Position numbers and translations under genes: made by a program. Source: an uncultured Lentisphaerales bacterium (lineage in GTDB: Bacteria > Verrucomicrobiota > Lentisphaeria > JABSQK01 > UBA12247). From it: a DNA stretch of 64,000 nt. Within the stretch, counting starts at the first letter, position 1, and each line of letters begins with the position of its first letter. A model generated the notes under the pieces. That model saw only the letters and a list, made by a program, of their open reading frames with translations, was not told the DNA's origin and ran no database searches. The stretch lies in assembly GCA_943788985.1 (NCBI GenBank), contig CALSSJ010000010.1, forward strand, positions 192,001 through 256,000, given 5' to 3'. Below are positions 1 through 64,000 of this stretch, in pieces.

Positions 1-962
1 AGGTGGCCACGTAGTTTACGCCCACGGTAGAAAGTGGAATAGGGACCAATGCGACGTACTCCTTCTCCCAGCGTTGGTTGACCATGGTGAACTCGCCCTC
101 GCTGTTCAACAGTGCGGGTGCATCAGGCGAGGCGTGGAGCGGAATGCCGCCTGCCAGCGATGTCGCGACAGCCCCGCGCAAGTCTGCCATACTGCCGCGC
201 ACCAGCGGTCGATCGGCAGGCAACTTTGCCAGATGCACCAGGCACGGCACGTCCTCGCCCTTGCTACTGCGATGGGTTCACTCAAACTGCACGATTTCGC
301 CGCGCAGCGCCCGTTCGACGTACGCCTTCGCGAGCTCTTTGGAGCTCCGGCCGTCCGGCTGTCGTGTCGGGCTGATCTTGGCCGGCGATCTGCGTAACAG
401 CTGCCCGCGTGACATGCCGAACATCTGTTGGGCCATGCCATTTGCCTCGATAAAGCAGCCGGCCTCGGCAGCGAAGAGCACGATCGCCTCTGGCGCTTCG
501 TCTACCAGCACTCGAAACCGTTCCTCGCTGCCGCGGAGCGCGTCAAGTGCCGTCCAGGTATCGAAAATATCCTGCACCGTGCTGTCTAGATTGGTTGGCC
601 ATGCTCGTCTTTGAACACACGAGCCTGGCGCTGAACTCCTTCAGCGCGATCGGCTTAGAGATGTAGTCATCGGTACCAGCGGTAAAGGCGGACATCAGCA
701 TTGACTTGTCCGAATACCCGGTCATCAGAATGATATAGGGCTACAATCCGCCCTGGGCGCGAACGCCGCGGCAGACATCGATCCCATTCATACCGGGCAT
801 GCGCCAATCCAGCACTGCCAGCTCGGGAGTGTTGGTTTCCAGCATCACCTGCAACGCTGCGGAACCATCTCTTACGACCACCGCGACGTGCCCCAATTGC
901 TCGACCACACGCGCCACTAGCCGCGCACACATCTCATCTTCTTTAGCGACAAGAATGTGCAT
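1..962 (-). pseudogene. Degraded response-regulator receiver + PAS/PAC signalling protein (runs off the window start)
   Basis: REC motifs LAVLDWRMPGMNGIDVCR and DDYISKP are split by an in-frame TAG at 741-743 (GGL*PYIILMTG). There is a frame break near 580-620 with a PAC remnant (VFKDEHGQPI..TVQDI). The PAS domain (SEERFRVLVDEAPEAI) has an in-frame TGA at 278-280 where FEWTH is expected. Confidence 0.75.
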
Positions 963-1015
963 CTACCACCTCCGTGCTCACCACACGATACCAGCAGCTT
1001 GTCCGCATGAAACCA

Positions 1016-2923
1016 TTACTCGGCAAGAGGAATCTTTTCGGCCAGGTCAGCCAAGTTTTCCCGTACCCATGAGTCATTTGGAGCGAGTGCACGGGCTCGC
1101 TCCAAAATCTCCACCGTGCGCGGCAGATCGCCGGTCAAGCGCAAGGCGACCGCCAGGTTCTTCAGCGCCACCAGTGATTCCGGGTGGATGGCGACTGAGC
1201 GTTCCAACAGCGCCACAGCGCGCTCGGGCTCCTTTGGGCGCTCGGTGAGGTAGCGCAGGCCCGCGTTGTAGTGGGCCGCAAACCCAGCCGGCCGGATCCG
1301 GGCGGCCTTGACATAGTACTCGAGCGCCAGCTCTGGGCTCTCGACCAAGTCGTAGGCCCGGGCCAGCTGGAAGGCAGTGTGATAGCGCTGGCCAAACTCC
1401 TGCTCGATCGCCAGGAAGATGGGAATGGCCTGTGCTGGGTCCCGCTCATTCCAGACCATGCCTAGTGACTCCCGGGCTTGGACAAAGCTCGGCAGCAAGG
1501 CGATTGAGCGCTCCAGGTAGTTGACCGCCGCGTCCAGCTTCACCGTGCGTTCGAGCCCCTCTGGCAGCGCCTGCGCCTGCTCGTACAAAACTGCCGCCGC
1601 AGCGGCTGTGGCCTTCACACTTCCCGGATGCGTATCCGCATCGGCCAGAGACAAGGTGTGGGAGCTCTCCCAGTCCCGGTTCCGGTTCACGGTCATCCCA
1701 CCGAGGACGAACACCAGCGCCAAGGTGGCCAACTGGGCACTTCGCCGCCTCAGGATCGCAGCTGGCAGGCGAGACATCAGCCAGCCGACAACAAGCGCCA
1801 AGGCCAGTGACGGCGCATACAGAAACCGCTCTGCGACGAACACGCCCACAGTGAACACCAGATTGGACACGGGCAGCAACGAAAGCGCGTAGACTGCGAA
1901 GGCAAAACCGCCCCAATACTGCCTTTTGCGAACTCCGCAAACCGCGAGCCATGCCAGCGTTCCGTGCACTGCCAGGCTAGCCCAAACCTGCAAATCTCCC
2001 CAAGAAGACACTGTGATCACGAACGGATAGTAGTCTACCGTCAGGCCCACCGGGCAGACAAGCAGCCGCAGGTAGGTCAGGCCGCAGGCCACAGCCGTGG
2101 CGATCCGCGCTGCCGAGCCGACATTCATAAATGGGTCGTTCAGGATCGTGTTGACTTGGCCTGGCACGGCCCCGCCAATGACCGCTTGGCGGACGATTAG
2201 AAACAGGACGCCTCCCGCGATCATCGGCACACCCACGTGCAGCAGCCGAAAGCGGCGGCCCCCGCCAAAGCAGAGCAGGCTGAGCGGGACCAGCACACAC
2301 CAGACGATCGCGCTCTCCTTTGACATGGTCGCCAGAAAAAGCAAAACTCCAACGGCAGCCATACCGGCCGCATTCAGCGGGCGTTCGCGGCGAACTGCAA
2401 TCCACCAGGCGATGAAGACGAGGAGCAAGGCCAGCACCTCGTCGCGCCCCTTGATGTTTGCCACTGCTTCGGTATGGACCGGGTGGACAACAAAGAGCAA
2501 GGCGGTTGCGAACCCCGCAATCTGCGGACTCCGCAAGCGCTGCAAGGACCACAGTCGCTCGACAATCAAGAACAACAGGCAGCCTGTGAGCATGTAAAGC
2601 AGGACATTGATGCCATGACTCACGTGCGAATTGAGGCCGAACAACTGGGCCTCGAGGGCAAAGGTGATTAAGGACAACGGCCGGTACCTTCCGCCGACCA
2701 CGTCGCCTTTGTACGAGTTGCCCAGAAAGCCCGCGAAGGTGTCCTCGCTTAGTAGCTTCCAGATGCCGCTGATGCCACTTTGCGTATAGGCATTGCGGTG
2801 GAGGACGATCTGGTCATCCATCGCGTAGTCATGGCCAAGGGTATTGGCGTACAGGGCGAAGGCCACGGCAGCAATTGTCGCCAGAGCCCAGACTCTAGAT
2901 CGCTGTGGGTTGTTCTTATTCAC
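1016..2923 (-). CDS. TMTC-like polytopic GT-C (DUF1736-type) glycosyltransferase with C-terminal TPR repeats
   Basis: 635 aa with many TM helices, motifs YAMDD, YRPL, HPVHTEAVANIKGR and AERFLYAPS, followed by TPR-like helical repeats. Confidence 0.8.
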   Translation of the reverse strand: MNKNNPQRSRVWALATIAAVAFALYANTLGHDYAMDDQIVLHRNAYTQSGISGIWKLLSEDTFAGFLGNSYKGDVVGGRYRPLSLITFALEAQLFGLNSHVSHGINVLLYMLTGCLLFLIVERLWSLQRLRSPQIAGFATALLFVVHPVHTEAVANIKGRDEVLALLLVFIAWWIAVRRERPLNAAGMAAVGVLLFLATMSKESAIVWCVLVPLSLLCFGGGRRFRLLHVGVPMIAGGVLFLIVRQAVIGGAVPGQVNTILNDPFMNVGSAARIATAVACGLTYLRLLVCPVGLTVDYYPFVITVSSWGDLQVWASLAVHGTLAWLAVCGVRKRQYWGGFAFAVYALSLLPVSNLVFTVGVFVAERFLYAPSLALALVVGWLMSRLPAAILRRRSAQLATLALVFVLGGMTVNRNRDWESSHTLSLADADTHPGSVKATAAAAAVLYEQAQALPEGLERTVKLDAAVNYLERSIALLPSFVQARESLGMVWNERDPAQAIPIFLAIEQEFGQRYHTAFQLARAYDLVESPELALEYYVKAARIRPAGFAAHYNAGLRYLTERPKEPERAVALLERSVAIHPESLVALKNLAVALRLTGDLPRTVEILERARALAPNDSWVRENLADLAEKIPLAE

Positions 2924-2931
2924 CCGTACGC

Positions 2932-3600
2932 TTAGCGCTCCAAGGTCACCAGATAGGCCGCGATGTCACGGAGCTGCTCGTCGCTGATCTGATGTACTGC
3001 TTCGGCCATATTGAGCCCAGCAGTGTCATTGTCATCTACCGTGCGCAAGCCGTCGCGATAGTTCGCCGCCTGGCGGACGATGTATGAGCCGGGTAGTCCC
3101 ACCAGAGGCGGTGCCTTCGCGACGCGTGAGCCGCTGCCGCCCGGATGGCAGCGATTGCAGTGCAACTCGAACAGGGCGCTGCCGACCTCGGCATTGCCCT
3201 CAACGTCTGGCTTACTGCGCTCATGCGGCAGGCGCGAGAGAAAGGTGACGAAGCCTCGCATTTCTACCATCGTATTGAGATTCCGTACTGCCTCGCGCAT
3301 TGCCACTTCAGGGCCATTCTCCCGGCGAGAGCCACGTTTTCCGGTGGAGAACTCGGCCAGCTGCTTGGCGAGGTACCAGCGTGGCATGCCCGCGACCGGC
3401 GGTGCGCCGAATCCGGCATCGGCCTGGTGGCAGATTTGGCAGTCTGCGTACACCTTGTGAAAATCTGCAATGGAGCGAATCTCCGCGGCTTCCCGCGTTT
3501 CGCGTCGTTCTACCTGTTGGCAACCGGCGACGGTGATTACGATGGCCACCAGTGTGAGCAAGGCCTTCAGATTGAGACAAGGGTGGACTGGCCTACGCAT
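2932..3600 (-). CDS. Diheme cytochrome c4-family lipoprotein
   Basis: Lipobox-like VAGC, CQICH and CNRCH heme motifs, and a Met after GxR in both domains. Confidence 0.85.
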   Translation of the reverse strand: MRRPVHPCLNLKALLTLVAIVITVAGCQQVERRETREAAEIRSIADFHKVYADCQICHQADAGFGAPPVAGMPRWYLAKQLAEFSTGKRGSRRENGPEVAMREAVRNLNTMVEMRGFVTFLSRLPHERSKPDVEGNAEVGSALFELHCNRCHPGGSGSRVAKAPPLVGLPGSYIVRQAANYRDGLRTVDDNDTAGLNMAEAVHQISDEQLRDIAAYLVTLER

Positions 3601-3650
3601 TCAGCTCCAATGGTGGTATTGGTTTTGTTTTCTGAGAGAGAGGGAATACC

Positions 3651-4289
3651 ATGCTGCGGATCTTTCTGTTCGCCATGATCGCAGGCGCAATCTGCGGCTG
3701 TGGTTCAAATCAGGCGTTGGAATCGGCGTTGCTCGCCGGAGAAGAGGTCGAGCCTGGCCGGTATAGCGCCTGTATGGCGTGCCATGGGCTGATCGCGCAG
3801 GGCGACCAAGAGAAAGGCGCGCCAGCCTTGTCGCAGTTGCCTGCGGACTACCTCGTGCTGCAGATGGCAAACATCCGCGATGGCATTCGCACCGCCGCTG
3901 GCTGTGCTGAGGCGTTGGCCGCACATGAGGTGGCCGACGAGCTTGCGGACCTCGCAAAAACCATCGGGTCCTACACGGCTGTCTGGCCGGCCCCCAGCCA
4001 GCGTGGCGGAAACGTGAAGAATGGGAAAAAGATCTTCAGTACCTGCCTGGCCTGTCATGCGCCGGACGGCAGCGGGTTCCCTGCTTTGGCCGCGCCGCCG
4101 CTTATCTATCAGCATGATTGGTACCTGCGGCACACGCTGCAGGAATTTCGGACTGGTGCCCGCGGGACGCATGAGCTTGATCGCAACGGCAAGCGGATGT
4201 CCGTGGGAATCGGCTCATTCGTGCCCAGCGATGCCGCCGTTCTCGATGTTGTCGCCTACATAAACTCACTCAAAGAGGACCACCAATGA
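3651..4289 (+). CDS. Diheme cytochrome c4-family lipoprotein
   Basis: Purine-rich RBS (gagagggaa), signal peptide ending ICGC, CMACH and CLACH motifs, and an ATGA overlap with hemH. Confidence 0.85.
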   Translation: MLRIFLFAMIAGAICGCGSNQALESALLAGEEVEPGRYSACMACHGLIAQGDQEKGAPALSQLPADYLVLQMANIRDGIRTAAGCAEALAAHEVADELADLAKTIGSYTAVWPAPSQRGGNVKNGKKIFSTCLACHAPDGSGFPALAAPPLIYQHDWYLRHTLQEFRTGARGTHELDRNGKRMSVGIGSFVPSDAAVLDVVAYINSLKEDHQ

Positions 4290-5268
4290 CCCAGCTCGAC
4301 GCAGTCGTCCTTCAACCCTTCGGCGGTCCCGAGCGCAGCGAAGACGTCGTCCCGGTTCTCGATAATGTGCTGCGCGGGCGCGGCGTGCCGGAGTCGCGTA
4401 AACTCGAGGTAGCAGAACACTACCGGGAGCTGGGCGGGACCAGCCCGGCCAATGCCTGCAACCGGCGGTTTTCCGCCCATGTTGAGGCCGAACTGCGCCG
4501 CCGTGGGCGACCGCTGCGCCTGTTTCTGGGCAATCGTAATTGGCACCCGCTGTTGCCAGACACGCTTGCGCAGATGAGGGATTGCGGAGTTGGCAACGCC
4601 GCAGTCTTTGTCACTAGCGCCTTTAGCAGCTATTCCGGCTGTCGTCAATACCAAGGAGACCGAGAGCGAGCGACTGCGACCGTGGACGATGCGCCAGCGC
4701 TGCTGCCCACTGCCAAGTTCTTCAACCACCCCGGCTTCATCGAGGCAAATGCTGATCAGGTCCGGGCTGCCATAGCCTCGCTGCCCCCCCGGCCCCCATA
4801 CCTACGCTGGTCTGCACGGCGCACAGTATTCCGTGCGTCATGGCCGATTCGTCGCCCTATGTCGAGCAGCTTCGTACTACAGCCCGGTTGCTGGCAGAGG
4901 CGGTGGGGTTGGCGCCAGCACCGCTGGCTTGGCAGAGTCTCAGCGGGCCGCCCGACCAGCCTTGGCTCGAGCCCGATGTCTGCGATCATGTGGACACGCT
5001 GGCTGCGCAGGGATGCGACCGCATCGTGGTCGCGCCCATTGGCTTTTTGACCGATCACGTCGAGGTGCTGTTCGATCTTGATGATGAACTTCGCGCGCAT
5101 TGCGAACTCCGCAAGATCACGATGGCTCGCGCCAACACCGCCGGTACTCATCCGGCCATGATTCGCTTGACCGCAGACCTGATCGAAGAGGCTGCATGAA
5201 CGCCTGCGTTTTGCGCCCCCAGTTGCTGTCCAGCGAGCCCGGGAGGCCCGCATCCACGCGGCGAATAA
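4286..5268 (+). pseudogene. hemH: Ferrochelatase (actinobacterial-like, C-terminal CxxxCC type), interrupted by a frameshift and an in-frame TGA
   Basis: Motifs FGGPE, SSYSGCRQY, LVCTAHSIP, PWLEPDV and GFLTDHVEVLFDLD. Frameshift at the C7 run 4784-4790. The TGA at 5197-5199 is followed in frame by TPAFCAPSCCP...TAA at 5266-5268. Confidence 0.85.
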
Positions 5269-5348
5269 ACGCCTTTTTCGAGTATTGATTTATTATCGAT
5301 TAGATCCACGGAATAAAGAAAACCTATGGAACGGGGAGAAGGCAGCAG

Positions 5349-6482
5349 ATGGCGAAGGAATTCCAGCTATATGGAGCGCGCTGGCAGAAAGGCCGGCGCG
5401 GCGAACTGCCAAGGCAAATCTATGATGCGTTCGTCAAGGAGATCGTGTCCGGTCGCTGGAGTGTAGGCGAGCGCTTGCCTACATATGAGCAGCTGCGTCG
5501 CGATACAGGGGCCAGTCGCACATCGATCGAGACAGCGCTGAATCGGCTGGATGAAACCGGCTTCATCACGCGTGTGAGTAAGAAAGGCATGTTTCTCAAG
5601 ACTCTCCATCCTGGCCGGCATGCGCAGACTGGCACAGTGGCGGTGATTACTGGTACGCCTGGCGCGCGCAACGGAACCGAAATGGTACGTCGCACCGATT
5701 CGTTTGGCCTATTCGATATCGATACGATTCGGGGTGAAGCCCGAGAGATTGGGCTGAATGCGGTCCCCGTCTCCGTGAACAGCGACGCTGTGGAGATCAC
5801 AGCGAGACTGGATGAGTTGTGTGCCGAGCCGGACTTCCACGGCATCATCTCGATGGTCTCAAAAAAGCGGATGAAGCACGTGGATACGAGGTTGGCGCCG
5901 ATTGTCTACCTCGGCGTCGCGGACCTTAATTGCGCGCCCGCCGTGGTAGGAAGTCCTTATCGGGCGATGTGCTTGCTGACCGAGCATCTGGTGACAGCGG
6001 GACACCACAAGATTGGAGTCTTCATGCCGCCTAACTGGGCCTGCGAGGTCAGCGACCTGATGCTTCGGGGGCATCGCCAGGCGATGGCGGAGGCCGGGCT
6101 TGTCTGCCAGGAGGAGCCGATCGCGCTGTCCTCGGCGATCGAGCACTTGGACGTGGCCGCGGTGAAAGGTGTCTTGGGAGCGTGCTCGGACTGCACTGCA
6201 TTCATTGGCGGCTCGATCGAGGTGACGAGGAAGATTGCGGAGACCGCAGATCTGTTGGAGATCGCGATTCCCGATCAGCTCAGTATCTGTTCGATGCAGG
6301 CAGGCGTGCTGCGGGAAGGCCGTAAGGACCCGGTGCTCGGCATTAGCTACGATTGGCACACGGTCATCACCACCTGCTTTGAGCTGCTGCTGAGCGAAGA
6401 GAAGCGCCGACATCTGTCGCGGCTCGTGATCAGCCCTGAGATTATCGACTCCGCATCGCTCAGCGTGCGGCAAGTTCAGTAG
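5349..6482 (+). CDS. GntR-family wHTH regulator with a LacI/periplasmic-binding-like effector domain (AraR-like architecture)
   Basis: N-terminal GERLPTYEQL...SIETALNRL...GMF GntR HTH; C-terminal LTEHLVTAGHHKIG and IAIPDQLSI sugar-binding fold. Confidence 0.8.
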   Translation: MAKEFQLYGARWQKGRRGELPRQIYDAFVKEIVSGRWSVGERLPTYEQLRRDTGASRTSIETALNRLDETGFITRVSKKGMFLKTLHPGRHAQTGTVAVITGTPGARNGTEMVRRTDSFGLFDIDTIRGEAREIGLNAVPVSVNSDAVEITARLDELCAEPDFHGIISMVSKKRMKHVDTRLAPIVYLGVADLNCAPAVVGSPYRAMCLLTEHLVTAGHHKIGVFMPPNWACEVSDLMLRGHRQAMAEAGLVCQEEPIALSSAIEHLDVAAVKGVLGACSDCTAFIGGSIEVTRKIAETADLLEIAIPDQLSICSMQAGVLREGRKDPVLGISYDWHTVITTCFELLLSEEKRRHLSRLVISPEIIDSASLSVRQVQ

Positions 6483-6485
6483 CGC

Positions 6486-7375
6486 TTAGGCCTCGCGCAT
6501 CGGAAAGTAGACCGCGGTGACGAGGTCGTCCTCTGAGGTTTTGCCCTGGCAGGATTCGTAGATCTCGAACGGCGGGATCTTCTTCTGCAGGCCAAAGACC
6601 TTTGCCTACGAATGCATCATGCCGGCTGACCAGGCGTTGCCCAATTGCCGATAGAGCCCGGTTTGGCGGATGCAGTAGGCATTACAGGTTGGAACCTGCC
6701 CCGCGACAATTCCGGCCGCGGCTGCCGTGCCAGCTGGCATCTGCAAGCCGCATGTGTACTCGGTGGATTCCCTCACAGCATCAAACGTATGATAAATCGA
6801 AAAGGTCGGGCCAGTGGACTAAAAGGCCGCTTTGCTTTACATGGTCGATCAGCTTCTTGAAGTCTGCCTTCATGGCTGGGCCGGTATCCGCAATCATACA
6901 TTTTTTGCGAATCCCGTGGTAGTGACAGCCCGCGAAGGTCTGGCGCTGGTCTAAGCACAGGATCGAGGGGATACTGCCGCGCTCGACTCAGTCATTCAGT
7001 ATCAGCAGGCCGCGTTCGTAGTCTTTGCCGATCCAGGCAATCATCGACTTGGTCATTCAGAACATGAACTAGGGCAGAGAAGTGTTCGTCTACCAGTTGA
7101 CGTCCAAGCCATTTTCGCCGGGCTTGAGGAGGGTTAAGTCCAGGTAGAGTTGCTCGGCGGGGGCTTCCGCGAGCAGTCTCACCTTGCCGGCGCCGAAGAC
7201 CTGCCCTTCCCAGTCATAGCCGCTGCCGTCTTCCTCGTCGTTGAGTAGGCAGTCAGGTTCGGCGATCAACCATGGAGACCACTGGCGCCAGGTCTTGCAT
7301 TCACGGATGGCAGCAACGACGGAATCCGTCGTGACCTGGACTGTGATTGATCTGGACAACTGAAAAATTTGGCAT
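6486..7375 (-). pseudogene. Degraded SRPBCC + GyrI-like effector-binding protein
   Basis: WRQWSPWLIAEPD N-terminus, followed in frame by SLP*FMF*MTKSMIAWIGKDYERGL..D*VERG with several stops, and a C-terminal PPFEIY...LVTAVYFP ending TAA at 6486-6488. Frameshift near the start (A5 run 7363-7367). Confidence 0.75.
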
Positions 7376-7470
7376 ATCCGCTACGTGTACAGGCTTCACA
7401 GTTACAGTAGCAGCTAGACCGACCGCGTCTACTGTGTCGTAGCTTCGTAATCACTCAGGCCCTCTAAACC

Positions 7471-8277
7471 GTGCGCGACGACCTATACAGGCAATTGCAA
7501 GTCTCCTCAGAAGCAAGCTTCGGGGAAATCAAGAAGGCGTACTACCGCTGCGCCAAGGCCTGTCATCCAGACTTGCACTGCGGCAGCAGGCAAATGGAGG
7601 AGCAGTTTCTCCAGGTTGTCCATGCCTTCGATGTGCTATCGGACCCGCTGCAGCGAAGTGCCTACGACAAGTGGTGTGCGGAAGCCGCAAAACAAGGGAA
7701 GCAGTCGCTCAGTAATTTCCATGTGAAGCGCCCCTCCAGCATTATGGACAGCCCGGCAGACGACATCTTAGAAGAATTGATCGTTGGGAACCGGGTGCCC
7801 ACCGGCAGCTCGCTTCAGACGCTGCTCACGGATCTGGAGGGAACGGAGTGGTTTATGACCTTTCGCGAGGGCAAGACTTACTTCTACAAGGGGAACTATG
7901 ACGCGGCCTATCAGCTGTTTCGGCGCTGCACAGGGAAGTGTGGCGTGAACATTCTGTATCACTACTACATGGCTGAAGCCGCGATGAAGCTCGGTCGCTA
8001 CCGGCGGGCGCACAAGCACTTTCAGCGGTGCTTGGATCTGGGGCAGGAGCGAGTGCCAATCCAGCGCTTGGAGCGGGTGCACCGTCGCATGGTCCGGCTG
8101 CGCGATAAGCGCCATGGGATCCTAGCAAAGGTCATCAATATGATCGCCGGGAAGCCCGAGCTTCCAGCCAAAGCAGGCACAGATGCCGTGATCGCCGAAA
8201 CTAACCGTGCCATGGCTCGGTTGCTGCGGGAGGCCGAGAAAGAGGACCGCGAGAAAAACCAGAAGCGGTTGAGGTAG
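7471..8277 (+). CDS. J-domain (DnaJ) protein with TPR region
   Basis: DLYRQLQV...EIKKAYYRCAKACHPD...AFDVLSDP..R..YD J-domain, followed by TPR-like helices. Confidence 0.85.
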   Translation: MRDDLYRQLQVSSEASFGEIKKAYYRCAKACHPDLHCGSRQMEEQFLQVVHAFDVLSDPLQRSAYDKWCAEAAKQGKQSLSNFHVKRPSSIMDSPADDILEELIVGNRVPTGSSLQTLLTDLEGTEWFMTFREGKTYFYKGNYDAAYQLFRRCTGKCGVNILYHYYMAEAAMKLGRYRRAHKHFQRCLDLGQERVPIQRLERVHRRMVRLRDKRHGILAKVINMIAGKPELPAKAGTDAVIAETNRAMARLLREAEKEDREKNQKRLR

Positions 8278-8285
8278 GCCCGCAG

Positions 8286-9176
8286 ATGTTCGAAGATTTA
8301 CAGGATTTTCTGGCGGTCATTAAGGTCGAATATGGCTTGGCCGATGCGACGGTCACGGCCTACAAGCGCGACCTGATTCAGTTTGCGGAGTTCGCACTCG
8401 ACGTAGGCATTGGCGATTGGGACCAAGTGACACTCGACCATGTCTACGACTTTCTCGACCTCCTGCAGGAGCGCGAGCTCGCGGCCTCTTCGATTGCTCG
8501 TAAGCTCGTGGCAGTGAAGGTCTTTTTTCGCCACCTGCTACAGGAAAGGCGGGTCGAGCGCAACGTGACCGAGGTGATGGAAGGCCCGCGTCTGTGGCAT
8601 ACGTTGCCCGATCTGCTCAGTGAAGCCGATGTGCGTAAGCTGCTGCGGCTACGGGCACGGGCGACGGATCCGCTTCATCAGCGCGATCACACCATGCTCG
8701 AGTTGTTGTACGCCAGCGGGCTTCGGGTCAGCGAGTTGGTCGGCTTACGCGATGACGATGTTCGCTTTGATATGGGCGTGCTGCGGGTGACTGGAAAGGG
8801 CGATAAGACCCGGGTGGTGCCATTCGGGCAGCCTGCGCGCCGGGCGCTCGACATCTACCGGCGCAAGACCCGGCCGCAGCTTTTGAAGGGAGCGAACATC
8901 GCCACTTTATTCCTGTCCCGAAATGGGAGGCCGCTGACGCGTGAGCGCATTTGGGGGATCGTGCGGCAGATGGGCCGCGAGTCCGGAATTCGGGTCCACA
9001 TTCACCCGCACATGCTGCGGCACTCCTTTGCCAGCCACTTGCTCAGCAACGGCGCCGACCTGCGCGTGATTCAGGAGATGCTCGGCCATGCGGATATCGC
9101 AACTACCCAGGTTTACACCCATGTCGAGCAGGATCGCTTGCTCTCGATTCACAAGCAATTTCACCCTCGCGCCTGA
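8286..9176 (+). CDS. xerD: Site-specific tyrosine recombinase XerD
   Basis: ELLYASGLRVSEL, GKGDKTRVVP, HPHMLRHSFASHLL, LGHADIATTQVYTHV and C-terminal HPRA. Confidence 0.9.
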   Translation: MFEDLQDFLAVIKVEYGLADATVTAYKRDLIQFAEFALDVGIGDWDQVTLDHVYDFLDLLQERELAASSIARKLVAVKVFFRHLLQERRVERNVTEVMEGPRLWHTLPDLLSEADVRKLLRLRARATDPLHQRDHTMLELLYASGLRVSELVGLRDDDVRFDMGVLRVTGKGDKTRVVPFGQPARRALDIYRRKTRPQLLKGANIATLFLSRNGRPLTRERIWGIVRQMGRESGIRVHIHPHMLRHSFASHLLSNGADLRVIQEMLGHADIATTQVYTHVEQDRLLSIHKQFHPRA

Positions 9177-9189
9177 TAATTTTGCGAAG

Positions 9190-9398
9190 CGAGGCAGGCA
9201 CTTTAGGTCAACAAATGAGACTTTGCGGAGGGCAGTGATACCGCGTCCGTCAGCTGGTTTGGGACTTGACGTCGCCTTGACTGCGAAAGGAAAAAGGCGA
9301 CGGCCATATTCCAAAATCAGATCCACTTCGGCGCCGCTGTAGGCACAAGTGCCACACCAAGGTTGATTTGCCAGCCTGGCGAGCGCCAAGAACTGCAA
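9190..9398 (-). pseudogene. Remnant of the C-terminal DUF4143-like domain of an AAA+ ATPase
   Basis: GAEVDLILEYGRRLFPFAVKATSSPKPADGRGI resembles the EVDL..E.K motif; no ATPase N-terminus is present. Confidence 0.5.
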
Positions 9399-9551
9399 CC
9401 GCCGGAAAATGCCCGCAAAGCTCCCTCAATCGTTGTTCGAGTAGGCAGGAGGTGTCGACGTCTTACTATTCGTATCTTGAACCCAATCCTTAATCATAGG
9501 AGTTCAGCTCCCATCATTCGCGATTAGTTTGTGGGGGCGAAGTGGCCTGCT

Positions 9552-11072
9552 TCAGGCTGGCTTTTTCTTGGCCTTCTTCTTCTTGGGCTCTGGGCCTGGA
9601 TCGTGGGGCACCTCGAACTCGGTGCGTAGCCGGTCGAGTTCCTGGTGCAGCTTGGCCCGGACGGTGGCGTACTCGGGGTTGTTGTAGAAGTTCCTGGTCT
9701 CGAGGGGGTCGGCCTTAAGATCGATCAGCTGCCACATGTCGACGTCTTTCTCGTAGAAGTGAATGAGCTTGTAGCGGGTGTCTACGACCGCGTAGTGTCG
9801 ACGTACGTCGTGTGCACCGGGAAATTCGTAGTAGTGGAAATAGTGGGTCTTGCGCCAATCATTCGGGGTGCTGCCTTGTAAGAGAGGCATCAGGCTGCGT
9901 CCTTGCATGTCGCCTGGATCTGGGGCGCCGGCCAGCTGAAGAAAGGTCTGGGCAAAGTCTATCGGAGAGACAATGTCGCTGTTGTGGCTCCCGGGCTTGA
10001 TGATGCCAGGCCAGCGGGCGACGAAGGGCGTGCGTAGGCTTTCTTCGTAGGCCCAGCGCTTGTCAAACCAGCCGTGCTCGCCGAGATAGAAGCCCTGGTC
10101 GGAGCTGTAGATAACGATGGTGTTTTCGGCCAAGCCTGCCTCTTCTAGATAGTCAAGGACGCGGCCAACAGCGTCGTCCACCGAGTCGATGCAGCGCAGG
10201 TAGTCCTTGACGTAGCGCTGATACTTCCACTGTAGGAGCTTCTTGCCCTCGAGTTTTGCTTCTTTGAAAGCCCTGTTCTTGGGATCGTAGGCAGCGCTCC
10301 AAGCTTTCATTTGTTCTGGGTTCAAGCGCGGGGGCGTGAGTTTGAGGTCTTTGGGGAACATGTGCCGCGAGATGGTCATGGTCTGGTTCATGGCCGGCGA
10401 GCCGAGACCTTCGTTTTCGGTAAACAGCGTGGGGGGCTCTGGGATGGTGACGTCGTCGTACTTGGTCAGGTACTTGGGGCCGGGCTGCCAGTTGCGGTGC
10501 GGTGCCTTGTGCTGGGTCATCAGCATGAAGGGTTTGTCGGGATCGCGCTCTTCTTTGAACCACTTGAGCGTGAGGTCGCTGATGATGTCGGTGGTGTAGC
10601 CGGTGTGGTTGACGGTGCCATCGGCGGTCAGCATCGGCGGGTTGTAGTAGGGGCCCTGGCCTTTGAGCACTTCGAAGTAGTCGAAGCCCTGAGGCTTGGA
10701 TTTCAGGTGCCACTTTCCCACCACGGCGGTCTGGTAGCCGGCCTGCTGGAGGAGCTTTGGAAAGGTCTGCTGGTCGCCGTTGAAGGTGTTGTCATTGCGA
10801 ATGAAGCCGTTGAGGTGGCTATATTTTCCAGTTTGGATGACGGCGCGCTGCGGACCACAGATGGAGTTGGTGACGTAGCATTGCTTGAAGAGGATGCCTT
10901 CGTTGGCAATGCGGTCAATGTTCGGGGTCTTGTTGATCTTGGACCCGTAGGCTGAGATGGCCTGATAGGCATGATCGTCTGAAAAGATGAAGACGATGTT
11001 AGGGCGCTTTGCTGACTCCGCAAACAGGCTCCCGGCGACGAGGCAAAGGAGTAGGGCAAGATGGCGAGGCAT
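9552..11072 (-). CDS. Secreted formylglycine-dependent (S1) sulfatase
   Basis: Signal peptide, [25 protein letters not shown] (CxPxR), GKWHL and [16 protein letters not shown]. Confidence 0.93.
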
Positions 11073-11192
11073 ATAGAGGCTCCAGACTTAGGACCTTCTT
11101 AAACTACACACCGAATGGTCAGCGACAACCCCAACTGACGGCGGTCGCTAGCAAAGCTTGTAGTACCCTAGCTAGAAGTGATTGGATCCTAG

Positions 11193-11239
11193 TTGCATGC
11201 AGCTGGACGCTATGTATACTTTTTGGTTGGCATATCAAA
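11193..11239 (+). promoter_or_regulatory. Putative sigma70 promoter with an overlapping imperfect palindrome upstream of the TonB receptor
   Basis: TTGCAT(11193-11198)-N16-TATACT(11215-11220), followed by TTTGGTTGGCATATCAAA (11222-11239). Confidence 0.45.
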
Positions 11240-11277
11240 CAGATGGTTTACATGCGGATCAGCGCGGAGGCGAGAGG

Positions 11278-13467
11278 ATGAAATTCCTAGGAATAGTGAC
11301 AGCGATATTGGTTGCGATGTTCGCAACTGGGGGAGAGGAGAGGGAAGCGTCGCAGCTGAGCGATACGGTGATTATTGGGGATGCCGCGGCGGTGATGGCG
11401 CTTTCTGGTTCTGGGGCGGTGTTGGAGACGGCAGCGATCCGCACGCAGTCCTATGATGACGTGAATCGCGTGCTGCGGCGCGTGCCTGGCGTCTATGTGC
11501 GTGAGGAGGATGGCTTTGGGCTGTTCCCGAACTTGAGCCTGCGCGGTGTGGACACGAACCGCAGCAGCAAGCTGACGATGATGGAGGACGGGATCCTCAC
11601 GGCGCCCGCGCCGTATTCTGCGCCTTCGGCCTACTATTCCCCAACAGTTGGGCGCATGAGCGGCGTGGAGGTGCTAAAGGGCTCCAGTCAAGTGCGCTAT
11701 GGACCGCATACAACGGGCGGGGCGATCAACTACCTATCTACGCCGATTCCAGAAGCGGAGCAGGGCTATTTAAAGCTGTCGCTGGGCACTGACGAAGAGA
11801 TGCGGATTCACGGGCACTACGGGACTGTCGTCGAGACGGAGCTGGGCCGTGTGGGCTTGTTGGTGGAAGGCTACTACCGGCAGGCGGGGGGCTTTCGGAT
11901 TATTGATGGCGTGGATGGCGAAACGATCAATCGTGACGATACGGGCTTCGAGAATATGGAGCCGATGTTGAAGCTGAGCTGGGAGCCGAAGACGTACCGG
12001 TACCAGCAGTTCGAGCTGAAGCTGGGCTACACGGATCGCGTGGCGAATGAGACCTACCTGGGCCTGACCGATGCGGACTTCGCAAAGGATTCGACGCGTC
12101 GCTACGCAGCGACGCGCTTTGATCAGATTGAAGCAGATCACACGCGGAACTATTTGAAGCATGTGATCGACCTGTCGGATACGGTGATGCTGGAAACGAC
12201 GCTGTATCACAACCGCTTACACCGCAATTGGTACAAGCTGAACAAGGTGAATGGGAATGACTTGTCCGGGGCGCTTGCCGCTGGTGGCGCCGATCTGGAT
12301 ACCCTGCGGGGTTTGGCCGCCGGGACGTTTCGGGTGAAGGCGAACAACCGCAACTATGAGCTGTATGGGGCGCAAACGACGGCAAGCTGGGATCTGGACG
12401 GGCATCAGCTGACGCTGGGAGCCCGCTATCACACGGACTGGATTCGGCGCTACCAATGGGAGGATCGCTATACGCAGGACGCCAGTGGCGCGATCACGGG
12501 GATCGAAAGCTTCTACAAGGGCCCCGACAGCGCTGGAGACCGTTGGCAGGAGACGCAAGCGGTGGCGCTGTTTGTCGAAGATGAGATCACGGTGGGACAA
12601 CTGACGCTGACGCCTGGAATTCGCTTTGAGAGCTTGGAGTATGAGCACATCCGTTATGACAATGGAACGCGCGGACGCGGCTCGCTAGGAACCTGGGCAG
12701 CTGGCCTTGGAGCAACCTATGAGCTCGATGAGCAGAACACCGTGTTCGGCGGCATCCACCGCGGGATTTCGACACCGGGCCCGCGTGCGAACCTGGCAAA
12801 TGGGATCGAGCATGAGACGAGCCTGGCGTTGGAGCTGGGCCTGCGCCACGACAATGGCAAGGGATTCAGCAGTGAGCTTGTGCTGTTTCGCAGTGCCTTC
12901 GACAATCTATTCGTGGATGGAAACGTGGGTGGCACGGGATCGGGGGATTCCGACAACGCTGGGAGCGTGATCTCTCAGGGCCTGGAATTGAAGGCGAGCT
13001 ATGATGCTGGCGAGGCCAACGACTGGTCCTTCAGTCAGCCAACCTTTGTCTCGCTTACCGCGACTGACGCGACTCTTGATGGGGACGCAAAGGCAAGTGA
13101 CCCTGAGTCGATCTTTGCCGGTGGGAAGGACGGGAATCGCGTGCCCTATATTCCGCAGCTGCAGCTGACGGTCGGGACCGGAATTGCCTTTGAGCGCTGG
13201 GGGCTGGAGGTCCTGGGGACGTGGGTAGACGAGACTTACACGACAGCGGACAATGTCTCGAACTCGACGACAGATGTCCGGTTTGGTAAGACGGATGATT
13301 ATCTTGTGGTGGATCTGGCCGCATGGTACAGCGTCAGCGAGATCGTGAAAATCACCGGCTCGGTGCGGAACCTTCTCGATGACGAGTATGTCGTAACGAG
13401 GCATCCACATGGTGCTCGTGGGGGCCGTCCTATTTCCGCAATCCTTGGTCTAGAGATTCAGTTCTGA
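11278..13467 (+). CDS. TonB-dependent outer-membrane receptor (FecA-like)
   Basis: RBS gagagg and signal peptide at ATG 11278; plug motifs LRRVPGVYVREEDGFGLFPNLSLRG and VEVLKG..GGAINY; C-terminal NLLDDEY and terminal Phe. Confidence 0.92.
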   Translation: MKFLGIVTAILVAMFATGGEEREASQLSDTVIIGDAAAVMALSGSGAVLETAAIRTQSYDDVNRVLRRVPGVYVREEDGFGLFPNLSLRGVDTNRSSKLTMMEDGILTAPAPYSAPSAYYSPTVGRMSGVEVLKGSSQVRYGPHTTGGAINYLSTPIPEAEQGYLKLSLGTDEEMRIHGHYGTVVETELGRVGLLVEGYYRQAGGFRIIDGVDGETINRDDTGFENMEPMLKLSWEPKTYRYQQFELKLGYTDRVANETYLGLTDADFAKDSTRRYAATRFDQIEADHTRNYLKHVIDLSDTVMLETTLYHNRLHRNWYKLNKVNGNDLSGALAAGGADLDTLRGLAAGTFRVKANNRNYELYGAQTTASWDLDGHQLTLGARYHTDWIRRYQWEDRYTQDASGAITGIESFYKGPDSAGDRWQETQAVALFVEDEITVGQLTLTPGIRFESLEYEHIRYDNGTRGRGSLGTWAAGLGATYELDEQNTVFGGIHRGISTPGPRANLANGIEHETSLALELGLRHDNGKGFSSELVLFRSAFDNLFVDGNVGGTGSGDSDNAGSVISQGLELKASYDAGEANDWSFSQPTFVSLTATDATLDGDAKASDPESIFAGGKDGNRVPYIPQLQLTVGTGIAFERWGLEVLGTWVDETYTTADNVSNSTTDVRFGKTDDYLVVDLAAWYSVSEIVKITGSVRNLLDDEYVVTRHPHGARGGRPISAILGLEIQF

Positions 13468-13505
13468 TTTTACTCCGCACGCTTCTTGTCCTCGTCACTC
13501 TGGCG

Positions 13506-14090
13506 TTGGTTGCGAACTGCGCACCGGCGCGGCCCGTGGTGCTGTTTATGGGAGACAGCCTGACCGCTGGTTATGGTGTGGACCCAGATGAGGCCTACCC
13601 AGTCGTCGTGGCTGCTGGGTTGAAAGAGCAGGGCGTGGCGGCGCGCGTGATCAATGGCGGCGTGAGTGGGGAGACGACCGCCGGCGGGCGGACCCGGATT
13701 GGGTGGCTGATGAAGCAGCAGGTAGATGTCCTGGTGCTCGCACTGGGGGCCAACGATGGCCTGCGTGGTGTGGCGCCGGAGGCGTCGGCGAAGAATTTGA
13801 GTGCGATCATCGAGTTGGCTCGTGAGGCGAACCCGAGAATTAAGATCTTGTTGGCTGGGATGAAGGTCCCGCCCAACATGGGTGCGGAGTTCTCAAAGAA
13901 GTTCGAGGCGATTTTTGCGGAGATTGCGAAGGAGGATGAGGTGGCGTTTCTACCCTTCTTATTGGAGGGGGTAGGCGGGGTCGACGCGATGAACCTAGCG
14001 GATGGGATTCACCCGAATGCTGCGGGGCAGCGAGCGATCGCCGCGCTGGTTTTGCCGAAGTTGCTGCCGCTGCTGGGGAGAGCGGAGTAA
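13506..14090 (+). CDS. tesA: GDSL/SGNH arylesterase, TesA-like (true start probably slightly upstream)
   Basis: FMGDSLTAG, GVSGETT, LGANDG and DGIHPN blocks. Confidence 0.85.
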   Translation: MVANCAPARPVVLFMGDSLTAGYGVDPDEAYPVVVAAGLKEQGVAARVINGGVSGETTAGGRTRIGWLMKQQVDVLVLALGANDGLRGVAPEASAKNLSAIIELAREANPRIKILLAGMKVPPNMGAEFSKKFEAIFAEIAKEDEVAFLPFLLEGVGGVDAMNLADGIHPNAAGQRAIAALVLPKLLPLLGRAE

Positions 14091-14357
14091 GCCGAGCGAG
14101 TGGGCCGGTCCGAACGGATTGCCTCGCGATGCCAAGCCTAGGCGTAATAGGAGAAGTAGGATCAATGTCCGTTAACGCGCCTGCCGCGTTAGAGTGCGTA
14201 ACCTGATGAATGTGACAGCGTTAGATACGTCTCTGGCGCGTCAGAATCCTGCCTAGGATACAGCTAAAATTGTGAACTCCGACGGGCTTCGCCGTTACCC
14301 ATTTCTACACCAAATTGCCCTTTGGACGACCCAATCAACAGATCGCGATGGGCTAAC

Positions 14358-15599
14358 TCAGCCGAAGTCGTCGAAGCTGATCATATCGCGTTCTACACCG
14401 AGGCTGTCGAGCATGTTCTCGACGGCACTAAGCATCATCGGCGGGCCACAGAGGTAGTACTCGCAGTCCTCTGGAGCGTCATGATCCCGGAGGTAGTTCT
14501 CGAACGCCGCGGTATGAATGAAGCCGCGCATCCCGGTCCAGTTGTCCTCGGGCATGGGCTCCGAAAGGGCCACGTTGAAGGTGAAGTTCGGGAACTCCTT
14601 CTCAATGGCGCGAAAGTGGTCGTCGTAGAACATTTCGCGCAGGGAGCGGGCTCCATACCAATAGGAAACTTTGCGGCCGGTTTTGAGTGTGTGAAAGAGA
14701 TGGAAGATGTGCGAGCGCAATGGCGCCATACCTGCACCACCACCGATGTAGACCATCTCGCGCTCTGTCTCTCTGATGAAGAACTCTCCGTAGGCACCGG
14801 AGATGGTGACCTTATCACCTGGCTTCCGGCTGAAGACGTAGGAGGAGGCGAGGCCTGGGTTTACATCCATGAAGCCGCCTTTGGCGCGGTCGAAGGGCGG
14901 CGTAGCGATGCGAATGTTCAGCATCACGATGTTGCCCTCGGCCGGGTGGTTGGCCATGGAGTAGGCCCGGATGACTTCTTCGTTGTTGACCGTCTTGAGG
15001 CCCCACATTTTGAACTTGTCCCAGTCGCCGCGGTACTCTTCATCAATATCAAAATCTTCGAAGGATGCTTCGAACTTGGGGACTTCAATCTGAATGTAGC
15101 CACCGGATTCGAAGGGGAGGGTCTCACCTTCGGGGAGCTTGACGACGAATTCTTTGATGAAAGTGGCCACGTTGTCGTTGGAGACTACTTCACATTCCCA
15201 CTTGTTGATCGAGAAGATCTCAGCAGGAATCTCGATCTCCATGTCTTCTTTGACCTTGACTTGGCAGGAGAGGCGCCAGTTCTCACGCTCCTCCTTGCGA
15301 TTGATGTGGCTTTTCTCGGTGGGGAGAATTTCGCCACCACCGCTCTTGACCTGGCATTTGCAGACGCCGCAGGTGCCGCCGCCACCACAGGCTGACGGGA
15401 GCAGGACGCCGTTCGATGAGAGGGTGTTGAGCAGGGTGGTGCCCGCTGGGACCTCGAGAGTCTTGCTGGCGTCACCGTTGATCAGGATATTGACGGCACC
15501 CTTGTTGACGAGTTTCGACTCGGCGATGAGGATGGCGATGGTCAGCGCGACTCCGACTGCGGTCAGAATGAGGATGCTGGCGATAATAGTAGTTGTCAT
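14358..15599 (-). CDS. nqrF: Na+-translocating NADH:quinone oxidoreductase subunit F
   Basis: [12 protein letters not shown] [2Fe-2S] motif, [27 protein letters not shown] and terminal DDFG. Confidence 0.96.
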
Positions 15600-15623
15600 G
15601 AGTAAGCTCTGCCTGAAGTCGTG

Positions 15624-16247
15624 CTATTGCGCTAGATTCATGCCGGCGAAGGCCATGAAAGCCATGGATATCAAACCGGTCACAAGCATGGTGATCCCAA
15701 GGCCGCGAAGGCCGACTGGGATGTTTGAGTACCGAAGTTTCTGTCGGATTGCGGCCAGGGCCATGATGGCAATTGCCCAGCCAAGGCCGGAAGCGAAACC
15801 AAACTCCACAGATTGAACCAAGGTGTATTCGCGCTCCCACATGAACAGGGATGCGCCGAGGATGGCGCAGTTCACGGTAATGAGCGGGAGGTAGACGCCG
15901 AGCTTGTTGTACAGGCCCGCAGAGAACTTCTCGATGAACATCTCGATGATCTGCACAAACGCTGCGATGACCGCAATGAAGGCAATGAAGTTGAGGAAGC
16001 TGAGATCGACGCCTGGAAGACCAGCCCAGGCGAGTGCACCATCACGAAGCAGGAACTCACCAAGTGCCCAGTTCAAGGGGGTAGCGAGGGTCAGGACGAA
16101 GATCACTGCTAAGCCGAGATCCATTGCGGTCGAGACCTGCTTGGAGCAAGCGAGGTAGGTACACATCCCGAGAAAGAATGACAGTAAGATATTCTTGACG
16201 AAGATCATCTCGATGATGAAATTCAAATGGTTTCCAATGTCGCCCAT
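15624..16247 (-). CDS. nqrE: Na+-NQR subunit E
   Basis: [12 protein letters not shown] and [12 protein letters not shown]; position in the operon. Confidence 0.95.
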
Positions 16248-16250
16248 GAT

Positions 16251-16886
16251 CTAACTCTCCTCTTGTGGACTGAGGGTTCGTTGCACCCAGATGATCAGGC
16301 CGAGCAGAATAAAGGCGCCTGGGGCTAGGACCATCATGCCGTTGTTCGAGTAGCCGAGCTCGTAGGCTTCTGCAGGAATGACTTTGACGCCCATCACGGA
16401 GCCGGAGCCGAGTAGCTCGCGAGCAAAGCCAACGAGCGCGATGATGAATGCGTATCCGAGCCCGTTGCCGAGACCGTCAAGCAGCGATGGCCAAACTTTG
16501 TTGCCCATGGCAAATGCCTCGAGACGTCCGAGAACAATGCAGTTGGTGATGATCAGTCCGACGAATACGGATAGCTGGAGCGACATGTCGTAGGCGAAGG
16601 CTTTGAGCAACTGGTCCACGAGAATCACCAAGGTGGCGACGACGATCATCTCGATGATGATCCGGACCTGACCGGGAATCAACTTGCGGATCAATGAGAC
16701 GATGATGTTGGAGCCACAAACCACAGCGATTACAGCCAAGCCCATGACAATGGAAGGCTGGAGCTTGGCGGTGACGGCCAGTGCGGAGCAGATTCCCAAA
16801 ACCTGAATGGTAATGGGGTTGTTATCACTAAACGGGTCGGTAAAGACCTTTTTATTCTCGTCCGAGAAGAGTTCGCCGGATGCCAT
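16251..16886 (-). CDS. nqrD: Na+-NQR subunit D
   Basis: NNPITIQVLGICSALAVT and VFVGLIITNCIVLGR. Confidence 0.95.
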   Translation of the reverse strand: MASGELFSDENKKVFTDPFSDNNPITIQVLGICSALAVTAKLQPSIVMGLAVIAVVCGSNIIVSLIRKLIPGQVRIIIEMIVVATLVILVDQLLKAFAYDMSLQLSVFVGLIITNCIVLGRLEAFAMGNKVWPSLLDGLGNGLGYAFIIALVGFARELLGSGSVMGVKVIPAEAYELGYSNNGMMVLAPGAFILLGLIIWVQRTLSPQEES

Positions 16887-16888
16887 GG

Positions 16889-17671
16889 CTACCTATCTCC
16901 CTTTCTTATCTTCTCAAAGTAGGAACCGTATGCCTGCAAATAAAGCTTGAGCATGTCAGTGACGCCGTCGCTGGTGATGGTCGCCCCGCTGATGCCGTCG
17001 ACTTCATGCAAGGAGTCTTCGTCTGCCATTCCCGGCTTCATTACCTTTACGGATTGGAATGTGCCTTCGATGTCACGAACGGCCTTGCCGACGAAGTTCT
17101 GCTGGAACCAAGGCTCGGTTATCTCTGCGCCGAGGCCTGGGGTTTCCTTATGGGAGTAGAAGGTGATGCCGCGGAGCGTGTTGAGGTCGCTGTCGAGTGA
17201 GACATAGCCAAAGATGCGTCCCCAGAGGCCGTCACCAACAATCGGGATGGCATAGGCGGCAATGGTGCCGTCGTCGCCACGAAGCTGATAGACAGGGAGC
17301 TGGATGCCAGCGGTCTCTTCTTCCGAGAGGACGGTGCCTTTCTCTTCGCTCAAGAGCAGCTTGTACTGGTTCTGGAGCTTCTTGGCGAGATCGAGCTTGG
17401 TGATATCTGCGCCCTCAATGGCCGTCCCGGTGCTGTCAACGACGACGCTCTCGATTGTGGTGTAGGCTTTAGTGATGCCAGCAGCAGTGGGCTTGGCACC
17501 CAAGTCCACATTAAAGGCCTTGAGGATGTTCCGCTGCTTGTCCAGTTTGACGTTGGCCTGCTTGCGGGACTTGAGCCCCTCAGAGGCAGCGGACAAGAGC
17601 AGGGAGCTGATCACCAAGATAATCCCGGTGAAGAGCAAGACCTGGATACTTGATTTTTCAGGCTTCGACAC
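16889..17671 (-). CDS. nqrC: Na+-NQR subunit C
   Basis: N-terminal TM, GLWG, HKETPGLGAEI and the FMN-attachment motif DGISGATITS. Confidence 0.95.
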   Translation of the reverse strand: MSKPEKSSIQVLLFTGIILVISSLLLSAASEGLKSRKQANVKLDKQRNILKAFNVDLGAKPTAAGITKAYTTIESVVVDSTGTAIEGADITKLDLAKKLQNQYKLLLSEEKGTVLSEEETAGIQLPVYQLRGDDGTIAAYAIPIVGDGLWGRIFGYVSLDSDLNTLRGITFYSHKETPGLGAEITEPWFQQNFVGKAVRDIEGTFQSVKVMKPGMADEDSLHEVDGISGATITSDGVTDMLKLYLQAYGSYFEKIRKGDR

Positions 17672-18836
17672 GTTTCATCCTCCAGGCCATGTGGCGGGAA
17701 ATCACGAAGTAGTCAATGAGCGGCGCGAAGGCGTTCATGAACAAGATTGCGAGCATCATGCCTTCAGGGAAGGCTGGATTAAGAGTACGGATGACGATGG
17801 CGAGGAAGCCGATCAGAAACCCGTAGATCCATTTTCCGGTGTTGCTCTGGGCGGCTGAGACCGGATCGGTGGCCATGAAGACGAGGCCGAAGGCAAAACC
17901 GCCGCTGACTAAGTGGTAACAGAATGGTAGCGCGTTAATGGCGGTGTTATCCTTGCATGCCTGATTGAGCAGGAAGCAGGTGATAAAGGCGCCGATGAGA
18001 ACGCCGAGCATGGTGCGCCAACTGCCGATCCCGGTTGCGACCAAGTAGACCGCGCCCAGCAAACAGCAGAGGGTGGATGTCTCACCGATGGAGCCCGGAA
18101 TAAGCCCAAGGAAGAGATTGGACCAGCCACCGAAAGCTCCGCTGACGCGATCGACGACTTGGACACCGTCTTGCGCAGCTGCGACGAGTAGGGGAGTGGC
18201 ACCGCTAACACCATCGACGCCATCCTTTACGACTCGCCAGACCTGATCGCCGGAAATCTGAGCGGGATAGGCAAAGAAGAGGAAGGCACGAGCGGTGAGA
18301 GCAGGGTTGAAGATATTCATCCCAGTGCCACCAAATACTTCCTTACCAATGACGACACCAAAGCTGATACCGACAGCTACCTGCCAGAGCGGTATGGTGG
18401 GGGGTAAGACAAGCGGGAATAGTAGACCAGTAACCAAGAATCCCTCGTTGATCTCATGTTTGCGGACCACTGAGAAGACCAACTCCCAGATGCCACCCAC
18501 AGCGTAGCTACAGATGACGATTGGCATGACGCGGAGAGCGCCTTCCCAGAGGCACCGGTGGATATCGGTGGGCTGCCCCGGGGCGATGCCGGTCAAGTAT
18601 TGATAGCCAGCATTGTAGATGCCGAACAGCAGGCAAGGCATTAGGGCAACGATAACGCTGGCCATGTAACGCTTGCTGTCGATGGAGTCCCGCACATGGC
18701 ACCCACTCGCGGTGCGCTCGCGGGATACGAACAAAAAGGTCTCTTTTGCTTCGAAAAGCGGATAGAGAAGCTCTAGTTTGCCGCCCTTCTCGAAAAGAGG
18801 CCGCGCTTTGTCAAAAGCGTCTTGAATAAATCGCAC
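17658..18836 (-). CDS. nqrB: Na+-NQR subunit B
   Basis: GKEVFGGTGMNIFNPAL, DGVSGATPL (FMN), GSIGETS and FMATDPVS. Confidence 0.95.
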   Translation of the reverse strand: MRFIQDAFDKARPLFEKGGKLELLYPLFEAKETFLFVSRERTASGCHVRDSIDSKRYMASVIVALMPCLLFGIYNAGYQYLTGIAPGQPTDIHRCLWEGALRVMPIVICSYAVGGIWELVFSVVRKHEINEGFLVTGLLFPLVLPPTIPLWQVAVGISFGVVIGKEVFGGTGMNIFNPALTARAFLFFAYPAQISGDQVWRVVKDGVDGVSGATPLLVAAAQDGVQVVDRVSGAFGGWSNLFLGLIPGSIGETSTLCCLLGAVYLVATGIGSWRTMLGVLIGAFITCFLLNQACKDNTAINALPFCYHLVSGGFAFGLVFMATDPVSAAQSNTGKWIYGFLIGFLAIVIRTLNPAFPEGMMLAILFMNAFAPLIDYFVISRHMAWRMKRVEA

Positions 18837-18853
18837 TCAATTACCTCTTGGTC

Positions 18854-20222
18854 TCAAGCTTCTGCATATAAAAATTCGAGGCCTTCGCGAATAATCTTCT
18901 GCACCGGCGTCTTAGACGGGCAGACATATTCACAAAGCGCCATTTCTTCCTCAGTGACCTCGTAGATCCCGAGGCCAACCATCTCGTCGATGTCCTGAAT
19001 CATGCAACTCTTGACAAGAAACAAAGGAAACATCTTCATCGGTAACACCTTGCCATAGGCGTCGGAGGCAAATAGGGCACGATGGCCACCCCACACCTTG
19101 GTGTCGAGCCGATGTTTCTGCTTGGGCAGCCACGGCGACACATAGGTGCGAAACATACTGTGCTTGCGGAAGCCGGGTTGCATCCAGCCAACGAACTCTG
19201 AATCGATAGACTCAGGAATGAGGGTGACCATGTCATCGTAGAGGCCCACAAATCCCTCAGCGCCAATATCGGTGCCGGTCAGCACGTCTCCGGAAATGTA
19301 GCGGATGGTCTCATCGGCTACCTGGCCCCGAATCACGTTCTGCAGTGGGGCACCATTGATGGTGCGAAAGTAGCGGCGGTCCAAAGCGGAGGTCCCAGCG
19401 ACGCTGACGATCTTTTCCGGCGAGACGCGGCCCAGCACAAAAAGCTTGCCGAGCTGAATCAGCCCTTGGACGGTGATGGTCCAGACGATGTCCTGACGGC
19501 TGCGAACTGGCGCAATGTGGTGAATCTGAACGCCGACAACGCCAGCAGGATGCGGCCCGCTGAATTCGTGTATTTGGCAGTTCTTGGCGCCGCTAAAGGC
19601 GCTGCAGACGGAACCGGTGCCCGGCACGGAGAGATGAACCGCGCCAAGCGTGAGCTTGGCGCAGGCATCAATGCCAGCCTGAAAGTATTCTTCGTTGCCT
19701 TCGACCAGGACGGCGGGGTCGGGGGCAAGTGGCGCGGAGGCAATCGCAGAGACAAAGATGTCACGCGGTGTGTGCTTGGCGCGAGCTACATGTCCAAACG
19801 GACGCTCTCGAAAGAGTGCGAGTTGGCCGCTTTTGACTAGGGTCTCGCGAAGCTGTTCGCTGGATTTCCCCGGGATTGCGGCGGCTGACGTGGCCTCGAA
19901 GCTCACAGCTTCGTTCTTGCCGTCGGACTCAATGTTGACGGCAAGTAGCACGCGGCGATCGCCGCGCACAACGCCGCTGACTTCGCTGACAGTGCCGCTG
20001 ATCGGGGAGGTGAATACCTGTGATTCGTCGTCCTTGGCGTGGAACAACGGGGGTACCAGCAAGAACGCTGTCGCCGTCGCGAACGAGAAGGCGCGGCTTG
20101 ATGCCGATGAAGTCAGCAGGTCTGACCGAGGCAACGGTCGCGAGCGCGCCGTCGACAACTTCAGGATTGCTGTCGCCGGCGATGGGTACGTCATACCCTT
20201 GCTTTAGTGTAAATCTTGCCAT
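18854..20222 (-). CDS. nqrA: Na+-NQR subunit A (one-base frameshift at the G5 run 20049-20053, likely a sequencing error)
   Basis: MARFTLKQGYDVPIAG N-terminus in one frame; SPISGTV, FSGPHPAG and ALCEYVCPSK in the next frame. Removing one base restores GTPLFHAK. Confidence 0.92.
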
Positions 20223-20226
20223 GGGC

Positions 20227-20442
20227 TTAATCCTCGTCGCTAGTCGACTGGTTGGGACAAATTTCGCCGGCTTCCTTCCCACAGAACGGGCAGCTGTCCT
20301 CTCCCTGCTGGCGCAGGAATTCATTGTTGGTGCTGCAGGTGCCGTGAAATTGGCCGTCTTTCAGCAGCAGGATGCGTGCGCACAGTCCAAGCATGAACAG
20401 TGTCATCGCAATTAGAGTAACAACGAAGGTAGTTTGCATCAT
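20227..20442 (-). CDS. Small single-TM Cys-rich protein, NqrM-like (Na+-NQR maturation factor candidate)
   Basis: 71 aa: TM helix, then GTCS...SCPFCG...EIC; 1 nt after the actE stop and 4 nt before the nqrA start. Confidence 0.6.
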   Translation of the reverse strand: MMQTTFVVTLIAMTLFMLGLCARILLLKDGQFHGTCSTNNEFLRQQGEDSCPFCGKEAGEICPNQSTSDED

Positions 20443-20443
20443 G

Positions 20444-21100
20444 CTAGTCACGCAGTTGCTCCTTCTCGCCCGGCGGCACATCATCGAGGCGGGCATGCTG
20501 GCTGCGCTGCAAGGCCCGGATGTAGGCGACAATTGCCCAGCGGTCTTCCACTGCGACTTGGTGGGCATAGCCTCCCATATTTTCGTTCTCGCTGCCGTTG
20601 GTGATGATGTTGAAAAGCTCGCCATTTGGCCGAGCACGGCTTCCAGCTGTGTGGTAGCTGGTCGGCATCATCGGGCCCTTGGTCGTGATGATGCCGTCGC
20701 CATGTCCGGCTTCCCCATGACAAACGCTGCAGTATATGCCATAGCGCTCGCGACCACGCTCGAGGAGGGCTGCATCGACTGTGACTTCGTCGGGGAAGCC
20801 CGTAATGAATGTGCCGGTCGCTGCGTCGGAGGTCCTGCCGCGATAGTAATCGGACTGCTCTTCGAGGAAATCAGCCCGATCATCCTCGGTGCGGCCCCAA
20901 ACAACGGTGTGTTCGATACGCGGGCGCATTGCCCGGCCGTCGGCAAAGATCTCAGCGTGTGACTGGGCGTTATATTTAAACTGCTGGTCCATGTTTTGGT
21001 TCAGGTGCACCGGGGGCTTGCGCGAGACACGTTCGCGGCAGCCTGTAATCATCAGCAAGGCGACCGTACTCAGCAACAGTGTGGTAAATAGCCTACTCAT
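20444..21100 (-). CDS. actE: Alternative complex III monoheme cytochrome c lipoprotein ActE
   Basis: Lipobox ITGC, MDQQFKY, FADGRAMR, CSVCHG and DRWAIVAYIRALQ. Confidence 0.88.
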   Translation of the reverse strand: MSRLFTTLLLSTVALLMITGCRERVSRKPPVHLNQNMDQQFKYNAQSHAEIFADGRAMRPRIEHTVVWGRTEDDRADFLEEQSDYYRGRTSDAATGTFITGFPDEVTVDAALLERGRERYGIYCSVCHGEAGHGDGIITTKGPMMPTSYHTAGSRARPNGELFNIITNGSENENMGGYAHQVAVEDRWAIVAYIRALQRSQHARLDDVPPGEKEQLRD

Positions 21101-21644
21101 TGGGAATCAGCACCTCAACGTTTTTTCCGCCGATTGACTGCAGGAACGCGTAGCATTTTTTAGCGTCGAATCGCTCGTCCTCAGCCTCGATGCTAATAAA
21201 GAACCCATTATCCGTCGCCTTGCGAAAGTTGTCGGACTCAAAGACGGGGTGCGTATACCAAGGCAGGAAGTTCATGATAAACATGCCGATGACCGTGCCG
21301 AAGCAGGCACCGAGAATAGTCAGCTCAAAGGTAACCGGGACATAGGCCTGGAAGGCGAAGTATGGCTTGCCGGAAAGATTCATGGCGTAGCCGTGGTTGT
21401 GCACCCACCATTGGAGGGCGAAGGCAATGCTACCACCGGCGATACCACCAGCTGCCGCGACCCAGCCAAGGATTGACTTCTTTAGTCCCATAGCGGCGTC
21501 GAGACCGTGCACGGGAAAGGGTGAGTGGCAGTCGTACTTGTCGTAGCCAGCGTCGCGAACCTTCTCGGCTGCGTGGAGCAATACCGCCGGGTTGGCGAAC
21601 TCGGCCAAGACGGCAACTGCTTTTTGATTAGAGGATGCGCTCAT
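21093..21644 (-). CDS. actD: Alternative complex III subunit ActD (DUF3341)
   Basis: AEKVRDAGY...HSPFPVHGLD and PVTFELTIL, two TMs. Confidence 0.88.
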   Translation of the reverse strand: MSASSNQKAVAVLAEFANPAVLLHAAEKVRDAGYDKYDCHSPFPVHGLDAAMGLKKSILGWVAAAGGIAGGSIAFALQWWVHNHGYAMNLSGKPYFAFQAYVPVTFELTILGACFGTVIGMFIMNFLPWYTHPVFESDNFRKATDNGFFISIEAEDERFDAKKCYAFLQSIGGKNVEVLIPNE

Positions 21645-21654
21645 TGTCCGTAGC

Positions 21655-23055
21655 TCAATGTTCGTCGTGATAATTGTGCGGATCGGCTTCCGGCATGACG
21701 CCCTTGACTTCAGCAATGGCTATGACAGGCACGAAACGCAGGAACAGCAGGAACAGGGTAAAGAAGAGGCCAAAGGAGCCTACAAACATGCCGACGTCGA
21801 TGATGGTCGGTGAGAAGTAATCCCAGCTTGAAGGCATGTAGTCCTGAGAGAGAGAAGTGATGGTAATCACGAAGCGCTCGAACCACATCCCAATATTAAC
21901 GAAGATGGAGACTACGAAGAGGATGACCAGATTGCGGCGAGCGAAGCGGAACCAGAAGACCTGTGGAATGATGACGTTACAAGTGACCATGATCCAGTAG
22001 GCCCAGGCATACTGATCGGAGGCACGCAACAGGAAGATGCCACTTTCGTAGGGGCTACCGCTATACCAGGCGATGAAGAATTCGCAGGAATAGGCGTAGC
22101 CGACGAGCATGCCCGTGAGCATGATGATCTTGGCCATGTTGTCTAAGTGGCGCATCGTGATGAATGATTGCAGACCATAGATCCAGCGCACCACCACCAT
22201 GAGGGTGATCACCATAGCAAACCCTGAGAAGATCGCGCCCGCGACAAAATATGGCGGGAAGATGGTGGTGTGCCAGCCAGGAAGAATACTGACCGCAAAG
22301 TCAAAACTCACGACGGTGTGTACGGAAAGCACGAGGGGGGTGGCGATGCCGGCGAGAATCAAGTAAGCCTTCTCGTAGTTACTCCAGTGACGGTTGCTTG
22401 AGCGCCAGCCGAGGGCGAGCAGACCGTAGATGATCTGGCGCCAGCGATTGGTCGCACGGTCGCGCATGGTGGCCCAGTCCGGGATCAGCCCGACGTACCA
22501 GAATAGCAGCGAGACGGTGAAGTAGGTGTTGACAGCGAACACATCCCACAGCAGTGGGCTGCGAAAGTTCGGCCACATCGCCATCTGATTAGGCAAGGGG
22601 AAGAGGTAATAGACGGCCCAGACGCGGCCGACGTGAATCCCGGGGAATACAAGGGCACAGACGACTGCAAACAGGGTCATGGCTTCGGCGGCGCGGTTAA
22701 TGGACGTACGCCATTGCTGTCGCAGGAGGAAGAGGATGGCGGAAATGAGTGTACCGGCGTGGCCGATACCTACCCAAAACACGAAGTTCACAATCGCCCA
22801 GCCCCAGCCAGCCGGGTTATTCAGCCCCCAGACCCCTGTGCCTTTCCAGAACAACCAGAAAATCTGGAGTCCGAGTAAACCTGCGACGCTCGCAGAGATC
22901 GTAAAGGCGACGTACCAGCCGATTGGGGTCTTAGCTAGCTCCTGCTCGGCGATGCGACCGATTGTGTCGGACACCGAATGGAAGTCGTGATTCCCCTGAA
23001 CCAAGGGCTCTTGTGTTGTATCTGTTGCAGCAGCCATCTCAGCCATCTCAGCCAT
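21655..23055 (-). CDS. actC: Alternative complex III NrfD-family quinol-oxidising subunit ActC
   Basis: [42 protein letters not shown] and [19 protein letters not shown]. Confidence 0.93.
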
Positions 23056-26000
23056 TCAGTCTTGGGTTGGGATTCCGCAGCCTAGCCATGTAAGTGGTCC
23101 TCGGACGGGTCAGCAATTCGGGCAATAGGGCGTAGTTTCGCTCGTTTGCCTTCCATGCTGAAACATGGCTAGTCTTGTCGTTGATATCGCCAAAGGCAAT
23201 TGCGCCAGCAGGACATGCCTGCTGACAGGCAGTCGTGACATCGCCGTCTTTGAGGGCGCGCCCATCTACTTTGGCAGAGATGCGCGCCTGACTGATGCGT
23301 TGTACACAGTAGGTGCACTTCTCCATGACCCCGCGGAAACGGACAGTGACGTCGGGATTCTGCGAGAGCTTCTGGGTCGTAGTCTCAGCCGTCTCGCCAC
23401 GCACGTTGGTCTCGGGGCCGTTCTTGGTGAAGTTAAAGAAGTTGAAGCGTCGGACCTTGTAAGGGCAGTTGTTTGCGCAATAGCGCGTCCCGATGCAGCG
23501 GTTGTAGGTCATAGCGTTCAGGCCGTCCTTTGTGTGGCTGGTCGCACCGACCGGACAGACCTGCTCGCACGGTGCCATCTCGCAATGCATGCAGGGTACG
23601 GGCTGAACGCGCAATTCCGGATCGTCTTCGTCGCCTTTGAAGTAGCGATCGGTCCGAATCCAGTGTAATTCACGACCGTAGCCAGCATTCTCTTTGCCGA
23701 CGACAGGGATGTTGTTCTCGCTCTGACAGGCGGTCACACAGGCGTTACAACCGGTGCAGACATTCAGATCGATTGCCATGCCCCACTGATTGCCCTCGGT
23801 GTATTCATGCTCTTTCCAGAGGGCGCCGACCGTTGGGTTATGCACAGGTGGCGTCAGAGCGCTTTCGCCTTTCTCAGCGAAATTGAGGAGATCCGCTTCG
23901 AGAATCAAGGGCCGGTCGCCGCTGATTTTCTTGACCAGCTCATTGCCGTCCATGTTATGGTGCTTTTGCGTGGTTGAAAGCGGATAAGTGCCAGATGTTT
24001 TGGTAACCTTGGCTTTGCCGCCGGAGTAGGCAGCAGAGGTTGCAAGTGGGTAGGCATTGACGCCTGCGCCTTCTGCAACTGCACCAAGGTTTCGGCCGAA
24101 GCCGAGGTCTACGGAGACAGATTTATCCGAATGGCCAGGCAGAACAAATACCGGGAGAGTGAGTGTGGTGCCAGCGGTAGTCACGGTCACGAGATCTTCT
24201 TGACTCACCCCAAGGTCACGGGCCGTTGCCGGACTGACAATAGCGGCGTTGTCCCAGACCAGCTTGGTCACTGGCGATGGCAGTTCCTGCATCCAGCCAT
24301 TATTTGCAAACCGGCCGTCGTAAAGCGTGGGCGACGCAGCGAGTGCAATTTCGAAATCGGGGCCAGCGGTAAGCGTCTGGCGCTTCAATTGGGCGGTCAG
24401 TGATGTTTCGTTGATCGAGGCGTAGGGATCGCCGTACTTGGTGCCTTCGGCGACGCCGTTGTGCAGAATTGATTTCCAGGCAGCATCATTCTTGCCGACC
24501 GTAGCGCGGCAGAGCTCATAGCCGCTTTCAGCGTTGCCAAGTAGCAGACTTAGTGCTTCCAGTTCACTGATGGAATGGTGCAGAGGGGCGATGAGTGGCT
24601 GGGTAATGCCGATGGTCCCATCGGTAGTGCGCGGAGTGCCCCAGCATTCCAGCTCGAGGCTGCGTGGCAGGTGCCACTTACAGAATTCGCTGGTCTCGTC
24701 GTAGTAGTGACTCAAGTGGACCGAATGCTCGATCTTTTCGAGGGCCTCGGCAAACTTAAGATCAGCCGGGGCAGTCAAAACAGGATTGGGGCCAACAATG
24801 ACAAGCGTTGTGATTGCGCCGCTATTCATCGCCGTGACCAGTCCCGTCAACTCAGTGAGTGAGGAATCACGAGCGTCGGGGGCTTCGACGTAGGAGAGGG
24901 TGCCATCCTGAGCCGCGTTGCCCAGCGCATCATTCAAGGCTGCGATCACTGCATGGACGGAAGCGCTTTGGCCGCGGCCAGCTAGGACTACGGAGTGTTT
25001 GCCGGCTTGGGCGAGGTCAGCGGCAACGGCACCAATCCAAGTGTCGGTGACTCCTGCGGGGAGCGGAAGTTCTGGGATTGCGGCGAGTCCGGGGATGCGC
25101 TTGGGTGTGAAACCATCTCCGGACTTGGGGGCGGCTAGCCGACGGGCTAGTGCCGCGACGACGGCTGGGATGTCCGAACGGCGAACGCGGACGCGATGGT
25201 CAGCCATTCCGCCGGTGACGCTAAACGAGTGTTCCGCGACATAGAGGCGGTTCATGGCGTCCTTGCGACCATGGACTCGCCGGCCGTCTGCAAAGGCCTT
25301 GGTGTGCCGTACTGCATCGGTTTCGAGGTGAAGAAAGTCCGAATCGAGCGCGAGGATGACTTTTGCGTCTGTCAGGTCGGGGACGCCACGAACAGCCTTG
25401 CCCATGGCCGCCTTCTGGCCATCGTGAATGTTGGAATCGCTGACGGGTGCCCAGGCTGCGGTAATGGCAGCGGGGTACTTCGCCTTAAGTTTGACCATCT
25501 CAGCCTGAATCGCAGCAGAGTGATACGGGTCTACCAGAACGGCAAGGCCCAGGCCATTGGGGGCGACGGGATGTGCCCTCCAATCTTCCAGGAATGCGTC
25601 CCAAGTAGAATCTCCACCTGTGTAGGTGACGTCACGTGGGCGATCGGGATCAGCGAGAGTAAGAATTGATGCGAGCTCAAATGAGCTGACGCCGCCTGCG
25701 CTGCCTGGATGGCTGGGGTTGGGCTCGATCTTAGTGGGACGGCCTTCGTGGCTCTCAACCAAGACGCCGACTGCCTCACCGTCGCGGGTAAGCGTGGTGG
25801 CAAAGTAGACGGGCTTGCCGGGAACATATTCGGGGGGCTGGGTGCTGTAGGGAACGATCGTCTGCACGGGGCGTCGACAGCTGGTCAAGCCAGCCAGGCC
25901 CATGGAGGCTCCCATCAGCTTCATGAAGCTGCGACGATCAATTTCGCCAGCGTTATCACCAGATCCAATAGGATCCGCGGGCCCAGTGGGTGTTGCGACG

Positions 26001-26083
26001 CTGCGGTCCTGACCGCTGAGTGCGTCGTCGGCGGCACGCCACAGGGTCGTTTTAGCAGGGCTTTCCTGATTCATCGATGACAT
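23048..26083 (-). CDS. actB: Alternative complex III subunit ActB (molybdopterin-oxidoreductase-like + Fe-S domain, Tat-exported)
   Basis: [12 protein letters not shown]at signal, [45 protein letters not shown] and EKCTYC. Start at 26083 or at 26074 (ATGA overlap). Confidence 0.93.
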
Positions 26084-26724
26084 GCGGCACAGTCCTCTGG
26101 GGGGCTCAACTCTTTTTCTTGGATAATTGCTTCGGCAGCGTTGTATTGGCCCTTCGCAGGCTGCCATTCCATGTCCGTCACACTTGTCTCGGTGAGGTCG
26201 CGGATATGTTGGTGCGGATGGCGATGGCAATCGAGGCACCAGCCCATGCTGAGGGTCTCACGCTGGGTGACGATCTCCTGGCGGTCGATATCACCGTGGC
26301 AACTGGTGCAGCCAACTCCAGCTTTCAAATGAACGCTATGGTCGAAATAGGCGTATTCCGGCAACTTGTGGACGCGGACCCAATTGATAGGCTTGCCAGT
26401 TTCATAGCTTTCGCGAACTGGTGCAAGCGCCTCGCTGTTCTTTTTGATTGAACGATGGCAGTTCATGCAGGTTTGTGCTGGTGGGATATTTGCCTCGTGC
26501 GACTCTTCGATACTCGCATGGCAGTATCGGCAGTCGATTCCAAGATCGCCGGCATGCACCTTATGACTGAACGGAACGGGTTGTTCCGGCTGATAGCCGA
26601 CATCCGTATATTTCGGGGAGCCGAACCACCATAGGAGTCCTGCGATAAGCAATGGTGCTGGTGCGGCCGCGTGGATTACCACTAATGTCACCGGCGTCGT
26701 CCATGTAGGAAAAATCTGTGCCAA
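26071..26724 (-). CDS. actA: Alternative complex III pentaheme cytochrome c ActA
   Basis: MAQIF start, QPVPFSHKVH and five CxxCH motifs (CRYCH, CMNCH, CTSCH, CLDCH, CAACH). Confidence 0.93.
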   Translation of the reverse strand: MAQIFPTWTTPVTLVVIHAAAPAPLLIAGLLWWFGSPKYTDVGYQPEQPVPFSHKVHAGDLGIDCRYCHASIEESHEANIPPAQTCMNCHRSIKKNSEALAPVRESYETGKPINWVRVHKLPEYAYFDHSVHLKAGVGCTSCHGDIDRQEIVTQRETLSMGWCLDCHRHPHQHIRDLTETSVTDMEWQPAKGQYNAAEAIIQEKELSPPEDCAACHR

Positions 26725-26743
26725 AATATTACCCTCGTACGCG

Positions 26744-27628
26744 CTAAGCGCCGTATCTCCAACGATTAAGACCAGTCATCCCCTCTAGGATGATAACGCT
26801 GAATAGCGCCAGGAGATAGACAATTGAAAATAGAAAGAGGCGGATCTCAGATTGGGCAGTGCGCTCTTTGTAGGCCAAGAGCATCTTCTGCATGAAGATG
26901 ACGCCAAGCACGATTGCGGCTACGACATAAACATAGCCCGTCCCGAACAGGCCGAGTACTAAGGTTACGATCACTAGGGCGATAGAATACCACACCATCT
27001 GCTTCAAAGTGGCGTCAATACCATGGACGATGGGCATCATAGGCAGCTTTACGGTTTCGTAGTCGCTTTTGCGGTAGAGCGCTAGTGCCCAGAAATGCGG
27101 CGGGGTCCAGAGGAAAATAACCAAAAACAGTAACCATGGCTCAATGGCGCTACCATTGGTGGCTGCAGCCCATGAGATGACCGGTGCCATGGCACCCGCT
27201 GCGCCGCCGATCACAATGTTTTGGGCTGTATGTGGCTTCAACAACAAGGTGTAAAACAGGCCGTAAAACAAAATGGTGCCTAGAGCCAGCGCAGCGCTTA
27301 GGATGTTGAAGCGAATAGCAAACAGGGCGACGCCTGCGAGGCCAATAGAAACGGCGAAGGTGAGAGCAGCGCGGCTCGTGATCTCTTTCAGTGGCAGGGG
27401 GCGGCGGTCCTTGGTGCGGGCCATCTGCGCGTCGATATCCCGTTCGAAATATTGATTGAGTGCGTTCGCCGAGCCGCCCGTCATGAACAGCCCGAGCAGC
27501 ACCAAGATTGCGTCCAGCGGCCGTGTCAAGAAGGTTGCTTCCATCACCAGCGCAGCGGCACCAGTGATCACCACCAACAACATGATTGTTGGCTTCGTTA
27601 GCATGAGATACGAACGGACGACTTTCAC
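26744..27628 (-). CDS. ctaB: Protoheme IX farnesyltransferase (heme O synthase)
   Basis: LTKP, NQYFERDIDAQMARTKDRRPL, NIVIGGAAGA and FLWTPPHFWALA. Confidence 0.95.
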   Translation of the reverse strand: MKVVRSYLMLTKPTIMLLVVITGAAALVMEATFLTRPLDAILVLLGLFMTGGSANALNQYFERDIDAQMARTKDRRPLPLKEITSRAALTFAVSIGLAGVALFAIRFNILSAALALGTILFYGLFYTLLLKPHTAQNIVIGGAAGAMAPVISWAAATNGSAIEPWLLFLVIFLWTPPHFWALALYRKSDYETVKLPMMPIVHGIDATLKQMVWYSIALVIVTLVLGLFGTGYVYVVAAIVLGVIFMQKMLLAYKERTAQSEIRLFLFSIVYLLALFSVIILEGMTGLNRWRYGA

Positions 27629-27669
27629 AGCGGCTCTGTCAGGTTTACGGCGAGAAAAATGAAGCAGGG

Positions 27670-27698
27670 AATTTAAGTATCGGACCCGCGTCCGTCAA
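27670..27698 (-). promoter_or_regulatory. Putative sigma70 promoter of the ctaB-act-nqr operon
   Basis: The minus strand reads TTGACG-N17-TAAATT, about 40 nt upstream of the ctaB start. Confidence 0.6.
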
Positions 27699-27852
27699 CG
27701 CGGTTTAGACAACATTCTATCCATCAATTCAATTCCCCTACCTAGATTGGCCCTGCCAGCTCGCCAAATTGGGGCGTGAAGTATGGCGTAAAACGACGTG
27801 AGCGCGATCTTGTAGCTATTTGGTCCTCATTTTTGGGAGCGTTCCGTGGCTG

Positions 27853-28713
27853 ATGTCTGCACCTGATCCATCATTTGACCCGCACGAGACAGAGATCGTG
27901 CCGATGTCCCCGTGGCGTGGCATCGACTGGGCGGAGCTCTTTTGCCACCGTGATCTGTTCTGGTTTCTGGTTTGGCGCGAAATCAAGGCTCGATACGCGC
28001 AAAGCATCCTTGGCGTTGGCTGGGCTGTGTTGCACCCGCTCATTCACATGGTGGTATTCACTGTTGTGTTTGGGCGATTGTTGGAGATAGACAGCCAGGG
28101 GCGTCCCTACGCGCTATTCTCATTCGTTGCCTTGGTTCCGTGGACCTACTTCGTGAGTGCGACTAATGCCTCCACGAATAGTCTGGTGGGGAACACCCGG
28201 CTGTTGACGAAGGTCTACATGCCCCGCCTGTTCTTCCCGGCAACGCCAGTGATCGCCAAGCTTATCGACTTCATTATCGCTAGCTGCATGCTTGTTCTGC
28301 TGATGCTCGCCTACCTTGCTACGGGCCATCGTTTTGCCCTGTCCGCCGATCTCTTGGTGTTGCCATTGCTGATCGCAATCATGATGCTCACTGCCCTCGG
28401 ATTGGGGATGTGGCTTTCCGCGCTTGCCGTTAAATACCGGGACGTGCGCTTCGCCCTCGGCTTTATGACACAACTTATGCTGTTCGCGGCTCCGGTTGCC
28501 TGGCCAGCATCCAAGATTCCCGAGACGTACCAGATGTGGTATGGGTTGTACCCAATGGCCGGCGTGATCGAAGGCTTTCGTGCTGCAATCCTGCAGACGC
28601 GCCCTATGCCTTGGGAACTGATCGTGCCGGGTGCCGCCAGCAGTGTCGTCATTTTTGTGGGAGGGCTCGTTGTTTTTCGACGAATGGAACGGTACTTCGC
28701 GGATGTGGCGTAG
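27853..28713 (+). CDS. wzm: ABC-2 polysaccharide export permease (Wzm-like)
   Basis: LVWREIKARYAQSILGVGWAVL, LLTKVYMPR, YPMAGVIEGFR and terminal FADV. Confidence 0.88.
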   Translation: MSAPDPSFDPHETEIVPMSPWRGIDWAELFCHRDLFWFLVWREIKARYAQSILGVGWAVLHPLIHMVVFTVVFGRLLEIDSQGRPYALFSFVALVPWTYFVSATNASTNSLVGNTRLLTKVYMPRLFFPATPVIAKLIDFIIASCMLVLLMLAYLATGHRFALSADLLVLPLLIAIMMLTALGLGMWLSALAVKYRDVRFALGFMTQLMLFAAPVAWPASKIPETYQMWYGLYPMAGVIEGFRAAILQTRPMPWELIVPGAASSVVIFVGGLVVFRRMERYFADVA

Positions 28714-28870
28714 ACCTGTTTTCTGACGTTTTTCTCCGGAGCCCGTAAGAGCTAGCTTGCTCGTGCGGCCAGCCAATATGCAGCACACAGTTCTCGCAAT
28801 AGGGGAAACTAATTCTATGCTGGAACATATGGGGCTCGCGCGAGGGCCTGTATCTCGCTCGTCATGAGGG

Positions 28871-29947
28871 GTGGAGCGCCGCAATCTTACAGAAACGATT
28901 TCCCGAAAGAAGATTGATAGGTCGCATCCCTCGCACCGGATTGCCCAGCTGGGGCAGTTTGACCAGGCGATGCGGAGCCTGACGCGGGGTGATCATGACA
29001 CGGCGGTTCGAGAGCTATACATAACGCTGCAGCGTGACTAGGATTCTCCCAAACTGCTGTACGCCGCTAGCCTCTGCGCGCTGAATGCCGTTGATGCCGA
29101 GCGAGCGCAGGAGAATCTTGATTCCCTGCGACAGATCGCTCCGGATTCCGGCTTGACCGCACATCTGGGCTTTCTCCGCGATATTAGAAACGGAAACTTT
29201 CAGCGCGCCCTATCAGCTTCAGAGACGCGAAACTCTTTTAGCAGTCAGGAGCTCCCGTTTCTACTGGATAGGGGCATGATTTTTCTGCAGCAAGACGAGC
29301 GTCTGGCGGCCGAAAGTAGCATACGCGCGGCCATGGTGCATGCAACATTTTTCGATTTTCAGCGACTGGGGGCAGTGGACGCGTTGAGTCGATTGCTGGT
29401 CAGTTCGGGCCGCTCAAAGGAGGCGACAGCTGTCGATGTGACGGTTCACGAGGGTGCCCCTGCGTCTGCGCAGCTTCACGCGAATCATGCGATTGCGCCT
29501 GAGCACTCCGGGAACGGAGCGGAGGCCAAGTCGGCGTTACTGAGCGCATTGGCGGTGAGCCCGGACGATCCGGTGGCTCTTTATTTGGTGCCCCATGATT
29601 CTGGCTCAGAGCGACGGATGGAGCACGGCCTGCTGTTGATCGGTGAGCACAGCAATGAATGCTGGGCAGTAACTCTCATGGCGGATCGATACACGATCGA
29701 CGGAGAGGAACACAACTATGTTGTTGTTGCCTCGCGTTTTGCTTCAAGGCATCATTGCGAGCTTGCATGCATGGAGGGCCGGCGGGTCTTGAACGACCTA
29801 AACACCAGAAATGGAGCTCTCGTGAATGGTGAGAAGCAGCGCACGGTCGTGCTGAAAGACGGCGACTTGATTGAGTTGTGCGACACCAAGCTGTGTCTTT
29901 ATTCAAGTTCACTCAAAAGCCTGGCTAGAAGTCCGACAGGCTCCTAA
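28871..29947 (+). pseudogene. TPR + FHA domain protein, interrupted
   Basis: Frame open from GTG 28871 except for a TAG at 29039-29041. The C-terminus ASRHHCEL...LNDLNTRNGALVNGE..LKDGDLI is FHA-like but degenerate. Confidence 0.55.
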
Positions 29948-29956
29948 AGTGGTGAA

Positions 29957-31114
29957 TCATAAATTCGTGGGACAAATGCGAGGGCCTTTCGGCGCTCCGC
30001 AGGCCTGGTTTTGCAAACACTCCGCAACGACGTCGCGAGTGGCTCGCTCCAGATTTACGGCGGTGTCGCGCAACTGCTCAGCTAATGATTGGCTTGCTGG
30101 GCTTATCGCGCGCAAGATCGTGGCTCCCGGGAGGCCGCTTGCGCGCAGTTCGTCGCTGACTGAGCCGGATAGGACGACACAGGGCCGGTCGAGTGCCGCT
30201 GCTCGTGCGCAGACAAAAGCACAGGCCTTGCCGTTTGGTGTCTGGGTATCGGATCTGCCTTCTCCCGTCAGAATAAGATCTGAGTTGCTGATAGCTGCGT
30301 TGAGTCCGATGATGTCGGCAATAAGTGCCGCGCCCGGCTCCAGGTCCGCGTTGCAGAAGGCTTGCAGCCCAAAGCCCAGCCCGCCAGCTGCACCGCTGCC
30401 GGGCCGTGCGGCGAGCCCGGGTGCCGTCGTTTCTCCGAGATGCCGCAGGCCTTCGTCGAGCACCGCCACGTCAAGAGAAGTCGCGCCCTTCTGCGGGCCG
30501 TAGACCGCCGCCGCGCCTTCGGTCCCGTAGAGTGGGTTGCGGACATCGCAGGCGACTCGAAGCTTGATTGTCAGAGTGGCTGGTGCGTGCACCCTGGCCA
30601 GATTCACGAGCGAGGCCCCGCCTGGCGAAAGCGGAACGCCGAGGGCATCAAGGAAGCGGTAGCCGATCGCGCTGGCCATTCCGGTTCCTCCGTCAGTCAT
30701 CGCGCTGCCGCCGATTCCGATGATGATTTCGCGCGCATCGGCATCGAGTGCCGCGCGCAGTAGCTGGCCAACACCGAACGAGCTCGCCCTGCCAGCATCG
30801 CGCAATGCCGGCGGGATCTGGGCGAGGCCGCAAGCGGCTGCGCTCTCAATCACTGCAAGTTTGCGGTCAGAATCCCACAGCCAAGTCGCGCTGACAGGGC
30901 GCCCCAGAGCATCCTGTACGACTGCTTTCTTCCGCGTCAAAACCGGAATTGCCGCCTGCACGGCATCCAGCATCCCCTCTCCGCCGTCGGACATCGGCCG
31001 GGGAGTCACGTCTGCATTCTCCAGCGCCGATTCGATCCCGCGCTCCATTGCCTCACAGGCCGCTGGGGCAGAAAGAGACTCCTTGAAGGAATCCGGGGCT
31101 AATACAATTCGCAT
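29957..31114 (-). CDS. glxK: Glycerate kinase (GlxK/GarK family)
   Basis: LAPDSFKESL, SDGGEG, GIGGSAMTDGG, GPQKGA and GAAGG. Confidence 0.92.
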   Translation of the reverse strand: MRIVLAPDSFKESLSAPAACEAMERGIESALENADVTPRPMSDGGEGMLDAVQAAIPVLTRKKAVVQDALGRPVSATWLWDSDRKLAVIESAAACGLAQIPPALRDAGRASSFGVGQLLRAALDADAREIIIGIGGSAMTDGGTGMASAIGYRFLDALGVPLSPGGASLVNLARVHAPATLTIKLRVACDVRNPLYGTEGAAAVYGPQKGATSLDVAVLDEGLRHLGETTAPGLAARPGSGAAGGLGFGLQAFCNADLEPGAALIADIIGLNAAISNSDLILTGEGRSDTQTPNGKACAFVCARAAALDRPCVVLSGSVSDELRASGLPGATILRAISPASQSLAEQLRDTAVNLERATRDVVAECLQNQACGAPKGPRICPTNL

Positions 31115-31132
31115 GCAAAGCCTGTTCTGTTA

Positions 31133-31160
31133 TTGAATTATTTGAGGCGATTCGTATTAT
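31133..31160 (+). promoter_or_regulatory. Putative sigma70 promoter for tRNA-Thr
   Basis: TTGAAT-N16-TATTAT, 20 nt upstream of the tRNA. Confidence 0.45.
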
Positions 31161-31180
31161 ACCGTTTTGCCTCGCGAAGC

Positions 31181-31256
31181 GCCAATGTAGCTCAGTCGGT
31201 AGAGCAGCTCACTCGTAATGAGCAGGTCAGCGGTTCGAATCCGCTCATTGGCTCCA
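31181..31256 (+). tRNA. tRNA-Thr(CGU)
   Basis: 76-nt cloverleaf: GCCAATG/CATTGGC acceptor stem, GCTCA/TGAGC anticodon stem with CGT at 31214-31216, GGTTCGAATCC T-arm and encoded CCA. Confidence 0.96.
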
Positions 31257-31299
31257 GCGTGCTGGTCAGGATGACCGGCTAATTTCCACTAGATCGCGG

Positions 31300-33144
31300 A
31301 TGTCGGCCATGAAGCTTTCGCTTTTTCCGCTCCCTCGAGAAATCGAAGCAGGCGCTGGAACGGTGCGACTCGCTGGAGAGTGGATCTGTCTCCCTGCAGC
31401 GTGTTCAGATGCGCTTCGTGACCGGATTCTTGAGATCAGTCGGCAGGTGGGGCAGATACTCAGATGCCGCTGTCGCGTGTCGGCGGCTTTGCCAAGCTCC
31501 GGAGTTGTCTTGCTGGCAGCAAAGCTGGAAGCTGAATCAGAGCTTCCCGCAGACGGCTTTACGCTCAGCACCGGCCCGACTGGTATTCAGGTGCGGGCTG
31601 CGACCGAATCTGGCGTCTTCTATGGCGTGCAGGCTGCGGCCCAACTGCTGCGGCAGTTCGGGCGCGAGAGTCCCGTGTTGAAGATCACTGACAGCCCAGA
31701 TTTTCCGGCGCGCGGTGTGATGCTGGACGTGAGTCGTTGCAAGGTCCCGACAGTCGCGACCTTGAAGCAACTGATCGATCGTCTGGCATCTGTGCGGATC
31801 AACCAGTTACAGCTTTATATCGAGCACACGTTTGCGTTCTCGGCACATGAAGCAGTCTGGCACGACGCCAGCCCATTCACACACGAAGAGCTGGCGGATC
31901 TCGATCGCTATTGCCGTGACCGCTATGTGGAGCTGGTGCCGAATCTAAACTCGTTTGGGCACATGGAGCGTTGGTTGAAACATCAAGCGTACAAGCATCT
32001 GGCTGAGTCCCCGGCCGGATTTGAACGCGAGCATGGCGGCTGGAGTGAGTGTGGCTCGACCCTATACCCAGACCAAGCCAGCCTGGATTTTTTGGCGGGA
32101 TTGTACGATGAATTCCTGCCGCATTTCGGAAGTGGGATGGTCAATGTGGGCTGCGATGAAACCTGGGAGTTGGGTAAAGGTCGCTCGCGTGAGGAAGCAG
32201 AGCGGGACGGTACGACCGCTGTCTACCTGAGATTCCTCCAGCAGATTGATCAGCTGTGTGTAGCACGTAGCCGCCGCATGCAATTCTGGGGAGATATCAT
32301 TCTTCATCGGCCGGAGTTGATCTCGGAGCTTCCGCCGGACTGCATCGCCCTGAATTGGGGCTATCAAGCGGATCATCCGTTCGAAACCGAATGTGCGGCG
32401 TTCGCGGATGCTGGCGTAGACTTCTACGTCTGCCCTGGCACTAGCAGCTGGAACAGCATCACCGGAAACACCGATAACTGCCTAGTGAACCTTCAGCGCG
32501 CAGCGGAGAACGGGCGCAAGTTCGGCGCTTGTGGCTATCTGATTACGGACTGGGGAGATGGTGGCCACCACCAGGTGCTACCGGTCAGCTACGTCGGTTT
32601 TGCGGCAGGGGCTGCTTATGCCTGGGGCCTGGACCAAAATCGAGGCGCGGATATTGGGGCGGCTGTCAGCCTTCACTTTCTTGAGGATGAGGACCCGACT
32701 GGCGGGCAGGTCTTGTTGGAATTGGGCAGAACGCGAAACTGTTTCGCGGCCGTGAACCCGCGAAACTGCACGATGATTCATCAGATGCTGCTAACGGGTG
32801 CTGAGCAGGCGACAGACGTCGGTGACGAGGAACTTCTCGCAGCAGAGGCACATGTGCTTGGCCTGCAGCGTCTTCTTGATGATGCGCCCCTGAGCTCAGA
32901 GGATGGCTGCGAGGTCCGGTTCGAAGTACAGCACGCGATCGCATGTACGCTCCACTCTATTCGCCGGGCGATGCATGCCAGAGGCGGCTCCTGGACGGAA
33001 GCGGACCTACGCGCGGATTTGCACCACATCATCCGGACGCACGCTGCACAGTGGCTAGCGCGGAATCGGTATGGCGGTCTACAGGAAAGCACTGAAAAGT
33101 TGCAACAAGCCTTGGCCCGCATCGATGGCCTTTCCAAAAAATAG
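31300..33144 (+). CDS. Glycoside hydrolase family 20 (beta-N-acetylhexosaminidase-like)
   Basis: DSPDFPARGVMLDVSR, ELVPNLNSFGH, NVGCDETWELG (catalytic DE pair) and ITDWGDGGH. Confidence 0.88.
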   Translation: MSAMKLSLFPLPREIEAGAGTVRLAGEWICLPAACSDALRDRILEISRQVGQILRCRCRVSAALPSSGVVLLAAKLEAESELPADGFTLSTGPTGIQVRAATESGVFYGVQAAAQLLRQFGRESPVLKITDSPDFPARGVMLDVSRCKVPTVATLKQLIDRLASVRINQLQLYIEHTFAFSAHEAVWHDASPFTHEELADLDRYCRDRYVELVPNLNSFGHMERWLKHQAYKHLAESPAGFEREHGGWSECGSTLYPDQASLDFLAGLYDEFLPHFGSGMVNVGCDETWELGKGRSREEAERDGTTAVYLRFLQQIDQLCVARSRRMQFWGDIILHRPELISELPPDCIALNWGYQADHPFETECAAFADAGVDFYVCPGTSSWNSITGNTDNCLVNLQRAAENGRKFGACGYLITDWGDGGHHQVLPVSYVGFAAGAAYAWGLDQNRGADIGAAVSLHFLEDEDPTGGQVLLELGRTRNCFAAVNPRNCTMIHQMLLTGAEQATDVGDEELLAAEAHVLGLQRLLDDAPLSSEDGCEVRFEVQHAIACTLHSIRRAMHARGGSWTEADLRADLHHIIRTHAAQWLARNRYGGLQESTEKLQQALARIDGLSKK

Positions 33145-33248
33145 ACAAAGAGCGTGAATAGGTCTTCTTTGGCGTTCGTCGGAGGTTGCAGAAGGCGGTA
33201 CTAAAAGCCGCTGCAACCACAAACGAAGTCAATCACGGAGAAATCATC

Positions 33249-34130
33249 ATGAAGGCCACGATCATCACTCTTCTCGTTACTCTGGCATTGGTCGGTACGA
33301 CCCAGGCTCGTCACAGCTGTCAGCTTGACCAATGCGAGATGCACAGATTGGAACGGGAGATTCGAAACGCAGACCAGGTGCTGTGCAATGCCCGGCGCCA
33401 GACACCCCGGTTACTCCAAGCTGAGCAGGTCGAGCACCACCGCCTGCGCCAAGCGCAACAGCAGGCCAACGGCATCCGGAATGATCACAGCTCAGTGCAG
33501 TCTCGGTTGGCTGCCAACGAACGGCAGTTGCGCAGTCTTCGCTCCGAGATCTGCAGGGTGGAAGACTTCATTCGCAACTTGAAAGCGCGTCTTTGCGAAG
33601 CCCGCACCCAGGCCCCATCCCGCTACAATCGTGGGTGCCGGCCCAGTAGCAATAGTCACGCAGTCATCGAACAGCGCCTGAGCCGGGCCTGCTCCTCACT
33701 GACTCGTTTGAAGGCCGACCAATGCCGGATCCAAGCGGAGCAGGCTCCGCTGCAGCATCGCTGCCGAGATTTGGCCAGCAGGCTTGCACCTGCAGAAGCC
33801 GTACTGAACCGGGTTGAGCGTACCCATCGTTGTGCGGCAGACGCCCTTGCTGGGAATCGCCGTGAAGTTCGGGATCAGGAGCGCCTGGTCAATAGCCTGC
33901 GTCACCAGCTGGCATCTGCTCGCTGCGGTGCTGGTGCCGTTCAACCCGAGCGTGGCCACGAGGGACATGACCATGCCCAACGCCCCGCCCGTCCTCACCA
34001 CGAATATGGCCACGGTGAGAGGCATGAGCAAACCCGTCAGCCGCAGCATCCGGCTCCTACTCGGACGCATCGTCAGCATCAGTCGGTGAGCACCTTTTTA
34101 CAGCTCTTGGAGCTGCTCGCTCAGCGCTAA
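33249..34130 (+). CDS. Secreted Cys-containing coiled-coil protein with a His-rich tail, function unknown
   Basis: RBS ggag; signal peptide MKATIITLLVTLALVGTTQA; long heptad-rich region; 11 Cys; His-rich C-terminus. Confidence 0.7.
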   Translation: MKATIITLLVTLALVGTTQARHSCQLDQCEMHRLEREIRNADQVLCNARRQTPRLLQAEQVEHHRLRQAQQQANGIRNDHSSVQSRLAANERQLRSLRSEICRVEDFIRNLKARLCEARTQAPSRYNRGCRPSSNSHAVIEQRLSRACSSLTRLKADQCRIQAEQAPLQHRCRDLASRLAPAEAVLNRVERTHRCAADALAGNRREVRDQERLVNSLRHQLASARCGAGAVQPERGHEGHDHAQRPARPHHEYGHGERHEQTRQPQHPAPTRTHRQHQSVSTFLQLLELLAQR

Positions 34131-34148
34131 TCCCGCAGATTTCGGAGC

Positions 34149-34200
34149 AAAAACTACCCGCTGGAGGTCAACTCGACTTTCAGCGGGTAGTCTTGTTTCT
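34149..34200. terminator. Probable bidirectional intrinsic terminator
   Basis: 17-bp stem ACTACCCGCTGGAGGTC / GACTTTCAGCGGGTAGT (with G-U pairs) and a 5-nt loop, flanked by A5 and T-rich tracts, between convergent genes. Confidence 0.75.
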
Positions 34201-34208
34201 GAGGGGCT

Positions 34209-36989
34209 TCACTGCTCGGCCAGCCGCTTGGCGAACTCGGCAAGCTTTGCATGCGCTCGGTCCACGCGCCGCAGACGGCTGATGATCTTGGCAGCTTCGG
34301 CATAATCCTTCTCCTCCAGGAGGATGTCTGCGAGAACGACCAGGCACTCAGCCGTGCGAGGAGCCAGCGCCAAGACGGCGGTAGCTTCCCGCCTCGTGCG
34401 CGCTCGGTCGCCCACTTCAAGGGCCACCTCCATAGCCGCAGCGTGAATCTCGACCTCATACGGGCTGACATCTATCGCGTTCTCGTAGGCCGTCAACGCT
34501 GCCTCATAGTGACCTTTTTCTGCCAGAAGCTCAGCCATCATCACGTAGGCCTTTGCATCACTGGTGTGAATGGCCGTGAGCCTCTCCAGTATACTCAGCG
34601 CATCGTCAGCTCGGTCCGACTTACGGAGCACAGTTGCTAGGGGCAGGTAGGCGCCGCCACAGCGCCCGACGCAGCGCGGGGAGGCGTCAAGGGCCAGTTG
34701 GAGGTAACGGATTTGGTCGGTCTTCTGCTCGGCCTTGGCTGCGAGACGGGCGGCAATCATAGCGGCTTGGTAGTCATCGGGATGTGCCTTTAGCGCAATG
34801 TCCAGGTATTCCACGGCGCGCTCCGGTTCATCATTCGCGAGCATAATTCCGCGCACACGTGCCGCTTGGGGCTGGGCCTTGTCGAGGGCGAGCGCGCGAT
34901 CGGCGGCGCGCCGGGCTTCATCGCCGTCGCCGCCATCGAGATATGCGGCGGCCAGAGTGCCCCAGTCGACCGCAGTGAAGCTGTCCTCTGGCAATTCCAG
35001 TAGTGCCTCGAAGCTGGCCGTTGCGGACTTGGCAGGCTCCTTGAGCCGCAGGATCTGCTTCATGTGCAAGCGAACGCCGTCATTGAATTCAGCGAGCGTT
35101 GCCCCGGTTGTATCGGGGACCAGGACGGAGGTTTGCGTGCGCTCTTTGTAGCCGCGCAGCATGTTTAGCAAGGCAGGAAATCCATAGGTATTTACGATGT
35201 AGCGGCAGACTTCCCGGGAGTAGGCATAAGAGGTGGAGAAGCTCTGGCGGCTCTTCGGCAAAGTCAGCCCGGCATTCAAAGTCTGAATGGGGCGAAGCTC
35301 GTCCGCCATCAAAGCATCTACGAGGACATCATCCATATCGGTTCCTGCGTTGGACTCCTCAAATTGGCTGATGCCTTCGGTGAACCAGCGCGGGACGAGG
35401 TAGTCGGTGGCCTGCAGGGTCAGGACGTGCAGGAATTCATGACGTAGGACTTCGCGCCAGTTGAACGTGGTGGTGCCAAACTTGCTGGATCTCGGTGACG
35501 GCAACAAAATAACCTGACCAAAGCAAACGCCGAGTGCGCCAAGGCCGGGTAGGCCGGTAATCCGTGCGGAGAAGTCTTGGTGCGTCGGATGAAAAATTAC
35601 GAGAACCTTGCCACCGAATTGCCGCGGCCCCACAGGCTCCAAGCCATATTTGACGGTATAGGTGTCCCAGATCTCCTCCAAGGCGGGGGCGAGATAGGGC
35701 CAGAGAACCTTGGCTTCCTGCTTATCAAGCCTTACGACAAAATGCTCCGTCTCCTTGGTCAGAAACTTGCGGGCATCATATTCCTTATCCAAGACGGTGA
35801 GCATATTATACGCCCATAGGTTGAACCGGTTCAGGGAGAAGGCCTCATCAAGAAGCTTGCGCCCCTCATCTTCCTCTCCCTGGCGTAGAAGGGCGACAGC
35901 GGCGAGGTACTTGCCAGCCCAGTTGGCGGGGTCTTCGAGCATCGCCTTGCGCCCCCATAGTTCCATTCGGTCAAACTGGTAGCGGCGTTCCGCGGCGCGA
36001 GCTAGAATCACGTACACGCCTGCTGCGTTTGTGCGAAGGCTTATTGCCTTGGCGATGGTGGCGTCACGCTTGGTAAGTTGTTGCCGGCCATCGTACCAAG
36101 CCGCCAGCCAGGCAACTGATTCAACATCCTTCGGATTTGTTTCGAGAGCTCGCTCGAGCGCTGCGCGGGAGGCCGTGTACTCTTCGCCCAGCCATAAGAG
36201 CCGCGATTGCAGACGGAGCGCTGCAACGTGTCTTGGATTCAGCGTCAGGACCGACTCCACCTGCTCTTGCGCCTGGGAATAGTCGCCTTGCTCTACGGCA
36301 ACCCGAGCCGCGCCTGCCAACACATCAGGATGCCTGGGGTTCAATGCCAGCGCTTTGTTGTAGCACTCGGTGGCGAATTCCCAAGAAAGGGACTGCGCGC
36401 ATGCCTCGCCGCCTAGAACGAACGCTGGCAGATACGACGGGTCGGCTTGCTGGGCATCCTGATAGGCATTCCAGGCCCCCTTGGGGTCGTCGTCCTGGAC
36501 GCCAAACGCGCAGGCAGTCGTGCCCACCGCATCATCCGCGCCCGTACGCCGAAATAGAGCGAAGAAGTAGCGCGACTGCTGTCGGAGTATGGTCTCATCC
36601 CCCACAATCCGTGCAACTCGTACCAGTTCAACACGCGTTTGCACCGATTGCGGCGCCAGTTGCAGGGCCTCCTTCAGTCGTACCAAAGCTTTTTGATGGT
36701 CTCCCATCGCTGTTGCTGCTCGTGAAATCTCTACGGCAGCATCGGGCGCCTGGGATTCTTGCCAAACGCGTTGCGCGAGCTCCAAGGCTTTCTGGTAGCG
36801 TCCCTTCGCGCGGGCTAGCTCGCAACGCGCTGCCCATTGCTCGAGACTGGCTTCGGAAACTTTCTGCAACAACTCAGCCACGCGCTCGTAATCACCGCGA
36901 GCCAGAGCGGCGCGCACAGGGCTTTCCCCGGAATTACCGAGTGCTATTTGGGTTATTGCAGCCAGCAGGAGGATAAGTATTTGTTTCAT
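34209..36989 (-). CDS. Secreted multi-TPR protein with a central peptidase-MA-like (gluzincin) domain
   Basis: Signal peptide; many TPRs on both sides of LRHEFLH...PRWFTEG. Confidence 0.8.
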   Translation of the reverse strand: MKQILILLLAAITQIALGNSGESPVRAALARGDYERVAELLQKVSEASLEQWAARCELARAKGRYQKALELAQRVWQESQAPDAAVEISRAATAMGDHQKALVRLKEALQLAPQSVQTRVELVRVARIVGDETILRQQSRYFFALFRRTGADDAVGTTACAFGVQDDDPKGAWNAYQDAQQADPSYLPAFVLGGEACAQSLSWEFATECYNKALALNPRHPDVLAGAARVAVEQGDYSQAQEQVESVLTLNPRHVAALRLQSRLLWLGEEYTASRAALERALETNPKDVESVAWLAAWYDGRQQLTKRDATIAKAISLRTNAAGVYVILARAAERRYQFDRMELWGRKAMLEDPANWAGKYLAAVALLRQGEEDEGRKLLDEAFSLNRFNLWAYNMLTVLDKEYDARKFLTKETEHFVVRLDKQEAKVLWPYLAPALEEIWDTYTVKYGLEPVGPRQFGGKVLVIFHPTHQDFSARITGLPGLGALGVCFGQVILLPSPRSSKFGTTTFNWREVLRHEFLHVLTLQATDYLVPRWFTEGISQFEESNAGTDMDDVLVDALMADELRPIQTLNAGLTLPKSRQSFSTSYAYSREVCRYIVNTYGFPALLNMLRGYKERTQTSVLVPDTTGATLAEFNDGVRLHMKQILRLKEPAKSATASFEALLELPEDSFTAVDWGTLAAAYLDGGDGDEARRAADRALALDKAQPQAARVRGIMLANDEPERAVEYLDIALKAHPDDYQAAMIAARLAAKAEQKTDQIRYLQLALDASPRCVGRCGGAYLPLATVLRKSDRADDALSILERLTAIHTSDAKAYVMMAELLAEKGHYEAALTAYENAIDVSPYEVEIHAAAMEVALEVGDRARTRREATAVLALAPRTAECLVVLADILLEEKDYAEAAKIISRLRRVDRAHAKLAEFAKRLAEQ

Positions 36990-37171
36990 AATCGACGATC
37001 CGATCGTATTCCATACGGCGAAGATGTGCAGCGAGCCCGAACTGTACCAGACGAAACCGCTGGAGTAAATGTCTCCATCAAGTTTGTACTTCTTTCGTTG
37101 CCGGTGTAAAATTTAGGCCCTTACAAAGGCAGTTATTTGTCAGATCCATATGTCTAAATTTATGACGTTGC

Positions 37172-37765
37172 ATGGCTAGAGTCCCACCATATTCCCCGCA
37201 AGGGCCTAGGAATAAGAGCGGTATTGAGGTTGAACACAAACTTCAAGATTACGGCGTAACGGCTACCGTTTTGCTGTCTCGGTCCGGTATGGGCATGATG
37301 CAGCGGAAACAGGCAGACGATCCGCCGATCCCTGCCCCGGCAGATGCGGCCGCCAACATTATCTACTCCGTGGCCACTGACAGCGACATCGGCTGTCCCA
37401 AATGTCGAGCCCGGTTCGAGGTGTCCCAGGAGTTTTTTGGTGCTGTTGCGGAATGTCCGGAATGCGGCTGTGAGTTTCTGATCAAGCCACCCGGGACCGC
37501 CCCTTATCGGCCCCCCAAGCCCAGGGCTCGTCGGCCTGCGCCGCCACAGCGGCTGGCACCCCCTACCGCGCACTCGCCGTCTACGCCTTACCGCCGACCC
37601 CCGGCACAGTCAAGGGCACCAGAGCCGGAACGTGAGCCCGAAGAGATTGATGATGATGAGTACGAGGATGTAGCAGTGAGCTCTGGCCGTGATCCGCTCA
37701 TCGTGGGATTGCTAATTTTTTTATGCGTGCTGGTCGTCGTATTGATCGTCGTACTAGCAAAGTGA
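37172..37765 (+). CDS. Zinc-ribbon protein with a Pro-rich linker and C-terminal TM anchor (start may be 37289 or 37295)
   Basis: CPKC...CPEC, Pro/Arg linker, acidic patch and hydrophobic C-terminal helix. Confidence 0.65.
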   Translation: MARVPPYSPQGPRNKSGIEVEHKLQDYGVTATVLLSRSGMGMMQRKQADDPPIPAPADAAANIIYSVATDSDIGCPKCRARFEVSQEFFGAVAECPECGCEFLIKPPGTAPYRPPKPRARRPAPPQRLAPPTAHSPSTPYRRPPAQSRAPEPEREPEEIDDDEYEDVAVSSGRDPLIVGLLIFLCVLVVVLIVVLAK

Positions 37766-37828
37766 CGATATCCTGTGTTCCAGCCGGAATGCAGGTACCC
37801 GCTTACAAGCCATTACCGAAGGAATGAG

Positions 37829-40090
37829 ATGTACCGACTTGCTGCACTGCCCGCCCTATGCTTCGCCCTGCTCCTGACAGCACCTTGGCTTGCCGCCCAA
37901 GGCCTTGATATTCCCGAAGACGTCAGCGTCTTAGCCGACTTTACGGAGTTTGATCCTAAAACCAAGGAAGCCGTACTCAGCGGCAATGTGACGATCACCT
38001 ACCTGTCCAGCTCGCTGAAGGCAGACAAGGTCTGGATCAATACCGAAACTCAAGACGTATACGCTAGCGGCAACGTGGTCGTAGATCGGGAAGGCGACAC
38101 TTGGAAAGGGGATTACGTACAGGGAAATCTCAAGGAGCAGTCGCTCTCATTCAACGAGCATTATACCGTCGTGGACGACTGGCATATCAGCGGCTCCGGG
38201 GCGTCACGCATGGCAGATGGCCGACTGATCGTGAATGACGCCACGATCTCTCCGTGTAATCAGGTCATGCGCCTGCAGACGGGCAAGGTCCTCTATCATC
38301 CGGACGGCCGCTTTCGGGCGAACAACGTGGTCTATAAGATCGGCGGCGTACCCGTCTTCTACGTGCCAGTTATCTGGGGAGACTTGGACAATGACTACCG
38401 CGGACTAGAGTTCCGCGCAGGCTACGAATCCGACAATGGCGGGATGTTTCGTCTTGCCAAGCGCTGGCGCATGACACCGGACGTGACGAATAAACTGGGT
38501 GTAAACTACTACACCAACCGCGGGTTCGGGATCGACAACAAACTCGTCGTCAAGCACGACAAATCTACGACCGACCTGTACCTCTGGGGCCAGATGGATG
38601 ACGACCCACTGTACGATCGTCGCGTTGGCGGTGAGAAGTACAATGGCCGCTATGCAATTGAGGATGAGCATTACCGCATTCAACTGCACCATCGGACAGA
38701 CTTCACAGACCGATTGACGATGCAGGTGCACGGGGACTACCTGAGCGACAGCGATGTGCTTTACGACTTTTTTGAGCAAGAGTACCGCGACATGGCTCAA
38801 CCCCCGAATTTCGCCGATCTCAGTTATCTCGGAGACAACTTTACGGTCAGCCTGAATGCACGTGCCCAGCTCAACGACTTTTTTACGGTTGCCGAAAAGC
38901 TGCCCGAGTTGAAGCTTACGGTCCCAAGACAGCAACTGCTAAACACAGCGCTGCAGTATCAGGGAGAGTCCAGTGGGGCTCGCCTGCGCATGAAATGGCG
39001 CGAATATGACCTTCCGACCGTCGCCAATGCGCAGCGTGGCATCGACTACGAGACCACCCGCTTCGACACCATGCATTTCCTGTTCCTGCCGCTGAAGCTG
39101 GGCCATTTTGACTTCACGCCTCGTGTTGGCGGACGGGTGACTTGGTACGAAAACTCCTCAACCGAAGCTGTGAGCAACGACGAACTCAACAAGAACTTCG
39201 GGTTGGATATCCCCCGTGGTGCCCCGACCGTGGTCGGGGAATTCAAAGGCTACAACGAAGCTGGGGGCGAGCAGACCAACGCGGCTGCGGAAGTTGGCTT
39301 TGAGTTGCGTACGAAGTTGCACAGCACTTGGGATGGTATCAAGAACGAGCATCTCGGCATTGACGGCGTCCGCCATGTTGTCGAGCCCTACTTGAATCAC
39401 ACCTACATTTCCGACCCAGATGTCTCCTCGGACGAGCTTTACTTCTTTGACGAGATCGACCGCGTTGATGAGACTCACTTCACGCGTATTGGCATTGAGC
39501 AGCGATTCCAGACCCGCAGAGACAAGCGCATTTACACGTTTGCCCGCATCGAGACCTACTATGACTTCTACCATGAGACTGAGGCCGACGAGGATGAAGC
39601 CGGTGACTTCGGCTTAGTCATTGACGTCGCTCCGACCGAGGACATTCAGTTCTGGTGGCACTCGCTGGTCAACGCTGGCGACGGCCGATTCAACGTCTCC
39701 CATCTTGGTGCGCGGTACGGAGACAATGAGAAGTTCTTTTTCGACATTGCCTATCTTTACCAGGATAACTTCAAGAGCCGGTATAACTACTCAATGGTCT
39801 CTGAGTTGACGCAAGTCCTGACGATGGATTACTTCCCGATCGTTTATGACGAGAACGAGTCTGTTCGCCTCTCAGCTGGTATGCCGATCAACGACAAGAC
39901 CACAGTGCGTGCTCATCTTTTCTTTGACCTTGAGGCCGGAAGCTTAGTGCGCCAGCGCTATGAGCTTTTGCGCGACCTGAACTGCTGGATGGCTTCGCTT
40001 TCCTTTGAGAAGGAGGAAGACGAGCTCGAAGCCTATCTCCTTTTCTACCTGAAGTCGCTGCCGAATTTCGGCTTGGGCTTTGGAAACTGA
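37829..40090 (+). CDS. lptD: LPS-assembly outer-membrane protein LptD
   Basis: Signal peptide, OstA-like N-domain (GNVTITY..LKADKV), GVPVFYVP and beta-barrel with RHVVEPY..FDEID. Confidence 0.82.
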   Translation: MYRLAALPALCFALLLTAPWLAAQGLDIPEDVSVLADFTEFDPKTKEAVLSGNVTITYLSSSLKADKVWINTETQDVYASGNVVVDREGDTWKGDYVQGNLKEQSLSFNEHYTVVDDWHISGSGASRMADGRLIVNDATISPCNQVMRLQTGKVLYHPDGRFRANNVVYKIGGVPVFYVPVIWGDLDNDYRGLEFRAGYESDNGGMFRLAKRWRMTPDVTNKLGVNYYTNRGFGIDNKLVVKHDKSTTDLYLWGQMDDDPLYDRRVGGEKYNGRYAIEDEHYRIQLHHRTDFTDRLTMQVHGDYLSDSDVLYDFFEQEYRDMAQPPNFADLSYLGDNFTVSLNARAQLNDFFTVAEKLPELKLTVPRQQLLNTALQYQGESSGARLRMKWREYDLPTVANAQRGIDYETTRFDTMHFLFLPLKLGHFDFTPRVGGRVTWYENSSTEAVSNDELNKNFGLDIPRGAPTVVGEFKGYNEAGGEQTNAAAEVGFELRTKLHSTWDGIKNEHLGIDGVRHVVEPYLNHTYISDPDVSSDELYFFDEIDRVDETHFTRIGIEQRFQTRRDKRIYTFARIETYYDFYHETEADEDEAGDFGLVIDVAPTEDIQFWWHSLVNAGDGRFNVSHLGARYGDNEKFFFDIAYLYQDNFKSRYNYSMVSELTQVLTMDYFPIVYDENESVRLSAGMPINDKTTVRAHLFFDLEAGSLVRQRYELLRDLNCWMASLSFEKEEDELEAYLLFYLKSLPNFGLGFGN

Positions 40091-40114
40091 TTCCCACCCC
40101 TTTCAAGACCTGCC

Positions 40115-41233
40115 ATGCCTGTCCCTCTTCTTGATCTCAAGGCGCAGTATCTCCCACTGAAGGATGAGATTGCCGCCGCATTTACCGACGTATGTGAGAC
40201 CCAGCGCTTCATCATGGGGCCCGTTGTAGAAGGCCTCGAGGCCGATGTCTGCGCCTATACTGGTGCTAGCCACGCAGTCGGCGTTTCCTCCGGAACAGAT
40301 GCGCTTATCGCTGCCCTGATGGTGGCAGGGGTGCGAGCAGGCGATGAAGTGATCGTCCCGACCTATACCTTCTTTGCTACTGCTGGTTCCGTCTATCGCC
40401 TTGGCGCTACCCCAGTTTTTGTCGATGTCGAAGCCGACACCCTCAATGTCTCCGCGGCGGCGATCGAAGCAGCGATCACGAGTAAGACCAGAGCGATCAT
40501 TCCTGTCCATCTTTTCGGCCAATGTGCAGACATGGACCCGATTATGGAATTGGCTTCCCGTCACGACCTTATCGTGATCGAAGATGCAGCGCAGGCCATT
40601 GGCGCAGAGTACAAGGGTCGCCAGGCGGGGACAATGGGCCACTATGGTTGCTTTTCCTTTTTTCCGAGTAAGAACCTCGGCTGCTTCGGGGATGGCGGCA
40701 TGGTTGTCACCAACGACACCGCCACCGCCACATTGCTTCAGCAGTACCGGATGCACGGCTCATACCCGAAGTACTATCACAAGCATGTCGGTGGAAATTT
40801 TCGCCTTGATGCCCTCCAGGCTGGGATACTTCGAGTTAAGCTTCCTCGCCTGGATGCGTGGCATCAAGGGCGGGTAGCGAACGCGGCCTGGTATGATGAG
40901 GCATTTGCCGAGCTCGATCTGCAAGGCCTTGCGTTGCCGACTGTTGCAGCCACGACCACGCGGCATATTTTCAATCAGTACAATCTGCGAACTCCGCACC
41001 GGGATCGGTTGCAGGCACATTTGAAGGCTGCCGGAGTGGGCTGTGAGATTTACTACCCACTTCCTCTTCATTTGCAGGAGTGCTTTGCGGAATTTGGCGG
41101 CAAGCCAGGCGACTGTCCAAACGCTGAGGCCGCAGCCGCAGAGTCACTGGCGATCCCAGTCTATCCCGAGCTTACCATCGAGCAGCGCTCTGAGGTCGTA
41201 GAGGCCATTCGCAGCTGTCTTGCCCAAGTATGA
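40115..41233 (+). CDS. DegT/DnrJ/EryC1/StrS PLP aminotransferase (WbpE-like)
   Basis: SSGTDAL, IEDAAQAIG, FSFFPSKNLGCFGDGG (PLP Lys present) and NFRLDALQA. Confidence 0.9.
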   Translation: MPVPLLDLKAQYLPLKDEIAAAFTDVCETQRFIMGPVVEGLEADVCAYTGASHAVGVSSGTDALIAALMVAGVRAGDEVIVPTYTFFATAGSVYRLGATPVFVDVEADTLNVSAAAIEAAITSKTRAIIPVHLFGQCADMDPIMELASRHDLIVIEDAAQAIGAEYKGRQAGTMGHYGCFSFFPSKNLGCFGDGGMVVTNDTATATLLQQYRMHGSYPKYYHKHVGGNFRLDALQAGILRVKLPRLDAWHQGRVANAAWYDEAFAELDLQGLALPTVAATTTRHIFNQYNLRTPHRDRLQAHLKAAGVGCEIYYPLPLHLQECFAEFGGKPGDCPNAEAAAAESLAIPVYPELTIEQRSEVVEAIRSCLAQV

Positions 41234-42189
41234 GTACTGATAGCGGCAGCCTGCCGGGCGTCTCGGCAGTGATTCCTGCCTATAACTACGCGCACTTCCT
41301 GTCGGCTGCGATCGATTCTATCCTCCAGCAGGACTATCCTAACGTCCACATCATTGTGGTCGATGATGGCAGCAAGGACAACACTGCTGAAGTCGTCGCG
41401 AAGTACGGTGACAAGGTCGAGTATGTGTATCAGGATAACGCTGGATTGCCCGCCTCGCGAAATACCGGGATTCGTGCCGCCAAGACGCCCTTCGTCGCGT
41501 TTCTGGACGCAGACGATCTCTGGCTGCCAAACCTGGTCTCGCAGTGCATCGGCGTTTTTGCTGACAATGACGATTCTCTCGGGATCGTGGCGGGGAAATT
41601 TGTCAGGGTCGACCCGGAGGGGAAGCCATACGGGAAAGTGACGCGCGATGATGACTTCTATGGCTTCTACAGGCCGGAAGACATTATCCTCAAGCAGCGC
41701 TTTGGTGCCTCAGCGGTGATGGTGCGCCGTGAGGTATTCGATGAGGTCGGGTTCTTTGATGTGAGCCTCACCAGCTCCGAAGATAGAGATATGTGGATTC
41801 GGATCGGGGCCAAGTACAAGGGCTATCTGACTGAAGACGTGCTCGGCTATGTTCGTAACCATCCCAATAGTATGAGCAAACATTCAGATCGGATGAAGCA
41901 GAATATGCGCGCGGTCATTCGCAAGGCTCGCGCGAGCGACGTGATCCCGAAGTACAACTATCCGTTCTGGCTTCGGGTGATCGCGTTTAACATGTTCCAG
42001 TGCGCCTGGATGTATTTTGACGAGCGGCGCTATGTGCGTGCGTCTGTGGAGTTAACGAAATCCCTGCTGACCTGGCCGTTTATTGTGGGTTGCGCTGATC
42101 TCGATGAGCCACCGCTGTTCCGCATCCGGGCGCTGCGCCGGTTTCTCTGGGCGATTGTGGCGGGCCCTCGGCGTCCCAAGAACGCGTAG
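41230..42189 (+). CDS. Glycosyltransferase family 2
   Basis: VIPAYN, VVDDGS, FLDADD and EDRDMW. Confidence 0.9.
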   Translation: MSTDSGSLPGVSAVIPAYNYAHFLSAAIDSILQQDYPNVHIIVVDDGSKDNTAEVVAKYGDKVEYVYQDNAGLPASRNTGIRAAKTPFVAFLDADDLWLPNLVSQCIGVFADNDDSLGIVAGKFVRVDPEGKPYGKVTRDDDFYGFYRPEDIILKQRFGASAVMVRREVFDEVGFFDVSLTSSEDRDMWIRIGAKYKGYLTEDVLGYVRNHPNSMSKHSDRMKQNMRAVIRKARASDVIPKYNYPFWLRVIAFNMFQCAWMYFDERRYVRASVELTKSLLTWPFIVGCADLDEPPLFRIRALRRFLWAIVAGPRRPKNA

Positions 42190-42192
42190 CAG

Positions 42193-42756
42193 GTGACTCG
42201 CCTGTTTGCACTGCTCGCTACCTGTCTGGTGAGCTTCGGACAGGGGATGGGCCAGGGGCAATCGGTTAGACTCCAGCTCGACGACGCTATAGTCGTCTCA
42301 GGAGTTGTCGAAGCGATTGACGATGATCGCTATATGATTTCGCAAGCAGATGGCAAGACCGTCGTCGTTCGCGCAGAAGATATCGTGCAACTCGCCTTTG
42401 ATCCGGATGCTGCGAAAGTCTACCAAGACGAACTGGCGCGAGACGAAGCACCGCTGCCGAAGCTCACTCATCAGCAGTTTCAGCAGCTCGCAGGGCGGGA
42501 GACTATTCTGGACCTTGAATCTGCAGTCATGAAAATCTTAACGACGCCACAGTTACTTGCCTCAGTCGCGGAGCTAAGTCAGGAGCCGGGGCTGAAAACT
42601 CTGATTCAGGATGTCGGTGCAATGCAGCAATTCTACAAAGGACAGATCGCCGATTTCTCGAGGCATCCGGAAGTCGTGAAGCTGCGGGAAAATGCCAAGC
42701 TGCAGTCTCTGCTGGACGCGCTGGAGGCGCCGTCTAGTCCAGTCGCGGAAGAGTGA
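42193..42756 (+). CDS. Hypothetical exported protein
   Basis: Signal-peptide-like N-terminus; 3 nt after the GT2 stop. Confidence 0.6.
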   Translation: MTRLFALLATCLVSFGQGMGQGQSVRLQLDDAIVVSGVVEAIDDDRYMISQADGKTVVVRAEDIVQLAFDPDAAKVYQDELARDEAPLPKLTHQQFQQLAGRETILDLESAVMKILTTPQLLASVAELSQEPGLKTLIQDVGAMQQFYKGQIADFSRHPEVVKLRENAKLQSLLDALEAPSSPVAEE

Positions 42757-42768
42757 ACCGGGACCGCG

Positions 42769-44001
42769 CTATTGCTGCGGAGGGCGTAGATCCAGGCAAA
42801 CCACCTGGTGCTCGTCACGGAGATAGAGGAGGCCATTGGCAACGACCGGAGGTGCCCACGCGGGGTGGCCCAGGACGTTCTTGCGACGGGAAACTTCCGT
42901 GTAGGCATTCGGCGTCACTTCCAGAAGAGCCACGTGCCCGCGCTCACCGAGGACGATGATGTGCTCTTGGACCATTAGCAAGGTGGATCTTCCCAGCCCG
43001 CGCGGGCTCTTCCAGGCCACGCGACCGTCCTTCGCATCCAGGCAGCGAATGTCCGCCCCAGACTCGTGGCGGCCGTGACAGCCGTAGATGTAACCATCGT
43101 GAAAAATGGGTGTGGCCCAGTGCCCTTCCAATGCAGTTTGCGAGCGCCAGACTTCAGCTGCGGAGTTCGCACCGATGAGTGCGGAGCCGACCTTGTAGGC
43201 CGCTGTGATCAAGAGTGAATCGCCAACCCTGACAGGGGATGCCGCGTTGACGGATTCATTGACCTCCGCTCGAAACGGGTAGGCGCAGACCTCGGTTCCA
43301 TCGGCGATCCCAAGAACACGAAGGTGGCTGCGCGTGAGGCAGGCTAGCGCCGGGGTGCCGGACACGTCCAATGTAATTGGGGTGGCGTAGCTCGCAGCGT
43401 CGTCGGTCGCAGTCCAGAGCGTCTTACCGGTGTGCAACGAAAAAGCCATTACGCCGTGGCCGTCCTTGCCTCCGGCGTTGATCATGACACGGTCGTCGTA
43501 CACAACGGGGGCCGTCCCAGCGCCGAAGAAGTTTTGCGGTACGTTGAACTCCCGATTGACCTCTCGCTCCCAGCGGAGTGAGCCGTCACTGGCTTCGAGA
43601 CAACGCAGCCGACCCTCGGTGCCAAAAATCAACACGAGGTCGCCGTCAACCGTGGGTGAACCGCGCGGACCGTTGCTGTACCCGTAGCGATCCTTGTAGG
43701 TGGTGGCATAGCTGTGGCGCCAGAGGCGTATCCCCGTCTGCGCGTCGAGCGCATCCAGCACCTCCTCGTTGCGCCGCCGGTGAAACACGTACAGCTTGCC
43801 AGCGGCTACCACTGGCGGGCTGTACGAAGAACCGGTCTTGTAGCGCCAGAGGACCGCGGGAGGGTGCTTCTCCCAGTTTAGGTTTAGCTCTGTTTCAGCG
43901 GATACGCCGGTTTGAGCCGGACCTAGAAACCGGGGCCAGTCTGCAGCGGTTGCGAAGTTCGCAAAACACAGCAGGACCATACTGGGGAGGATAGCTTTCA
44001 T
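42769..44001 (-). CDS. PQQ-binding-like beta-propeller protein (BamB-like repeats)
   Basis: ADWPRFLGP, repeated LDAxTGxxLW and SSPVV/ATPI motifs, WAPPVVANGLLYLR. Confidence 0.85.
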   Translation of the reverse strand: MKAILPSMVLLCFANFATAADWPRFLGPAQTGVSAETELNLNWEKHPPAVLWRYKTGSSYSPPVVAAGKLYVFHRRRNEEVLDALDAQTGIRLWRHSYATTYKDRYGYSNGPRGSPTVDGDLVLIFGTEGRLRCLEASDGSLRWEREVNREFNVPQNFFGAGTAPVVYDDRVMINAGGKDGHGVMAFSLHTGKTLWTATDDAASYATPITLDVSGTPALACLTRSHLRVLGIADGTEVCAYPFRAEVNESVNAASPVRVGDSLLITAAYKVGSALIGANSAAEVWRSQTALEGHWATPIFHDGYIYGCHGRHESGADIRCLDAKDGRVAWKSPRGLGRSTLLMVQEHIIVLGERGHVALLEVTPNAYTEVSRRKNVLGHPAWAPPVVANGLLYLRDEHQVVCLDLRPPQQ

Positions 44002-44258
44002 GGTAGCAAGGTGCCGGGATTATCGATAATGTCCAGTGCGGGCTACCAGCGCCTTTCTGAATTTGGCGGATTTCGCAGCTTTTGATCCCTGAGGCCGTTA
44101 TTATGGGTTGGCTAGATGCCGATCAAATTTGCATATAAAGCCCACAGCGACTAAAAAAGGCCGTTTCGTGGCGATTCGCACATCCTTTTTGACGCACGCG
44201 CGTTGTTTTAGATCGTTCATCTTGTAATGTACGCCAACGACTTAGACCATTAATGTGA

Positions 44259-46748
<2,490 letters not shown>

Positions 46749-46810
46749 TCCGACGTCGGCGCAGCTTTTCCCCTATTTTTTAGACTGAGACCCATTCAGC
46801 GAGGCCCCCC

Positions 46811-49471
<2,661 letters not shown>

Positions 49472-49684
49472 AGCGACCTTTATCACTGGCGGTGCTGGCT
49501 CAATGCTTTGCATGGTGGCCTGCTGCGGGCCAGCCAATCCCTGAGGCTGTGACTCAGGCTGTGAGCCGGGCGCTAGCACGTCTCAGTGGAAGGCCTTGGC
49601 TTGGCATGAGCGAGGGGCACGGTTGGGAGGCAGTATTTTCGTCGCGTCTGTGGGATTCTGTACAGGGCAGAGCTTGAGCGTGAA

Positions 49685-51562
49685 ATGTCAGATCTCACAG
49701 TAACTTGCAAAAAGTTCTATTTGCCGCTAAGTGCGATGGCACTGCTCGGGATTGTGATGGGGATTCTCTGCCCGAGTATTCAGGTGGCTGTCGAGCCAGC
49801 CCAAGTTTTGGCGGGAATCGTCGAGTACCCGCGAGATAACCCATTTTACATCTACCAGGCGAAGGTTTGGACGATTCTGCACCAAGTGACGGCGGTGTGG
49901 CTATGGCTAGGGATGTCAGATGATATGGCGTTTCGCATCCTCTCGTGCGTCGGGCCATTTGCCGGGATGCTGGGGATGGCGCTGGTCGTGCGTGCAGTTG
50001 CGCCAGCTCACATGATGATCTGCGTCATACCATTATTCGCCTTTCAGATCGCACGTGGCTGGGGAATGAACTATCCGGTGTTGTTCGCCGGTGCCCCACA
50101 CACCTATGGACTTGTTGGCTCTCAGACTGTGATGCTCTGTTTGGGATTGTTTGCCGCGGGACGACCAAAGCTCGGTGCGGCTCTGCTAGGGGTGCTGCCC
50201 GCTATCCATCCGTCGCTGGGAGTTTGGGCCGGCCTTGTGATTGCAACCGGATATGCGTGGCATGTGCGCGGTCGTTGGCGTCGCATGGTGCCTCTTTTGC
50301 TGCCCTTTGGCTGTGGATGTCTAGTGACGGTAATTAGCCTGACTATACATTTTGGCTTTTTCGCAGACGTTCCGTCGATTTCGGCAGAGGAAGCCAGCAT
50401 TTACCACAGGGCGTGGATCGAGCATTGGGACGGACACCGAAAACCGTTGTCGTGGCTCAAACCCCAGAACGCGGTGCTATTGAGCGGGTTTATTCTATCA
50501 CTGGCCTGGCTCTGCTGCTATCGCCGCAAGATGACGCGCAATGGGGCATTTATCCTGAGGGTTGTTTTCGTCGCGTTCGCAATCGGCATTCCTGCCGTTG
50601 CTATAACGCATATTTCGCCGGAGCGGGTGCCTGTGATTGCAGTCGCGTTGATGCCAACGCGCCCACTGAATATCAGCGTGGTTCTGTATCCGCTATTACT
50701 TATGGGATTTATCTGGCACTTTCGCCGCACGGTAGTGGTCCCCGCCTGGCTGTTTCTGATCGTAGGGTTGGCAGCAACGAAGATTTTTCCGACGCCGATC
50801 GAGTGGGCCTTAGGGACCCCGCTGGTTCTGGTTCTGCTCGCTGTGGTCGATAGAAACAAGTCGTTGCTTGCATTCGGAGTCGGCGCTCTGGCCTTGATTG
50901 GGGCGGTTTCTCTCGGCAGCATCGGCCTACTAATAATTGGCGTGGCTTTGCCGCCAGTTGGCGTTTGGCTGTCTAGGCGACCGTTTTGTACGCGTGCGCT
51001 TCATCATGGAGTTGTGAAGCGGTGGTGGGGGGGGGCACTGACCTTTTGCATGCTGATCATCGCGGTGCGCTTTGCAGTAATCGTTGGGCGCTATTCGATA
51101 TCCGATCATGCTAAGTATGCGGAGCAGATCCGGAGCCCTGCGATTCGTGTCGCAAGATCTCGGGAGGGAGGGCTAGCTCTTGCTCCATCGCTTTACATGG
51201 TGCAACTGGTTACGAGACGACCGGTACCCTTGGATCCCGTCGCGTTGGATGGGTACATCTACGCGATGGAGGGCTGGCCAACTGCCAATCGCTGCATGCG
51301 AGAGTTGTACGGGGTGGACCTGTTGGATCCGCCACCGGGCTTGATTGCGAATGCCTGCGTACCCGAGCAGCCGAGTAGACAGCTTTGGCGAGAGCGCACG
51401 CCGGAGGAATGGCAACGGCTCGGGAAGAAGTATCTCTTTACGGATGTGCTTACGCCTATTGGCTGGAAGCTGAATCTGCCGGTCATTGTTGTAGACGCCC
51501 GGCACGTGCTTTACGCAGTTCCGGATTCGGTTAGGCCAAGGTTACCTGCGGCGGCCGAGTAA
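49685..51562 (+). CDS. Polytopic membrane protein, possible GT-C-fold glycosyltransferase
   Basis: 625 aa with roughly a dozen hydrophobic helices and a soluble C-terminal domain; convergent with and overlapping hddA by 32 nt. Confidence 0.55.
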   Translation: MSDLTVTCKKFYLPLSAMALLGIVMGILCPSIQVAVEPAQVLAGIVEYPRDNPFYIYQAKVWTILHQVTAVWLWLGMSDDMAFRILSCVGPFAGMLGMALVVRAVAPAHMMICVIPLFAFQIARGWGMNYPVLFAGAPHTYGLVGSQTVMLCLGLFAAGRPKLGAALLGVLPAIHPSLGVWAGLVIATGYAWHVRGRWRRMVPLLLPFGCGCLVTVISLTIHFGFFADVPSISAEEASIYHRAWIEHWDGHRKPLSWLKPQNAVLLSGFILSLAWLCCYRRKMTRNGAFILRVVFVAFAIGIPAVAITHISPERVPVIAVALMPTRPLNISVVLYPLLLMGFIWHFRRTVVVPAWLFLIVGLAATKIFPTPIEWALGTPLVLVLLAVVDRNKSLLAFGVGALALIGAVSLGSIGLLIIGVALPPVGVWLSRRPFCTRALHHGVVKRWWGGALTFCMLIIAVRFAVIVGRYSISDHAKYAEQIRSPAIRVARSREGGLALAPSLYMVQLVTRRPVPLDPVALDGYIYAMEGWPTANRCMRELYGVDLLDPPPGLIANACVPEQPSRQLWRERTPEEWQRLGKKYLFTDVLTPIGWKLNLPVIVVDARHVLYAVPDSVRPRLPAAAE

Positions 51563-52532
51563 TAATGGTCGTCCCGGTGGAGCTTACAGCAATCGGAATC
51601 TCAATCAGCTCATTCAGGCCGCTCCGTACAGATTCCCGGTGCGAAGGCGCGACAAACAGCAACAGAAAACCGCCGCCGCCAGCACCACAGAGTTTGCCGC
51701 CGAGGGCGCCGGCTTCCCGAGCGCGTGAATAGAGCTTGTCGATCTCCGGCGTGGAAATGCGATCACTGATTTTTCTTTTCAACTGCCATGATTCGTGCAG
51801 GAGGCTTCCGAAGTCTGAGAGTGAGGAGTCTCTGTCGGTAAGAATTCTGGTCGCAGTGTCCACCATGCCGCGCATGGTATGGAGAGTCTGGGCTTTCGCC
51901 TCGAGATCTCCCACATAAGCTTGGGCAATCGTGGAAGCGGTTCGCGAGAGACCGGTGAAGAACATCATAAGATGCCCCTGAAACGCCTCGAGTCGATTCA
52001 TAGACAACTGGAGCGGGTGTACGTCAAAGCCACCGTCTGGTGCGAACTCGATGCGATTCAGTCCGCCATAAGCGGCGGCGATTTGGTCCTGGATGCCGAC
52101 GGTCTCGCCCATCACCACGTGCTCAAGGTAGATACTTTCCTTTGCCAGCTCGCGCACACTCAGGTCCCGGCCGCGCATGGTATGGAGGCAGTTTAGCAGG
52201 CCGACTGTGAAGGACGAGCTGGAGCCAATTCCGCTGCGGGCCGGTAGGTCCCCGCTGTGCTGAATCTCCACGCCGTAGTCGACTTCCAGATGGCGCAGAC
52301 ACCCTTCAACGGCTGGATGCTCGATCTCTGAGTTATCGTTCACAAGCTCGATATGCGACCAGACAATCCGCGACCGATGTGCGAAAAACGGCGGAAGTTG
52401 GCGACAAGTGATGTAGCAGTATTTGTCGATAGCTGTCGACAGTACCGCACCACCATGCTTCCCAAACCAGGCGGGGTAGTCCGTCCCACCGCCAAAAAAT
52501 GAGACGCGATACGGCGTGCGGCTGATAATCAT
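51531..52532 (-). CDS. hddA: GHMP kinase, D-glycero-D-manno-heptose-7-phosphate kinase-like
   Basis: RTPYRVSFFGGGTD, LPARSGIGSSS, GIQDQ and GGKLCGAGGGG. Confidence 0.85.
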   Translation of the reverse strand: MIISRTPYRVSFFGGGTDYPAWFGKHGGAVLSTAIDKYCYITCRQLPPFFAHRSRIVWSHIELVNDNSEIEHPAVEGCLRHLEVDYGVEIQHSGDLPARSGIGSSSSFTVGLLNCLHTMRGRDLSVRELAKESIYLEHVVMGETVGIQDQIAAAYGGLNRIEFAPDGGFDVHPLQLSMNRLEAFQGHLMMFFTGLSRTASTIAQAYVGDLEAKAQTLHTMRGMVDTATRILTDRDSSLSDFGSLLHESWQLKRKISDRISTPEIDKLYSRAREAGALGGKLCGAGGGGFLLLFVAPSHRESVRSGLNELIEIPIAVSSTGTTIITRPPQVTLA

Positions 52533-53464
52533 CAGACGTTCTTGTAGTCAAATGGCATCACGCCAAATGCACACCGCAGCTCGACAATTCCATCATCGAG
52601 TGAGCGCTTGGCCTCGAAGCCGGCTTCACGGAGGCGTGCATTCGAGACGATGTAGTTACGCTTATCAGGGTCTTCGCCAATGGGCGCATGGTGGATCACA
52701 AAACCGGGAATGTGCGCGCGAATGGCCTCTGCTAGCTCGGTCTTGGAAAGATTGGCGTCATCGAGTCCTGCGTTGTAGCAATGGCCGACCATTTTGTCGC
52801 GGTTGGTGATGCAATGAAGGAAGGCATCTGCTACGTCGCGGATGTGGATGTAGTTTCGCTTGAAGTGGCCTTCGAAAATCACGACGTAGCGGTCTGTGCA
52901 GGCAGCGTAGGTGAAATGATTCACCAGCAAGTCGAGCCGCATTCGGCTCGAGCTGCCGAACACGGTGGCGAGGCGCAGCGTGATCGCGTTCTCAGCTTCG
53001 AGCAGCAGCAATTCGGCATTCACCTTTGTCTTGCCGTAAAGTGTGATGGGCTCGAGCGGACTGTCTTCCGTACACACCACTTCGCCGCTCTTAGTGCCGT
53101 AGCCGCTATTCGTATTGGGGTAGACCACCAGCTGGTTTGAGCTGCGTCGGTCGTTGAGGTCGCGAATGGCGTCGAAGTTAGTCGTCTCCGCCGCAACCGG
53201 CTGCCGCGCGCAGGCACCAGCGCCAACAATGGCTGCCAGCGGGATTAGCACATCGGCCTTGGCGATGAGAGGCCCGACCACACCCATGTCGCGGGCATCA
53301 GCGCGGATGAAATCGAAATTGGGGTCATGACAGAGATGCAATAGGCTGGGCACGCGGTGTAGCAGCAGGTCCACAGCGGTGACTTTGTATCCTTCGGCCA
53401 GCAGTTGTTCGCATAGAACGGATCCTAAAAATCCGCCAGCGCCAGTTACCAAAACGTGTGTCAT
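52532..53464 (-). CDS. Extended SDR resembling GDP-D-glycero-D-manno-heptose C4 dehydrogenase (Cj1427-like)
   Basis: GAGGFLG, IPLAAIVGA, YPNTNSGYG, YGKTK, RMRLDLLVN and IGEDPDKRNY, which I recall as the Cj1427 family signature. Confidence 0.75.
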   Translation of the reverse strand: MTHVLVTGAGGFLGSVLCEQLLAEGYKVTAVDLLLHRVPSLLHLCHDPNFDFIRADARDMGVVGPLIAKADVLIPLAAIVGAGACARQPVAAETTNFDAIRDLNDRRSSNQLVVYPNTNSGYGTKSGEVVCTEDSPLEPITLYGKTKVNAELLLLEAENAITLRLATVFGSSSRMRLDLLVNHFTYAACTDRYVVIFEGHFKRNYIHIRDVADAFLHCITNRDKMVGHCYNAGLDDANLSKTELAEAIRAHIPGFVIHHAPIGEDPDKRNYIVSNARLREAGFEAKRSLDDGIVELRCAFGVMPFDYKNV

Positions 53465-53480
53465 AATGAACTCCTCTGCG

Positions 53481-54206
53481 TTATGATTCGAATTGTTCTA
53501 AAAACCTACCCGCCGAAGCATAACTCTCCGGCGTGCCAATGTCCAGAAACTCCCCCTCCGTTTCACACCCTGCAAGCCGGCCGTCGAGCCATTCCGGGAA
53601 GATGGCTCGCTCCAGACTGAATGGCGCAGCGAGCGTGACGTCGTCTAATGCATCGCGCTCAAACAGGTAGACGCCAGCGTTGACCAAGGCGGGCCCGGCA
53701 GGCGACTCACTCTTCTCGATAAACGCCCGTACGTTAGAGCCGTCGAGTTCTACCACACCATAGCGATCTGGCTGCGGATGGCGGATCAGGGTCAGAGTTG
53801 CGCGCTGTTTTCCCGTGCTATGCTGGGCGATCGCCGCAGCGCTGGACGCCGTGCAAATCGAGTCTCCATTGCAGACCAGGCAGGTTTGTGATCTGACCTG
53901 CTGCAAGGCTGCCTGAACGGCTCCGCCCGTGCCCAGCGGGGTTTGCTCCTGGATGTAGGTGATCTCGACATTCCAATCGGCGCCGGTCTTGAAATGGTCA
54001 CTCACCCAATCGCCGCGGTAGCCGAGACTGAAGACGAAGCGTCGAATTCCCTCGTGGCGCAGCTTGATCAGCAGCCATTCGACAAACGGCCGACCGCGAA
54101 CGTCGGCCATTGGCTTGGGGCGATCGGCCACCACGGCACGTAAGCGCGTACCGAGCCCGCCCACCAGGATTACTGCCTCGGAGACAGTCGAACAAGAGTC
54201 AGTCAT
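53481..54206 (-). CDS. hddC: Sugar-1-phosphate nucleotidyltransferase, HddC-like guanylyltransferase
   Basis: ILVGGLGTRL..PKPM, PLGTGGA, NGD and FLDIGTPE. Confidence 0.8.
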   Translation of the reverse strand: MTDSCSTVSEAVILVGGLGTRLRAVVADRPKPMADVRGRPFVEWLLIKLRHEGIRRFVFSLGYRGDWVSDHFKTGADWNVEITYIQEQTPLGTGGAVQAALQQVRSQTCLVCNGDSICTASSAAAIAQHSTGKQRATLTLIRHPQPDRYGVVELDGSNVRAFIEKSESPAGPALVNAGVYLFERDALDDVTLAAPFSLERAIFPEWLDGRLAGCETEGEFLDIGTPESYASAGRFLEQFES

Positions 54207-55155
54207 CGAAGCCAATAGTGTCCGCAATGATAAAGTTTGGGCGCCGACGCACATCATCGAAGACGCGTGCGATGTAGAGGGAGGCAATACCAATAAAGAA
54301 AAGCTGCACGGCCATGGATGCGCTCAGCCCCCAAGCGAGCCACCACGTGCCGGAAACGCTGTGCCCAGACAGAGATAAGCCGATCAGAACCAACAATCCG
54401 AGTAGCGACCCCAGGCACAGAAACAAGGAAAGGATCGACGACACGAATAGCGGAAACATGGAGTAGGACGTGAGCCCGAGGATCAATGTCTTGAGCGGAT
54501 TGATCGTTGCTAAAATTGGGAAATGAGTAATTCCCCCTGCACGCGCTTCGCGAACATACTTGACCTCGTCTTGGCGGTAGCCTACCCAGGCGACCATGCC
54601 GCGAAGATATGGATTTCGCTCTCGCAGATCAAGGATGTGACCGACGACGCGGCGCGACAGCAGCTTGAAATCTCCTGCATCGACCGGAATCTGGACGGAT
54701 GATATCTTCCGGATCATGCGATAGGCAAAGTAGGTGATGGCCAGCTTAACTGGATTCTCGCCTTCTCGTCGCGACCGCACCGTATGCACTACATCAGCGC
54801 CGTCCTGCCACCGTTCGATTAGTTTAGGGATCAACTCCGGTGGGTCCTGTAGGTCGGAATCCATATACACTACAGCGTCACCGGTCGCGTACGAAAACCC
54901 GGCAAGAACACACTCAGCCACGCCTGTGCGGCGCGCTGTGCTGATCACCTTTACGCCAGCATCTTTGGCGTTTGCTTCTTGCAGTAGCCTCAGGGAGTCA
55001 TCGGTAGAGTCATCGTTCACGAAAACCATTTCGTAGCGCGCAGTACAGTCTTTAAACGCACGCTGAACGCGCTCGATAAGCAGCGGGATGACGTCCGCTT
55101 CGTTGCGAAACGAAAATACGATGCTGATCAGGGGATCCGGATGACGCTCAGGCAT
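54199..55155 (-). CDS. GtrB/ArnC-like polyprenyl-phosphate glycosyltransferase (GT2 with two C-terminal TMs)
   Basis: NDDSTD, MDSDLQDPPE, DAGDFKL, LRGMVAWVGY and C-terminal TM pair ending YIARVFDDVRRRP. Confidence 0.85.
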   Translation of the reverse strand: MPERHPDPLISIVFSFRNEADVIPLLIERVQRAFKDCTARYEMVFVNDDSTDDSLRLLQEANAKDAGVKVISTARRTGVAECVLAGFSYATGDAVVYMDSDLQDPPELIPKLIERWQDGADVVHTVRSRREGENPVKLAITYFAYRMIRKISSVQIPVDAGDFKLLSRRVVGHILDLRERNPYLRGMVAWVGYRQDEVKYVREARAGGITHFPILATINPLKTLILGLTSYSMFPLFVSSILSLFLCLGSLLGLLVLIGLSLSGHSVSGTWWLAWGLSASMAVQLFFIGIASLYIARVFDDVRRRPNFIIADTIGFDD

Positions 55156-56647
55156 TATCTCGCTTCAGGCGCTGTACAGCCATGTTGTTAATTGACGCAA
55201 CCGTGTCCGCCCCAAACGTTTCGTGAATCATGTTCAGATAGGTTGGGTTGCTGTAGTACTCGTGAAACGCGTCGTCACGAAAACGTAGCACGTCACCGGC
55301 ACTCACGTGCTTGGTGGCAAGCGGGAGCGAATCGACAGAATGCTGCGAGTAACCGGACCAACTCTTGGGGAGGGGGAGCCCTTCCTTTATCGCGTGGTCA
55401 TACAATGGCGATCCAGGATAGGCCATCGCGCAATAGAAGTTGCCAAACTCGCAGTTAAGCTCCATCGCGAGGTCCAGTGTCTCCTGCATGGAAGCCAAGT
55501 CGTCTTCTGGCAGCCCGAAGATGTAGTTACCGATGATGTATATTCCGTGGCTTCTGGTCAGCGCGAGCGTCTCGCGAATCGCATCTTGGTCGATGCCCTT
55601 ATCGACGTCCTTACGGACTTTGCTGTTTCCGGACTCAATGCCGAAGGCCAGCCAGTTAAACCCTGCAGCCTTAAGTTTGTCGAGCATCTCGGGTTTGACC
55701 GTGTCGACACGGGAGTATGCCCAAATATTGAGATCGTAGCCGCGCTCGATGATCAGGTCGCAGAGCCCGATGACGTGGTGCTTGTTGAGCACGAACATCT
55801 CGTCGGCCATCTTGATGTTGCGTACGCCGTACTGATTCACCAAGATATCAAGCTGGCTGCCGATCTGCTCGACGCTCCAGCGGCGGTAGGTGTTCACTTT
55901 CTCTTTGTACCCAGCCAGCTTTTCGCCTTCCTTGAACGGCGCCTGAATGCAGCAAAAGCTGCATTTATAGGGGCAGCCCAGCGTCGTATACATGGCTACG
56001 TACGGCGCACGATCCAGTTCTCCGAGGCAATGCCAATTGTGGGCGCGATAGAGGTCCATCGGCAGCAGGTCCCAAGCGATTCCGGGCATCTCGACGTCCA
56101 AGTTCTGTAGGAGCGGCGCTCCGAGATTCTGCTGAATCTCGTCGCCGTCGTGGTAAATCAAACCGCGAACCTTGTCGAGTCGCGGCGCAGCGCTGTCTAG
56201 CGCCGCCAGGAGATCGACCAGCGTAACGACACCTTCACCAGTGCCGACAAAGTCTGCCACTGTTTCGTCGAAACTACGGCGCGGTAAGGCCGCGGCGTGG
56301 CCACCTAGCACGATGATTTTCTGGTCAGGAGTGTTGTCTTTGATTGTTTCACAGACCTGGATAGCACCAGGCATGACTTGGGTCGCTGCGGATGGCTGTT
56401 GCCCATAGACGACAACGGCAACCAGCTTGGGATTTAGGGCTTCGACCCGTTCGGCTGTGGCCTGCGGCGTGAGTGCCTCGGCACAGGAATCGATGATCGC
56501 AACACTGTGCCCATGGCCGCGCGCGTAGGTGGCCATCAAGCCAGCCCAGACAGGCGGCTCAATTGCGCTCAGCGTTTTACCAAGTGATTGGTAGATCTGC
56601 TCGCGGTTTGCCGGGTTAATCAATACCAGGTCGATCTGCGCTGCCAT
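55148..56647 (-). CDS. Cobalamin-binding radical SAM enzyme (class B methyltransferase-like)
   Basis: N-terminal B12-binding domain (EPPVW, GGHAAALP, GEG), CPYKCSFC and GIESG. Confidence 0.88.
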   Translation of the reverse strand: MAAQIDLVLINPANREQIYQSLGKTLSAIEPPVWAGLMATYARGHGHSVAIIDSCAEALTPQATAERVEALNPKLVAVVVYGQQPSAATQVMPGAIQVCETIKDNTPDQKIIVLGGHAAALPRRSFDETVADFVGTGEGVVTLVDLLAALDSAAPRLDKVRGLIYHDGDEIQQNLGAPLLQNLDVEMPGIAWDLLPMDLYRAHNWHCLGELDRAPYVAMYTTLGCPYKCSFCCIQAPFKEGEKLAGYKEKVNTYRRWSVEQIGSQLDILVNQYGVRNIKMADEMFVLNKHHVIGLCDLIIERGYDLNIWAYSRVDTVKPEMLDKLKAAGFNWLAFGIESGNSKVRKDVDKGIDQDAIRETLALTRSHGIYIIGNYIFGLPEDDLASMQETLDLAMELNCEFGNFYCAMAYPGSPLYDHAIKEGLPLPKSWSGYSQHSVDSLPLATKHVSAGDVLRFRDDAFHEYYSNPTYLNMIHETFGADTVASINNMAVQRLKRDNA

Positions 56648-56650
56648 TCT

Positions 56651-57836
56651 CTACACCTCTTCTCTGCCCAATTCGTTCAAATGCTCGCACAATCGGTCAA
56701 TCCTGGCCGGGTCCAGGCCAGGATAGTTCCCGATATAAAAACCAAAACTGTGGACATGCTCGACGTTCGGGAAATCCTCTGGTCTTGTGTCCGGGCACGC
56801 GCGCCGCACGAATGGCTGACGCACTTGATTGCCACCCCCGGACATCCCGCGCCGAAATTCGACGCCAAGATCGTTCAGGCAAGTGATCACTCGTTGCAGT
56901 AGGGCCTCGTCTGGTTGTTTCAGCAGCAGAGTAAGGGCGTAGTTGCAGCTGCCCTCCGCGGCAAAGTCCGTCACATAAAAATCGCTGGACAGGCTGGCCA
57001 GAAAGCGCGCTAGATTGTCCCGACGGGTCTGGTTATTCTCGTCCAGCCTCTTTAACTGCGAGCGGCCTAGCACGCCACAGAGCTCGTTGCTCCGCACGTT
57101 TACGCCAGCGTATGAAAAAATAAACTCGGGATGAAGGTCTGGGTACTCCGCGGCCCCAGCGCGAGCGAATCTCGGGGTCCGTCGCCTCACGCACCATTCC
57201 ATGGGAGCGTAGCATGCGCAACATCTGGTAGAGGTCCACATCATCCGTGCCGACGAAGCCGCCCTCAATCGTGCTCATGTGATGCGCAAAATAGAAGGAA
57301 AAGTTACTGGCCCAACCATGCGCTCCCACCTTACGGCCAGCGAATTCCGCGCCATGAGATTCACAACAATCCTCGATCAGCACCACATCGTTGTCTGCAC
57401 ACAGCTCCAGCAGCTCGTGTGACAGCGCGTTGTAGCCGAGAACGTGGGTCAGGAATACCGCTCGAGTCTCTGGCGTGATCGCTGCCGCGACTGCATCTAC
57501 TGCCATTCCCAGCGTGTGCAGATCGATGTCCACAAATACCGGACGCATGCCCACGTGTAGCACAGATGCGATATCGCTGCTCCAAGTCAGGGTAGGCACG
57601 ATCACCTCTCCGTCGCCGAACTGCTCACGCACGGCCAGCATCGTCAACAGGTTGGCGGATGAGCCAGAATTGACCATCAGCCCGTATTTGCAGCCCACCC
57701 AGGCCGCGAACTCCTGCTCGAACAGGCTGACTTCTTCGCCTTGTGTCAGGCGGGAGTCTGGGTCGGATAAGTGGGCAATCAACGCCAGACGGTCGTCGGC
57801 GGAGATGCAGTTATTCATCAGCGGCCAGTCTGGCAT
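56651..57836 (-). CDS. PLP/PMP-dependent NDP-4-keto-sugar 3-dehydratase (ColD/E1-like); one-base frameshift at 57154-57157
   Basis: VNSGSSANL, EDCCESHGA and SFYFAHHMSTIEGG (His in place of the PLP Lys). Removing one base restores RSRWAAEYPDLHPEFIF. Confidence 0.8.
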
Positions 57837-58882
57837 TAGAACGGTCCCTTAAAGGTTATTTCGCGCAAGTTCGCTCGCTCTTCAGGCGTCCAGCCCACGT
57901 TGCCGCCGTGTACGAGGTCGCAGACATCTCGGGCAATGGTGCGCCCGTTCGGGTAAAATAGCTCTTCCAGGCCCGGTGTCGGCGGGCAAGTAACCGGGGC
58001 ATAGCCCAGGCGCTTTACCCGTACCGGAACGTCTCCCTGGATCCGCTCCAAAACACCCGCTATGATCTCGCTTCCGGCACCGCAGGTCGTCCAAGTGTTG
58101 TCGACCACGCAGAGTGCACCGGTCTTGCGCACGGATGTCTCGATGGTATCAAGATCGAGCGGGGTGAGCCAGATGGGGTCGATGACTTCTGCTGAGATTC
58201 CCTTTTCCTCTAGGTAGGCGGCTGCCCGCAGGCACTCCTCTTGCTGGTGTGAAATCCCGACCAGGGTGACATCATTACCAGGTCGTGTCACCCGAGCCGA
58301 AGGTGCGGGGAGGTTGTCTGTGTCTTCGGGCAGCGGTCCTGTTTGGTAGTATAGTAGCCGATGCTCGACGATAATTACCGGGTCATCGTCACGAATCGCG
58401 GTCAGCAGGCAGGCCATTGCGTCGTACGGTGTCGATGGTGCGCAGACCTTCAAGCCTGGGATGTGCATGAACAGCGGGTAGAGGCCTTGGGAATGTTGTG
58501 CGCCTTGGCCCCAGCTCTTACCAATCATAGCCCGAACCACCATCGGTACATGCAGCTTGCCGCCGTGCATATAACGGGTCTTGGCGGCCACGTTGATCAG
58601 TTGGTTCATCGCCAGCAGCACAAAGTCGATCCGGATGTGCACGTGAATCGGTCGTAGCCCGGAGAGGGCCATCCCGACTGCCGCGCCCGTCATTGCCTCT
58701 TCTGCCAGTGGCGTGCCAAACACGCGCTCGGAACCGAAGCGATCCAGTAATCCGGCCGTTGTGCCCTGAATACACTTTGGGTCATCCACATCCAGGCCGA
58801 AGAGGACTACGCGCGGATCTTGCGCCATTTCCAGCTCTGTCGCAGAGCGGATTGCTTCCACATATGTTGCTTCTTCAGGCAT
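57836..58882 (-). CDS. TPP-dependent 2-oxoacid dehydrogenase E1 beta-like subunit
   Basis: TPLAEE, GLRPI, WGQGAQHSQ and DDPVIIVEHR. Confidence 0.88.
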   Translation of the reverse strand: MPEEATYVEAIRSATELEMAQDPRVVLFGLDVDDPKCIQGTTAGLLDRFGSERVFGTPLAEEAMTGAAVGMALSGLRPIHVHIRIDFVLLAMNQLINVAAKTRYMHGGKLHVPMVVRAMIGKSWGQGAQHSQGLYPLFMHIPGLKVCAPSTPYDAMACLLTAIRDDDPVIIVEHRLLYYQTGPLPEDTDNLPAPSARVTRPGNDVTLVGISHQQEECLRAAAYLEEKGISAEVIDPIWLTPLDLDTIETSVRKTGALCVVDNTWTTCGAGSEIIAGVLERIQGDVPVRVKRLGYAPVTCPPTPGLEELFYPNGRTIARDVCDLVHGGNVGWTPEERANLREITFKGPF

Positions 58883-59825
58883 GAGATTGCTCCCCAAAAA
58901 CGTGGGTGTACAACTCGGCCGGTGCGGGGAATTCTGCGGACGCCGCAAATGCGAAGGCAGCCTGAATCTCCGCTTCCACCTCTTGCTCTATCGCCTCGCG
59001 AGTGGCGACCGCGAGTTTCTCACCTACGACGCGCACTTGGTCATTGTCGAGCCATGGCTGAGCATCCTCAAGATGGCGATAGCCAAGCTGATAGTCCTCG
59101 CTTGGGCCGACGTGTTCCTTCCAGCGGTAGATCGAGCACTCGAAAAAGAACGGGCCCGCGTCGGGATTCTTCTCCAATGCTTCTCTCGCTTCGCGAACGG
59201 CGTCGTAAATCTCGGTCACGTTGTCTGAGAGACGGCGCGTGGTGATTCCGTGTGCCTCGGCATGTCCAGCGATATCCGGGACTGCCTGGCGAAATTTCTG
59301 GTGGGTGTGAATGGCAAAGCCATTGTTCTCGCAGATGAAGAGAACAGGCGCCCGCTTTAGTGCGGCAAAATTGAGCGATTCATGGAAGACGCCTTCATCC
59401 GTCGCGCCGTCGCCGAAGAAGCAGGCGACGGCCACGTCCTTCTTTTGAATCTTTGCCCCGAGGGCATAGCCGACGGCATTGGGCAGTGGGGTCCCGACGA
59501 CAGCCGATGCTCCCATGACGCCCTTGGCCACGTCGACCAAATGCATGGAACCGCCTTTCCCACCGGCGGCACCGGCTGCTTTGCCATACAATTCGGCGAT
59601 CATGCCGGGCAGGTCTCCGCCTTTGGCGAGATATGGCGCGTGGCAACGGTAAGAGGTAAACAGGACGTCTTGCTCGCAAATTGCCTCGCAGACACCAACA
59701 GCGGTTGACTCCTGTCCAATAGATAGATGGACTGGGCTCTTGATGACATCGCTGGGGTAGACCCGGGCGACCTCTTCTTCGACACGTCGAATACGGTAGA
59801 GCGACCGATAAAATCGTTCAAGCAT
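58875..59825 (-). CDS. TPP-dependent 2-oxoacid dehydrogenase E1 alpha-like subunit
   Basis: HLSIGQE, GKGGSMH, FFGDGA...ENN TPP motif and YRWKEHVGP. Confidence 0.88.
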   Translation of the reverse strand: MLERFYRSLYRIRRVEEEVARVYPSDVIKSPVHLSIGQESTAVGVCEAICEQDVLFTSYRCHAPYLAKGGDLPGMIAELYGKAAGAAGGKGGSMHLVDVAKGVMGASAVVGTPLPNAVGYALGAKIQKKDVAVACFFGDGATDEGVFHESLNFAALKRAPVLFICENNGFAIHTHQKFRQAVPDIAGHAEAHGITTRRLSDNVTEIYDAVREAREALEKNPDAGPFFFECSIYRWKEHVGPSEDYQLGYRHLEDAQPWLDNDQVRVVGEKLAVATREAIEQEVEAEIQAAFAFAASAEFPAPAELYTHVFGEQSHA

Positions 59826-59949
59826 GCAGCAACTTCCAGGGTAAGATCGAAGCGTGCAATATACGCCCGCCCCTACGCTTCTGCGAATGTAACCGCCGAT
59901 CGGCCATGGTGCCGCTAGCAGCTGTCATGGCCAGAGAGAAGGACCGGCC

Positions 59950-60378
59950 TCAGTTCCCCTGCTTCTTGGTCGTCTGGTCTACGTCTCCCTTGTGCTCATT
60001 CCCACCCGGCGATTTGTCTGAGCCATGGCTGATCACGCTTACACTTGATCCGTTATTGCGCAGCTGGTAGTTGTTGTTCCACGGATCCTTCAGGTCCGTG
60101 CCTTCAGCCAGATAGGGGCCGCGCCAGCCCTGACCGGTGCTACGCATCAGATCTTCCAGTGAGCCTGGGTATTTGCCGGTGTCCAAATAGAAGCTTTCCA
60201 CCGCCTGGTAGATGATCTTGCACTCATTGCGCGCTACATCCCATTTGGCCCATTCCATCTTGGCGGCAATATTCGGCGCGATAATGCCGATCACCAAGCC
60301 CATGATAACAATCACAACCATCAGCTCAATCAATGAGAACTGGCGGCGCTGGATTTTCTTTACAGTGACGGAATTCAT
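59950..60378 (-). CDS. gspG: Type II secretion major pseudopilin GspG-like
   Basis: RRQ/FSLIELMVVIVI N-methylation site, FYLDTGKYP, WRGPYL and DPWNNNY. Confidence 0.82.
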   Translation of the reverse strand: MNSVTVKKIQRRQFSLIELMVVIVIMGLVIGIIAPNIAAKMEWAKWDVARNECKIIYQAVESFYLDTGKYPGSLEDLMRSTGQGWRGPYLAEGTDLKDPWNNNYQLRNNGSSVSVISHGSDKSPGGNEHKGDVDQTTKKQGN

Positions 60379-60427
60379 GCTATTGCTCCATACGAGGTTC
60401 TTCGTTCTGATTACGGTACGCAGCAAA

Positions 60428-61234
60428 ATGAAAAATTTAACTGCTTTTTTGTGCAGGAATCGATTTCGAGTCGCTGGGTGGACCCGTGGGCAGGTTCACC
60501 TCTATCAATCCCTAGTCCTTCTCCTCGTCATTGGACAGTGTATCTGGACTCGCGGCGAATGGCTATCGGTGTCGGCTGGAATCGCGCAACTCGTGGTCGC
60601 GGCCGCCCTGCCTTGGATCGGTTTTCGGGGGATCTGGCTGCCCGCCAGCGGCTGGTATATCTGGATGTGGTTTGGGCCGTCCGGGTTATTGCTGGCTGCG
60701 TTGGTCGCACTGCGCATGGGGCCGGCCCTGTGGGGTGCGCTTGCGGTCTGCGCACTCTACGCCGTTGCGAACCTCGCAATGCCAGCTGCTGCATTGTTGC
60801 CTGTGCTGCTGGCATTTGAACCACGCTGGCTTCGCGGCGACAGCGATGCACTCGTGGTCTACTATGACGGAGAGTGCGGGATCTGTAATCGACTGGTGCG
60901 CTTCCTGATCTGCGAAGATCGCAATTTACGCCTCCGCTATGCGCCGCTCGGCGGGGAAACGTTTCGGCAGCGCTTTCCGGACGATACGCCGGACATGGAT
61001 GCCCTTGTCGTCGCCGCAGCCGTCGGGGATCCGCGCACCGCGAGCGACGCGGCGTTGCGTGTCGGGAGCGCCCTAGGCGGGATATGGTGCTTGCTCTCAT
61101 TGTGCGGGGCGTTGATTCCGCGACCGGTCCGGAACCGTGCGTACTTCGCCATCGCCCGTCGCCGCCTGCACCTATCTCGGGCGCTGGGTTGCCCACTGCC
61201 CACCGCGGCCCAGGCAGAGCGTCTGTTGCCCTGA
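60428..61234 (+). CDS. Membrane protein with a DCC-family (DUF393) thiol-disulfide oxidoreductase domain
   Basis: N-terminal TMs, then YYDGECGICNR and RNRAYFAIARRR. Confidence 0.75.
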   Translation: MKNLTAFLCRNRFRVAGWTRGQVHLYQSLVLLLVIGQCIWTRGEWLSVSAGIAQLVVAAALPWIGFRGIWLPASGWYIWMWFGPSGLLLAALVALRMGPALWGALAVCALYAVANLAMPAAALLPVLLAFEPRWLRGDSDALVVYYDGECGICNRLVRFLICEDRNLRLRYAPLGGETFRQRFPDDTPDMDALVVAAAVGDPRTASDAALRVGSALGGIWCLLSLCGALIPRPVRNRAYFAIARRRLHLSRALGCPLPTAAQAERLLP

Positions 61235-61273
61235 GCGGCTTGCCAGAGATACGCTGGACGATATTCTGCCGCG

Positions 61274-62226
61274 ATGCCTGCAAAGAAAGTTACCAGCTAC
61301 GTGTGCGAATTGACCGCCGGCCAGGTCCGCGAGTTTCAAGCAAGCCCTTGCCTTGGTCAGCTGGGAATTCGACGAACTGCAACATGCCCGCTGGCGTGCG
61401 CGGAAGGGCAAAACAACCATCGTGGCCTACGAGTCTGGTAAGCTGGTCGTCCAGGGCAGAGGTACTGTGGAAGTGGTCGAGTTTATTCTCGAGCCGCAGA
61501 TCCTGGGGGAGGCACGAATGGGCAATGAGGTGCTCTACGCGCAGCAAGAAAAGCCCGATATGTTTCAGGCTCACGCGGGCATAGATGAAAGCGGGAAGGG
61601 CGACTATTTCGGCCCGCTTGTGGTCTCTGCGGTCTATGTCACCGAGGAATCTGCCGCCAAACTATTCGCGGCTGGCGTGCAGGACTCCAAAGCGATCAAG
61701 AGCGACCGCAAGATTCGTGAGCTCTCGGCCACGATTCGAGAGGTCGTCGGGCGCGATTTTACCGTCGTCACGCTGGGCCCTTGTGCCTACAACAAAGCCT
61801 ACGACAAGATCGGCAATCTCAATCGCTTGCTTGCCTGGGGGCATGCCCGGACCTTGGAAAATCTGCTTGAGCGCCAACCCCGCCTGCCGTCGCGTGTTGG
61901 CCGACAAGTTTGCCGATGAGCGGGTCATGCGAGGAGCGCTGATGGAGCGCGGGCGCGCTATTGCTTTTGAGGCCCGCACCAAGGCCGAGGACGACATCGC
62001 CGTAGCCGCGGCCAGTATCCTGGCCCGAGAGGGCTTTATTCGGCGACTGGCCGAGTTGGAGGACCAGGCCGGGCTTCGCCTGCCACGAGGTGCCTCGGCC
62101 GTGATTAGGCCCGCCGCTGCTGTGATCGGAAAGGTCGGCCTCGAAGGGCTTGCGGAGTTCGCAAAGCTCCATTTTAAGACGACAGATCGCGCGATTGCGA
62201 TGGCAAAGTCAAATGCAACAGAGTAG
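61274..62226 (+). CDS. rnhC: Ribonuclease HIII (two one-base frameshifts, at 61334-61336 and 61878-61881)
   Basis: TBP-like N-domain (AYESGKLVVQG), GIDESGKGDYFGPLVV, DSK, ADKF and VAAASILAR..KLHFKT. Confidence 0.88.
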
Positions 62227-62266
62227 CTTGCTTTCTGCTAGCTGAGCATACCGAGGGAAGCCATTC

Positions 62267-63711
62267 GTGTCTAAAACATCACTGAGCAAATGTCTGAGCG
62301 GCACCGAGTCGCTGGTGATCGATAGCCAGACCATGTCCGTGCACGAGTCGCTGCTTTCGGAGGTGCTGCGGGAAAGCAACGACCAGGTACCACAAGACTT
62401 GAAGCGTGAAGAACTCTCTGCTGTGGACGAGGAAGAGTATTACTGGAAGGTCATGGACCGCGGCGAGGGCGAAGAGCGCTACCGCGAGGAGCGCGAGATT
62501 GGCGCTGGCGGCATGGGTACTGTGAATCTTGTATTCGACGCCGACTTTTTGCGGTATTCCGCGATGAAGGTCATTCTCCCGGAGATCAAGTGCAAGCCAG
62601 AGGCACTCGCCGGCTTCATCCGCGAAGCTCGCATTACGGCGGAACTAGAACATCCCAACATTATCCCCGTGCATGACATGGGCTATGCGCCGGACCGGGG
62701 CATGTACTTCACCATGAAGCATGCTACTGGCGAGCCGCTCGTGCAGATTCTACGGCAAATCGAGCTGGGGAATCCACGCTATCGCGAGAAGTATAATTTT
62801 CTTTGCCTTGCTCGCGATCTTTTCGTAAAGTTTGTGACGCTGTCGCCTATGCCCATTCGCGCAACGTGATTCATCGCGACATCAAACCGCACAACATCAT
62901 GGTGGGTGACTACGGCGAAGTCCTGCTGATGGACTGGGGCCTGGCGAAATACATTGATGCCGACGCGCACGTTCCCGCTCCAATTTCCTACGCCAGGCGG
63001 AATGTGCTGGACGCGACAGCGACTGGCTTTGGCATGATTAAGGGCTCTCCCGCCTACATGTCCCCGGAGCAAGCCAGCGGAGAGCCGGATATTCTCGATC
63101 GGCGCAGTGATATTTTTCTCCTTGGCGCAACCCTATATCACATTTTTACGCTCTACCCGCCCTATTTGGCGGACGACATTATGGAGATCGTCAGCAAAGC
63201 GCGTCGGGCGGAGTTCACCCCACCGGCTTCTACGCGAACTGGCTGGATGGAGTTGCCTGAAGAGCTGTCGCAGATCATTGAAGAGGCGATGGCTGCTGAC
63301 CCCAACGAACGCTATGAGGACGTCGAGTCCTTGAGCGGAGATCTGGACTCGCTGATTCGGGGGGACATGCATTTTGGCAGTCGGACCTTCGAGCCGGGAG
63401 ACGTGATGATTCAGGAAGGCGACATCGGCTACGATTGTTACGTGATCATTGCGGGTAAGGTTGCGGTCTTGCGCGGAGGCAGCGAGATCGCAATGCTGGG
63501 GCCGGGAGACATCGTCGGCGAAATGGCGCTCATTACCCACGAGTTTCGATCGGCCACAGTCAAAGCGGTAGAGCGCACCCAGGCTTATGTGCTTACTCAG
63601 GATTTGTTCACCCGTAACCTGAAGAAGTTGCCCTCTTGGATGGCCCAAATGATTGTCACCCTCGCGGAGCGTTTACGCGAGTGCAATTCGCGCATCGCTG
63701 AGCACGAATAG
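62267..63711 (+). CDS. Hanks-type Ser/Thr kinase with a C-terminal cNMP-binding domain (frameshifted at the T runs 62797-62800 and 62820-62823)
   Basis: GAGGMG, AMK, HPNI, HRDIKPHN, DWGLA and GSPAYMSPEQ; cNMP domain GEMAL..RSATV. Confidence 0.87.
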
Positions 63712-63712
63712 C

Positions 63713-64000
63713 GTGGGCTCGTCCTCGGGCGAAGTGGTCTTGGGTATCGATATCGGTGGCACGAAATGCGCGGTCGTGCTCGGCACGCCAACCGGTAAGA
63801 TTCAGCAGCGCATTGAATGGCCGTCCGCGGCGCATCGCGGCCCGGCTGCGATGATCGCAGAAGCAGTGACGCACGCCCGTTCTATGCTCCCGGCGGTAGC
63901 CTGCGGCGTAGCAGTCGGCGGTCCCCTAAACGTGCGGGATGGCGTTGTGCTGTCCCCGCCGCATCTGCCTCGCTGGGATCAAGTGGCGTTGCGCGCGCAG
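63713..64000 (+). CDS. ROK-family sugar kinase, 5' part (truncated by the window end)
   Basis: GTG start 1 nt after the kinase stop; VLGIDIGGTK and GVAVGGPL..SPPHLPRW; frame open to the end. Confidence 0.8.
   Translation, partial: MGSSSGEVVLGIDIGGTKCAVVLGTPTGKIQQRIEWPSAAHRGPAAMIAEAVTHARSMLPAVACGVAVGGPLNVRDGVVLSPPHLPRWDQVALRAQ

Follow-up and report, generated by a model that had tools for sequence, protein, structure and literature searches.

A conserved gene block joining an ActF-less alternative complex III to Na+-NQR in a Lentisphaerota-like bacterium

Gene content and organization of the locus

Genes for alternative complex III (ACIII) as well as for Na+-NQR lie next to each other in the window, i.e. 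the whole 64,000-nt stretch of DNA that was analysed, from an uncultured Lentisphaerales bacterium. On the minus strand, from position 27628 down to 14358, ctaB, actA to actE, a small ORF coding for 71 residues and nqrA to nqrF follow each other head to tail. Family models match 12 of the 13 scanned ORFs under these names, the small ORF matching no model of Pfam or NCBIfam. Together with the coordinates, they bear out the 13-gene content, order and strand that had been proposed from the nucleotides alone (hereafter the sequence-only reading). All features of the block described below are on this strand.

The gene ctaB (26744..27628, GTG start) codes for a heme o synthase of 294 residues (NF003349, 2.9e-87, above cut-off; PF01040). 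It is followed by actA (26071..26724), coding for the pentaheme cytochrome c subunit of ACIII with five CxxCH motifs, and by actB (23048..26083), a fused B1/B2 gene (molybdopterin-like and 4Fe-4S) with a twin-arginine signal. The start of actB is probably the ATG at 26083 or 26074, ahead of this signal; an apparent 169-nt frame overlap between actA and actB is accounted for by the downstream ATG. The product of actC (21655..23055) is the NrfD-type quinol-interacting membrane subunit (PF03916, 7e-23), 66-73% identical to its relatives. The gene actD (21093..21644), whose start is probably the ATG at 21644, matches PF11821 (7e-63; 211.7 bits, cut-off 25.7), and actE (20444..21100) codes for a lipoprotein monoheme cytochrome c with one CxxCH motif and a lipobox. 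The small ORF (20227..20442) codes for an N-terminal transmembrane helix and a tail of the form G-T-C-S...C-P-x-C-G...C.

The six subunits of NQR are encoded in order by nqrA (18854..20222), nqrB (17658..18836; NF003756, 8.5e-161), nqrC (16889..17671; TIGR01938, 2e-59), nqrD (16251..16886), nqrE (15624..16247) and nqrF (14358..15599; TIGR01941, 8.8e-197). All match the equivalogs TIGR01936-01941 above cut-off, the value for nqrF being the best, but nqrA falls below the cut-offs of four NF0037xx nqrA models. Cys33 and Cys116 of NqrD are invariant in 70 of 70 aligned rows and Cys29 and Cys127 of NqrE in 69 of 69; these four membrane cysteines are presumably the ligands of the Fe centre.

The tight packing put forward in the sequence-only reading holds at every junction. 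The genes overlap at actA-actB (4 or 13 nt, depending on the actB start), actB-actC and actD-actE (8 nt each) and nqrB-nqrC (14 nt). They are separated by 19 nt at ctaB-actA, 10 nt at actC-actD, 1 nt from actE to the small ORF, 4 nt from the latter to nqrA, 17 nt at nqrA-nqrB, 2 nt at nqrC-nqrD, 3 nt at nqrD-nqrE and 24 nt at nqrE-nqrF. The block has a sulfatase, a TonB receptor and sugar-nucleotide enzymes as neighbours in the window, and an Rfam scan of the window returned a tRNA alone (31181-31253).

Conservation in related genomes

Relatives were collected by a genome scan with a 20-sequence NqrA alignment, which yielded 599 stretches; the best 80 of 554 relatives were analysed and constitute a sample rather than a census. 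A scan with a single NqrA protein had found no relative, its exact 8-mer patterns being too specific. The adjacency of actE and nqrA, which the sequence-only reading had proposed to look for elsewhere, was recovered together with the small ORF: 10 of these 80 loci carry actBCDE, the small ORF and nqrA-F in the same order and on the same strand. All 10 are Lentisphaeria or 'Verrucomicrobia' MAGs. All eight of the loci whose sequence extends to the position of actA contain this gene, and five of these eight also have ctaB.

In the NqrA tree, the window groups with the 10 loci in a single clade of 13 rows (SH-aLRT 99), which also includes L007, a locus with the small ORF and nqrA but no actE upstream. 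Only the block itself was kept, since 46 flanking ORFs from nine block-bearing loci have nothing in common. No ACIII gene was found within the sequence at hand, some of it on short contigs, in 69 of the 80 nqr loci (best 80 of 554 relatives; L007 included), and one further locus, L012, begins inside nqrA and cannot be scored. As the sequence-only reading held, the arrangement is unusual in this sample, and no published description of a joined ACIII-nqr block was found. The best explanation is that these respiratory genes of a Lentisphaerota-like PVC bacterium form a block that is conserved and lineage-specific.

A small cysteine-rich protein associated with nqr

The small protein carries four cysteines (C36, C51, C54 and C62), invariant in 12 of 12 sequences and located after the N-terminal hydrophobic helix. 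Its homologues had to be collected with a profile, as a word-based search gave two clusters only. Members of its family adjoin nqr in 26 of the best 80 loci (of 554 relatives), 16 of them without ACIII, for which reason the small ORF is considered an nqr gene: it belongs with nqr and is neither a neutral spacer nor a part of ACIII. Fifteen of the 26 members are upstream of nqrA, including those of five loci devoid of ACIII (L007, L013, L016, L018 and L022), and in 8 of 10 relatives no more than 30 nt lie between the stop codon of the small ORF and the start of nqrA. The other 11 come from Bacteroidales, where they immediately follow nqrF-apbE. The family marks nqr operons in Lentisphaerota, Spirochaetota and Bacteroidales, and NQR is a major respiratory enzyme in the last of these. 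This affiliation had been missed in the sequence-only reading.

NqrM reportedly consists of a single transmembrane helix and four conserved cysteines, an architecture that the small protein shares, and the 26 loci (among the best 80 of 554) provide the NqrM-like placement next to nqr or apbE. PF04400 (NqrM) did not match the small ORF of the window at E<=10, nor any of 18 locus-encoded or 148 library members of the family. NCBIfam gave no match to the small ORF, and across the small ORF and its relatives both Pfam and NCBIfam returned sub-threshold, zinc-ribbon-like noise only. An Atlas search provided a weak lead to an NqrM-containing cluster (score 0.88, rank 23). In a complex prediction, the small protein reached a score of 0.09 with NqrD and NqrE, the mark being 0.32; this value counts neither way. 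As neither PF04400 nor NCBIfam gives a match, the case for an NqrM-like role is drawn from architecture and gene neighbourhood, which make the small protein a candidate NqrM-like maturation factor. The FeoB-associated Cys-rich membrane proteins (PF12669) are also small, with an N-terminal transmembrane helix, a Cys-rich tail and an iron-handling context. Membership in PF12669 was rejected: one of 18 locus-encoded members (L037) gave a weak match (E 0.0056), below cut-off.

Transcription of the block

The sequence-only reading had proposed a single operon behind one promoter. The sigma-70-like match on which this was based, TTGACG-N17-TAAATT at 27670..27698, is indeed present 42 nt upstream of the ctaB start and scores 9/12. 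It is no better than chance: three promoter-like matches were observed in 14.2 kb against 6.3 +/- 2.7 in shuffled sequences, which is not significant. Terminator-like hairpins in the block are all weak and all inside coding sequence. A single transcript from ctaB to nqrF is plausible here on the basis of the gene packing.

The relatives provide an argument against a single operon. In 7 of 10, actE and the small ORF are separated by 117-243 nt, which makes a second promoter ahead of the small ORF possible. Among the four loci whose gaps were scanned, L003 contains three promoter-like matches in this gap against 0.5 +/- 0.6 expected, and L009 one against 0.4. The act and nqr parts may hence be separately driven, at least in relatives. 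The main alternative to a common transcript is a pair of neighbouring units, ctaB-actABCDE and small ORF-nqrABCDEF, which share their orientation but are transcribed separately, with an inherited synteny; the 1-nt junction of the window would then be a secondary compaction, leaving the nqr promoter inside actE. The five loci mentioned above, in which the small ORF-nqr unit occurs without ACIII, agree with such a division. However, L004, L005 and L006 as well as the window have an overlap or at most 16 nt at the junction of actE and the small ORF, and no sense-strand terminator-like hairpin was detected in the gaps of the four relatives scanned. Moreover, a pattern scan found no promoter-like match within actE of the window, the two internal matches both being in actD. 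Two separate units are regarded as a minority possibility, and co-transcription in this genome remains the preferred interpretation.

The frameshift in nqrA

The gene nqrA, whose interruption was overlooked in the sequence-only reading, is divided between two frames. Its first ~58 codons start with the ATG at 20222 and the remainder lies in the +1 frame, the change occurring at a C5 homopolymer (20049..20053). Correspondingly, the NQRA_N profile is matched over positions 2-56 in one frame and over 55-93 in the +1 frame, so that no full-length NqrA can be made from the window as written. An intact NqrA of 455 residues (P0005) is encoded on three other contigs. It is 100% identical to the part in the second frame, runs from the first frame into the second across the C-run and needs one C fewer. 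At least three other genes of the window are likewise split, at about 4790, 57130-57197 and 62760-62820. An assembly or sequencing indel in the C-run is the likeliest explanation, rather than a real loss of NQR, because an otherwise identical NqrA is intact on other contigs and because at least three more genes are broken. A programmed frameshift was ruled out, since nqrA is read without a change of frame in each of the 10 relatives and in P0005.

Alternatively, the strain could be losing NQR, in which case the frameshift would be genuine and the nqr genes remnants in decay. The frameshift is present in the sequence as given, and the four or more split genes of the window, nqrA included, could also signal genome decay. 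This seems improbable given the intact NqrA on the three other contigs, the shift by a single base within a homopolymer and the intact nqrB-F, which score far above curated cut-offs. In practice, nqrA serves as a warning that gene-breaking indels are present in this assembly.

Comparison with known systems

The ACIII of Rhodothermus marinus, Flavobacterium johnsoniae and Chloroflexus aurantiacus are ActABCDEF[G]. The present genes resemble them in canonical order, pentaheme ActA, fused Tat-exported ActB, NrfD-type ActC, ActD (PF11821) and lipoprotein monoheme ActE, and differ from them by the lack of actF and actG in the block. ACIII clusters are linked to oxidase genes in other organisms, whereas here nqr genes come next. 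The block and 39 flanking ORFs of the window yielded no actF, second NrfD or oxidase gene, and ActF (a second NrfD) is absent also from the 10 related loci. The sequence-only reading overlooked that ACIII without ActF is a reported variant, e.g. the actABCDE-only clusters of Nitrospirales (PMC12342949). The complex encoded here is thus an ActF-less ActABCDE with a predicted quinol:cytochrome c oxidoreductase activity.

The best NCBIfam matches of ActA, ActB and ActC are QrcA, QrcB and QrcC of the menaquinone reductase Qrc (QrcABCD) of sulfate reducers, or DsrP, due to shared building modules. These matches are far below curated cut-offs (e.g. 75 versus 180 bits), and ActD and ActE, which to our knowledge Qrc does not contain, are present here.

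Like the Vibrio-type nqrABCDEF-apbE-nqrM operon, the nqr part has six structural genes in this order, the conserved cysteines of NqrD and NqrE and an attached small gene coding for one transmembrane helix and four cysteines. In the Vibrio-type operon, the role of NqrM as a maturation factor and the position of its gene after apbE are described in a review (PMC12174285). Contrary to this arrangement, the small gene is here upstream of nqrA and has no PF04400 match, the window lacks apbE and nqr is joined to ACIII.

Proposed function and significance

Na+-NQR is a Na+-pumping NADH:quinone reductase, which reduces the quinone pool that ACIII re-oxidises. The NADH to quinone to cytochrome c module of the sequence-only reading follows from these known activities. 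We assign a probability of roughly two in three to the overall reading of the locus as a conserved block of ctaB, an ActF-less ACIII, a small Cys-rich gene and nqr, with probable co-transcription, a putative NqrM-like role for the small protein and a presumed indel in nqrA. In this genome, the 13 genes would mostly be co-transcribed from upstream of ctaB. It would follow from such co-transcription that both quinone-pool enzymes are made together, the electrons passing from NADH through Na+-NQR, quinone and ACIII to cytochrome c, and the co-produced CtaB would serve the synthesis of heme O/A for an oxidase whose genes lie elsewhere. The gene of the small protein would be the first of the nqr unit, and its product would act like NqrM, its four cysteines passing iron to the Cys4 site of NqrD/NqrE. 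The break in nqrA would be an assembly or sequencing artefact.

A bolder version, in which the two complexes bind each other physically in the membrane as a dedicated NADH:cytochrome c 'respiratory string' and the small protein is both an unrecognised accessory or assembly subunit and the missing maturation factor of the NQR iron centre in Bacteroidota, Spirochaetota and Lentisphaerota, where no recognisable NqrM adjoins nqr, is held to be unlikely. Somewhat less likely still is the suggestion of the sequence-only reading that NQR and ACIII make up a physical supercomplex or a unit for reverse electron transport: the conserved linkage, its one argument, is equally well explained by co-regulation, no bridging or fused subunit was found in the block and the sole additional gene accompanies nqr without ACIII in other phyla. 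The flanking genes would moreover suit an NADH-oxidising heterotroph rather than reverse transport. Finally, an assembly chimera at the actE-nqrA junction is considered refuted and the arrangement real, since the junction, small ORF included, recurs in 10 independent loci from MAGs whose flanking genes differ, and no shift in GC content occurs there.

The genes of different respiratory complexes are usually found at separate places. That the block of ctaB, ACIII, small Cys-rich and nqr genes has stayed together while the genomes around it were extensively rearranged points to selection for the joint production of both complexes, and co-regulation or association of NQR and ACIII could be studied in this natural system. 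The small protein, which no Pfam or NCBIfam model covers, may matter beyond this block. If it does load the iron centre of NqrD/NqrE, it would fill a gap in the assembly of non-proteobacterial NQR and would be required for heterologous NQR expression.

Gene content and junctions of the block

Thirteen ORFs follow one another between 27628 and 14358 on the minus strand (ORF list of the window), 12 of which were identified with NCBIfam and Pfam. The gene ctaB codes for heme o synthase (2.9e-87), actA for a multiheme cytochrome c with five CxxCH motifs, actB for a 1,063-aa ORF composed of a molybdopterin-like and a 4Fe-4S part (NCBIfam/Pfam), actC for NrfD (7e-23), actD for a PF11821 protein (7e-63) and actE for a cytochrome c with one CxxCH motif and a lipoprotein signal. 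The genes nqrA-F match TIGR01936-01941, every one above cut-off (nqrF, 8.8e-197). The 169-nt overlap that the raw ORF list gives for the actA and actB frames is spurious, because the probable start of ActB, most likely ATG 26083 or 26074, precedes a twin-arginine signal. For ActD, ATG 21644 is the most likely start. With the revised starts all junctions are overlaps or gaps of at most 24 nt, the small ORF being separated from actE by 1 nt and from the nqrA ATG (20222) by 4 nt; the gene content, order and tight packing described in the sequence-only reading are therefore correct. The sole Rfam match within the window is a tRNA gene at 31181-31253 (+).

The nqrA gene is interrupted. The frame opened by ATG 20222 (frame A) stops at 19929, and the long nqrA ORF (20194..18854, frame B) lies in the +1 frame, its first 48 residues resembling nothing. 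The Pfam profile NQRA_N is divided between the two, frame A matching its positions 2-56 (E 3.5e-10) and frame B its positions 55-93, and the shift was located at a C5 run (20049-20053, minus strand). The database protein P0005 (455 aa, seen on 3 contigs) is 100% identical to the frame-B part; it exactly follows frame A to '...AGTP' and continues in frame B with 'LFHAKDDE...', which corresponds to one C fewer. Three other genes are split over two frames: hemH, coding for ferrochelatase (4286-5300, +, near 4790), an RfbH/DegT-like aminotransferase gene (56651-57836, -, near 57130-57197) and a Ser/Thr kinase gene (62267-63711, +, near 62760-62820). With nqrA, the 64 kb contain at least 4 broken genes, which suggests indel errors in the assembly, the likeliest origin of the nqrA frameshift; a real strain-specific pseudogene is a less probable alternative. 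A conserved recoding site at the C run is ruled out, since all 10 related loci have nqrA uninterrupted in one frame.

Conservation of the act-nqr junction

A genome scan with a single NqrA protein as query returned no relatives. A second scan, for which 20 aligned NqrA sequences served as query, gave 554 confirmed loci, the best 80 of which were searched for the block genes by tblastn with the window's own proteins. The adjacency of actE and nqrA recurs in 10 of these best 80 of 554 (L001-L006, L008-L011), where nqrA is preceded by actB, actC, actD, actE and the small ORF, with order and strand unchanged. Among the eight ACIII-linked loci extending far enough, actA was found in all and ctaB in five; in L002, L010 and L011 ctaB is missing and unrelated opposite-strand genes precede actA. 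A chimera at the actE-nqrA junction, a concern of the sequence-only reading, is excluded, the junction being conserved among loci whose flanks differ. Compared over 9 loci (46 ORFs), the sequences flanking the block have nothing in common and contain no oxidase, apbE or cytochrome gene; only actABCDE-small ORF-nqrABCDEF, often with ctaB, is therefore kept together as the conserved unit.

In the NqrA tree (80 rows, without L053 and L062, whose sequences were too short), one clade with SH-aLRT 99 unites the ten ACIII-linked loci and L007 with the window and its 75% relative P0006. In L007, nqrA and the small ORF are present, with a divergent ankyrin-repeat gene in the place of actE upstream. Every one of the ten ACIII-linked loci is a MAG labelled Lentisphaeria, Lentisphaerales or 'Verrucomicrobia'. 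Among 120 GyrB matches listed, 6 of the 11 relatives with organism names (60-66% identity) are Lentisphaeria, Lentisphaerae or Victivallales MAGs, which agrees with a Lentisphaeria-side placement of the window. Two loci show peculiarities of their own: an apparent NqrB-NqrC fusion in one unbroken ORF (L006:11367-13487, a Lentisphaeria MAG), and unusually long gaps between nqr hits (L001:11359-15718; 168, 257, 172 and 625 nt, vs 0-30 nt elsewhere).

Unlike full ACIII, the window's cluster is devoid of actF, a state matching a variant already reported (PMC12342949). In the part of PMC6349859 consulted, ACIII and NQR are named together merely as separate parts of one chain. ACIII without actF is thus already known, and no published description of the act-nqr joining was found in a full-text search of the main text of open-access papers.

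Transcription and electron transport

The single upstream promoter proposed in the sequence-only reading exists as a TTGACG-N17-TAAATT site (27698..27670), but as a pattern match it gives no evidence of function: the 14.2 kb hold 3 promoter-like matches in all, where shuffles yield 6.3 +/- 2.7. The act and nqr genes are packed without intergenic room in the window and L004-L006; the other seven of the 10 ACIII-linked relatives have room, with 117-243 nt separating actE from the small ORF. In the four relatives scanned, no sense-strand terminator-like hairpin was found in this gap, and promoter-like matches occur just 5' of the small ORF in L003 (3 vs 0.5 +/- 0.6 expected) and L009 (1 vs 0.4). 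Transcriptional read-through from act to nqr is likely, and the small ORF-nqr unit may have an extra promoter of its own.

Given what the two complexes are known to do, the block would supply NADH to quinone (Na+ pumping) and quinol to cytochrome c electron transfer. Co-regulation is the economical explanation of the linkage; no evidence was found for the supercomplex or reverse electron transport also envisaged initially. The presence of ctaB suggests that a heme O/A oxidase is encoded at another site, no such gene occurring within the 64-kb window or the relatives' flanks. Two c-type cytochrome genes in divergent orientation (PdsA-like diheme and ccoP-like, 2932-4289) adjoin hemH about 10 kb from nqrF, and their products are possible electron acceptors for ACIII.

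A small-protein family associated with nqr

The small ORF (20227..20442, -) codes for a 71-aa protein with an N-terminal hydrophobic helix followed by G-T-C-S, C-P-x-C-G and a fourth Cys, and matches no Pfam or NCBIfam model. The four Cys are invariant in an alignment of twelve homologues. The homologue of L004 (9753-9977) bears a His-rich C-terminal tail (…HEHHHHDADEH), which fits a metal-handling role. In 8 of the 10 ACIII-linked relatives, the small-ORF stop lies at most 30 nt from the nqrA ATG.

A family HMM run over 10,702 small ORFs from the best 80 of 554 loci matched in 26 of the 80 (23 at E<=0.001, 3 at 0.016-0.037), every time beside nqr. Fifteen matches lie upstream of nqrA, in the ten ACIII-linked loci, L007 and four Spirochaetota or Leptospiraceae loci (L013, L016, L018, L022). 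The other 11, in Bacteroidales or Rikenellaceae, come straight after nqrF-apbE on the opposite strand, apbE being identified by tblastn in 11/11 and by Pfam in L029 and L019. As the family always accompanies nqr, including in loci without ACIII link, it is an nqr accessory gene and not an ACIII subunit. Six loci (L030, L032, L035, L050, L061, L079) have apbE after nqrF, but the family was undetected in their available sequence; another or more divergent factor may serve there. At E<=0.001 a profile search retrieved 272 cluster representatives, with lengths of 50-110 aa in nearly all cases.

NqrM, the NQR maturation factor, reportedly combines a single TM helix with four conserved Cys, a description ascribed to Kostyrko et al. 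2016. In the window's NqrD and NqrE, four invariant membrane Cys are retained. According to PMC12174285 and PMC6209661, insertion of the intramembrane iron centre is the presumed role of NqrM, and in Vibrio nqrF is followed by apbE and nqrM, whereas the window's small ORF lies upstream of nqrA. PF04400 matched none of the small-ORF homologues (0/18 locus-encoded; 0/148 in the library, the long repeat proteins P0219 and P0233 being left out of that scan), and the one Atlas lead, to a cluster with PF04400 in 46% of its members, stayed below threshold (0.88, rank 23). On these profiles the small-ORF protein would not be assigned to the NqrM family (PF04400); that it works like NqrM has roughly an even chance (about 0.5). 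Of all the results of the analysis, this small-protein family tied to nqr offers the most useful lead.
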